DNA of 64,000 nt from Bugula neritina (Eukaryota > Animalia > Bryozoa). Location of the stretch: NCBI GenBank assembly GCA_964035545.1, contig OZ037767.1, positions 30,272,628-30,336,627 on the forward strand, given 5' to 3'. This document shows, in pieces, positions 1-64,000 of the stretch; within the stretch, counting starts at the first letter, position 1; each line of letters opens with the position of its first letter. Under the pieces are notes generated by a model. It did no database searches and was not told where the DNA came from. It was given only the letters and a program-made list of their open reading frames with translations. The position numbers and the translations under genes are program-made.

Positions 1-62
1 TTGCATCATGCCAGATATTAGTGATTTAGATTTAACCTAAAAAAACAGACAAATGATTCCAC

Positions 63-1822
63 CTTTATATGAACAATAAAATCAGGCTTTAGATTAAAAT
101 TCTTTATGTGTTCTAATTGGTCTTTGATAGTCATATAGTCCTCATTTAGCGAAGGAAGTCCATCTAGTACATAGCCATGGTGGGCAACCTAGATAACAAA
201 AGTAAAAACACAATAAAGTAGGAATTCAAAGATATTTTATATTTATCATAGTTGCCGAAGAATATATTGCACATGAGCAGGTTATTTTAGTTTTGCAATA
301 AATCAAATACCAAACGACAACAAAGAAACATGTATATAGGAAAGTCAACACACTTCCGGAGAGTTGATTTTGTCTTCAATCATTTTGGCCACCATTTCCT
401 CTGGCACAGCTTCCCCTCTGTGCAGCATTTCTCTGCACTTGTTTCCAATATCTGTGCCCATTTCCATGTTTTGCAATACTAGCTCAGTGGCTACAAAATT
501 GCAGAAAATAAAATAATACATACAATTGTCACAATCACAATACAAGAAACAAGAATATCCAAAACATTGATACAGCTTGTTAAGTTAGATACTTTGGACT
601 CGGTCAATGTTATAAAAGCAACTCATTGACTTCAATAAATCAAACATGCTTACGATTCACAAGCTCGCAATGCCAGTTTTGTGAAATCTTTCTGGCAATT
701 GCTGTTTTCCCAGATCCAGGCTTTCCAAGCACCAGAAAACATGTTGGATTAGACAATAAAAACTTGAGCTCAGTCTGCAAATATATACACGGCAAATAGC
801 AGTGAGGAACACAAAAAAACTAAAACAATTAAAAATGATAATTATGCAATAAAATTTAGTAATGACATTGACAATGCTCATGAGACAGAACATGACAGAA
901 TTATACACTCACTATATCATCATCATAACAATCAGTCTTCTCTGATTGTTTTAGCAAAGTTTCTAGATCCATTGAATGACTGACAAGATCTTTACCCTGT
1001 CCAAACAGCAGGGGTTTATTTCCTGGTTCTGCGGTCTAAAATGAATTTAAAATAAAAGAGAAATATGAGCTGCTTTGATCCAATACACCTTAAGCTTTTA
1101 CACAACAGCTTTAGTACAAAAAGCTTAAAGAACTTCTTAACTTGAATTTAGCATTTAATTACAATTTGAAAGCTTACTTTAAAACAAAAAATTTCCACAT
1201 TGCTGTGTTTGGTATAAATGAAACTGCATAAAAATTATGTTATTCTTATTTTAGTACAAAAGAAAAATCTACTTGAAATAGTTTATTTTACAATTTCTTA
1301 TTAATAAATGTAAAATATTACAACAAAAAATCGTTTTCAAGTTGAAAATACTAGAAGCTGAACACTAATAACCAGCACTCAACACCACATATTATTTATT
1401 TCAATTTCAATTTGTCCAACAACTAACAATTTTTTTTAGTTGCTAATTATATTAACTATAAGTATAAGCTAGTCAATAATATTAATAGTAATAGTTAATA
1501 CTATGAAAAATATCATAAAAATATTAATAATAGTTTGATTGTGAATCAAGTATTTGGTGTCCTTTTAATTGCTAAAACTAAAAATAAAACTAAAATAAAA
1601 GTTATTTTCATATTTATAGTCAAGTTATACAGTTGGAGTTATACTAATACTTGTAGTGAAATTGAAAGAGTCACATTCACAATCACAATGATTCACTGTG
1701 ACAATCACAATGACAATTACAATCAACTTCAAAACTCCACAGGAAATCTGACAGTTGGTCTTTCATTCAACAATTATCTTTACATATAAACGCGTGTTTA
1801 GTTAAACAAAACTTACTTCCAT
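63..1822 (-). CDS. AK9: Adenylate kinase 9, 5' part (gene continues left of the window). Coding exons 1817-1822, 913-1035, 654-774, 354-490, 63-188
   Basis: The spliced translation METAEPG...TELKFLLSNPTCFLVLGKPGSGKTAIARKISQNWHCELVNPTELVLQ...GEAVPEEMVAKMIEDKINSPEVAHHGYVLDGLPSLNEDYMTIKDQLEHIKNFNLKPDFIVHIK has a P-loop GKPGSGKT. It matches the recalled AK9 N-terminal AK domain (human FLLSKPVCFVVFGKPGVGKT...NSPEVCHFGY...NLKPDVIINIK). Introns are GT-AG and phase-consistent. The 6-nt first coding exon is the least certain part. Confidence 0.9.
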
Positions 1823-1930
1823 TTGAACCTAAACTAAGTAAACTTCTACAGACATTTAAACATTTGTCCTCAGTTTATTGACCACCTATTCTGGAGGGTC
1901 TAAAATCGTGTCTAAATCTTGTACTAGTAC

Positions 1931-1961
1931 GTTTCTTAGCAACAACGTATTCCGCATGCGC
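1931..1961. promoter_or_regulatory. Bidirectional promoter core of AK9/SWSAP1 with an RFX X-box-like site (GTTTCTTAGCAAC, 1931-1943) and an NRF1-like site (CCGCATGCGC, 1952-1961)
   Basis: Both motifs lie in the ~310 bp between divergent ATGs (1822 and 2131). AK9 is a motile-cilia gene, and RFX regulates such genes. Motif match only. Confidence 0.55.
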
Positions 1962-2130
1962 TAAAAATAATCTCATAGTTATTAAGAAAAGATTTAAAAA
2001 GTATTGAAACACTGATTGTTTTAAAAAAATTATTTTAAAAATTACAACAAATTAAAATTAAAAAAATTTAAACTGTTTTCTAAATTCTTAAATTCAAAGT
2101 CTTTTTGAGTGAGAGCGGCTATAAACAAAC

Positions 2131-4591
2131 ATGTCTGCTCCCATGCAATGTGTTTTTCCGTTGACCCACCAAGAATATTTCCTATTTGAGAATGAATTCA
2201 AGTTCATTGATCAGCATCTTTTACAGAATAATAAAGTTTTGTTTTCAGGAAAATTTCAAAAGTAAGTTGACTGTAAATTTACTTTGACACGTTTTAAAAT
2301 TATCTTATTTTTGATTGAATTTCAACTTCTAGTTCTACTTAAACTTAAAGTTATTGTTAATGTTAAAGTTTAAGTTAAACTTAAACTACACATTGACATT
2401 GAGAGTGAGACTGAGTTTTAACTTGAAGAACACTGGAACTCAAATTGACATCACCGTTGAATTTGATGTTAATTTAGGTTTAACAGTAACCCAACTTGAA
2501 GTTCAACTTGATAAACAATTTTTGGTTAATAATATTAATAGTTATACTTATAGTACAGGTACTAGTACTAAGTCTAATGCTAATACCAATAGTAATACTA
2601 TAGTAATAGTAAAAGTAATAGTAATACTAATACCAATAATTGGTAACCAAGTTGAAGTTTAACCTGAGCCTAGAACTATGATGTTTAAAAGACCATGTTG
2701 ATATTCATATATACTAAGTAGTAAATTACTTATAGTTTGCTATTATCATGTTTAAAACAAGGCAACTGTTGAAATTTTATGTAAACTTAACAGCTAGACA
2801 TATATCTTATAGTGAATTACTTATACTTATAGTTATAGCTTCCCTTAAGGCTTAGACACGAAAAATGATAAAAAAAACTTTGATGAATGTAGTTGAAGTA
2901 AATATAATTAAATTTAACTTTTCAAGTCACTGTTTTAAATTACCTGTGGTTTAGTTTAGTCACTTCACTGCTCCAACAAGCTGCAGTGAGTTATTCTGCT
3001 CAAGGGAAACATGTTGTATACATTCGACCAGAGCCTCTCTCGAGTCTTCCAACACCAGTGCATGGCATGTATCAGATGAATTACGCTACAGTACAAAATA
3101 TAAAATATTTGTAAGTTAGTAAGTGCGTATCTTTTGTTGGCCTATTTCAGTTTAGCAGTTTGAGTTATTGAGAATTTTGTCAATGTTGTATTACGTATAG
3201 TGGTATCACAATAAAGAAATGTTTGTTTTATAAAATTATAACTAAAATTCAACATCAGATTTTTATTTTCCAAAATAGCAATTCTCAGTAAAGAATACAG
3301 CTACTATTAATAACGTGGCATTGTGATGACATATAGGAATGCAGAAATTCTTATAGTGTTTTATGTTATACAGGTATATGTCCACATCTAAAGAGCTGAT
3401 AGCATACCTGTGTTCTATCAACAATGCCATGCTGATGGTACCCAAGGCTATTATTATAGAAGGTTTTGATGAGTATGTGAGTCAGCTACAGGTAATTATA
3501 CTAGCAGGGGAGATAACTCATTTTATATACTGCGTATCTGTAATATATTCAACATGTAGTTTTGTAGCATCTATAATGTGTTGGCATATTTATCTATATA
3601 GCTTATTCATGAAAGCCTAAACTTTATCTTTGAATAAAATTTTGACTTATATAGGATTTTAAATGGGCAAGTGCTGTGTTTGCATATTCAGTTATGATTA
3701 TCACTAAGGTATGTAGTCATATTGCTGTAAACTAATTGTTTCTATACTTTACAGTCATAATATTACCCATGTCCAATTCTTTGTTCAATAAACCCAATTT
3801 TCGCAGCTTTTTGGCCCAAACATCAAAAGTATTTATTGTATTTTTTTGTTTTAGTTTGGGTCAGAAATTTCTATAGCCAAGATGTGTTCTCTTTTACTCA
3901 ACACTTTGAATTATTTGCATCAGAGGTAAGTAATGGCGTAAGCAACCCAAGACATGACCAGACGTAACATAAGCAGACGTAACATAAGCAGACCAAGACA
4001 TAAGATTACTCATCCAACTGGTTTGTAGGTTAGAAGAAACAGTTCCTGTCCTATTGTCAGTAGTTGATACTCTCTCTCCACATCTCTATGTCTACAGCCG
4101 TTACTGCCAAGTCTTCTCTCTGCAACAGTCTCATAGTACAGGTAGTTATAAACTAAATATACTATTGTGATATAGTTGTAATGTTGTAACATATAAACTA
4201 CTTTCCCAGCCCTGACTTCTAGTAGTGTGAATATCTAATACAATTTGATTTTATTGCTTTCCTATGCTTAACCCTAGTTTTAAAATAGTATCAAGTTTTG
4301 CCAACAGTGTAAATTATGACATTTGAATTGCATAAAAGCCTAATAATTATGTAATTGCATACAAAATGAACAAAATTAGATTTGTAATTTTGTTTACAAT
4401 TAGACTACTATATAAAATATCATGTTATCTATTGTTTTTTAGAAAATGGTTCTGAAACTCATTTTATTCTCTATGAATTATCAAATGAAGAGCCAACATC
4501 TTCAACTTGTCAGCTTTCTCTCACTCAAAGTCATGACAATATCAAATTGACCAAACTAGAACTGGTGAATCGATCTACACCAATTTTATAG
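2131..4591 (+). CDS. SWSAP1: SWSAP1-like RAD51-paralog (Shu complex) protein, 245 aa. Exons 2131-2261, 2955-3110, 3374-3491, 3855-3925, 4029-4141, 4443-4591
   Basis: Six phase-consistent GT-AG exons give ...KVLFSGKFQNLVTSLLQQAAVSYSAQGKHVVYIRPEPLSSLP...VQNIKYLYMSTSKELIAYLCSINNAMLMVPKAIIIEGFDEYVSQLQ...IAKMCSLLLNTLNYLHQR. This is colinear with recalled human SWSAP1 (GKTALLFAAA...VLFLTRRPLQSMP...KIRFQYPPSTRELFRLLCS...LLLLDGLEEYL...LIALLLDTAAHF). Confidence 0.8.
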
Positions 4592-5399
4592 ATCTTACTG
4601 CTTTTCATTTTTAATTTAATTTATTTTTTATCATTGCTTTTCACTTTGTGACCTAATGCTTTTACTAAAAATTACTGCAAACTATATGTTATGTAAATAA
4701 ATATATGCTATTATCATATCGTGCACCACCAGGTTAATTCTGAATATTATATATTCTATAGTAATTGGGAGGGTAACTCTTCATGTCTCACAAGAGACCA
4801 TTGGAATTGCATTATAATTATTTGGATCTAGATACTTGTAAATTTTGATAAGATTATTGATTTTTAAAAGTAATAGCTATGAGTGGGTCGTAGTGTAGGC
4901 AGCAAAGCTATTGAACAGTAGAATAGTAATTTGGAGCTCACAAACTTGCTCGAACTTCGATGTACTTTCTGGACCAAATCCCCTAGGGTAATCTAAATAG
5001 CGCTTTGTGAGAGGACAACTATTAGCAATACTGAATTTTAAATCGGTGAATCCATTTAATATTTTTATCTATGACTAGACTGAGCACTAGAGAAATAGTC
5101 GGTTTGTAATATCCCCCTCCCCGAAATAAATTTGTGCAAGTTTTTGTTTTCTGAACTGTGACTCAAAAAAGTGAAAACATGGTGCTTCTGTTAATAAAAG
5201 TAAATAAATTAAAGTTATGTAAATATTAAATTAAAGTTATGTTTATAAGTTATAGTTAAAGCCTTGCAGAGCTAAATAATTAGCGTTTCAAAGCTAAAAT
5301 AAACTTCAAATTGAATGAACTGCTGTTCTGAAGTACGCTCCAGGGCATCACATTTAATGATTTATACATTAACATTTAACATTTGTATTTTTATTTTAT

Positions 5400-6090
5400 C
5401 AGTTACAACCAGTATCACTATCAGTATCGTATGGGTATCACTATCACTATGATAGTGACTATGAGTATGACTATCATTTAGTTTTACAATCACTATCAGT
5501 CAGTTACTTAGTATCAGTATGAATATCACCATCATTCATGCTGATTCTATCACTACTATCACTATCAGTATCACAATGACTAATGCCAGTAAATAATGGC
5601 TAACGAGTATCAGTATGAGTATGACATTGACTGGTGAATGGCATGGACAATGCTGAAAGTGAATGCAGATGCTCAAGCCCAAGGACATTTTCATATTGAT
5701 TGAACCACTGAACTCAAAATATCTTCTCCAGTTCAATGGATTGGGCTTAGCAAATGTAATGCTAATATTATTAATAGTAATACTAATACTAATAGTATCA
5801 CCTGTACTAATAGTAATAGTAATACTAAGTCTAATACTAACAATAGTTATAGTAATTGTTATACTATAACTAATAGTAATAGTAATAGAAAATAATTATG
5901 CTTTAACAATAACTTATATAACTGTTTTACTTACTTTTACTTTTAGTTTTAGTCTTATAGTTATAGTAATACTAGTAGTAGTAAACATTCACATAGTTAT
6001 AGTAATATAATTACTGATACTGGTGGGAATAACTATACTTGTGTTTATGCTTATAGTTGTACTAATAATTTATAACTATAAGTTATAAAT
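5400..6090. repeat. Degenerate (ANT)n low-complexity tracts (ATCACT/AGTAAT-type) flanking a unique ~130 bp core
   Basis: Seen directly, e.g. AGTAATACTAATACTAATAGTATC and ATCACTATCAGTATC. These tracts produce the spurious I/V/L-rich ORFs in the track. Confidence 0.7.
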
Positions 6091-7179
6091 CACAGAGTTG
6101 AATGAAAATAATCAATGGGCAATCACAATGACAACACAAATATGAAATAATACTATCAATATGTGACCTGGCACCACAAAACAAGGGATGTAGACAAAAT
6201 GTTGAAAATCTAGTTATTACTATGGAGTGATAGAGCAGACTTTCTCGAACATTTTGCACTTTATTTGAAGTCTCTAGCATAAATAGAACTCGAGATATCA
6301 GTATTTAAAAACTTTAACGTTTTTAGAATTTCTAAATTACTGTTTCGAGAAAATCGCGTTTAAAGTTGGCAACTCTAGAATAAGTTGAGAATTATTTGTT
6401 TACAATTTACAAGCCTTAGCAACGGGTCTTTGTATAGAAGAAATAGTGACAAATTTGGTATCAAAATAATTGTGAAAGCTTGGGCTTTCTGTTAAATTAA
6501 ATTTCATGCTGCCTCAACATAAAATTAGGTCAAATATGGCTGCCAAACTTTTTGTCTAATTTATTTGTCAATTCGCTTTTTACTTTGTTTAATGGTTGAA
6601 AGGTTTAACAATTCCAGCAAAGAAGAGGATGTTTCAGCAAGTTTGTGTGTTGAGATATTTAAATTAGGCATCCAAGTCAGCAGGAAGTAATATAAAACAA
6701 AATGGCTGCTGCTTCCTCTTATACATTGAATATCTCCCTTTCCTCTAATATATTGTGTAATATATCAAACTGCAGCTATTGAGCTGTGCTGTTTCATAAT
6801 TATTGCTTAATGAATGGAACACTTATAAGAAAATTATTTGACTATTATGAGATCATGCAAGGTTCATTTATAAATATCTTTATAATCTCTAACAGCAACT
6901 AAATTTAGCAATTGATTTGGCTGAGATGTTCATGTTGAAAATATAAACATAAAATCAGCTATTTGAACTTTTGAGTTTTATTAAGCAATAATATTCACAT
7001 TTAAAACATCAAATACATTATTTTAAAAAACCAATTAGATGCAGTAAAAAATCCAGCCTGGATACAACCATTATGCTTGAATTAACTCTTATCAAGAAAA
7101 GAAAATTAGGTAGCTTCTACGGTTGTTGCAAAGAAGGCACTTATCATCTTTCTACTTCCTAGGTCTTCATAACATGAGT

Positions 7180-7610
7180 TTACGGAGTATGGACACATAA
7201 CATCATGTATGTGGCAAAACCTTCATCACTATCATCAGCTGATTTTCTAGCAATTATAGATGCTGCTACTTGACATCCATCCTGCCAATCTACCCACTTA
7301 TTGTCTATTCCAGAGCTGAAAGTACAATGTTGACTTTTTTTAAATAACAAAAGGAAACGGTAGCTTGATTAGAAAATATACCCAGTTATATTATAAAAAT
7401 TTAGTTGGCTAAACACTTTTGTGGTACTATTATGGCAGCAGCTAATTGTGATCCTGCATTTCATCAACGTTTAAATTTATTGAATTAAACAGAACAATTT
7501 AAATTAAAAAAATTCTTGATAATTTTAAAGCACATCATTAAAAGACTGCAAACCTTTTTATGAATGAAATAAGCAGAAGCCATAACCTTGCAAGCCAAAA
7601 TCCGGAGTGT
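7180..7610 (-). CDS. Possible small spliced ORF of unknown function (candidate exons 7554-7610 and 7180-7316; 5' end unresolved)
   Basis: An AG/GT-bounded, phase-compatible pair gives HSGFWLARLWLLLISFIKSSGIDNKWVDWQDGCQVAASIIARKSADDSDEGFATYMMLCVHTP*. No family recognised and no convincing start codon. Confidence 0.2.
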
Positions 7611-9639
7611 CTACATTAGAAGTATTAGATTGAAAGGTAGTAGAGTTGTGTAGGTATAAGTCTTCACTCTAATGCCCTCACAAGCCCACTTTCTAAAATG
7701 TACAGAATATCGGATTATTCTATATTAACATAGTATCATCAGTAAAATTACACATTATGCACTTGAATATCTAGCATATCTGCAATTGGCAATTTTGAAG
7801 CAATGTCTTTAGATAACTATTAACCACTCAGGCATTTAATAGAGTAAAAAAGCTAGCTAAGTGCAACTGAATCTATTAAAAACATTTACTATAAAATCAA
7901 TTTGAATTCAATAAATTACTTTAAAATATGAATAAATATTTGCTCATCTTATAATAAAATTAAAAAGTTTAGACTATTTATGCATTCAGTTAGTGCTACT
8001 ACTCACTAAATAAGACTAAAAGTAACTCACTGGAAAACCAAGTCAGTCAACTATAGAATCATCATGAACTCGCATTAATATTTCATCATTATACTCGTTT
8101 ACATTTAGTTACATTTATCATTTCAATTTGGTTATAGGTGATGCTTTTATCAATATGAATATGATTATCAATTGAGTTTTGACAGTAACACTACCTGTAA
8201 GCCTGCCTAATGTGATAAAGATTTTATCATTATATTTTAAATCAAACTTTGAGCTAATTTAAAAATCACAAAAGGAACCGGCAGTTTGACTAGTATTAGT
8301 AGGCCTAATATTAATACTGATAGTAATAGTAATCAGTAACTGTATTGACAAAATCTAAAACAGAGGCTAAAAGTTACTAAGAGTAAGAGTAAGTCTAATG
8401 TAAATTGAAATATTAACTATAGAATAAATCAATAAATATAATACTATCAGTATGAGTATCAAGTTTTAAGAGCAAAGGCGAAACTCAGAGTCAGACTCAA
8501 ATACTAATACAGTAATACTAATAGTAATAGTGAATTTATAATTATTAATTACTTATAGTTATACTATAAGTTATAGTAATACTAATAGTAATACTAATAG
8601 TTATACTATTAGTATTAGTATTAGTATTACTATTAGTATTATTATTAAAAATTTAATGAGCTACATTTGGTTTTACTACCAAATACCAGTATCAGTAAAA
8701 CACGAATAATATTCATTATGATTATCATTATAAGTAACCGTACCTCAAACTGTGAGTCATAGTGAGAGTCATTTAAATAGTTACTAGTACTACTAGTACA
8801 GTAGTAGTAGTAGTAATATAGAATAGAATAGACTAACTCCAAGACATACTCCTAGTGATAGTATAAATATTATTATTAATAAATTGATAACTACAAATAA
8901 TCCTGGCAGCAATTCTAAGTTAGTAGCGTAAATGATTGTTTTGAGTATAATTACCTGTATTGTTGTGGTTTTCAAGCTTGAACGCTAAAGATAAAGATTA
9001 AGTTTAGCATTTATCACTAAAGGGCAAAACAGCTCAGTAACTTAAAAGCTAACTTTGGATGGAACGCGATGAAAAACTAAAACTAGCCTTCGATTTTAAA
9101 TATGATGCTTCTGACAATACGAAGAAAGAGGTGTAAGCTAAATTTATTTGATAAAAAATAAATTTGGAAGATCTCACGCTATGAAAATGACTAAAATTGT
9201 CTTCTTTCTTTAATTGATAACTTCGCAATTTTTTCATCATTTAAAAAATTGAAAGCCTTAGTTACCAACTTTAAATGCAATTTTAGAGCTGAAGGAATCA
9301 TCAAATGCTTACGAAAGTATGATTTTTGAAATCCTTGAATTTATTTGTATTAGAAAAGTCCAAAACCTAAAAATTGAAAACTAATTTCAAATTTAAGTAT
9401 TTCCAAATTAAACCTTCATTTACTACACTTTATAAACACCGCCACATCCCCGGTTTTGTCGCGACTGGTCACATATGTTCACTCTGTAAGTCTAATCAAT
9501 AACCTAAAAAGTTAGTCTAGTGTCATGAGATCCCTTTCTTACACGTTGGTGTTCACTCTCACTAAATATTGCCCTAACTTAAAAATGTCTATAATCAAAA
9601 TGATCTTTACAGATTCAGTGAGCAGTCAACATCAGTTGC

Positions 9640-10150
9640 ATGGCGGATGATTCAAGTCTCCAATTATTGCCTGTTCACAGATTTACTCATCAGATCAAGA
9701 ATCAGTCAGTAGCCTTTCAAGTTATTCAACTTGAAAAAAGTTTTTTTCTTTGGGTAAGTTTTATCATCATAAACATGTAAATCTTTTGTTTCTCTTTTGA
9801 GTATTTAAACATTTTATTCTATTGAACTTGCATAAATATGTGTTTAAGCTAATTAAATAAATATAGTCAATTTGTGTATTTGACTTTTTTAGGTAGGGAC
9901 AGGTGAAGCTGCGGAGTTATCCCATCTCTGTTTGGCTGTACAAAACAGCTATCAGAAAACCCCTATTGCCAGCACATTATTTAGTAACAGCGCTAATAGC
10001 TACAGCAACGCTCTCTCCCAGAGACTAGCTAAGAAAACTGGCAAACAAGTGTTTCTTAGTTACAATATACTGGCTGATGATCCTGACCTCCACCAAGATA
10101 TTCAGCTGAAGATATTTGAGGAGCTTGCTGTTGCTCCCGAGTCTTTCTAG
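9640..10150 (+). CDS. PSMG4: Proteasome assembly chaperone 4, 123 aa. Exons 9640-9753 and 9893-10150; probable non-coding first exon ending at 9485
   Basis: MADDSSLQLLPVHRFTHQIKNQSVAFQVIQLEKSFFLW|VGTGEAAELSHLCLAVQ...PIASTLFSNSANSYSNALSQRLAKKTGKQVFLSYNI...KIFEELAVAPESF contains the PAC4 signatures FLWVG and QRLAKKTGKQVFxSYN. Confidence 0.93.
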
Positions 10151-10159
10151 AATATTAAA

Positions 10160-10477
10160 ATGTCAGCTGATAAAGGCTTAGAATCTAAAACTTCTGCCGA
10201 GACTAACAGATACGCTAACCCCCATGGACGAACATCTTGGGCACGTGCTGGAGCGACTTCTGCATTCAAAGCTATTAATCCGGAGCTCTTCATTAAGCCT
10301 AACAAGTTCACTACGGTTGTAGGTTTATTAGCTTTGTCTGGCTGTGTTGCTTTCATGGGTTATATGCACGCAATGGATGAAAACCAGAAGGATTTCCGAG
10401 AAGGCACTGCATACAAAGCCGTAGATGAAGATGGAAACTATAGCAAGGTGGTAAGCAGGAAGTCAAGGTGGGATTGA
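10160..10477 (+). CDS. SMIM8: Small integral membrane protein 8, 105 aa, intronless
   Basis: FKAINPELFIKPNK, a hydrophobic TM segment (VVGLLALSGCVAFMGYMH) and C-terminal RKSRWD match recalled SMIM8 (FRAVNPELFIKPNK...RKTSKWD). Confidence 0.92.
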   Translation: MSADKGLESKTSAETNRYANPHGRTSWARAGATSAFKAINPELFIKPNKFTTVVGLLALSGCVAFMGYMHAMDENQKDFREGTAYKAVDEDGNYSKVVSRKSRWD

Positions 10478-10882
10478 GATGTGACGGTTGAAACGTATTC
10501 ACCAGATTAATCCTGCTCATTTGCAGTGATAGTTTACCTTTAGAGTGTGTTTTGGTTTTGGCTGATGAAGGATTTTTTGATCACAAAAATCGATGTAGAA
10601 TTGTCAGCAAATGACAGCTGCTGTTTATATGAAGAACTGATTCTAGTGTTTGTAAACAGACAAGACAATGCTGGTGTATTAGTAACATTCTATGATATAA
10701 TAATACTATTTGAATTAAGAATTTCCATTCCATTATAAACACAATATAATATATATAAACTATGAAAGGAGTATTTGTTATACAAGGTACATGTACATAA
10801 AAAGCATTTTCATAACCCTATTGTTATGTAACATAATAATATGGACGATAATCTATTCACGATAAAATACATTTGAATTCAG

Positions 10883-13800
10883 TTATGCCACCAGGGTGAG
10901 CCCTGCACCATTTCCATCCACCATTTTCCTGAAAGCTGGTCCAAGTTCGTCATGGAACTCTTTCTGATTTCGAGCAAAGTCAAATATCTGCAAGAGAAAT
11001 TTTTAAGATTCGAAATTATTACCAAAAGTAATTTTCTCCAAAGATTCGATAATTTTGCTTACTTTTATGAGCACACAACTCCTCAGCTAACACTAGGGCT
11101 TTTTATAAATATTTCACTTCCTTTTGATCCTTTAAACACCAAAGCTTATCAACCATGATTGAAACTAGTACTAACTACCAGTTCAGTGGTACTAACTGTA
11201 TGGGACATTAAGTGAGACAGTTGACAGAGTTGAAAGCTAGTGCAATAATTACTCTTTTACTGACAGAGATACAATTTTCAGGTATCCTTCCTTTCCCTAT
11301 TCAAATATTGCCTGTAATATATGTACAGTTTAAATAAAGTAAGTTTTATCTCCAATTTATTTTTAAATTCAAGATGGTTGCTCGTGTGGGAGTAATTTAC
11401 TGTATAACGAAGGGAGCCATAAGTAGTTGTGATATACTAACGATATGTGCGGAGGGGGTATCTGTACACTCGTCCATTGTTGTACAGGAAGGTTCGTCAA
11501 AGGGCCCTGACACATCATAGTTCTTGAGCATAGACATATCTGCATGCAACATGAGGAAATTAGAATCTGGTCGTGTCCATGCCGTAGAGCTGAAACAAAC
11601 AATGGTTAAATGTGTAAAGTGCGCTATATTTTACTTATTTAATTCATTTTAAAAATTGTTGAAAAATCCATGGTGAAATTATTTCGTCCAAGTTTGAAGG
11701 TCATGTGATACCAAACACTTTTCATATCATTAATAATTTTCGAGATTCACAGAATCTATCAGAAAAATGAATGTTACAATATATGAAAGCGCGAATCACC
11801 ATAAATGCATTATGATCATAAGGTTAAAAATACTTAAATGGTGCCTCTTTTAGGCCTGCATGTCTTCCTACATTGTACTCTGTAGAATACATTTATAAGA
11901 ACTGGTGTAGGTTTCTATTATAGCCTATAATTCATTTCCTGCCAGCATACAACCTGCTTCTGTGAGAACCCCTACATATAAATGCTCTAACCTGCTAGTG
12001 AAATGCAACAAGTAACTTTCAAGGAGTTGTCTTTACATCACTTATAGAGAATATTTGTAGAGAGAGGAGTGTGAAGTTGCAGCAAATATTTGATGCAAAT
12101 AAAATTATTAATTAATTTCATATTGAAACTATATTTATATCACAAAATAGTATTTATCAACAGTTCTTAAAAAAATTAAGTTTAGGGAATTGCAATTTGT
12201 TGCATGAAATTCTTTCCGTGTCTTCATTTTTATAAGGTCATTCATATGGCAAATTACGGCACAAAAATTCTCTGCTTCATGAACTTAGTGTATCATCTGG
12301 GTTAATTCTTTGCATATTTTGTGACTGCCAGTAAAACAGTAAATGAAAGTTATCTGCTCTTTGAAAACAAGGGCACCTAACTCCCAAGAAGTACAAACTC
12401 ACTTGACAAATCTGTTTCTGAAGGGTTTAGCGACCCAGTCTCCGGATGCCATGTTTAAGAAGAAGCCATTGTCGAGTCTGCCGGGGTGACCATCCCAAGT
12501 CCCTGCGAACCCAGATCTGCTGGTGTGTGCTCCACCCAATGAGTGACAACCTGCGTAATGCTTTATATTCAATATGCATATATAATTTACATGCAACCAT
12601 ATTAGTCTGTCACGTTTTATAGATAAATGATAGAGTACTTATGTAAATTATGCAATGTAATTTATATGCATACAGTATTCAAAGTGAAATAAAAGTGCAA
12701 ATTACTGTTTTAAAATGTAACTAACCCTAGCTACTCTTTGAGTACGTCTGGCATGTGGCTACCACAAAGTTGATATGATTGCAATAGCAGTCTCATTCTA
12801 GGTTAAAGAAAAGCTACCAACCCATCAGAGCGACTGCCTCGCGAGCTGTAATTCCGAACTCATCCTGCAGAAGTGGTATTGTGTTGAGGATGGTGCCGTG
12901 TGGAAGATGGCGGTTTGGAAAACCTTGTGCCGGGTTGCAATCCCGTCTACCAATTGAGTATGGTATGTCCACAGTGCCATCTGTTAGAGAAAGAATGTAT
13001 ACTGTACAATACACGAGTTGCTGTAACAAGTAGTTACTGTAGTGTGTTAGTGTAGCCACTCTTTATAACAAGTTACTGTAGCCATGTAACTATTGTAGCA
13101 AGTAAAGTCGCTAGTTAATATCTCGAGACAAAGTATAGGATAGCCTTGTAACAAACACTGCAGGTTACATGTTGATACTCTTCCACCAGTTACTCACTGG
13201 CAAATGTAGCAGCTTGCTTCAAGGACTCTGTTCCAAGTAGAGCAAATATGTCTGCCAGGGACAGCTGTGGTGCATAGTCATTTTTGAACTTCTTAGCAAA
13301 ATCTACTGTACTCTTTAGCCCTTAAAATACACAGTGTTATAAAATCTCTGAAGTTACTTTAAAAAATACTACCCTTGTTCATACTACACAAACGTAGCTT
13401 GAAAGTGGCTCTTTGGTTTGAAAAGTTGAATAATAGTGGTTTATAGCAACATGACTCAGACTACGTCTAGCTAATATACACATTTGTCGAGGAGGAGCAT
13501 ATAATTGGTGCTAAATAAGAATCAACTTATGCAGAAGATAAAACTTTAAGGGGAGAAGAATATAGTGCAATTTCTGCTCACCTCTGTTCCCGGGATTTCC
13601 TTCTGTGTCAACGCACCCGTCACACCCCCCAACACAATCGTGGAATGAAATCTGCACTAATCTGGGCAAAAATGTCATCTGAAAACAATAACAATAACAA
13701 TTTCTGCATCTTCTTAAAATTGCACATACCTATAATTTACATAAAAACTGATATTATTATGTGTTTATATGTAAAAAAAATTATGCAGAAAGGCAAAAAT

Positions 13801-15825
13801 GTATAAATTAAGAAACCAACTGTAACCACTGTGATAGTTGTACATGTAGGTCAATGTAGATCAATGACACTATATCGTTCTGTCCAAAATATATACATAA
13901 TACTATATAACATATCACTGGTTATACTAACAGATGAATACTGGCTAAGGTTGATGAAAAAAGCGTTGAAACCGATAAGTGATGTGTTGGTAAGTAGCAA
14001 CTCTGCTAGTTGGTAAGTAGCAACTCTGCTAGTTGGTAAGTAGCAACTCTGCTAGTTGGTAAGTAGCAATTTCACAAGTTGGTAAATAACAACTAGTGGA
14101 ATTGGCAAAATAGTCAGCAACTGGCAACCATTTGGTTACTCATCAGACAGACTTACAGACGGCTGATTTATATGCACTAGTCTGCCAGACTGGTATTGCA
14201 CAATACGATGCTACCATTTTAGGAATATCAGCTGGTAATTGAGTGTAATGTTTAGGCTGCATATTATATTTTTAGGTTTAGACAACAAAATAGATTATCT
14301 GAAAGAAAAGTAAAGCTATGCAATGCAGATGTAGAAATGGAATTCGGTGACAAACATCACGACTTCAACATTAGCATCTACAACGTAGTATGCTGATCTA
14401 CTCTAGTTTTAGTTAAAATAATACAAACACTAACTTTGGTTTTCAATCTTTAGCATTTTTTGCCTAAAACGAAGGAAAACAATTTTTTCTGTAATAAACA
14501 TAAGAAATAATCATTTATTTTTTGCTGAATAAATTTTTAGCTAGAAAAATCTCTATTTCTTACTTAAAGGCTAACACGGCCCTTGACTGTATACCGTAGG
14601 GATCTATTTTGGTGACTCAGTTATCCCTGTAAAGCGCTTTTTATTGCAGTTAAGATGGTAGTTAAGCAGATTAAGAAACACTCATACCATTTGATTTACC
14701 CTAAGCATGGGATTAATAAACATCTCATCTTATTAGGGAAATCGCAGAATGACAAAACATAAAATATTGTCTTCTGGATCAGACATTGGTGGAGTTCCTT
14801 CAATTAGTCCAGACTAAGCAGCAAGTAGCCTATATAGCAGGCAGTTATTATTAGTGAGAGCACAGGCTATTTAGCACTGCATTCTCTCTCTAATATGAGT
14901 GTAGACAAGCAACAACCAAATTACCATTAGTTTCATGTTCACTCCCTTAGTGTAAACTTAACAGCTAAACACGATCACAAATATGAATATAGCTGGGATA
15001 GAAATGAGCAATAGCTGCAGAATGTTGGGCTGAAAGCTAAGTTATGCAGAAATTTCCACGTATTACACAACTAGTCAACACATGCAAGGTTGAACTTGAG
15101 TGGTTGAAAGGTTTCTGGTAGAGGGGTGGGTTATAGGCCCTTGACTTTCAGTAGACAGAGAAAAGAGCTATATTTATACAAATATGACTACCCATGATAG
15201 ACAATGATATGAAATAGGAGAAGGTAGTGGAAAGGGATGGGCTAATTGAGGAATTATAAAACAGATAAGTTAGAGAAACTTTGTGAGAAGTAGCAGGTTT
15301 ATAACTCTAAAGCCACCTTAATATTCAGTTTAAACAAAAATAATTTTTATTCTATGACTAACATCATATGCTATGCATATCAGCTACGTTTTGCTTTGCA
15401 GTGTTTCTCTTGATATATAACCAAATGTTTTGTTGATGTAGTATGAGTTAAGGTGGTGTACTGTGAGTTAAGGTGATGTACTGATAGTTAAGGTGATGTA
15501 CTGTGAGTTAAGGTGATGTACTGATAGTTAAGGTGATGTACTGTGAGTTAAGGTGATGTACTGTGAGTTAAGGTGATGTACTGTGAGTTAAGGTGATGTA
15601 CTGTGAGTTAAGGTGATGTACTATGAGTTGAGGTTGTATATACTATAGTTAGGTGACATATAAACTATGAGTAAAGTGCTATATCATAAGTTGAATACTG
15701 TATACACTCACGTCTTGTCTCAAACGCTTCACTAACCCTCGCTGCAGGAAGGCATGTTGTGACGGAGTCAGATCGGCAGCTGCTGACGTGACTATCAGTA
15801 TTACTAAAGCTGCTTGAATCACCAT
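10883..15825 (-). CDS. Secreted non-animal-type heme peroxidase (peroxidase-catalase superfamily, APX-like), 297 aa. Exons 15712-15825, 13582-13678, 13198-13320, 12822-12980, 12403-12550, 11442-11589, 10883-10987
   Basis: Signal peptide MVIQAALVILIVTSAAA; distal motif LVQISFHDCVGGCDGC; SLADIFALLG; GRRDC; proximal VALMGCHSLG; RSGFAGTW; LMLHADM; C-terminal FHDELGPAFRKM. Seven exons total 894 nt with consistent phases. Confidence 0.9.
13987..14070. repeat. 23-bp minisatellite (TTGGTAAGTAGCAACTCTGCTAG), ~3.5 copies, in a peroxidase intron
   Basis: Tandem copies seen directly. Confidence 0.85.
15440..15635. repeat. 20-bp minisatellite (GTACTGTGAGTTAAGGTGAT), ~9 copies, in a peroxidase intron
   Basis: Tandem copies seen directly. 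Confidence 0.9.
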
Positions 15826-18800
15826 GGCTTCCAGAACTGCTGTCAGAAACACAAATAGCACTGTACTACACTGTACACAGCACAGTGCTACAATACATAC
15901 TACACTGTACTACACTATACACAGCACAGTGCTACAATACATACTACACCGTAATTATACACTGTACACTGCACAGTGCTACATTATAACATAGTACCCT
16001 ATACACTGCACAGTGCTACACTACATACTACACTGCGCAGTATTACATTACAACAGATGGTTATAACACTCTGTTTAAAAATAATACAGCATATACTTAT
16101 CTAGTTGGAAAGATAATATAATAAAATAAGCAAATTTTCATACTTTGATCAACAAAGCATCTTTTTCTAGTTTAAAGACAAATTTTATAAATGGCCTACA
16201 GTATATACTCGAGGAGAATAGCATTTACTAAATGTTCTTACAAAACGGTAAATTTGTACCCAATACTTAAATACAAAAACAATGTGAACAATTAAATTGT
16301 GGTGACTTTATGTACATGTACAGTAGATATATATATATATATGAGTATGGTATAATGAACGGTTTCATAATAAAATATAAATTTACAAAAATAAAGAAGC
16401 TATTCACTGATTGCTACAAGAGTTTTTTACATACATTCCATCATCTGATGAACATGTAGATAGAACATACCTGCACTAGGTGGGTGCTGATCACTAGAGT
16501 ATAAATACGTTTATACAGAACATACAGCGAGAGATGACAGTCTCTCTATGCAGGAGATGGTAATCCTGGAGCTATGCTAATGGTTGGCTCAACCACCTGT
16601 GACCAAATGACTTCAGCATTGGAACTGACAGTCTTAGAATACCTACAATGTGACGCTGATGAATAAAACTGAATATTCTCAGTCACAGTGATGAAGATTG
16701 ATGAATTGAATTATCATTATTTATTGCATTATTGTGTAGTTATTATTTTGGCAATAAATATTTTTGTTGAGTGATCAATTCCGGTATTGATACATTGCCA
16801 CTGTCATGACTTTTGTAGCTATGGAATATAACTTTGGCAAGATTCTATTAATAGACTCAGTCTCCTTGGCTTACCCAACGAACTTTAGTTTGGGTCGACA
16901 GATAACATTCTTGATATTATTGTTTTTCTAAAACAAGGATCCCAATCTTAACTATTTTTAGTTAGTCACTCCTAGTGACAGGTAGAAACAAGAAATATTT
17001 TCTACTGGCTGTATTATTTGCAAAGAATGAGTAGTGTGAATATTATTTGTAGACATTATGCAGCCATGACAACATAGCAACTAGTTGTGGTGGTACATTA
17101 TGAAGGTCAGGAAATGGTAAACATTTCTGTCCATATACCAGAGCTTGTGTGTTACTGTTAAATCTACACCACATGGCTATGTTAGATACAATAGACTGGC
17201 AGATACAAAAAGTTCAGTTAAAATGCCACATCTGATAAAACTTAAAAGTTTTACTTTGAGCAAATTAATAGTAAATCAACTTTTTAGATTAATTATAAAA
17301 TTAAAGAGTAAAAGCACCACTTCCTCTTTTAAAAATGACATTTGAAATTTGAATCTCTAATACTTTGGCTGTGGAGGTGGAGAGTTCATGAGCACCAACC
17401 TGTATACCTGATCAGCTGAAATACTTTTCACATCCACCATGAAATCTTGGTCAGAGGGCCAAATCCTTGATGGCCTATCAAGGGCTTATAATTTTAGACA
17501 GAAATAAGCCTCTTATAACAAAGAGTCGCCAACATATATCACATGACAGCTACTCCACCCTTTCCCTTAGGACATCACTAACTAGCCCTCCCTACCCTGT
17601 AGCCACCCCACCCATTTCCGCATCTTACCTTAGATTCACCTGTTTTATTTTGCATCAAGAACCTAGCCAGTGCCCAATATATTAGCTGAACAAAAGCCTC
17701 TGAGGTTATTCTCTTGCCAACTGCAAAGAGTCAACTTTTTCCAGATTGTTCTATAAAATTAAATGTTACACAGACACAGCCAATGAAGTGTAAGATACAA
17801 ATGCTGCATGTGTAGTTCTGCCAATGCTTAGCTGGTAAAGTAATCCAAATGAGCACAGGAGATGCTACACTACATGATGAAGTGTAGTGAAGACCTAGCA
17901 CCACTCAGTCGCTTCTACAAGACAGCAGCAAAACCCACCTTTAATTGAAACACGAATAAAGCAGCATTCCCTAAATGATTCTCTAACAAAGCAATACTTC
18001 TACAGCAGTAGATTGGGAAGCTGGTGTTACCAAATATACCTTTACACATAGCACAACACACAGGTGCCACGCAAGTCAAGTATGTTTCAATCCATAGTCC
18101 AGCTTTCTTGCTAAAACAAAACAAAGGTGGCCTAAATTAAAAAAATTACACTCACAGTACCACACAGAATGCGTCTGGCCTACTGGGCAATATCTAAAAT
18201 ATTTCCTTTGAGATAAAGTTTGAAGGTTGAATTATAGCCATGTTTGAGGAATGTCATGGCTTCAACTTATCTCAAATGTGAATTATAGAATGCCCCGGAA
18301 TGTTCTAAAATTGAGAAAATAAAAGTATTAATTGGAGCAGTTGGCAAGACACACTTGTAGTCACTAGTAAAATGTCTTTGAAGCCAAAACTCGGGAATTC
18401 CAGAAATAACTGATAAGTAACTTAATGAGGTGCTGTTCAGCTGCTATTATACTATACTAATCAAATAGAAGCTTCCAGATTATTCGATGTAAGCAGCTGT
18501 TTTTGGAACCAGATAAATATGTAAGACATTGTCCGCCCCTAAAAAAAGCTATTTCTAAATCATAATATTATGGAAAGAATTAGAAAGAAAAAACACAGAT
18601 ACTTTAACTGAAGGCATTTTGATGAATATCTCGTATGAAACATAAATTTGGAAATCTAGTCTTGAATGAGGAATGTTTAGATGAGCAATAAATTATTGTT
18701 GCAGAAAACCTTTCAAGATCAGAGTTAATCTGTAAAATATGGTCACCGCTAACATTCCACAAAACAGAGTAGAGAAGAGTAGAGAGAAGGGATAATCGAA

Positions 18801-20091
18801 TATTATTATACCACCACCAAACAGCTTTCCATGAAGTTGAGTAACAAACTGGAACAGATATACAGTAGTTACAGAGGTCAGATGAAAAGCTGTTGCATGT
18901 TGCATGCATGCTAAATGCTCCTTCCTGAGCAGCCAAATATCTGCAGTCAAACAGTTGGCTACATATTCCACATTTATTTAACAACAAACCAATTAATTAT
19001 ATTTCTCTGATAACAGACAGTTAATATTTGAGGATTTGCCAGCTGATCAACATTTGACTGTCACCTCCACAGGTAGTTGGTGTTGACTGCAGATCCAGAT
19101 GCAGTCGTCTTCAAATATGTCTCAAATGTCATCAAAACAATTTAAAGCAATGAATCAATTTTTGACCACAATTATCAATAAATTACAATAAAATATTCAT
19201 TTTTAATACCAATAAAATCATTTACTTGAAAATAATTTTATACATTAATAGCTTTTTGATTATGCTACTCAAAGCTAGATAAATACCCGCAGTTACTAAT
19301 GGCAAAAAGACAACAGCTACATATGAAAACAGGGCACACCTTTCAGCCCTGGATGAACTATAAATTAAATAAAGAAAGTATTTTCATGTTAATTTAAAGA
19401 GAGTAGCTATATGGTCTAGCAGGTAAAAGATCTGGTTTAGTATAGTTTGCAGGGCCCGTGATGTTGCCAGGCAAAACATCTGGTAATAGTTACTTACTTA
19501 GTTGTATCTTTCAACTCATACTGAATTCTCCCAGAGATAACCAAATGCCAAAGAGTCTTAACTTTAAACACAGAGGTGGGGGGGGGGGAGTACCATACCC
19601 TAATAAGGTGATATCATTCGGATGCAACTGTACAGATTAAACATTGTAACCAGTGTTGTTAGGCAGTTCTGTGCTAGCAGAATAACATGGTGGGTCCCTC
19701 TGTTCGTATGAATGATGATTTGAAGCTCCAAGAACAGTAAAAACTTGTATTTATAAATTCAAAATACTGACAATATAAAGCTTCACATTTATCATTTAAA
19801 ATTATGCGTAAAGAGTTGCAATGGCACATTATTAGCACAACAATGCCTAAAATATCACAATATAATACAAGCTATAAACCACGCGTCTGGAAACTAATAA
19901 GAACTTTAATCTACACTTGTGACCTTTCATAGGTTATTCTGCAGAAAAAAACTGTTACTATGCAGCATCTGAGAATCAAACCTGCAGTAAAGTTTATAAA
20001 AAGCGGCAAATAGTCAGGAAAGCCGCAGCCAATTATGTAAATTTGTGCTACAAGCACAGTGAAGTGAAAATGACTTGGTAGAGGCAGGAAG

Positions 20092-23000
20092 CTAGAGGTA
20101 AGGCTGCCACCCAATGTACATGACAGCCAGGTTGGCGGGGTCCACAGCCTGCTGTATCAGGTAGTTCACCTGGCCGCTGACGCTCAGGTAAGAGTTCTGT
20201 TCCAAACCTCTCAGCTTGTTCCTAACGAGCAGCAGAGCGTTAGCAGCTTGCTGATGTTTGTTTGTGTCAGCAATGGCATTACTATTGGCTGTTTCCTCTC
20301 TGGCAGCAGTGGAGGCTGACCTATTAGCTTGAGTACCTGTAAACAGTACAGCATGACAAAATGTAATACAATACAACATGTATGTAATGCAGTGTAATGT
20401 AATGCAGTACAATAAAATACAGTTCAGTACAATACAATGCAAAGCAATACAAAGCAATGAAATGAAATCGAGCACAATTTAAAAAAGTAAAGCTTTGAGT
20501 GAACCACCATTGATTTTATAAACTACCACTCATGCTTCAAACTAAAATTAAAATATCTATTATACTGAAACTCAGTCTACTACTGCAAGTCAAATGAAAC
20601 TGAAAGAATACGCCAACTGAATATAACAATCAAATGAATACAGCCAAATCATAATGACGGATGCTAGACAAAAAATTTTTCAGGTAAAATGAGGAAGCAA
20701 AGATCAGCCAACTATTCCATGTGAAAAGTTCGTCAATAAAGCGTCAAATACGAGGAGAAGTTTTACGTAACATCTGCATCATAATAAGCTGTGCTAACAC
20801 CTTTTCAGCAGAGTGAAAGTAAGTGAAACTACAGAACAGAGAGTAGAGCTGCAGGGGAACTGATCAGACAGGACATTTTCATTAAAGACAGATGCCTGCC
20901 GTTTCACTGCACCATCAAATTAATGCTCCAACTGGCCGTCAGTTCATGATTTCTTTAACTTCCTACATTTTATTGTCTTGAAACTGAATAGACTATTGAA
21001 AAATTTTATTTTGAAAAGTTTGGGCAGTGCCTATAGACACCAGCATTGACAATAATCGGATCCAAAGGCTAAAGTCAACAAATATTTTGCTAAATCACTC
21101 CGTTAATTAATTTTAATTATCAATATTAACAGGAATGTCATTTACTCTTTGCTATTACCTCGAGCTCAAAGTAGGCATTGTTTAAAATATTTTAAATTAA
21201 AGATAAAGTAAATGAGTCAATGAGTTGGAACCTGACAAGGCATGTTACTGCTAGTACTATATAGATTGAGTGTTACCTCACTGAACTATCTAATACTATA
21301 TGAAGGAAACAGTAAAGTATTCCAATGTTAGTAGTAGTGCATGTAGAGGAGACAAATCCAACAATTTACTGCAGATGGCGTGAATTCACTAATAAATATG
21401 CCACTATTTAATAGCATCTAAATAGTTACATAACAGACAGACAACATATAGAATATCATCTCCGCAGAGTTGGTACACAATACCACCACCGATGGCAGCA
21501 CAGACAGCAATTATACAACAGAATCATATCACATCAGACTCACCCAAAATGACAGATTGGCTGGCCAAGGAGGGGTGTATAAAGCTGTCTACACCAGAGG
21601 GGAGAGGGGTTCTCAGATCGGTTTGCATCCGCTCCAGCTGCTCAGCTGAAAGGGTCCACTCAAGGATGGGGTCATCGATGAGCACCTGCAGGATGGTGTT
21701 GATTATTCTGCCAGATCCCCTTAATACTTTCAGTGTCTTCTCACAACACCTAGCGAGAGAGAGGATAACTCTAACAGTGACAGTACTTTACAGTACTCCG
21801 GATATGGAGTGTTTTTATATTGCTGTATGACTATATTACTATATTAAAATAAAACACATTTGCAGCATGCAGATAGCCCAAGGCCGCCTCTAGAATATGC
21901 AAAGTAGAGAGCATTTCTGCACACCACCAACAGACTCGGATTCACTTCAACCTTCATTGTACCGTCTCACAGTGTGCATGAAGTGCAGTTTAGAATCCAA
22001 GTCTACAAAAGCTATGAGAAGTTCCTAAACTATAGACTGACCTCCTGAAAGCACCATTAACTCCAGTAGGTCCGAAGCCATCAACTAGGTTCCTAGTAAG
22101 TCTGAAGGGTACAATCTCAGGCTTAGGAAGAGCTTTACCCTGCTCAAAGGCTACTCCGAAGTCAATGTGAATGAGTTCCCCAGAGTTCTCATCTATAAGT
22201 ATGTTGTTAGTGTGTCTGTCACCAATACCCAGCACATAGCCAACTACAACACAAAACCATGGAGTGTCAGGTCAAACCACATTTCTGGTGGGAATTTCTT
22301 GAAGGTGCGTTACATCAAATATTAGCTCTCTATCTCACTGGCTGAATGTTACTCTTGTACTTACTCATTGAGGTCAAGGTTACTCTAGTACTTACTCATT
22401 GAGGTCAAGGTCACTCTTGTACTTACTCATTGAGGTCAAGGCTACACTCTGACTGTACTTCCGACGGGCAGACAACCACCGCTCTGGCTCTGTGAATCTT
22501 TCCAAGAAATAATGGCGGAATATCGGTGGGATTTTCCTGCAGAGGTTGTTGTAGGCTTTAACAAAGCTGTCCCGGGAGTAGCTGCCGCTCACGTACTTGT
22601 CTTGTAGCACCGACTGTCAGCGAGTCAACAACAGAACGTTATTGTAAATCAAGTTGTATAGAAGAAGACAACTCCAGAGTCAGCTGATAATTCAAATTGA
22701 TGTGAAATTAAAATGTGGAGGCGCCTTGAGTCTTTAAATTTCTTGTTTTACATGAAATTAAGAACTCTACTATGTTCTCATTTACAAAATAAATGTTGAA
22801 TAATTGTAATATAGTTGTTGTATTATATTATATACATACATTTTCAATGGCTTTCAATTTCAGTAAAACAGTTAATGATGCAATTTATTTTATAAACATT
22901 TAGAAACAAATTTTGATATCATCAGTTTGACTATCTAGTCAGTATGAGTATAATTTCCAATGTGACTTACTAATTCCTGCCTAGCTTTCTGAGGAGGAGT

Positions 23001-26000
23001 TCCATTAGTCTGGTACCTACACAGCGCCCCCTTTCTGTATGTATCGTCTGTGGATCCAAGCCAAGCCCCTGAATAATACACAAATATTTGCTTTACTTGA
23101 TTTGCATGAAGCAGAAAAATATGCTGTCACACAAAAGGTGTATAGAGTGCTACACAGGTGTATATAGAGTAGTACACAGGTGTATAGAGAGTAGTACACA
23201 GGTGTATAGAGAGTACTACACAGGTGTATATAGAGTAGTACGCAGGTGTATAGAGTAGTACACAGGTATATAGAGTAGTACACAGGTGTATATAGAATAG
23301 TACACAGGTGTATAGAGAGTAGTACACAGGTGTGTATAGAGTAGTACACAGGTATATAGAATAGTACACAGGTATACAGAGTAGTACACAGGTGTGTATA
23401 GAGTAGTACACAGGTATACAGAGTAGTACACAGGTGTATTGTGAAGCTCACCTAGCGGTATTGTACCCTCACACCACTCTAGTAACCCAGATCTTTGACT
23501 CAGTGGAATCACTTTGTATGTTCTCAGTGTGAGAGAGGAACTAGACTGATTAGAATGAAGAAGCTCATTGACCAATGAGAAGACTTGTTGCATGACAGCA
23601 TCCTGTCTCGTGTCATCTTTTCCCTACAACCATTCGTTGAACTCTTAAATGAATTTGCTATAACATTTGCAATCATAAGTATTCATAAAATTTGAAAAGC
23701 TGTCACATGTTGCTATTTATAGACAAAAGTATGAAAAGTACAAAGCTTTAAGTTATAATCAAAAGGAAATACTATAGGCTACACTCCTTAACCTATCAGG
23801 GGTCCTACAGAGCTTACCTTACAAAGCTGCTTGTAGATTTTGCCATCCGACCCGACACACTTTATAATCTTTGGTTTACTCAGTCCTGAGGCTATACTAC
23901 ATTGTGAGTCATACTTGTAGACGTGAGGAACGTCACTGTAGTCACATGATGCCCGAGGCTAGAAACAAGCAGGCATAGTCTCACAACAACACAAGAGCGC
24001 GCAGTATGTTGGGGTGATAATGTTTCCAGACTACGAGAATAATTGGGAGAGATTTGTATGCAGATGAATTGAATCTTAAAACAAAATGAATCATGATTGA
24101 ATATTCATAATGAACATTCAGAGACTGGGTAATAGGTTAATTATTAGTTAGTATCAAGTTCAACATGAGCTGTTGTTTTTATGAAATAAGTACTAGTTAA
24201 AGTCTACTAGTCAAAGTCTCAAGTAAAAGTCTACTAGTCAAAGTCACTAGTCCAAAAAATTAGTAGCCAAAATACTTTCCTGCTATAATGGAAGTTTAAA
24301 AAGAGGAGCACTTCTTACCTTCAATGAATGTGTTAAGACGTGCGTCTGCTTCAGAGCCAATAGAGAAACCAGTTTGCAGTTAGAAGGCTGTAACTTTGTC
24401 TTAATGTCTTTGTTGTTAGCCAGGCTGATCAGAGACTCCACGAGCATGTTATACTCTTTGATCAGCTGCGCATTCCTCTGACCAATCTCCTTCAACAAGT
24501 TCTTAGCCACCATGGCTCTGGACTGCAGGAGAGAACAGGCAGAAAGCTGAGCAACCTTTCATATTAAACTGTAATATTCTATTTCTTTAGTGCATTGAGA
24601 GTAAGCCTACACATCATTGCTTTCTACATCAAGCAAGTTACAATGTATTCCACTTTAATGAATTTGTTTTTTGCAAATGTTTTAAGAGTTGTTTTCTCGA
24701 TTAAGTGACAAAAATATAAAGCTACAGTATATATATGGTGCACAAATTACTAAAATAAACTCACTTATAATGTTGAATTTTTTGAACATATATAGATAGT
24801 ACAAGTAACAATAATAGCTATTTCTAAAACATGAATTTTTAAAATTTGTTTATAAATATTCATGCAATATTCAGACTAATGCCACACATATTCAAAAAAT
24901 TTAAAGAAATGAAAGATTGTTGAAGAAATCATTGCACCTTGACTTCTTTCTGCACATGTTTACTGGATGTGTCTGTTGCCGCACATTTTAGAGCGAAGAG
25001 GATGGGAAGGACATGGTGAGGGTGCTCCTTCCCTGCTACTAGAATGAGTTGAGAGAGAGACGTCTGCAAGTCACTAGAGTCTTCGCTCAGTCTTGCTGTC
25101 AGCTGACACATCAGCGGGAGAAACTTATGACTGGGCAAGTCGCCAGGCAGCTTCTCCTACAGAATAACATCCAATCATTTACATGTCAACAGTAAAACTG
25201 GAGACCAACACCAGCCTGCCACTAACAACCAACCAACCAGCAACCACCAGCCTGCCACTAGCAACCAGCCAACCAGCAACCAACCAGTCAACTAACCAGT
25301 CAGTCAACCACCAACAAATCAATTAACTAATCAACCAGCAACAACCACCAACCAGCTAACCACCAACCACCAGTCAACCACCAACCACCAACAAATCCAT
25401 ACTTTTATGAGTTTCCTAATGTCTTCTCTCTTCTCATTATCGAACCAGATGGCTACAACCCGGAAGATGGAAAGCAGATCATACTTGCTGCCATTCTTCA
25501 TGGTTGCTATGTGATTAAGAAGTGCTCTTTGCATGTTGGTCACAAAAGCTTCTCTCGTCGCATTAATCTCTTTCTCATTCATTTCCATGTTACTACGCAG
25601 ATTACGCCGATACCTGCAACAGACGAGTTTACAAATAATCCGACCAGCAGAGGACAATGTGGAGATAACAACAAAACTCTATTAATTATTGTTGTTACAG
25701 CAGACGTGACTTACTTTGACGACTCGATAGTCTTGAGTTCATCCATCTGCTCCTGCTGTACACGGTGGATAGAGAGTTTACTCTCAAACTCTGAGGAGGT
25801 CATGTAAGTTCTCAGTCTTTCGTACTCATTGTCAGCAAACTCTGCGACAGCGTGATACGCTTCTTCTAGTTCTGAATATGATTATAATACGTGTTAGCAA
25901 TCAGTTTCACTGGTCATACTGAACTAGAGTCCCAGAAGCAAAATACACAGACTGTAGCTATGTAAAGCTTTGACCAACAACACTAGGGAAAGTATTTATT

Positions 26001-29000
26001 GTTTTAGTTCAGATATAGATAAGTATTAGAATAATCTACCTACTACTAATTAATACTGTTGTCATAAAAAATAAGCTAGAAAATTTATGTGTTCAGCTGA
26101 TAAAATATTTTATTACTTTCACTACAGTCAATCAGTTTTAGTATAAAAAAATTCAACTACAAACACAAAGCTTGCAATTTAACTTCCTTACACTATGTGC
26201 AACATATTTTGGATAATAATAGCACCTATCAGACTGATTCAATTAAAAAAGTCTACAGACAAGACCTAAACACTACCTAAATTATAACTTGCTGATTTAG
26301 CAATGCACATTTAAAAGTATTCAAGAAGTGATGCTCACCATTTGCAAGCCGAGAGCGTTCTGCCATCTTGACAGCCGGCAGCAAGTAGTTGTCAGTTATG
26401 ACATCAGGACCCTCTAATTTTGTGCTGGTTAGGAAGTCTCCGTAGATTCTCAACGCTCTCGAGTAGAAGCACAGGCTAGAATTGTCTTCTCTTTTCTATA
26501 AAAAATGCGTGTATATTTCTAAAGGTTGACAATCAGTCTAAAATGACTAAACATAATGCTGACACAAGGTAGCTAGTAGCTGCCGTAGAACAGATTACCT
26601 GAGAGAGAGTTTGAAGGTCATCGAGGCAGCGTTTCATAACATACATAGCTCTGTCCTTCTCGCCAAATGCCCAGTACACGAGTCCACTCTCCAAGTCACA
26701 CTCCACACACCAGAGATCTGGGTAGAGTCTCTTGAATCTGGTTAGAACCATCTCACTTGTCTGTAGAAGTTATAGCATACTATATACTGTACTATACAGT
26801 ATATAGTATGCTATATACTGTACTATCAATCTGGTACAGTATACTATATGATATACTATGATATATGTTAGACTATTTGGTATACTATACTTTCTAATAC
26901 ACCTTAGTATACCATATAGTATAGTATATCTGTTAATATACTCAAAAGTATAGTACATAGTATGCATCACATTCGAATTCATTATAGAACATAATATATT
27001 AAAGCAGCTGTTTATTACTGAGATTTGACTGAGAATCAGTCAATACAAACGCGTTGAAAGTAAAGAGTTACATATCATACAGATGGCATGTTGCATTGTT
27101 TAGCCTTTAGACTGAGAGACACTGTAGAGTCCACTAGATATCTGTGTAACGTCTCACATCCACCCTCACTCCCGGATCCAGCTAAACTACGCAGTATCTG
27201 CTTCAGCTCTTGTGTTCTCAAACTTGATTGGCCAGTTTTTGAGTCACAAAGTGAATACTGACAGTTGTCTAACTTCTTCCAACCAATCACAGCCAGACCT
27301 CTGTTCTCATCACTACATACAGTACAATCAGTGCAGACAACTCCTTATAGTGAACACAGCTGAAGGCAACAAACTATAGTAGAAAAGAAATGCTAAAGAT
27401 ATTATGAGGCATACGCTACAGCTTCAAAAAATATTCTTGCCAGAGCAACTTGTATGACTGCAGTTGACAAACTGTGCAATACGTGTTTACAGGAAATATA
27501 CAGGTGGAGGTTTTTGTGCTGATCTAAAAAACCTCCTTTCTAATTACTAAAATAAACTAATTTTAAAATTTCCAGAGTTACAGTCAAATCAATTTGGATG
27601 AGTAGAATCCACACACTGGTGAACTAAACAGCATATATTAGAAAGTTAACAGGTACCACCTGCCGCCTCTGACTGCCACCACATCCTCCAACGTCTGCAC
27701 AAGTTCAAGGTCAGCCAGGGCACTGATGAGATGCTGACCATTCAGGACTCGCCTGCTGTCTACCAATGATGTCTCACATATCTTCTTCATATGCTCTATC
27801 AGAGAAGTCGTGCTGTGAGAGGTACTTGTCACCAGTGACTTGGTAGCCATGTACATGCACTCATTGAATCCAACATGGGGAGATAACCTACAGTATCATA
27901 TTTTACTCATGTTGTGCAAATATAATGCAATAAAAATATCTATTCAATTGTGTTCGTTCAATAAAACTTTTTAATCAATTGATTTTATCTTCAAAGCTCA
28001 CTGAAAAAGTTTTAACTTAGAAAATTAAAAGAAAGTAAAGGTGGTTAATGGGTAGTATTGGAGTTACTACTTCTAAATTAGGTTAAAATCTTAGGCCTGC
28101 TTTGTAGTACAATATCTAAGACAATTAAAGGAAGTTAAAACTAAAATGTTTGTCTGAAAATTAGATGACGTGTATGAAACACAAATAGCCTTAAAGTTTG
28201 TTTTGCAGGTAGGAGAGCGTGCCTTGCGGTAGCTGGTCAGTATAACAGGTGAGTATTATGTTTAGTAACAGTCAATAGGTAAGTCAACAGGCAGGTAAAC
28301 ATACCTGGTAACAGTAGGTAAACATACCTGGTAACAGTAGGTAAACATACCTGGTAACAGTAGGTAAACATACCTGGTAACAGTAGGTAAACATACCTGG
28401 TAACAGTAGGTAGACATACCTGGTAACAGTAGGTAAACATACCTGGTAACAGTAGGTAAACATACCTGGTAACAGTAGGTAAACATACCTGGTAACAGTA
28501 GGTAGACATACCTGGTAACAGTAGGTAGACATACCTGGTAACAGTAGGTAAACATACCTGGTAACAGTAGGTAAACATACCTGGTAACAGTAGGTAAACA
28601 TACCTGGTAACAGTAGGTAGACATACCTGGTAACAGTAGGTAAACATACCTGGTAACAGTAGGTAAACATACCTGGTAACAGTAGGTAAACATACCTGGT
28701 AACAGTAGGTAAACATACCTGGTAACAGTAGGTAAACATACCTGGTAACAGTAGGTAAACATACCTGGTAACAGTAGGTAAACATACCTGGTAACAGTAG
28801 GTAAACATACCTGGTAACAGTAGGTAACTTGTCCCACTGCATGCTGCTCCAAGCCTGCTGGTATCTCATCTCTCTAGTCTCCTCTGATATGCTGTCTACT
28901 GTCTGAATATTCTGCAGGAAGGAGTCCAGAAGATGAGGCAAATCACATGATTGGAGAGTCTCGAGTCCGACGGATAACGGATTGTCTAAAACCAGAAAGC

Positions 29001-32000
29001 ACAAGATTTTCAAAACACAAAAACCCAAAAAAATGGAACAAGTAAAATGCTGTCAGCAAAAAATTGAGTTAAATTCTAAAGTTTTAGGGGGAATATTTTT
29101 CAATTTATTGCATTCAAAAGGAAGCCAAATTCACCAAAATTAGCCAAAATTACTATGTTGCCAATTACTACTGCAAGGTCAGCATATAAAGATGTAATTG
29201 AAGATGCCAATGCCTAGTATGGCGCAGTAGCCTACTTACCCATATCACCAGAGAGCATCAACTCCTTGACTCTCAATTCTCGGCTCCAGTTATTTTCCTG
29301 GCTGTAGTGAGTCAACCTGCAGCAAAATATGAACAGTAACAGAGTTATTCTGCAACAGAAAAATCCTAATATCTTAGGTACAAGGTAGAAGTTGCTACAA
29401 GTAGCTGCACGATGTACATCTATTTCTGAAGTGGAGTAAAAAGCTTGACATTTTATAAACCGAACTCCATAGAGTTGTGCATCTTTGAAATAAAAGAGCT
29501 TTTTGTGATTCTAAAGACAAACGAAAGCCAGGTGTGAATAAGAAAAATGAAACAACCTAAAATTGTCACAGGATGAAGCAACAATACAAATGTTTACATT
29601 TACCTCTACTGAAAGTTTAAACTATATACATTTACCTCTACTGGAAGTTTAAACTATATACATTCACCTCTACTGAGAGTTTAAACTATATACATTTACC
29701 TCTACTGAGAGTTTAAACTATATACATTTACCTCTACTGGAAGTTTAAACTATATACATTTACCCCTACTGGAAGTTTAAACTATATACATTTACCTCTA
29801 CTGAGAGTTTGAACTATATAATGTACATTTACCTCTACTGAGAGTTTAAACTATATACATTTACCTCTACTGAGAGCTTAAACTATATAAAACTAGTTTA
29901 GCAGGCCAAGTTTTGACTCACCTAGATTTTACATCCTCCAACTTGCTGACTCCCCACCCACACAGTATATCTATGTCATCTAGAGCACCATAGACTTCAA
30001 TCATCACTGACTGAGCATTGAATGGAGGTAAGGGAGGGGATGAGGCTTCCCTGAAACACAATGAGAGTACAGAACTAATGCAAATGCAATGTTTATTTTC
30101 AGTCTAGTGTTGGATAATCATACAACCCGATGACCCTCATGATGGTAGAACCCAAGGCTGAATATACCACAGCAGCTCTGTATGATAACTTCTTTCAGGC
30201 AATTTCCCAAGGAATAATTGTCAACATTTGACACTAGATGTCCTGACACCCCATAAAGTACTAGCAACAGCTCTCACAGAAGAATGATCATTTACAGAAT
30301 GGGCAAAAAGCTTTTCAGTACACCATAACTGGGAGAGCATAACTCCCGAGTTATACGTGAGAGAACAAACCTGGACTGGTATATACGGAGCTCAGCGTAA
30401 AGTGCTGCCATGGCATAGTTCTTTACAAACAATGCTGCCTTAGCCAGTAAAGAGTAGTTGACATCGAGCCAAAAGTTATTGCGCCACGCTGTGTGAACTT
30501 TAACCCTACAACAGCATATAAAATACACCAACGTAAAAGTTAGCAAACCGAGTGGAAACTAAAAGATGATCTGATGAATGAAAACCATCAGCAAAAATTA
30601 TAGAACAAAGAAACTTCTAAAGATTTGATCAAAATATACTATAATATTCCAATACACTATAATATTAAAATATACTATAATATTATAATATACTATAATA
30701 TTAAAATATACTATAATATTATACTATACTATAATATTATAATATACTATAATATTAAAATATACTATAATATTATAATATACTACAATATTAAAATATA
30801 CTATAATATTATAATATACTATAATATTAAAATATACTATAATATTATAATATACTATAATATTAAAATATACTATAATATTATACTATACTATAATATT
30901 AAAATATACTATAATATTATAATATACTATAATATTAAAATATACTATAATATTATAATATACTATAATATTATAATATACTATAATATTATAATATATT
31001 ATAATATTCTAATATATTAAAATATTCTAATATATTATAATATTCTAATATACTATAAAATTATAACATACTAAATTATTTAGAATATTATAGTATACAA
31101 TTGACATACCTTTCCGTGTAGTACAAGCTATTCTGTTTAGTTCTGAGAAATTGAACAATCCTCAGCATCATGACAACCACACTTTGGCAAATGCTACTTC
31201 TTTCCTGTTACACAGCATATAATATTACTTTATATAAATACTATAGATATAGATAATAGCCCTTGAGGACAATAGCCCCTGTGGGCAATAGCCACTACGG
31301 AATTATTCACAAATTTAACTAAAGCCACGCACTCAAAACCCTGCTCACCGTTGCTGACATTGCATCAGTTAGTACAGAGGTGAATATAGAGGACAGTTTT
31401 ACTCTCAGGGAGTTATCTCCCTTTAATAGAATATCGTGTATGAGTAAAGGCAGTAGTAGCTCACAGAACTGCTCCTGTAACAGAGGAAGTAGTCACACAT
31501 AAAAAGGATCAAAATAGAAGAGATATTTCACTAATTTGCCCAGTCATTTAAACGATTAAATCAGAATAATATATAAAAACGATATAATAAACAATATATT
31601 ACACTATATAAGACACTGTAATATAAGAAAATATAATAATTATAGTATAGTGCAGTAAAATAATACATAGTTACACAAAATTATTCTTAGATGTTTTTTA
31701 GCAAGACCCAGCTGCCGCAGCAAACATGCTCAGACGAGAGTAAATTGTGCAAACACTTTAACCTATATATAATTTCCTCACTTATTTACTGCAGTGCTAT
31801 ACATAATTTATGTAGCAAATTTTGGCTTTGTTGGGTCATATTTGCCGGGCATGTTGAATTGCTATACCGATAGCTTACCTTAACAGCACACAATGGAGCC
31901 ATTAGCCTGAGGATGTCAGTCTTGCATGCTGAGGTTGCATGGCGGGTCACCAGAACCACCCACTCTTTGTATGTAGATGTTTGATAAGAAGTCCAGTTGT

Positions 32001-35000
32001 CAAGTAAAAGGAGGTTATCTGTAGATTGAGCTAGAGGCACCTTGAACTAACGAGATACAAAAGTGAGTAACTCTAAATTAGAATGGATTCACAAGGGAAA
32101 ACAACTTTACACTATGCAGAAGTGCTTTTATAAATCACAAACTCTTTAAAATTCTTATTGCAGGTTACATTTTATTATTAAAAAGTGATTAGCATTTTCT
32201 AAACTAGAAGTTATATTCTCTCTCACCTTTGCACCGACTTGATAGGAGACTACCAAGTGCTGAGTTTTTCCGCCAACTCGTAGTAGAGACTGCATGACAC
32301 TCTCCCCAGCCTTAGAGCAGAACAGCTTGGCTAGCAGATCATCGCACACACTCATCACCTCCTCTCTACAAACAAGGTCACATGGCAATATAACAAACAA
32401 GAGTCGTCCCACCTCTTTTATGATAAAAACAGGCACTGCCTTACTTACAATGATGACAACAATTAAGAGTTATCTTACCTCTAATTATACTAACAACTGA
32501 GAGTTGTCTTATCTCTTAATATAGCAACACTCAGGGGTCACCCCTTTACATCATAGTAATACATAGGAGTTGCCCTACCTTTAATGTGAGGCAATAAAAT
32601 ATATTGATATATCTAACTGAGTGAACAATTGTCACTGATGAAGCCTTTTCAAAATTTTACACTCAGATATGCTAGTATTAATTATGTTGGCTATTGATAT
32701 ATATTTTAGGTCAAATTACGCTGGTTTGATGCACAAAACAGCGTGATTTGAGTAAGAATCGATTATTAGAGCTGCAACTATAACCAACCTATCATGTAGG
32801 AGATAGTGAATCACGTGGGATAAGATGATGAAGTCTCTTTGGTCAGCCTCGTCTCCATATTCTCTAGTCAAGTTACTCAACTTCTGGTCCACCAGGGAGG
32901 GTTGGACATGGGAGCCCGACAGTGAGTTTGTTACAAATGAAGAGCCAAGTCTACCCAGACATTTCAGTGACTCACTCCTCTCATTGGCTGAGCAGTGTTT
33001 TACACTTTGCACCAGGATGGACACAAACTGAGAGAGTAGAGGTCCTAACAAAATGTACCATATTACATAATATACATCACAATACAATAGAATATAACAA
33101 TGTATATATTACATCATATACATCATAATACAATAGAATATATAACACTGTATATATTACATAATATACATCATAATACAATAGAATATATAACACTGTA
33201 TATATTACATAATATACATGTATCAGAGTACAATAGATGGTAGCATATTTAAGTCTGTAATGAAGATACATTAAATGTAAATAAATACAAGAAATAATAA
33301 AACATGTAAACTTCATTACTTTGTACACAATTTAAAAATATCATCTTATTATATAACTGTGTTACAGTAAAAAGAACTGCACTGATTAAAAAGTAAATAA
33401 AGCTAAAAAATTGTTTTCTGTTTTTACCAGATACTAAAAGTTTCCGCGATTCTGAGTCCATAGCAACCAGTTGCTTGTTAATGGCTTTGAGTAGGAGAGT
33501 ACGATCATGTGACAGGTCATGTGATGCTTCTGCATACATCTGCACCAACTGCAAACACAAGTGTATACTTACAATGTGCAAAAAATACAAGCTGTCAGTA
33601 AGTTATATTTTATTTAACAAAAGCTAAAGGTTTTATAATTTTTCTACATTAAAAATATTTTTTAGTTTCTGGTGGACAAATAAACATAGGCCAGACCTTT
33701 TAGATTCTGACTTAGGTTATAAAAAATTAACGAAATAGGATTTGTGAACTGTCTAATGATTTGCTTATTTGGCAAATAACTGTGGAAATCTACATTACAT
33801 GAAAAATGTATGCAGAAACTACAGGGCGGCACACATCTGTGAAAGCTTTCCCCAACATCATATGAAACAAAGAGGAGATAACACAATAATAATAATTTGG
33901 CCTTGATATTTTACCTAGTAGAGTGTATAGACAACTCCCCAACTTTGTTAAAGCCAGGTGAAATTGAGTAACTATTCAGTTTATTATTCTAGAAACTTCA
34001 TGTGGAGAGTTCCAAATGAGTCATGGTAAACATTTGGGAAATTCCAAATGAGTAAAACAATGTACTGACCGCTTAGGTATAAGCTTTGCAACCAACATCT
34101 GGTAGACATAGCAAGACGATGTTTTTTTATGTAATGCTTACTGCACATTACTAGTTACAATATCAGAATCCTCTGATAGAATATAATTTGAATAGCAAGA
34201 GTAAAACCACACTGTTTACTCAAGAGACAAAACAATCAAACGGGATCATTTTCACCCAACAAATAAGACTTAACATAAATATTTATTCATAAAAAAATTT
34301 TAAAATAAATATTTATTTATAAATAAGCTTAGATTACAGATGGTCTATTATGGTAAATATATAAAAATACATAGCTCAACAAATAAAATAGCGTAGAAAA
34401 AATGACATTCAGAGCATAACATTTTAAGAAAAAGTTATGCCATGCAAGGCATAGCAATTATGATTAATATAGATGAAAACACAATATACTATTAAATTAT
34501 ATAAATTACATTATCATAACATCCAATGGTTAACCATCACTACACAATTGTCTTTTAATCACGTATCAGCATAACTGTCATCTCTCAAGCTCCACAGCTA
34601 GTGTGTACAGCATTTCTACGTCAAAGCGCTGAAAAACAGCAGCCAAAGGAAAATCATAATCGGTTGCCAGATCTGTTAGTTTGTAAATGATTTCAGGGGC
34701 TAAATTTTGAGATTTCAGTAGTTTGTCTAAGAACACATGCTCGTACCAGTATGGGAATAGAAACTCGTGCATAACGTGAGTCGAGTCTGGAGCGCAAAGC
34801 TTACGGAAGCCTTTGGCGGCATCGCGGGCATCTTTGTATTGCTGACCTTGGAGTAGGAACTGATACATAAATCTCGCAGAAGGTCTGTATCCAGGCACAA
34901 CATGCAAACACTGAACAATTGCTTCAACAAAGTAACTTTTTGCATGAAGCGTCTCTCTGATATGATGCCTCAACTTGGCCCGGCTTTCCTTGGCCAGCAA

Positions 35001-38000
35001 CGGGAGCTCGCTCAGCTCATACGGAGTGAGTCGCCTTTGATACCTGATCACAAATAGCAACTCAAACATCATGAGTCCAAAGGACCACATATCCACGGCA
35101 TATGAATATTGCCTATCGGGAGCATCAAACCTATGACGCTGTTTTCTTTTAATTTGACGGGTTTGGCAAAACTCCTGGCATTGGCTAAAACCAAAGTCGG
35201 CTATAACTATTTGAAGTTGCATAAACTCGTGGCCATAGAATCTTAGTAGAATGTTGTTTGCCTTCAGATCATTATGAATGTAGCCACAGCTGTGCAAGTA
35301 CACTAGTCCACGCATAATACACAGCATAATTTCATTTGCGATACATTTTGTAGGAAGTGCGAGGGCTCTGGTGGTAGTATCTGCATCTCCCCACCCCAAC
35401 ACATCTCCCAAATCATCAGGGTACCATTCAAACACCATGAAGAAAGTAGTGCCTGCAACAACCAACCCAAGTACTAATCAAACTTCTTTGTTTTTGATAT
35501 AAAAAACAACATATAGACTGGAATAGAAAATTTGCAGATGTACGGTCATTTAGTTCCTCAGTGCAGACCTTCAATAAATATACAGATTGTATATTTGTTC
35601 AGAAAATTTTAGATTGAAAAGAATTTTGCATTTCAGTTGCTGGGTCTAAAATATAGATTTATTTACTGTATTGATTAGTTTGAAGCATGAGTAGAAGATA
35701 TCAGTGGTGACTATCACAAATGAGTGTTAGATAGTATAGTATAGTTATAGTATAGCTAAAGCATATACATATTGTAAACATATATTTAAACATATAGCTA
35801 CGTTTGAAACTCACCCAAGAAATAACTGAGATGATCGAGTGGAACATTAGCACCATCCTCCAGCACCTCCACTACTTTCTCAGCATCAATCTCTGGCAGC
35901 ACAATCCAGTTCAAGTCAGGATGACTTTTTATGAGATTTTCGTGTTTCAACTGCAACTCCTTACAGATGACAGCTTCTTGACAAGCAAGAGTGAACAAGT
36001 TTAGAGTGTGGTAGTCCTGCACAGCTTGTTGATCAATTTTCAATTCCTTAATGGCGAGGATCTGATCGATGTTGTTTCTGTTTCTAACCTTGTGAATCTT
36101 TCCACACCGTATATCAAGAGGAAACCGATCTTCCACGAGACTTTCATAATGCTCGTCAAAATATTCAGTGTCTTTACAGCTGTGCTCAATCAAACCAGCA
36201 AACTGTCTACACATGTTGTCTGGTAATAAATCACGCAGTTTATAATTAGTAGCCATTGTGCTTGTAGTTATTACCAACCACCACCTATTACCGTTGTTAA
36301 CCACCGACTGGGGACTACTACTCTACTAGTAGCGCGAATCAATAACAAACTTATGGAAAACACTACTGTGGGGAATTTCCCTTAGTCCCGTGGATTGCAA
36401 ACTGAGGCAAGGCACACAAATCTATCCAACCGTAAAAACTCATTTAGTCAAGAATTCAGCCTTTACAGTTGGATTTTACAACAATTGTTGAGTCAGCATT
36501 AGCTAATCTTCTTAGCGAGTCAAATAAAAACTTATAATGGTAGTATCCACGACAGTGCTCAGCGCTAACATCTAATATCTGAAGACTGACATTTGATGCT
36601 GAAGGGTGCAGAGTGAAGTAGTATCAACTGTACGCTAACAGTAAGTGTAACTAGAATATTAATTACTCATTATGTCAATTTGATTGAGAAAAAGTTGCAG
36701 TCTAGTATTTTGCTGAGTAGGTGTAGGCTGACATCGGCCAGCTGTTTGAATGAGCCTTTTCTCATTATTTATTCTAACATGACATATTTCACCAAAGGGT
36801 GAGTTACAGATTCCACACTGGAATCTATGTAGGCTAAGCCTCTACTCTCATACGCGACATGATGTAAATTTATTTAATGTATACTGGAATTGAAACCAAC
36901 AACTATGTGACTAGGTTTCAACTTGATACAGTTTGACACAATTTGATGTTACGTAGAGAACTTGGTTAGAATGGGACTGTGTATTTCACTGCCCCAAGTT
37001 CTTGCAAGTGATTGACGCATGGACTTGAAAGAGATATGACAGGTATATCTGTAACTATTAGTATTTTAGGACTTCATATATCGTATAATTATAAAAAACA
37101 ATAACAACAATAACTTGTCCTTCCAAAGGTAATGCGACAAATAAACATTGTGTCATTAAATCAATACTGCTATGAAAAAAACCATTGCTAATGTAACTGC
37201 AATGCTAACCATAGTATATGACCTGAAGCTATGGGCTTTGTACTGTAACTCTCCAATAACTGCTAGTTATTCCCACAGAAGTTATTGCCACCAGCAGCCT
37301 TAGAATGCTGCCAATATAACACAGATTGCACCTTCACTATAAACAACACATTTCCATGCATGCAGCCCTCAAATTATTAAAAATCACAACTCCTCTGTAT
37401 TCTCTTTCTAACGCCTTTAGGCTTGACATTTTCTCGTACATTTTGAGTGCCAGTATACTAGATTTCTAATAATGTGTTACAGCCCATTCTCCTAACATCC
37501 ACCAACTTTCGTCACTAAGAAACTGTGTTCTAGGGAGCTGTCGTGTGGCAGCAACTCTACACACAGTGACTTACCTTATCAAAGGATGCTGACCAACTGT
37601 AGTGAGGTATGTGCTGCCTCATAGTGCTGACAGGAAGTGGCTCCATGACCTCCAGAAATCCTTCAAACTTGTCAGCGTGTCCAGTCCAAATACTGGACAG
37701 TAATTTATGTGCGGCGTTGGAGATGTCAGTTTCAGATGAATTGGACAGAGATATCAGGCTATACGTTAGTCTAGGAACCACTGAACTCAACACCTACAGG
37801 TGCGGTATATATGTCAAGGTCAGTTTATACTAAATAGACTGAGTTCCATAAAAACTATAACTAAAACTACTAAACAAACAGGTAGATTCCAGAAATACCT
37901 CAGCAAATAGAAAAACGTGTAACTCTGGTACACGTAGAACTGAAAGAAGCCTTAGACTCTAACAAAAAGCTGAACAGGTATACAATCTTGATTAATTCTC

Positions 38001-41000
38001 AAACAATAATTTTGAAACAATTAAAAATAGAAAATTAAAATGCTTGAAACAAATAGAAAACTAAATACAAAGACTAAATATATGGAGTACATGGGTGATG
38101 TATTTATGTGTGAATTTATCTGGTGGCATTACCAAATTCTAAAATGATGATGGATGGTGCAAGAACTAATACTATAGGAGCCATCCAGAGATTGGGAAAG
38201 ACTGGGACAGACTGAGAAGTTGATAGAATCACATAACATGTAGTAGATAGTTGAAAAGCACTGTACTACACTAGTTGCTGTATTGATTGTCACTTAAAGT
38301 ATGATATATTACTTTACAATAACCCTAATAATATAATATAATATGACAATATGTAGTATAATATAACAATATATAATATAATATAAAATATGCAGCATAA
38401 TGTAACAATAAAAATATGGAATTTTAGTCCAATTCTGATCAGCAAATCTATTTCTTCAATTTCAACACAAAACCTGGCTTAAAATTGAAAGATTGCTGCA
38501 TTTTCAAGCCTGTCATAATAGTGACTTGAAAGAATAATGGAAGAAGATTACTCCAACTAGAAATAAGACCACACCTCATAATTCAGAGAGACCATGTGGT
38601 CAACAAGGGTGTGGCAGGCCTTGATGTGAAAGCATATAATAGATACAATGGCTGGGTTGTGGTCCTGGCAGGAGCTGCTGGAATATACACAATACAATGT
38701 GTTACCATGTTGGAGTTGATGCTACAATACAGCACAATATTATAGGACAACACATGTAGCATCACATGATAGAATAGATACACATTTATATATAACAAAT
38801 ATTCTTACATGCACCACTATACGGAAGGAATTCTAGACTGAGCTGAATAGGAGCAGGCGTGGTCTAAGGGTTAGAGCGTTTGCCAAGTAAGCACAAAGTC
38901 ATGGGTTCAGACCCCGACAAAGGCCATTGGTGATGTTAGGAAGAGCATCCAGTCATAATTGCTCTTGTTTCCCATCTAAATAAGTCCTTAGCCCGCTTTA
39001 ACAAAAACAACCCTTCCCATCAGAGTTTTCTCACCGGAATGGCAACTATAAACTTGCGTGAGTTTTTCTAGACTAAGCTGGATGAAACTCACATCTGAAG
39101 CTGATTGGTGAGCCGCGACAGCGTGTTCAAGTTGACGGAGATGATTGTCTCAATGAGTAGAGGTTGGTGATCCTGTAGAGTGGAGCCTAGCTCAGGCAGC
39201 ACGTCCGCTACAAACCGGAGGTAGGCGTCAGAACGCTGCCGTATATCATGTACATGCCGACCAGATGCCAACCAATGAGCCAGCTTGAAATGCAGACGAC
39301 TAACAGAGGACTAAAAGACAAATATACAATATAAAGCAAACATGAAACACTAAAGTGAAAAACTAGTTAATAGTAGTAGCAAGCTACGCACCATATACGT
39401 ACACCAGATAAGGGTAGCTGCCACACATTATTACCACGGACGTACTATAGGCATATACAGACATGCCATAGCAGACATGTTTTAGCAAATGATAGTAGAT
39501 ATACTATAGCATATAAGATATACTCTAGCATATGTTAGATAGTAGATATAGTATAACAGATACACTTCAGCAAACATACTTTTCAGTAGCGATACCACGG
39601 CGAATATGCTGTAGCAGATATATTATATCATATACTTTCTAGAAGAAGTACCGTGGCAGTCATGTTCTTAGCTGAGAGAGCAGAGACACTAAGCCGGAGA
39701 GACTTACCGGAATGGCTGATAAGATGGCAAGAAGAGATGTCCCAGTTACACCTTTCTTATGAAACATTTTCAGCAGATATGTGTTGGTAGCAGAGACCTC
39801 AGAACTAGAGTAGTGTGGTGGGCACGGCTCAGGCTCACTGTAACATACAGCATTACATAGATATGCATATCAATAGATGGATCCATATATACAATAAATC
39901 TACAGATAAACTCAAAGATAGTACTAAAGATAAACATAATATTGAATAGACATAGCTGTAAATTCAAGGAACTATTTTACTTTGTCGCCTAGAGGATATA
40001 ATTTACTAAAATGAAGTGTTATACTTCCACAACAGTCCCAGGTAAAACACACGACGTGCACACGAAGAGCACGTATACCAGTATTCCTGAGTGATAAGAG
40101 CCTCTAACCTTGGGTACTCCTTGGAAGAGTCCCACACAGCTGAATAGAGCGCAGCAAGGATCTCAGCTAACTTATCTTTCAACAGGCCCAGCATCTGGAA
40201 TCACACAATAAAATGGAGTATTGGAATTTGTTAATTTCAAAACGATTTTCAACTCCATTTTACCTATTTGAAAGACTTACATACATAAAATAACTACCTT
40301 ATACTTTTTACTAGTAAAATGATGCATCATTTGTTAAAAGAACTACATTTTCGTGTTCAATTAACTTTTGAAATATAAATTGCTACAAACTTATAAAAAT
40401 AAAAACGATGTTGAACTGGCTAAATTTAAGAGATAGTAAGCATGACTTGAAAATCTGCAATGCCTACAGAGTGGACATACATATGCACAGTAGATATACC
40501 TGTACACCACCGGCAGCTAGAATATTTGTGCACTTCTCAAACAGCATCTTTGATTGGCGATAATTGTCTGCAGAATTGGCCAGTGCAGGTAAAATATTCA
40601 GTAGTATAGAGGGAAGTTGCTCAGAAAGTATGTCTTGCTCTGCAAGACCAGATAGTTGGACTAGCTCAGCCCACACTGCCTCTGAACCAATAGCAAGAGA
40701 GGCAAACACCTTCAAGTTCTTCCTGAAATGTAAAATGCATTCAAATATATGTCCTTCACCACAATAGGTTGTAAGTATTTGAAATATTCTGCTATGTGTA
40801 GCTCGCTACTAAACATGTGACTTGACCAGCTCAGACACAGTGAAACTGGGAAGTTAATACCAACTTGAACTAGCCTGCCACGAGTATAAATAGCCTGAGA
40901 GTGAGCCAAGTACCAAAAGAACTCTGTGGATGGTCCACATAGAGCACCACCAATATATGAATACTATCTTAAACAGTAAATGAGTAATGAAAAGTTTTTA

Positions 41001-44000
41001 GCAAAAAAATAGAACTAAAATGACAGCAATAGTAGAGAGAATAATAGAAATGTTGAGTTAGTGAACCACTGACTTATAAAAGTTTTGTAGGTCAGACTCA
41101 TTAAATAGGTCAATAGGAAACTGGGACAACTTGAAGTTTAATGCTATCCACTCCTTAGCCACGTATCCTAAACTTGACTCACAAAGTTCTGCAACAGAGT
41201 TATAGGGTGTTTGCAATACCGCCCCTTCCAAGACCTGCAAAATAAATTGTTCACAGCTTAACATATTATTTATTAATATTGCAAAGATAACACATGCAAA
41301 CCACATGCTTGTTTGTTTTGTTATGTAAATAAATAAGCTAAATCTTTAACGTGGCATTAATAAAACTAAAACGAAGTAAAATATATTTTCACATATCTTT
41401 GATTATAAAAACAATATAAATAATACGTCTTGAATATCTTGAGAGTGAATAAAACAAGAGAAGTAATTAGGCAATTGTCAAGCCTAGAAATCTGTTCCAT
41501 AATCATTCCTCTTTCCTTATATGGAAACCGGTATGTGATATTGTAACACACAACACAATAAGTACTACAATACATGCACAGTATATTATTATATCATAAA
41601 TACTAATATGATTACAATCATTATTATATTATAACTATTTTAACATAAATATGATTATATTATAAGTATCATTATACTATAAATATTATTATATTATAAG
41701 TATTAGCATCTCCAAGCAGACACTACAGACTGACCTTCCTAATAAGCGAGGAGCTGATATGCTGATTGGACTCATCCAGACAGAGAAACAGAGCACACAC
41801 AGCTTTCTTTCGACACACAGTGCTGTGTATAATGATGGTCTGAAAGAGAGACAGCAGGGTGGCCGTGCACGTCTGCTCCTCGTCTGACCTCTCAAGGTCA
41901 CTGGCATTGCTCTATAAAACCAAATATGTTTTCAGAAGATCGACAAGCCTTTATTTTACTGATACTCATAGTGGAAAGTCATTCATGCTACAATGCAACA
42001 CCAAATGTTGTGAAAAAATTTATCACCAAGAACAGATCTACAATTGGCCACTGCCTTTATTAGCACCTTTCTCCATAATTATTTTATGTAGGAGTCTACT
42101 AGAACTAATGCAGCAACTCCCAGTAAGTAACTGTGCACAGATAATACATTCTACTAATATAACAACTATAATAACTAACATAATAACTAATAGTTTGACC
42201 CAGGGCAACAAACATATAACACACAGTAGCCAATAGTAAAACGGACAGTGACTAATAGTACGACTCACAGTGACTAATAGCATGACTCACAGTGACTAAT
42301 AGTCTGACTCACAGTGACTAATAGCATGACTCACAGTGACTAATAGTATGACTCACATCGATATTAAGAATGCTGTGGATATTCTTATAAATTCTATCAA
42401 ACACTTTCTCCTGTTCCTGGCGAAGATTTTCCAAAGGTTTACCATCAGGGTGTTGCAATATCCTGCAAATTAGAAAGAACATAAAAACAAAGAGGCAGAG
42501 GTATTACAAGCAATAAACTGGTATTACAACGCATGATAGACAAACTAATGGACAAACAGAAACTTACACCCGGATTGCTTGAACAGCTCTTCTCCTAACC
42601 CTATAATCTCGATCTCGGAGAGTCTTTATGACGTACTCCGTAGGATCCAATGAGATAGCAGCATGACGTCCAGCTTCTCTGCGCCAGTTCTCAGTTCTGT
42701 CTGCCTACAATGTTGAAGAAATGACTAGCAAGACCTGGACATAGCAGGTATGAAATGGTGAGCAGATAAACCCTATATTATCACAGTTATATCAGTTCTG
42801 TCCAGTTTAGGTGAGTGAATAGAAATCAAGAACTTTTACTTTGGAATCAGCTGATGCAATGTTGGTTTTTCATATCATCTACGAGATAATGGTGACATGA
42901 AAAGTTGTTCACTGGCTAAATCAAAGCAATTGCATCTCTAACCCAAACGCTAAACTAACACTTAAAAGCCAGAGAAAATTTTCCTCATGCTTACACAATT
43001 GTTTTACAGTAGATATCCTCCACTTTGTCTCGGTAACAGGCAACAAGCACCAAAACACTCATGAAAAACACTGCTTTTAAGCCTAACACATTAAATTATT
43101 TCACTTTCATTAAATATTTATTTCTCAACACAAGTAGTTTTCTGTAGTTAATACTTAGAGTTGACAGTTACTTTGATCAACTGCGTTAGACATTCTATCA
43201 CAGTCAGGCGATATTCTACTCCAAAGAGTGGAAAGAGAGTATAACTCCCATCTTCCTCATCAGTCTTCTCGTACAACTGGAGTCTAGTGGTTACATAGAG
43301 AACACAATTACTAAGTAATAACAAACAAATAAACACTGTGATATTACTAAGAGAAAACAAATCTTAATTTTTGGTAACAAAACTGCACAGTGCTAGGCAG
43401 TCCCAAGCATTTTCAAATATTTAAAAGCTGAACCATAAAAGATAATTAACTAAACTGAAATATAAAGCGTTTAAAACATATTAAATAACACACATGCATG
43501 TATCTGGTGACTGAAACCCTAAGTGTCCTATAACAAGGTTTTCTGCATGCCTCCACCGCTAGAAATAGGGAGAACCCACAAACACTTAAAGTAAACTAAG
43601 ACATTATTACAAAAACAGACTAACTTCAGCCCCTAAAAACAAGTAAAACTAGGTAAATACGTACACGAGACCATTAACAATCATGAAGAGCTTGCTACCC
43701 AGATCCTCTCTTTCCTGAGCTGAGAGTGAAGTGGAGAGAGATACCTGAGGAATGAGCTTGTTGATAAGTTGGAGACATGATTTACCCAGTTCAGGATCCG
43801 TGTAATACATCTCTATTAAAGCTCTACAAATGAAAATAAAATACAACAAAGATATATAAAAATACGTAGATGAATTGTATACTAATACTTACAGCATAGA
43901 CAAACTTTAAATTACCATCATGTTTGGTATACGTCACACCTAGCGCATCATACACGACATAGATCTGTCAAAATTAAAAGTATAAAGGAAATCAAATCTA

Positions 44001-47000
44001 ATGCAGTTGAAAAACTGTTATTCAGGATGAATGTAACAGCCTAATAAACTCTTGTACCAGATACAAGTGTCTAACACAACTGAAGGAGGTTTTACAAGTA
44101 ACCCAAACCTTACCTCGTGTGGAAAAGCATATTTAGAAAAGTTTCAAGATTGGCATCTTTCCAGTGACCAATGATCATCTCCATGGTGACAATGGCAATG
44201 TTTGCGTAGTTGGTAGACCTATCAGAGCAGAGCTTAGTAACTAGGTCAAGGATGTCTGGCCGACAATCCCCCAGCTCAGAGGTGATGAATACGAGCAACT
44301 TCATTGAAGTAAGCATTTCATGATGACTTGAGCCTTTTGAGAGAGTAGAGGATGTGGAAGGGAAATCTATAGAAAAAATTCTGAGACTTTAAAAATCTGA
44401 CCGCATAATCAACACATGCAGCCATTAGGCATAAGAGACAATTTATACCGGTGTCAACGCAAATGGTAAGACTCTGCGACTTTGAACTCAAAATAAACTT
44501 TTATTCCAGGACTACAAATCAAATAAACTGTCGTGAAACACACATAACCTCATACTAGCCAGAAAATATATCTGATTGTGAATACACATGTCACAACCCT
44601 TACTGTTGTCTAGCTGTTGAAGAAAACCAGTGGAGGCAGTGGGAGTGGAGAATTCGTCGTCTATACTGCTAGAGTTTGATGCTGAACGGGACCAGCTGCT
44701 GCCCTGACTGAGAGTTGTTGTCTCTTGCATCTATTAACATGTATAACATATCTAACTGAGTATAATATCCAATACAGTGAAGTATACAATACAGTAAAGT
44801 ATACAATACAGTGAAGTATACAATACAGTGAAGTATACAATACAGTGAAGTATACAATACAGTGAAGTATACAATACAGTGAAGTATACAACACAGAGAG
44901 ATAAAGCAGAAGTAGCTCTGATAGTGAATAGTTTCTAGTAAATAACAGAATGAAATCAACTTTCTGCAGCCAACACTGCTAGGACAGGGTAAAAGGCATA
45001 ACTTGGATTTCTTTAAATGAAGCACACAATCCCAATCTCATAACTGAACAAAATATTACAATGTTACATTATGAATCTCAACACAAAAAATATTCAATAC
45101 TCTTTCAGTCAAATTTGTCACACACCTGTATTTCTGAAACACCTGTGACACACCTGCTTTCCTGACACACCTGTGACACACCTGCTTTCCTGACACACCT
45201 GCTTTCCTGACACACCTGTGACACACCTGTCACATGCCATAATATTAGCAGAGCTACTCACTGAAACATGAATGTGAGATATAAGAGCCAACACTAGTTT
45301 CCTTGTATCATCACTGCAGTGAGTAGACAAGATAGTGTAGTGCTGAGACAGAATGGAGCGAAGATTGGGAAGCATTGAACTGGTACTCTTTTGACGCAGC
45401 TGTTGGGAAATGTACTGAACAGATCCCCTCCACAAGCCCTACATTAGATATATTCATATAACATACCATATGTTATAGTATATACTGATATATTGTTATC
45501 CTGTAGTGTTATGTATTATTATGTTCTATTATCATACATTCTTATCCTACAATACCCTATACCATTATCATATATTGCAATGTTATAATATCATGTATTG
45601 TCATACAGTATTATGCATTATTTTTATAGAGTATATTCTTATCATCTATAGTATTATATTCCAATCATATAGTATCCTATATTATCATATATTTGTATCG
45701 TAGCACTAAACTCTCCCCTGTCAACTGTTGAAACAACCTAATCAGAGTAAACAGTAAGTCATCTACAATTAATCTAAACTCCTGTAGAAATCTACTCACT
45801 ATTTTATAGCAGTTAGCAGCACATTTACCTGCAATGGTTAGCAGCACATTTACCTGCAATAGTTAGCAGTGAGTTTACCTGCAGTAGTTATCAGCATATT
45901 TACCTGCAATGCTGGCATGACACAGCGTATGATCTCTTGGACTGAGCAGATGTTGAGAAAGGAAAGACACATCTCCATCACCCAAAAGCCATCTTCAATA
46001 TAACTTGACTACAGCAGAAACGCAACAACCTGGTGAAGAGCCTCGCGAGGAGGTAACAAAGTAATTCACCACAGAAGCTGTAGACAAAATGAACAGTATA
46101 ACATAACCTTATGCAGACCAACAGTTAGATTAAAATAAAATGCACATGATTACAGAGACTACCATAAGACAATTAGTATAGCTTGCTTGTATATAGAAAA
46201 CATCATATATATAATATACACAGTTTTATACACGTGGTATATAAGAATTTTATAAAAAGAGGGGTGAAAACAATAAAAACAGAATGAAATACTATTAACC
46301 AAAGTGTGCTGTGCGTAGGACAATAGAAACAAATAGAAACCACAAGTTAAAGAACCGAGAATTGATTGCGAAAGATCAATATTGTCGGCAGTAACATTGA
46401 TAACACAGTATGATAATAAGGGTGCACAAAACAACTTACAAGATGTCAAATGCTACTTACAAAATGTAATATTTAGGGTCCACTGCCATTTGCAATGCTA
46501 TGAGTAAAAGTTATTTAGTACAAACAGCGTGTTCAAGAGAAGGTAATTATCCCACAATATTTTTAAAAAAAGACAATTTCCACTGACAGCACTTTAAGAG
46601 CAGACAATTTCCACTGACAGTACTTCAAGAGCAGACAATTTCTACTCACTGTGTTCTCATTCTGGTCCAACAGGTCAGATAGCGCTGTCAGTTTTCTAGC
46701 CAGAGCGGCAGCTACTTGTTCAGCACCTGGCTGCAGCAGAGTGACTTGACTAGATGTTACGGCCGAGAGTGACCTTGACACAGGGGTGAAGGTCATGGAG
46801 TCATACAACTCTTTGATCTGTCGGATCACAGTTTCTTCATGCTGTGTGACTGGAGTCGGAGGTTGAATGGGATCTACAGGCAGAATGTTTCAACATATCT
46901 TATCATTGCTTAGAATAATATTCTTCACAATATTTTATGAACAGAAATCTGACTTCAATAAAACTGAATGTACATAACAACTGATATAGGTATTAGCAAT

Positions 47001-50000
47001 ACATAATAAAAACTGATATTCTATGAAAACCACCACAACTTCACTTTTCTGTCAAGTTAAAAATGTCAACTTCAGATGCACTGCAAGTTATTATCAATCA
47101 GAAAGAGAAGTCTGCTGATACTAAAATGAAAGCACATTTATTGCTCAGCATTACCTCTGCAGACTAAGGAAGCCATAACCTGACCGAACAAGTTAGCAGG
47201 CACGGTTTGACTGGCAGCGACCACCTTATACAAGCCGTTATCATCCTCTAGACCCGGCAGCAGCTGATTAGCCACCCAGGTATGCTGCCACAGGTGTTGA
47301 CCTTGAGTATGTTTCACCAGAGAGGCGTGCTCTAGATCCAACTCTCGCTCAGTAGCCGAGAGAATGGGGCAGAGTCCCAACTCAAACATTGACAGGTAAC
47401 ACTGCAACCAGTGAAGGCCTTCTGCAGAGTGGGGAGCAGCTGTGGAACTTTTCATTAGTCTGAATAAATACCAGTAAACTGCTATACAATATCAGTAAAT
47501 TATTGCAAAATACCAGTAAACTACTCTACACATAGTGGGCAACAGAATATATTAAATTCAGTATTAAATACACTGAGGTGTGAGCACCGAGCAAGACATT
47601 TGAACTGAGATAAATGTTCAAATATGATAGTGCAGAACCCAGCTTAACACAGAATGAAAGATGGTAAGAGATTTCACCTGACGTATTGCGTTTGCTCCAG
47701 CCGTTTACCGAGTTTCAACATGGAGGTGATTAGCTTGTAAAACTCAACTTGTCTCCTCTCCACTAAACTAAAAACAAAAAGCTCAGATGATATAAGGTGT
47801 AATACAAAACAAGTTTTGTACTACAGATAAGAAAATAATCTCCAAACTACCAGAATACAATATTATAAATAAATACAATATACAATCAATTTCCATAATA
47901 TGATACATTAGCGCCCAAGTTACAAAGAAGGTAAACGAATACTATAAAAGATAGTTTTGATAAGAAACTACAACACTAACAAATTTGTAACAAACTTCTA
48001 CCTGATGGAAACAGCAAGAATCTTCCTCCAGGTTACGTCATGTTCTTCAGCCAGAAGTCTGAGTTGAGTAGAGAGAACACAGAGACACTTGTTCACCTCC
48101 ACAAACACCACTGATCTGCAGCAATAGCAACAGAACATGCCTGAAAACTTGTACTGTAAATGCGACACTACTTTATTTAGCATAAACTGGATTTAACTAT
48201 TTTCCCACTTATTTTATAAAAACCTAGCTGCTACTAGATATACGTTTCACCTCAAACTAATGGATGTTAACAAATAAATCCCCATAATCAGGCAACTTTT
48301 TAACTGTGACATTTTCGGTTTTTCTTTAAATTATTTGTCATACAGAAAACGTTCTTCATTCACATAGCAAAGCTGTATTTAATTCAAGTAATAAATACAG
48401 CAATAGCAAATTAATATACAGTTTTGTTATACGATATCCAAGATCTGACTTTCCAACAGCCAAGACTGTATCTATTTCATCTCATGCAGGAAGAGTGGAA
48501 TACATAGGCTTAAATATATGTTAATCTTATATCCATTATTTGACTCTATGGCTGGGCGTGTAAATTTTAAACTTTCAAAAATCTACAGACAATTGGTAAA
48601 TACAAGAGTTGACAACTCCTAGTATATGCTAGTCAAACAATAAACAGTCACTTTTTACCGTTTATTTTCTGCAAGTACTTGATACATGACTTGAAGTACG
48701 TCTGCCAGCTGTTCATCAGAGAGGGACGAGTCGTCACTGAGCTCTACCATGGCTTTTATAACCCTAATCCTGTGACAATAGAGACATCAGTGGGTCATCA
48801 ATTCTAAGAGCTTGCAAAGATATCAGTCCATATAATTCTACACTGGTATTTATGGATGTGAAAACAGACTGTTTCTTTTACAGATTTTAGCATTTCTGTA
48901 GCTGGCGAATGTGACATCAATTTCACCTTGACCTATAACTTGTGTAGAGTGAGCACCTGAGGGTATCAAGTAGTGAATTTTCTAGCAATATTTAGAATCT
49001 GTATTTTGACACTACCAGCTCATTAAATTGAAATTGAGAAATATGAACAGCTATACAAAATAATCAATTATTATACAAGAAAACTGATCAACACTAAAAC
49101 TAATTGACTATCATTAAAACTGACTAGTACTACAACTAACTGACTCACAAAGAACTATCACTTGAACTAACTATCACTTGAAATAACTGGTTATCACTAG
49201 AACTAACTGACCAAGCTATTTGAGTACGGAAGTCTTTGGCGTTGACCATTTCTGACTTGATACACTCCCAGCCTGACTGCACTCTTCTTTTCTTGAGAGG
49301 TCTTCCAGAGAAGGAGCTTTGAGATGCCATCTGACTTACCTCCATCAGCTTGTCACCATCCGACAGCAACTAAAACCAATACAGCCAGATCACAATACAG
49401 CTACACCACAGTACAGCTATACCACAATACAGCTATACCACAATACAACTATGTACCACAGTACAGCTATACCACAATACAACTATACCACAATACAACT
49501 ATACCACAGTACAACTATACCACAATACAGCTATACCACAGTACAGCTATACCACAATACAGCTATACCACAATACAACTATACCACAGTACAGCTATAC
49601 CACAGTACAGCTATACCACAATACAGCTATACCACAGTACAACTATACCACAATACAACTATACCACAGTACAGCTATACCACAATACAGCTATACCACA
49701 ATACAGCTATACCACAGTACAACTATACCACAATACAGCTATACCACAATACAGCTATACCACAGTACAACTATACCACAATACAACTATACCACAATAC
49801 AGCTATACCACAGTACAGCTATACCACAATACAACTGTACCACAATAGAAACTTGCAATCCGCAATCCTTACTTTATAAACTTATTTCACAAAAGAAATA
49901 ACCGAATGTTGAAAGTCTTCTGACACACTGCCTATAAAGAGTTGCAAGTTGAGGTAATAGTTACTAAATCTTCATACTGTCAATAAAAAACGCATTTCAT

Positions 50001-53000
50001 GACACAGGAGAGCACAAGTTGAATCCTGTTACATACACAAAACATTTAGGCTTCAGTTACAAAAGAGAAACATAAGAGAAATAAAGATAACCCTTACCTT
50101 AAGACAAACCTGCCCTGTTAAATTAAAGAACTCCTCCGTCAAAACTGGGTTTAAATTATCCCTATAAAAATCAACACAGAGAAATAGTGTTACATTTATA
50201 CTGCATTTTCAAAATATATAATACTATTATATCATACACAATCACATATATAATATTTTAGTATTATATATTATGTAATTGTAACAAACTGAAGGTAAAG
50301 GATTTATTGATCTCCTTATAGTCAACCACTGTATCAATACCTTATCATTCACATTTCACAGTTTGTGTTAAAGTTTTATCAAACAATGTAATTATATGTT
50401 ATGTTATACACGGAATAAAATGCACATGCTTGCAAGAAAGTGGACCTTTAGAACCTGAGCTACTTCTTAGAAGAAGGCGGAAGGAAAGATAGGCCACTAT
50501 GCTGTGCCCTAATATTATGTAGCCAATGTAGCCTATATTCTACACAGACCAGCATAGCAGACGTTAGAAGTAGAGACGTAGCCTGTGAGTATAGAATAAC
50601 TAGAGACGTAGCCTGTGAGTATAGGATAACTAGAGACGTAGCCTGTGAGTATAGGATAACTAGAGACATAGCCTGTGAGTATGGGATAACTAGAGACGTA
50701 CCCAGTGAGTCTGTGAGAAGGCTTAGTGTTACCAATCTCTTGACACATCACCTCATACAACTTCCACAGTACAGTCTGTAATTTTTACATAATGTATTTA
50801 AGATATTTATAATTCAGATTTGCATATAAACACAAAGATATACTGTGAAAAGAGCTCATTGGAATATTATTTATAAAGTTTCATAACACTGTCATACTGA
50901 TATTCACCTGCCAACTGATGTCAGAATCATCTCCATGTAGGACAACCTGTAAACTAAAGAATCTGATGATCTCCATCTTGAGTCTCTGTTTGGCATTATT
51001 CTGCCAGAGCTGCAGCATGTTCATGGCTAAGTCAGCACCAAATGAAGAGAGTTGCATGTGGCAATTGGCAGCAGATCTCTCACAGATGATGTTGACAGCG
51101 TCAAGCATGTTCTCTAAGGTCTACAAAATAGTACTATTGCTTTGCATTTGAATGTTAGTATACTGCGCCTAGTCCTGTGCTGAACTTCCTTCAAATGGAG
51201 AAGCTGATCATATATAAGGCACAACGACATTGACTAGTGAGCTACTGCATGCACAACATTGACTAGTGAGCTATTATTGCACTACATTGACTAGTGAGCT
51301 ACTGCATGCACTACATTGACTAGTGAGCTATTATTGCACTACATTGACTAGTGAGCTATTATTGCACTACATTGACTAGTGAGCTATTATTGCACTACAA
51401 TGACTAGTGAGCTATTATTGCACTACATTGACTAGTGAGCTATTATTGCACTACATTGACTAGTGAGCCATTATTGCACTACATTGACTAGTGAGCTATT
51501 ATTGTACTACATTGACTAGTGAGCTACTGCATGCCCTACATTGACTAGTGAGCTACTGCATGCACTACATTGACTAGTGAGCTACTGCATGCACTACATT
51601 GACTAGTGAGCTACTGCAAGCACTACATGGCTAGTGGGCCATAGCAAGCACTACATTGACTAGTGAGCTATTAATGCACTACATTGGCTAGTGACTATTT
51701 AGAATCTAGAGCCAGCTCCTTGAGCTCTACCCACAAGAAGCAGCACCTGAGAGTTTGATTCTTTGGCTTGTAGGAAAAACTCTTTGAACAAAGAAAGAAA
51801 CTTCATGGGTTTGAGGTCAATCCTGGCAGTGAGAAATGTAGACAGCTTTTTGATGACATGAGGTATAGGACCAGTGGTGAATCCCTGAGAAGACTGGGCA
51901 ATCCCTTTGATAAACTTTGAGAGCATTTCTAGAATAGAGTATACTCATTTGTATAACACTTTTGCAAAATATTCATAAGTGAAGCATAGAAAAAATTGCA
52001 AACAGTTAATTTTTGACTTTTAACTTTGACAAAATATATGGTCACAAGAATGACTGGTTTCCCATGCATTAAACCTATCAGCCTGCTTTTTCTGGTTTAA
52101 GCTGATCTCGCACTTTCCTATGAATTGATAAAACAGAGTTCGAGTTGAGCAAATGAAGTGGGTTTAAGTTTTTATTTTTCCAGATTTTAAAATAGCTGCA
52201 ATTCCCACCAATATTAATCTATGGAAATTCATTAAATACGACTTTGATGACACTAGCATAGCATGAGAGTAGAAGGTTGAACTTACTGCTAAGAAGGGCT
52301 AGGTTAGGCTTCTCCCAGTGTCTCCAGAGTGAATCAGTGAGGAAATAGTTGACTAGTAAATAGGCATACTCTGAAGCCAAGATGTGAGAGTAATCACTGA
52401 GTATAATCCACATATGATCGAATACCACTTCTGGGCTGAGAACTGCTTTGCCTTCTATCCATAAAACAGTTGAAAACAGAGTTTACTCACAGTATTTGTA
52501 GTGAAATGAGTAAATTATTTTATTAATGCTCAAATTATAAATTATCATTAATTTAAAATTATTAATTAGTAATTAATAATTAGCTCAAAACTAATGGTAA
52601 TCCAATTTGAAATGTTATGACAAGGCATCTGGTATAGAGATGATAATAATTGGTGTCAGCGCAAACACAGACAACTTTTAACACATAGTAATATTGTCAA
52701 CACGAGGTAAAATATGCACATTCATGTCTGCATCACTACAGATCATTGTGACACCAACAGCTAAGCTCACTTCTGTTCAAACATAGCAAGAATATAACTA
52801 AAATTGATAGAATATAAATAAATCAATGTTAGTCATGACTGTAGTATAACAAAATCAATTTTCAAGGGGAGTTATTGATACAAGAGCGACTTTTTCTTAC
52901 CTGAAGTTGTCCTCCCATGAGACTGCACCAGCACACATTTAATAGTGCCATACATTTCCGGCTTCTTTACACCAGCTGTAATACTTGAGTTTGATGGTCG

Positions 53001-53664
53001 TTGACTTTTCAATTCCTTTTCCAATGCATCAGCTGCAGCCTGTAAAATATGATAAAATTACATAAACTATGAATATTAGGGCAACTTGTGACAGAAAACA
53101 CTGCAAATTATTCACAACATTAACAACTGTTTGTCAATTTTTTACACTTTACACAATTTTAATTCCTTAGGCAGCATAATATATTTATAACAATTATTCC
53201 AATACATATGAAATTGGTGCTATATTATTAAAATCAATCACGCAAGTAATGTTGGAGTTGTCGCATCAACCAATAATAACTTAGATTTTAGACCATAGTT
53301 CTCACTTCAAATACACTGATCCATGAGAAGCCAAACCCATCGTTTTGGAGAGAATGGGTTCCCTTGTCCAAATGTTTTAAAACCTCTGGCACATCTAACA
53401 GACATTTCAGCCGCTCAGCTGCTTTCTAAAATAATGTTTACAAATAATACAAAAGTTTACCTAATAACTATAGCTTACTATGTACAAGTTAAATTAACAC
53501 TAGCATACTATGACTATATACTAACAGTGCAGTCTATCACATCTAAAGTATGATAATGTATGCAAGTACGACAATAAATAACATTGCTCTACCTTTCTCT
53601 CCAAAACCTTTCCACTAGCCAACTTCTCACAAGCTGTTATTAACTCAGAAATTTTCGATGGCAT
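20092..53664 (-). CDS. ATM: Serine-protein kinase ATM (PIKK family), multi-exon, apparently complete
   Basis: N-terminal TAN-like start [24 protein letters not shown] (exon 53593-53664); [15 protein letters not shown]; FAT region; kinase motifs [94 protein letters not shown]; [38 protein letters not shown] and [10 protein letters not shown] indicate ATM rather than ATR, DNA-PK or TOR. Not every internal exon junction was verified. Confidence 0.96.
22349..22441 (-). repeat. 31-bp triplication spanning an ATM exon end and its donor site
   Basis: The minus-strand unit CCTTGACCTCAATGA|GTAAGTACAAGAGTGA occurs three times. Confidence 0.9.
23128..23438. repeat. ~20-22-bp minisatellite (TATAGAGTAGTACACAGGTG) in an ATM intron
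   Basis: Tandem copies seen directly. It produces the repetitive ORFs at 23017-23451. Confidence 0.9.
28293..28827 (-). repeat. 23-bp minisatellite, ~23 copies, each unit being an ATM exon end plus donor site
   Basis: The minus-strand unit TTACCTACTGTTACCAG|GTATGT repeats almost perfectly. Confidence 0.95.
29595..29890. repeat. ~32-34-bp minisatellite (ACATTTACCTCTACTGAGAGTTTAAACTATAT), ~9 copies
   Basis: Tandem copies seen directly. Confidence 0.9.
30630..31070. repeat. 18-bp almost pure-AT minisatellite (AATATACTATAATATTAW)
   Basis: Tandem copies seen directly. It produces the IYYNIK ORF. Confidence 0.9.
34578..36256 (-). CDS. Divergent Ser/Thr-type protein kinase (non-RD), 438 aa, two exons (35815-36256, 34578-35452), nested in an ATM intron
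   Basis: LAIKE (beta3 Lys), CQEAV (alphaC Glu), [63 protein letters not shown]...RPSA. The phase-1 GT-AG intron 35453-35814 joins the two ORFs in frame. Minus-strand AATAAA sites at ~34282-34317. Confidence 0.9.
36370..36381. promoter_or_regulatory. kappaB (NF-kB/Rel)-like site GGGGAATTTCCC upstream of the nested kinase
   Basis: Matches GGGRNWYYCC on both strands, ~115 bp upstream of the kinase ATG. Motif match only. Confidence 0.45.
38851..39067 (+). mobile_element. tRNA-derived SINE, copy 1 (ATM intron)
   Basis: tRNA-like head with an A box (TGGTCTAAGGG) and B box (GGTTCAGACCC). The ~215-bp body is shared with 61360-61574 and ends in a T-run. It is flanked by an imperfect direct repeat TTCTAGACTGAGCTGAAT / TTCTAGACTAAGCTGGAT. 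Confidence 0.85.
42245..42357 (-). repeat. 22-bp repeat, 5 copies, each starting with GTGAGT at an ATM donor site
   Basis: Minus-strand unit GTGAGTCATRCTATTAGTCACT. Confidence 0.9.
44770..44892. repeat. 17-bp minisatellite (TACAATACAGTGAAGTA), ~7 copies
   Basis: Tandem copies seen directly. Confidence 0.9.
45809..45910 (-). repeat. 25-bp repeat, 4 copies, containing TGCAG|GTAAA of an ATM exon end
   Basis: Donor-like GT dinucleotides at 45903, 45878, 45853 and 45828 on the minus strand. Confidence 0.85.
49390..49846. repeat. 17-bp minisatellite (ACCACARTACARCTAT-type) next to an ATM acceptor
   Basis: Tandem copies seen directly. It produces the repetitive ORFs 49319-49879. Confidence 0.9.
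50570..50708. repeat. 30-bp repeat, ~4.5 copies, starting at an ATM exon/donor junction
   Basis: Unit TAGAGACGTAGCCTGTGAGTATAGGATAAC. Confidence 0.85.
51228..51695. repeat. 28-bp minisatellite (CATTGACTAGTGAGCTATTATTGCACTA) with two unit variants
   Basis: About 16 tandem copies seen directly. Confidence 0.9.
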
Positions 53665-54563
53665 AGTCAAGTCATGCTTTTAATCATATTCGTTCACAAG
53701 CTGCAGCCTACAAAATTACAAACCATTTCTCAAACAACTATTAAACTACTAAACTTGCGCCATAATACATACTAGCCGCTAAATAATACAGATAACTAGC
53801 ATTTAGAGCGAGCATCTCGAAAAATTTATTTATTGTTGGTGATTAAAAAGCAATATTTAATTTATTCAAAATGAATAAACTAAGTAATTGACTATAATTT
53901 TAGTGTTGACTCAAATCTTAATCTCTATTGTAAGCAGGTATTTTTTATGGCATCGTCGCTTTCTTTATATTATTTCATTTCATATAATAAAACTAAAAGA
54001 ATTTACGCGAGCTTATAAATATAATTATAGTCACATTAGTATTACTATTAGTATTAGTATAACTATAACTTATTAGTATAAGTATTCCTTAGTATAAGTA
54101 TAAGTATAACTCTATAAGTATAAGTATTCCTTATCCTATTCAGTATTCTCATTAGCATTATCATTATGATTATGTATTCATTACGATTATGATTATCATA
54201 ATCATATTCATAATGATAATGCTGCTAGAGACCGTCTAAAGTTGAATTTCAATTACATTAATTTACTGTAGAAAGTAAAAATAACGTATTAGCACCACTC
54301 ATTAAAATTAAACAATATTGATGACCATGATCATGATGGTGTCGATAATGACCATGAAAATCGTATCAGCAACTGCAAGGGTATTTGATCGTTGGATAAG
54401 GTTGTTCCGCGTGCTAATGTTTTGCAGAAACGCAGGAATCTAGTTGACCGATTATGATTCGCCATCTCACTTTTTAACGACATTTAAAATGAGTAATTAC
54501 TTGTCGGCAGAGCTTCGACAAATGACGACATTTATAAAAGGATTGAAGCAGCTTAAACATTCT

Positions 54564-54627
54564 GTTGCCACGAGATTTCTAGCGGCATTGTTTAATCGAT
54601 GCATTTAATTAGCCGCTCTATAGCAAC
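54564..54627. promoter_or_regulatory. ATM/MYCBP bidirectional promoter with RFX X-box-like sites (GTTGCCACGAGAT 54564-54576; CTCTATAGCAAC 54616-54627)
   Basis: CpG-richer segment between divergent genes. A candidate ATM non-coding exon donor lies at 54500 and the MYCBP ATG at 54753. Motif match only. Confidence 0.45.
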
Positions 54628-54752
54628 TACATTCTATCAAGTCAGACCCGATTGCTCACACTCATACTGATACTCATACTGACCGTCGCAGTCGCATTTT
54701 GAGTCACACACAATATTTTATTTGTTTGAAGTTTTAAGCGAAAATCAACAAG

Positions 54753-57700
54753 ATGACATATCGAGTAAGTTGTGCTTTATTCACTTAGTCTTATGGTTAG
54801 TCATTAGTGATTAGATTTAGTCATTTACTTTTAGTTTTACAGTTAGAGTTTTAGTTTTAGTGTTATACTTATCGTTAACTGTTAAGTGTTAAGCGTTGCT
54901 GTTGGAGAGTTAAACTTAATGATTATCGTCGTAGTCTAAAACTAAAAGTATAACATTGTGATTGACTTAGAGCTATACCAAATCACTAAATCTAATAGTA
55001 AATGCTTACTTCGGAGTATTGTTCTATTGGATCATGATTTACTTTTAGTTTTACTATCATTATCAGTATCGGTTTTGCTTTACTTACAGTTACAGTAAAG
55101 TATCAGTTTTACCTTACTTTTACAGTATTAGTAAAGCATTACTTTAACTTTAAGAGTTTAAGTTCAGCATTATGATTATTATAAGTATAACTATAAGTAT
55201 TACTCTATTAGTAATACTAATAGTACTACTCTAATTCTATTAGTATTAGTATAAGTATTACTATTAGTATTACTTAAATTAGTATAAGTATATTGAAATA
55301 TTATGAAGGTAATAAATTGCCAGTATACAAACTTTAGATTTAAAAAGACTTGATAATAATTTTAATTTACAAACTATCATTGTGTGAACAGTTCTCACAT
55401 CTGTGTAATTGCTAATGCTATATACTGTTACTAAAGTTGTATACAGATTTTGACATAGTAACTAACATATGAGTTAGCTTTGGATGGTATATTCACTACA
55501 TTCCAGGAAATTTTTAGGTGCTAATACTAATAATATAAAGTCTGTTAAATGTGGTGTAATATAGCAATTTATTAAAATTGGTTGCGGTTGATTTATACAG
55601 GTTATGAGCAAAGCTAATGTTATATTTTGATTTTGCTTCAATTTGTGACTCAAAAAAGTATAGCTGATAGCAGTAACCAGGAATAAACTATGAATTTTGG
55701 AACATGGCTCCTAATTTTTTTAATGGCTCCTTTTTATTTAATTTTAGATTTTTTAACATTTTCAACCATTAATGTGCTTGTAGAAGTAAATTTAAAAATA
55801 AAAAACTCAAGTGTAATGTGTACGCAAATCTAATAGTATAGCTTTGCATGCTCTTCAATTTTTTGACATTTTTAGTATTGCAGTTACGGCTTTCATCTTA
55901 GTGTGTTTTATTCTGAGTAAGAGTGCTTACAGTTCGATATTCAGATTTTACACAACTTTAGTGAGGCTCATGAGATTTGAGGTGCCATTCTGTTAATTTC
56001 TCATTTCCAATCTCAGAACCAAAAGAGGCATTGCTTAAAATAGTTACCAACCTCAGAGGAGTGGTGTTACGTTAGTTATGATTTGTTAATGCTGTTATCC
56101 TTTCTTTATCACTATCTCATGTTATTCTTCCTTTATCACTATATTTCCATGCTAAATTGGGCAACAGCGCCAATCAAATGAAACTACTACCCAAAAAACT
56201 TCATGCAGTTGGTTTTCCATTTGTTGTAATCTTAAAAAAGAATTCATTCGAAGTATGGACACATAGTACACATGACATGTTATCTGAATAAGTTTAAAGT
56301 TGAAGGTCTTTCTAATATATTATTTAATTTTATGCTGTACTTGAAAAACTCACATAATTAAGTATCAATTATTTTTCAAGAAGAAGAGAAACATTTTACA
56401 AATATGGCTTTATCAACATTCAAATCTCTTTCACAAATTATTTACGGAGCTGTAAGCATTATTGGACAATTTCAAATAAATTGATTTGTCATCATCAAAT
56501 AGCTTAATCCATTTGTAAAGATGCGCTTCACACCTTGAAAAATAATTTTCATGTATAATTTAGTCTCACCACTTTCTTCTAATTGTTAGAAGTTGTCTTC
56601 TGTTGACTACTGTAATGGGTATTTTGTCAGGAAACTAACAACTGTATAAAATAATGCAGATTATGTTTAAATATGAGATTGCAGTATAATTTTGTTGTAA
56701 TTATTACGTGACCAAGGAGGTACATTGTCAATATGGGAGCACATTTGAAGCATACTAAGCTGTTAGTATTATAACGTGCCATACTTCAACCATGCATTTC
56801 AGTTGTTTTAGGCTGTGCGCAGTGACTAAGATTTAAACTGTGTTAGCCTTTGTATTATTTGGCCTTTCTACTGAATACTTCTAAAATCTAAACTTTGAAC
56901 AATATTTGCTAAAAATACTTTTAGTTATTTACCTTCTGCTCCACACCGCCCCTTCTTCATTATGTAGAGTCTTGGTAACCAATTGCACTTTAAAATACGG
57001 CTGCTTTATTTGGTGCAATATTCTGGAAACCTCTATAGCATGTTTGCGGGTGGTCTTGTTCCGTATAAGGAGTTGCAGCTATCTGGCACGGCTCCAATGA
57101 AAAGCCTGTTTCTTCTGCATTAGCTGTCGTCTGCACGCAGCCAATAGCAGTTTACATTCAGACGCGAGTAGAGTTGCACTAGAGTTGCATGTGGTATTTT
57201 TTTATTGATATTTAACATATTGGACTGCAGTCCGAAGATGACTGACTTTAATGCTAATGTGATTACTTCGGAAAGTTTATTGACTTCTTGTGCTGGCAAT
57301 GCTCATAATCTGTATAGCAAGCACGATATATTTGAAGTAAGTTTTGTGAGAAAGTTATTGCTTACAGTATGGTTTTTAGGAATGATATTGTAAACTGCAT
57401 AGTATAGGAGGTCAGTTTCAAACAGTCCTATTATTGACTATTATTTGATGGATTTAGACTGCTGATTCCAAAAGAGAAGAATTTAGAAAGTACTTGGAGA
57501 AGGCTGGAGTCTTGGATACCCTTACTAAAGGTAGGTTATTCATATTTTTAGATCCCTCTATGAAACTAGGTAAATGTATTGCTTCATGCGTCGCACTTGA
57601 TGCCATTCGTTATTTACACCTCTTTCCATGTAGTTATGCATGCTTTATGATCATTGGAGTGAGACCTTTGTCAAAAGTGGTTCATCAGCTGTTAATGCCA

Positions 57701-58524
57701 AGTCTCTCTTGGTATTGCTAAATATAGAGTGATTTTGCTTGGTCAAAATGTGCAAATTTTGTTAAAATCACATGTGTGTTGTGTTTACCTATGCTGCCTT
57801 TTTTATTCTACTCTGAACACTATTTTTTGTCTTTTATGTAGTGCTAGTCGGTTTGTACGAAGAGCCTGAGAAGCCAAACGATGCCATCGACTTTATTAAG
57901 CAGCATATCGGAGCAGACGGCCCTGACACTGCTGACGTAGAGCAACTCAAATTGGAAGTAACGGAGTTGAGGCAGAAGTGTGAGCAGCTGTCAGAAGAGA
58001 ATGCTGAGCTAAAACAAAAGGTGTGTAACCTAACTTATGTATATCTGTGCATTTAATAGTAAAAGTTACATACTAATCTAACTCAAGTTCCTTAACATCC
58101 AGTCTTATTATATTTATTTTATTTATGTAATAATCTGGACATTTCAAGGCTGGTCAAGAAAGTATTGTATCTTCAAAATGGTATTAAGCAGCTTAAATTC
58201 ATAGTTTTTGTTGAATATTCTTGAGTGTAGAGCAGGTAACTCCATTAAGTAAGTTGGAATAAATTGAGTTGGAATATTACTATTAGATTTGTTAAAGCCG
58301 CTATAAATTGTAATCTGGTTGTTATTAAAGGGGTGCAGGCAGACAAATGGCTTTTGCTAATCATTAATTGAATGCCTCAGAGTTTTGTTCACCAATGTTG
58401 AGTAATTAAATCCCGGATAGGTTTGTCATGGCCAGTCACCTGTTTTGTTAAATTACTTATTTTGTTGAACTTGTAGATTGCCCAGCTTGAACCACCTGCT
58501 GACGAAAGTGCTATGGAGAGTTAA
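54753..58524 (+). CDS. MYCBP: c-Myc-binding protein (AMY-1), 103 aa. Exons 54753-54764, 57458-57530, 57842-58020, 58477-58524
   Basis: MTYRTADSKREEFRKYLEKAGVLDTLTKVLVGLYEEPEKPNDAIDFIKQHIG...LKQKIAQLEPPADESAMES closely matches recalled human MYCBP (ADSKREQFRRYLEKSGVLDTLTKVLVALYEEPEKPN). Confidence 0.95.
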
Positions 58525-59559
58525 TGATATTCAATCTTCTCAAGCGTCATGTGACTTGCGTACAAATAGACAGATATAACATTAGAGTATATATATTCAT
58601 ATTGTAAAATTACCATATCATGATGAATATTTATAAAATAAACCACTAGCTGAAGTATGAGTAAATATGATATGTATTGCCATCTTCCACAATTTAAAGA
58701 AATGTTTTTCTTTTGTTATTATACTGTTAGGTATTTTTTTCTGTATCTGATTATCTTATGTTTTCTGTCACCTTCAGCTTTTTATTAGTAATTAGTATAA
58801 CAAGTTGTAATAGTCATGCAGTAATTTGTCTGATTCAATAGTGAAAATAATATTTATTTAGTTCCCAATTCATTAAAAAAATTCCATAATTCATTTCTTT
58901 GTAGCTAAGCATTTTTACAAATTAACCTAAAGGCACTTAATTTTTATTCTGCATACAAGTATACTGAATTGTTTCAATATAGCTCAACATCTCATACATA
59001 TGACGTTTTCTCTACAACCAGACTTCTGTATTCTATTCCAATATCATTTATTATAATTTTATTTTACAAGGTTCACACTGTTTGTATTTCTTTTCCTGTT
59101 TTGTATTTCTGGTGTTTCACTTCAACTGTAAATACACTTATACGCTGAAATTCCTAATGTTTTGTCTTCACTTTATTACATTTTAACAAAGGGAAAAAAT
59201 ATAAGCAAAAAACTAGTTAAATGCATGTACCATTTCTTTCAATGGCCTGCTTCAATCAATTCCTTCAAATGGCTGCCTTTCTTTAAAGAATTTCGAATTA
59301 AGTTCTTTAATTATAATCAAAGCAAAGGTTTTATGCAATTAGCTTGTACAAAAATATTTTTCTAGTTATGTGCACCGGTAAACTGAATGTAGAACTTTCT
59401 AGTAAGGTACCGTGCATTGATGGCATTGGGAAACAAGCTGTTGTGGTCTAAACTTTTAGGAGTTGCCAGCTCTTTTTCTTTTACCGTAACAACAGCGTTT
59501 GGCGACAATATATAAGCAGATATTGCAGATTCTCTCACGAAAATACAAATACCACTTGA

Positions 59560-59661
59560 GCCCCGCCCTCCTTACTCAATGTCGGTCAAATTGCTGTGAC
59601 CTCGGGTGAAGAACTGTGTTGGTAGTAAAGCGCTGCTGAGCAGTGAGAAAAACCTCGAGCG
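59560..59661 (+). promoter_or_regulatory. Probable CPT1 promoter and non-coding first exon: GC box (GCCCCGCCC), nuclear-receptor-like half-sites CGGTCA-n8-TGACCT, donor GTAAGA at 59662
   Basis: Motifs seen directly in a GC-richer patch ~1.4 kb upstream of the CPT1 ATG. Assignment to CPT1 is inference. Confidence 0.4.
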
Positions 59662-60195
59662 GTAAGATATTAAAAGTTCTTGCAAATGCAAAATAGTTGT
59701 GCAAGACCTTGTTCAAAACCCTTTTTCATGTTATGGTAGTTCGCACTTATAGGCCCATGGCCCATGAATTTAATTTTAATTGACAATTTCAATTTGAATA
59801 AAACAATATGCAGTCTACAGCTACTTCCATATGAAAATCACTTATCGGTTAATGTTATCAGGCCATCAGTATAAGTCATTAAGTGTCACTATCAAATTTA
59901 AATTAACACATTTACAAATGGCATCTTGTTTCATTTTAGTTTTGCATTATCATTATGTTTAAGTTTATCATGGACATTTTTATTTTAGTTAGATTTAATA
60001 ATTTACTAACAAATCACTAACTCAAATTCTAAGTCTAGCACTAACAGTAACAGTTGCTCTAAGTCTAATACTTGTACCAGTACAGCTAGTGCTACTCAAA
60101 ATGTAATTTTAAATGCAACTACTACTATGTCTAGTGTACTAGTACTACTACATCTACTCGCTCTCAGTGTAAGTGTTGCTTACTAATGACTGTCT

Positions 60196-60446
60196 ACTAG
60201 TACTAGTACTAGTAGTAGTAGTAGTAGTACTAGTAGTAGTAGTAGTAGTACTAGTAGTAGTAGTAGTAGTGGTAGTGGTAGTGGTAGTGGTAGTGGTAGT
60301 GGTAGTGGTAGTGGTAGTGGTAGTGGTAGTGGTAGTGGTAGTGGTAGTGGTAGTGGTAGTGGTAGTGGTAGTGGTAGTGGTAGTGGTAGTGGTAGTGGTA
60401 GTGGTAGTGGTAGTGGTAGTGGTAGTGGTAGTGGTAGTAGTAGTAC
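60196..60446. repeat. (GTA)n/(GTAGTG)n microsatellite
   Basis: Seen directly. It produces the poly-Val ORF. Confidence 0.95.
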
Positions 60447-60998
60447 TTCTAGTTCTTTTAAGTCTTAATTTTAAACTGAGTGTCCGTACATGTACCCAGG
60501 TTAAGAGCTACTATTATTGTAGTTATTACTTATATTAATTTAGCGTTAGAAGTTATTTCAATAAATCATGCCCAATTCATTTTTAAATTCAATTAAAAAT
60601 CAATATTGCTTTGATTGTCATTCAGTGATTCCAATTGTGATTGTTGCTAGGAATTCAGTGTTGCTTGTAAGGGAAAAATTCAGACTTTGCAGTTTATTTT
60701 ATTTACAGCAATTTAGTTTTAGTTAACCAACTTTAATTATAATCATTGTGTTGATAAATTACATTTCGTTGTTGTTCAGTTATGTACAAAATGTGCAAGT
60801 ATGAATAAATGTACAACATAGAGGCTTTCCTAACAGTTCACTTTTTTATCTAAAGTGTTGCATTCTAGCATGGAGTCACGTGCTCCTGCAAGAGTAATGC
60901 CTACCCTTCTGCATGCTCAGCTATCATAGCCTTAGATCTCTATGTAGGGCTTGTGGTTGGGAAGATCACATTGATCAACCTTCTTGGAGCTTACCAAC

Positions 60999-63900
60999 AT
61001 GGCGGAAGCTCATTCGGCTGTTGCGTTTTCCTTCCATGTCACTCCGGAAGGCTTAGATGTGCGCTACAACCACGAGGCTCTGAGAGCCGTATGGCACAGC
61101 GGGCTACACTCGTGGAAACTCAGGTTCATTCGGTTCAAGGTCAGTCAGCCAACCCTACCTCTTTGCCACAATACCTTTGTAATGGTGTAGTTGTAAGGGC
61201 CCCCATACCCTTGTATTGCTAGCTTCTGCTGGTATTAACATACTGTGTTTCAGAATTATAGCACTTGTACTGTGTGGTTTAATTAATCTCTTCAGAATTT
61301 TGCTAAAGATACTCAATGGTTGATGAAAGCTTATAATGTATATATGCAGTCTCTAGTGTGAGCAGCTGTGGTCTAGGGGGTTAGATCATTTGCCTAGTAA
61401 GCACAAAGTCATGGGTCCGAACCCCTACAAAGGCCATTGGACATGTTAGGAAGAGCGTTCAGTCATAATTGCTTCTATATCCCATCTGAATAAGTCCTTA
61501 GCCCGATTTAACAAAACCCCTTCCATCAGGGGTTTTCACAGGGATGATGACTGTAAACTTGCGTGAGTTTTTTTATGTAGTTCTAGTGTAAGTGATATAG
61601 TTTAAGTGTACGTAGTGTAAGTGTACGCAGTGTAAGTGTACATAGTGTAAGTGTACGCAGTGTAAGTGTACATAGTTTAAGTGTACGTAATGTAAGTGTA
61701 CGTAGTGTAAGTGTATATAGTGTAAGTGCATGTAGTGTTGGTAGTTGAATGACACTTGGTAGATATTCAATTTATAAACTTAAAGTCACCATTTACCTAG
61801 CCTGTCTTCCCTCCTTTCTAACAGAATCATCTAATAAACACGCTGTATCCTGCTCCGCCCACCAGCCTCTTTCTCATCTGCACTGTAGTCAGCATAGCTC
61901 AACTCTATACAGACACGGACCTCTCCTTTGGTCTCATTGAGAAAGCATCTACCTTCTTCCCAGAGTAAGTATATATACTTACTTATATGCTTATATGCTT
62001 TATTTTTTCCCAGAGTAGGTATCATTGCTTATATACTCACTTTGGTTTTCTGCAGTAAGTCAATATCATTGCTTATATACTTACTTTTTTAAACTCAATA
62101 ATATGAGATAGATTTCTAGAGCTGTACAGTTTCGTAGTTTTTGTCATTGGGGTTACAAATATTTTTTGAACATTATGCTAATTTCAACACACAAAACTCT
62201 TAAATGGATTATTCATAATTTTAAATACACAAGATTTTATATTAGCATTTTGGCTAACAGCTCAAACTTAAAAGATCACTATAAATTAAGTTTCCATTAT
62301 CACTATGTACAAATTATATACAGTATTAAAAATAGTTTTTTTTCTGTCATAAAATGAAAGTTTGTAAGGTGTAGTGTGTTTATATTATAAATTGCTTGTT
62401 TCTTCTAGCGGAAAAAAATTGTGAGTATAAACTCTTGAGCATGTTGAAATAATATAGTTATGTACGTCAAATAGTCATTCTCTGATATTACTATGGGGAG
62501 TTTTTTGGCACCAAGGTTTAGTAGACAAGCTAAAACTTGTATTGCTAGTTGCAACCCATAACTTGTTGAGAAATAACGCATAACGCAGCCTCAGTCAGTT
62601 GATCTAGCTCTATAAGAGAGTATGGTGCGGGTTTACATAGCCAACATCTCTCTCAGTGATGCTTATATTTGAGGGGGCTTGAAGAAGAGCCCTTTTTGCA
62701 AACTGTAGTCTGAATCTAATTGCTGGAAACTAGGAAATTGTTACAATTTGATTGGTTTACACTCAACACGCCTATTAAGTTCAGTTGCTTTAGAATAGTA
62801 AGGATAAAGCAGGCTATATATGTTTGTATAAGTTCTGTTCAATGTTCATATGTTTATTGTACTGTTATTTATATTTTCTCCAGCCAATTATGTGACACAG
62901 CAAGTGAAATGGCTAATACAGTCTTAACAGATGAGAATCTACATTTTATAAACTTGTGTGTTTTGCTGATGACTTTGTTTCTAAAAAATCATTTCAAATG
63001 CTGTCATTAATCTAGTTTTTGGTCATATAGGTACAGTAACAGAGAAATTCTAATAGCCTAAATTCTTTAATTTCCATACTAAATGTCGGTTTGGAGTGCT
63101 GGTTGAAAGTCTCGCAAGAACATAACCATCACTGTACTTACCTCTTTCTTGTTAAACAATGCATTTCCTCTCTACTGCAAGTTCTCCTATGTGATTGTAG
63201 CTGTGTGCACGAGCAGTGTGAGATCATCTCAGCCGTGCTCTTTGGTCTGGGAGTCTGGGTTATATACGTGTTGGTGAGACGATACCTTCTCAGACTTCTC
63301 CTGATAAACCACTCGTGGATGTACGAGCCGTTCGGCAGAATCAGTTTGCCTAACAAGATATGGCTGGGTTTGGTGAAGTTCCTACAGGGTCGAGATCCCC
63401 TTCTGTATGGGTACCAGTCTGCCCTCCCCAAACTGCCCGTGCCTTCACTGCAAGGAACACATGATAGAGTAGGTTCTGTTTATAAAGCTAGGGTTTTGAT
63501 TACATTAGGATCTGTTTAGCTTGGAATATCTTAGGATTGGTGGCTGGGGGGGGGGGGGTGGCTAATGCCACTTGTTGAAGCCATTCTGGTTGAAAGATTC
63601 TACTAGTTCAGTAAATCTGAGTGAGAACAGTGCCACACCAGGAATGTTATGCAACTTAAAACTATCCCATCAAGCTACCAGTAACATTTATTGCAAAAAA
63701 TATATTTAAAAAAGCCCAGCTTTCAAATTTATAAGATTTCTTCGTTTTCTGAATGATAGTAATATTTATACGCATCACATTAGTGTATCTAGTGTATTTT
63801 CATACTCAGTTCATTGTATACATACACTGTGTCAGCAGTTGTTTTCCCTCTGTAAACTGATTCTCCTTCTCTAGTACCTCGAGTCTGTACGACCTCTCCT

Positions 63901-64000
63901 GGATGATGAAGAGTACAAGAAGATGTCACTGCTGGCTGGAGAGTTCGTTGGTGGTATTGGTAAGAAGCTGCAGAGATATTTGATCCTGAAGTCCTGGTGG
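60999..64000 (+). CDS. CPT1: Carnitine O-palmitoyltransferase 1, 5' part (continues right of the window). Exons 60999-61139, 61825-61964, 63201-63468, 63875-64000
   Basis: [47 protein letters not shown] matches the recalled CPT1A N-terminus ([20 protein letters not shown]). It is followed by two TM segments, [18 protein letters not shown] and YLESVRPLL...[12 protein letters not shown]. Confidence 0.95.
61360..61574 (+). mobile_element. tRNA-derived SINE, copy 2 (CPT1 intron)
   Basis: Colinear with 38851-39067 (shared AGTAAGCACAAAGTCATGGGT, AAAGGCCATTGG, ATGTTAGGAAGAGC, AATAAGTCCTTAGCCCG, TAAACTTGCGTGAGTTTTT). Flanks TATGCAGTCTCTAGTGT / TATGTAGTTCTAGTGT look like a decayed TSD. Confidence 0.85.
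61585..61737. repeat. 15-bp minisatellite (GTGTAAGTGTACRYA) right after the SINE
   Basis: Tandem copies seen directly. Confidence 0.85.

What the first reader, a model, noticed from the sequence alone, without database searches (positions are those of the whole stretch)
9440..10477. PSMG4-SMIM8 two-protein unit: the PSMG4 stop codon doubles as a candidate splice acceptor and is in frame with SMIM8
Seen: PSMG4 ends at TAG 10148-10150 and SMIM8 starts at ATG 10160 (...GAGTCTTTCTAG AATATTAAA ATG). Nine nt leave no room for a poly(A) site or an intergenic promoter. The spacer is three sense codons, so the ORFs are in frame. The stop sits in a pyrimidine-rich YAG context (TCTTTCTAG|) like a 3' splice site. 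Upstream there is a non-coding exon donor (GTAAGT, 9486) and an acceptor at 9612. Known: the two proteins are unrelated (proteasome chaperone vs small TM protein). Inference: one promoter makes both, by (a) alternative splicing of the shared leader to 9613 or 10151, (b) SL trans-splicing at 10151, (c) a dicistronic mRNA with reinitiation, or (d) readthrough giving a membrane-anchored PAC4-SMIM8 fusion.
Basis: partly seen in the sequence, partly recalled or inferred. Interest (0 to 1): 0.8.

Follow-up and report, generated by a model that had tools for sequence, protein, structure and literature searches.

The report
Two-protein messenger RNA in Bugula
In the moss animal Bugula, the proteasome-assembly gene PSMG4 and the small membrane-protein gene SMIM8 lie 9 bases apart and sit on one spliced RNA that starts with a trans-spliced leader; at least nine related lineages keep the pair together, and ribosomes skipping the first start codon explain it better than the stop codon acting as a splice site.

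Summary
PSMG4 (Pfam PAC4; exons 9640-9753 and 9893-10150) ends at TAG 10148-10150. SMIM8 (Pfam DUF4500) starts at ATG 10160, 9 in-frame bases later.

The headline reading does not hold up:
- In eight related lineages read base by base, the spacer is 9-34 nt (about 35 in a ninth).
- The stop is TAG, TAA or TGA.
- Three of the eight have no AG in stop plus spacer.
- Only three are in frame without an intervening stop.

A Bugula neritina RNA contig (L010) has the PSMG4 intron removed and carries both ORFs. Its 5' end is a 17-nt leader joined at acceptor 9612|9613. That leader is the 3' end of a ~71-nt unit followed by GT, found in at least 18 copies on another chromosome. These look like spliced-leader RNA genes.

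So there is one transcription unit, trans-spliced at its 5' end and kept dicistronic.

ATG triplets are about ten-fold rarer in PSMG4 exon 2 than in SMIM8. The PSMG4 AUG has T at -3, while the SMIM8 AUG always has a purine there. This is the known signature of leaky scanning (Drosophila stoned, green algae).

Internal trans-splicing in this exact genome remains untested. The scan had already noted a similar pair elsewhere in this genome (TMEM234-TMEM199).

The parts
9383..9612 (+). 3' part of the outron, the upstream RNA discarded by trans-splicing. Its true start is unknown and may lie near the hexamer-periodic tracts at 8306-8815.
   Evidence: L008 (B. neritina RNA contig, PSMG4 intron removed) keeps the homologous stretch plus at least 470 nt upstream of the acceptor. 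X1 and X10 contigs lie on 9383-9533. Tracts.
9611..9612 (+). AG trans-splice acceptor used by the leader
   Evidence: In L010 the leader 3' end (...GCATAAAAG) is joined to the base homologous to 9613. Four X1/X10 contigs stop at 9611 with 4 non-genomic letters beyond it.
9613..9639 (+). 5' UTR downstream of the leader; contains no ATG
9640..9753 (+). PSMG4 coding exon 1 (38 codons). The start codon has T at -3 and G at +4.
   Evidence: colinear with RNA contig L010
9754..9892 (+). PSMG4 intron (GT..AG, 139 nt)
   Evidence: joint in X9 contig; removed in L010 and L008
9893..10150 (+). PSMG4 coding exon 2 with stop TAG 10148-10150. It holds a single ATG (10077, out of frame, opening a 10-codon ORF).
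   Evidence: Pfam PF16093; human PAC4 in the PDB at E 4e-12; ATG counts
10151..10159 (+). 9-nt inter-ORF spacer AATATTAAA. It contains an ATTAAA hexamer that is not conserved in more distant lineages.
10160..10477 (+). SMIM8 ORF (105 codons plus stop), intronless. The start codon has A at -3.
   Evidence: Pfam PF14937; 98% identical to B. neritina SMIM8 KAF6026861.1; colinear with L010
10478..10694 (+). 3' UTR, at least as far as RNA contig L010 reaches; the poly(A) site was not seen

Best explanation
PSMG4 and SMIM8 form one transcription unit. The primary transcript starts upstream of 9383. Its 5' part (the outron) is cut off at AG 9611-9612 and replaced by a spliced leader supplied in trans by a multi-copy small-RNA gene family on another chromosome. 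The single PSMG4 intron is removed. The mature mRNA keeps both ORFs, separated by 9 nt. PSMG4 is read from the first AUG. SMIM8 is read by scanning 40S subunits that pass the weak PSMG4 AUG and meet almost no other AUG before 10160 (leaky scanning). Reinitiation after the short out-of-frame ORFs, or after PSMG4 itself, is a possible minor route. Shown: the gene identities, the conserved adjacency, the spliced two-ORF RNA contig with a leader of foreign origin in the sister lineage, and the ATG depletion. Inferred: that single mRNA molecules carry both ORFs, that the same holds in this exact genome, and how SMIM8 is translated.
For: (1) L010, a 978-nt Logan contig from run SRR4125604, matches the B. 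neritina genome record 100% and 99.6% across the two exon blocks with the intron removed. It runs leader / 5' UTR / PSMG4 / TAA / 9 nt / SMIM8 / 3' UTR without a break. (2) Its first 17 nt are absent from the window. They have 5 exact and 24 one-mismatch hits in the genome, against 0+2 for the reversed control. They form the 3' end of a ~71-nt unit followed by GTAAAT in a ~220-nt conserved gene, with at least 18 copies on C8 at 11.85-13.14 Mb. The same unit is fused, exactly at that boundary, to unrelated sequences elsewhere. (3) All 7 contigs on record that carry a B. neritina SMIM8 protein variant (six read here) have PSMG4 directly upstream; none is a leader-SMIM8 contig. (4) Adjacency with 9-35 nt spacers holds in nine lineages whose SMIM8 is 65-98% identical to the window's. 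(5) ATG count in PSMG4 exon 2 is 4 in 1722 nt over 7 lineages, against 57 in 2163 nt for SMIM8. PSMG4 exons of four outgroup contigs that lack SMIM8 downstream have 13 in 822 nt (Fisher p = 2e-4). A codon-order shuffle over all 8 lineages (window and L006 being close relatives) expects 12.6 out-of-frame ATGs against 4 seen; a synonymous shuffle over 7 lineages expects 7.6 ATGs against 4 seen, P = 0.04. (6) The aligned exon-2 stretch has no Met in 7 of 8 lineages and one in L048, whereas human PAC4 has two in the same stretch. (7) The PSMG4 AUG has T at -3 in all 3 lineages where exon 1 is visible. The SMIM8 AUG has A or G at -3 in 8 of 8. The leader has no ATG. (8) The two extra ATGs in the window's mature RNA (9647, 10077) have C at -3 and open 21- and 10-codon ORFs that end before 10160. 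(9) The same signature defines leaky-scanning bicistrons in green algae and in Drosophila stoned and Snapin (PMC11291117).
Against: The RNA evidence is a short-read contig, not a single molecule, and it comes from the sister lineage (89-93% identical DNA, stop TAA), not from this genome. In this genome the reads tool showed only the leader-type break at 9611 and nothing on 10114-10850. A minor leader-SMIM8 form would be lost in contig assembly. G at +4 makes the PSMG4 AUG only moderately weak, and the local Kozak consensus is unknown. Most of the ATG depletion sits in amino-acid and codon composition, and the lineages are not independent. The uniformly short spacer is what reinitiation needs and leaky scanning does not require.
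Confidence: 0.6

Rival explanations
1. Classical trans-spliced operon. The two-ORF RNA is only a precursor. A second leader is added at an acceptor just upstream of the SMIM8 AUG (TAG|A at 10150|10151 in this genome, or CCCGAG|T at 10142|10143), giving a monocistronic SMIM8 mRNA.
For: Trans-splicing exists in this organism. This genome has a TCTTTCTAG acceptor-like context, and a conserved pyrimidine-rich CCCGAG lies 8 nt upstream. Operons resolved this way are the norm in other trans-splicing animals (PMC12460157).
Against: No leader-SMIM8 contig is among the 7 on record. L010 runs through the site unbroken. 3 of 8 lineages have no AG in stop plus spacer, so an acceptor would have to lie inside the PSMG4 coding sequence and destroy that mRNA. 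No conserved poly(A) signal exists for PSMG4 (ATTAAA only in the window and its sister lineage). Operon resolution would not select against ATGs in PSMG4.
Confidence: 0.2
2. Dicistronic mRNA in which SMIM8 is translated mainly by termination-reinitiation: ribosomes that finish PSMG4 stay on the RNA and restart at the nearby AUG.
For: The same RNA evidence as for the best explanation. The stop-to-start distance is short in all nine lineages (9-35 nt), which favours reinitiation (point made in PMC11291117).
Against: Reinitiation after a 123-codon ORF is generally inefficient without a dedicated RNA element (own knowledge). I saw no conserved motif beyond the coding constraint. It does not explain the ATG depletion or the weak-then-strong start contexts.
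Confidence: 0.13
3. Alternative cis-splicing from the PSMG4 exon-1 donor (9753) or from the 9485 donor to 10151. This would give an SMIM8 mRNA, or an in-frame fusion of the PSMG4 N-terminus to SMIM8.
For: In this genome both 9753>10151 and the spacer are in phase 0, and the TAG has an acceptor-like context.
Against: No such joint was seen in any contig. The AG is absent in the sister lineage and in two others. The 9485 donor is read through in L008 and in an X10 contig.
Confidence: 0.04
4. Stop-codon readthrough makes a membrane-anchored PSMG4-SMIM8 fusion protein.
For: The 9-nt spacer is in frame and has no stop in the window, in L006 and (15 nt) in L048.
Against: 5 of 8 lineages are out of frame or have an in-frame stop in the spacer. 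3 of 8 in frame is what chance gives. The stop codon identity varies.
Confidence: 0.03

Closest known systems
Leaky-scanning dicistronic mRNAs: Drosophila stoned and Snapin, and bicistronic loci of green algae (PMC11291117)
   Same: Two unrelated, non-overlapping ORFs on one capped mRNA. Short inter-ORF spacer. Upstream ORF poor in AUGs in all frames. Weaker start context on ORF 1 than on ORF 2.
   Different: Here the mRNA 5' end is a trans-spliced leader. The organism is a bryozoan and the gene pair (PSMG4-SMIM8) is new. Translation has not been tested.
Spliced-leader operons of nematodes, tunicates, chaetognaths and flatworms (PMC12460157 and references in it)
   Same: One promoter for neighbouring unrelated housekeeping genes. 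Leader supplied by a multi-copy small-RNA gene. An outron is removed at an AG acceptor.
   Different: Those operons are resolved into monocistronic mRNAs by a leader on each downstream gene. Here the only junction seen is ahead of the first gene, the spacer often has no acceptor, and the assembled RNA stays dicistronic.
C. elegans SL1-type operons without intercistronic space
   Same: Upstream 3' end and downstream 5' end essentially abut, so the two genes cannot both be processed independently.
   Different: There, upstream polyadenylation and downstream trans-splicing compete at one site. Here no conserved poly(A) signal or acceptor marks the junction.
Termination-reinitiation units such as calicivirus VP1/VP2 (own knowledge)
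   Same: Stop and restart codons lie close together.
   Different: Those rely on a conserved upstream RNA motif that pairs with 18S rRNA, and none is evident here. They also show no need for AUG depletion.

Membership tests
Dicistronic mRNA translated by leaky scanning | Both ORFs lie on one mature, spliced mRNA | tested here: met
   L010 contig: leader, spliced PSMG4, 9 nt, SMIM8, 3' UTR. This is contig-level evidence from the sister lineage, not a single molecule.
Dicistronic mRNA translated by leaky scanning | Depletion of AUG triplets in all frames upstream of ORF 2 | tested here: met
   2.3 ATG per kb in PSMG4 exon 2, against 26.4 in SMIM8 and about 16 in outgroup PSMG4 exons; Fisher p = 2e-4
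Dicistronic mRNA translated by leaky scanning | ORF 1 start context weaker than ORF 2 start context | tested here: inconclusive
   PSMG4 has T at -3 and G at +4 in 3 lineages (2 independent). SMIM8 has a purine at -3 in 8 of 8. The species' own consensus is not known.
Dicistronic mRNA translated by leaky scanning | ORF 2 output falls when the ORF 1 start is strengthened or AUGs are added | not testable with these tools
   Needs reporter assays or ribosome profiling
Spliced-leader-resolved operon | The organism trans-splices a common leader from an SL RNA gene | tested here: met
   The 17-nt leader on L010 equals the 3' end of a ~71-nt unit followed by GT, in at least 18 gene copies on another chromosome. 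Only this one gene's junction was seen in RNA by me.
Spliced-leader-resolved operon | The downstream gene's mRNA carries its own leader at an acceptor in the intercistronic region | tested here: not met
   No such contig. No AG in stop plus spacer in 3 of 8 lineages. Raw reads for this genome were not available, so a minor form is not excluded.
Spliced-leader-resolved operon | The upstream gene has its own 3'-end signal before the downstream acceptor | tested here: not met
   An ATTAAA hexamer is present only in the window and its sister lineage. There is none in the spacers of L002, L003, L004, L005, L047, L048.
Programmed readthrough fusion | Downstream ORF conserved in frame with the upstream ORF, with no intervening stop | tested here: not met
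   3 of 8 lineages, which is chance level
SL RNA gene | Small multi-copy gene: leader exon, GT donor held in a stem, Sm-type site between 3' hairpins | tested here: inconclusive
   Copies, the donor, donor-in-stem pairing and two 3' hairpins are predicted. The single-stranded stretch between the hairpins is not a canonical Sm site. No Rfam match. Few compensatory changes.

The most novel reading that the evidence does not exclude
Bryozoans are a further animal phylum with spliced-leader trans-splicing. Unlike nematodes or tunicates, they leave tightly packed gene pairs unresolved, as a whole class of leader-capped dicistronic mRNAs. The second protein is made by leaky scanning through an AUG-free first cistron. 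PSMG4-SMIM8 would be one conserved example among several already flagged in this genome.
Probability: 0.45. Interest if true: 0.75.

Novelty: new member of a known kind. Interest (0 to 1): 0.55.

Why it matters
The locus shows how a compact animal genome expresses two unrelated housekeeping proteins from one promoter without separating them. It also adds an independent second locus to the scan's evidence for trans-splicing in Bryozoa, for which I found no published report. It has a practical consequence for annotation: the public B. neritina record names SMIM8 here, but the gene list returned for that record shows no PSMG4 at this locus, so gene finders may be missing upstream cistrons of such pairs. 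The ATG-depletion signature gives a cheap, sequence-only way to find more of them.

Tried and rejected
- **Read laying.** The four runs gave short contigs only. There was nothing on 10114-10850, so the 10151 site could not be tested in this genome. X5 laid nothing.
- **The look-up of sequencing runs.** It failed once, then listed mostly small-share runs.
- **Exact look-up of the window's SMIM8.** Not on record.
- **Rfam on the leader gene.** No match.
- **Generalising to other flagged pairs.** The two stretches fetched from the coordinates of earlier notes (L054, L055) gave no clear gene models by ORF listing. A Pfam Vma12 (PF11712) search of the genome found nothing and rang in no control genome. 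I dropped this line.
- **Stop-as-acceptor, readthrough fusion and use of the 9486 donor.** Rejected on conservation and on the RNA contigs.
- **P0014 (116 aa).** It looked like a variant but is only a gene call that reads TGA through.
- **L059 and L060.** These carry a vertebrate-like PSMG4 exon that differs from human PAC4 at 4 of 38 residues. They were seen in one script and then left out of all counts and not pursued.
- **Complex prediction.** No job was sent, because I do not claim that the two proteins bind.
- **Joined PSMG4 model.** It was never sent to any search or fold; the exons were searched apart by reference. Counting ATGs on the joined mature RNA was a local count only.
Full report
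**What is in the sequence**

- An ORF segment at 9893-10150 ends in TAG 10148-10150.
- The spacer AATATTAAA follows at 10151-10159.
- ATG 10160 opens a 105-codon ORF that ends at 10477.

Pfam assigns exon 2 to PAC4/PSMG4 (PF16093, E 2.8e-15) and the downstream ORF to DUF4500/SMIM8 (PF14937, E 4.6e-19). Exon 2 also aligns with human PAC4 in the PDB at E 4e-12. PSMG4 exon 1 is 9640-9753 and the intron is 9754-9892. The joined protein was never sent to a search or a fold.

**Which organism**

The SMIM8 ORF is 98% identical to a cluster that contains KAF6026861.1, "SMIM8 [Bugula neritina]". Earlier notes of this scan name the same bryozoan. The public B. neritina record (L006, GCA_010799875.2) aligns with the window at only 89-93% identity, and not at all upstream of 9469. 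The window's assembly is therefore a distinct lineage of this species complex. The gene list returned for that record shows SMIM8 here but no PSMG4 at this locus.

**RNA evidence**

- One metatranscriptome contig of a relative confirms the PSMG4 intron.
- Four short contigs from two runs labelled with the same organism stop at 9611 with four non-genomic letters beyond it.
- Nothing lay on 10114-10850.

The useful evidence came from looking up SMIM8 protein variants on public contigs.

L010 is a 978-nt contig from run SRR4125604. It matches the B. neritina genome 100% and 99.6% over the two exon blocks, with the intron precisely missing, so it derives from RNA. It reads, in order:
1. 17 nt (TTATAGTTGCATAAAAG);
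2. the base homologous to 9613, then the 5' UTR;
3. all of PSMG4, ending in TAA;
4. the 9-nt spacer;
5. all of SMIM8;
6. about 235 nt of 3' UTR (to window ~10694).

L008, from another run, has the intron removed but keeps at least 470 nt upstream of the acceptor. That is an RNA whose outron has not yet been cut off.

All seven contigs on record that carry a B. neritina SMIM8 protein variant (six read here) have PSMG4 directly upstream. None starts with a leader just before SMIM8.

**Where the 17 nt come from**

They are not in the window. The genome has 5 exact and 24 one-mismatch copies, against 0 and 2 for the reversed control. No exact copy lies on the window's chromosome.

They are the 3' end of a ~71-nt unit followed directly by GTAAAT, inside a ~220-nt conserved gene. 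At least 18 copies lie scattered over C8 at 11.85-13.14 Mb. More diverged copies lie on C5 and C3.

The predicted fold puts the donor in a stem with the leader and adds two 3' hairpins. There is no canonical Sm site and no Rfam match.

Four other copies of the unit are joined, exactly at the donor boundary, to unrelated sequences. These include ORFs with a PHD-type finger that look like LINE ORF1, which is what retro-copied trans-spliced RNAs would leave behind.

I read this family as spliced-leader RNA genes, and 9612|9613 as a trans-splice acceptor. The leader length of about 71 nt is inferred; only its last 17 nt were seen in RNA. I found no paper reporting trans-splicing in Bryozoa. Two earlier follow-ups in this scan reported such a leader at other loci of this genome. 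My evidence is from a different locus.

Eight lineages could be read base by base:

| Lineage | Stop codon | Spacer (nt) |
|---|---|---|
| Window | TAG | 9 |
| L006 | TAA | 9 |
| L002 | TAG | 17 |
| L003 | TAG | 27 |
| L004 | TAA | 10 |
| L005 | TAA | 25 |
| L047 | TGA | 34 |
| L048 | TAG | 15 |

A ninth contig, for which only gene calls were available, has about 35 nt between a PAC4 call and SMIM8.

- Three of the eight have no AG anywhere in stop plus spacer. The stop codon is therefore not a conserved acceptor.
- Only three are in frame without an intervening stop, which is the chance expectation. A readthrough fusion is therefore not conserved.
- The ATTAAA hexamer in the spacer is confined to the window and its sister lineage, so PSMG4 has no conserved 3'-end signal of its own.

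What is conserved is the gene order and the closeness of the two ORFs.

**How SMIM8 is probably translated**

ATG triplets are scarce upstream of the SMIM8 start:

| Sequence | ATG count | Length (nt) | Per kb |
|---|---|---|---|
| PSMG4 exon 2, seven lineages (sister of the window left out) | 4 | 1722 | 2.3 |
| SMIM8, same lineages | 57 | 2163 | 26.4 |
| PSMG4 exons, four outgroup metagenome contigs without SMIM8 downstream | 13 | 822 | about 16 |

The bryozoan-versus-outgroup difference gives Fisher p = 2e-4.

- A codon-order shuffle over all eight lineages expects 12.6 out-of-frame ATGs in PSMG4 exon 2 against 4 seen.
- A shuffle of synonymous codons over seven lineages expects 7.6 ATGs against 4 seen (P = 0.04). 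SMIM8 shows no deficit.
- Most of the depletion therefore lies in the protein and codon composition. The aligned exon-2 stretch has no methionine in seven of eight lineages and one in L048, where human PAC4 has two.
- The window's mature RNA has three ATGs before 10160 where composition predicts about eight: the PSMG4 start and two weak-context ATGs. The latter two open 21- and 10-codon ORFs that end well before 10160. The leader has none.
- The PSMG4 AUG has T at -3 in all three lineages where exon 1 is visible. The SMIM8 AUG has a purine at -3 in eight of eight.

This combination is the published signature of leaky scanning in green-algal bicistronic loci and in Drosophila stoned and Snapin (PMC11291117). 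Neither operon resolution nor termination-reinitiation would select against ATGs in the first cistron. The uniformly short spacer is what reinitiation would need, so I keep reinitiation as a secondary route.

**Limits**

- The dicistronic RNA is a short-read contig from the sister lineage, whose stop is TAA. A contig is not a molecule, and minor forms are lost in assembly.
- This genome does have an acceptor-like TCTTTCTAG at the stop. Whether any leader is added there, or at the conserved CCCGAG eight bases upstream, could not be tested.
- The lineages used for the ATG counts are related, so the p-values overstate independence.
- The species identity of the relatives is unknown. One sample name suggests a bryozoan.
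- My attempts to extend the test to other flagged pairs in this genome failed.
- Two vertebrate-like PSMG4 contigs (L059, L060; not identical to human PAC4) were set aside and left out of the counts.

**Verdict**

The idea of a two-protein unit under one promoter is supported. The specific proposal that the stop codon doubles as a splice site and is meaningfully in frame is not. The best reading is a leader-capped dicistronic mRNA with an ATG-poor first cistron. That makes it a new member of a known kind, found in a phylum where neither trans-splicing nor dicistronic genes appear to have been described.

Noticed in passing
G000:C8:11.85-13.14 Mb (e.g. L024:1501-1720); diverged copies at C5:8.08-8.32 Mb and C3:31.46-31.63 Mb: Family of at least 18 conserved ~220-nt units: a ~71-nt variable leader, then GTAAAT, then a highly conserved ~145-nt tail with two predicted hairpins. 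No Rfam match. These are candidate spliced-leader RNA genes of this bryozoan.
   Followed up: partly
L030:1501-1567, L031:1501-1571, L036:1501-1573, L032:1501-1571 (minus strand): The ~71-nt leader unit is fused, exactly at its donor boundary, to other sequences. These include ORFs with a PHD-type zinc finger that look like LINE ORF1. They are probably retro-copies of trans-spliced RNAs.
   Followed up: partly
window 8306-8339, 8500-8647, 8782-8815; L008:1-80: Hexamer-periodic tracts (TAATAG, AATACT, TAGTAT) lie 0.8-1.3 kb upstream of the acceptor. In B. neritina a similar tract is the 5' end of the outron-retaining RNA contig L008.
   Followed up: partly
L006:2457-2990 (GCA_010799875.2, VXIV02002196.1): The gene list returned for the public B. 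neritina record shows SMIM8 (KAF6026861.1) but no PSMG4 call at this locus. Upstream cistrons of tight pairs may be missed systematically.
   Followed up: no
window 9000-9468 versus L006:1-2317: Sequence upstream of 9469 does not align between this assembly and the public B. neritina genome, and the aligned part is only 89-93% identical. The assembly seems to be a different lineage of the species complex.
   Followed up: no
window 10880-11000, minus strand: A convergent gene (peroxidase domain in the homologous L006 gene call) ends about 400 nt beyond the SMIM8 stop. Contig L008 runs from the PSMG4-SMIM8 unit into it, so the 3' ends may overlap.
   Followed up: no
window 9611-9696: Contigs in runs X1 and X10 all begin at 9611 with four non-genomic letters and show two allelic differences (9654 A>C, 9666 A>G). 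The early break would fit several leader variants being spliced to this acceptor.
   Followed up: no
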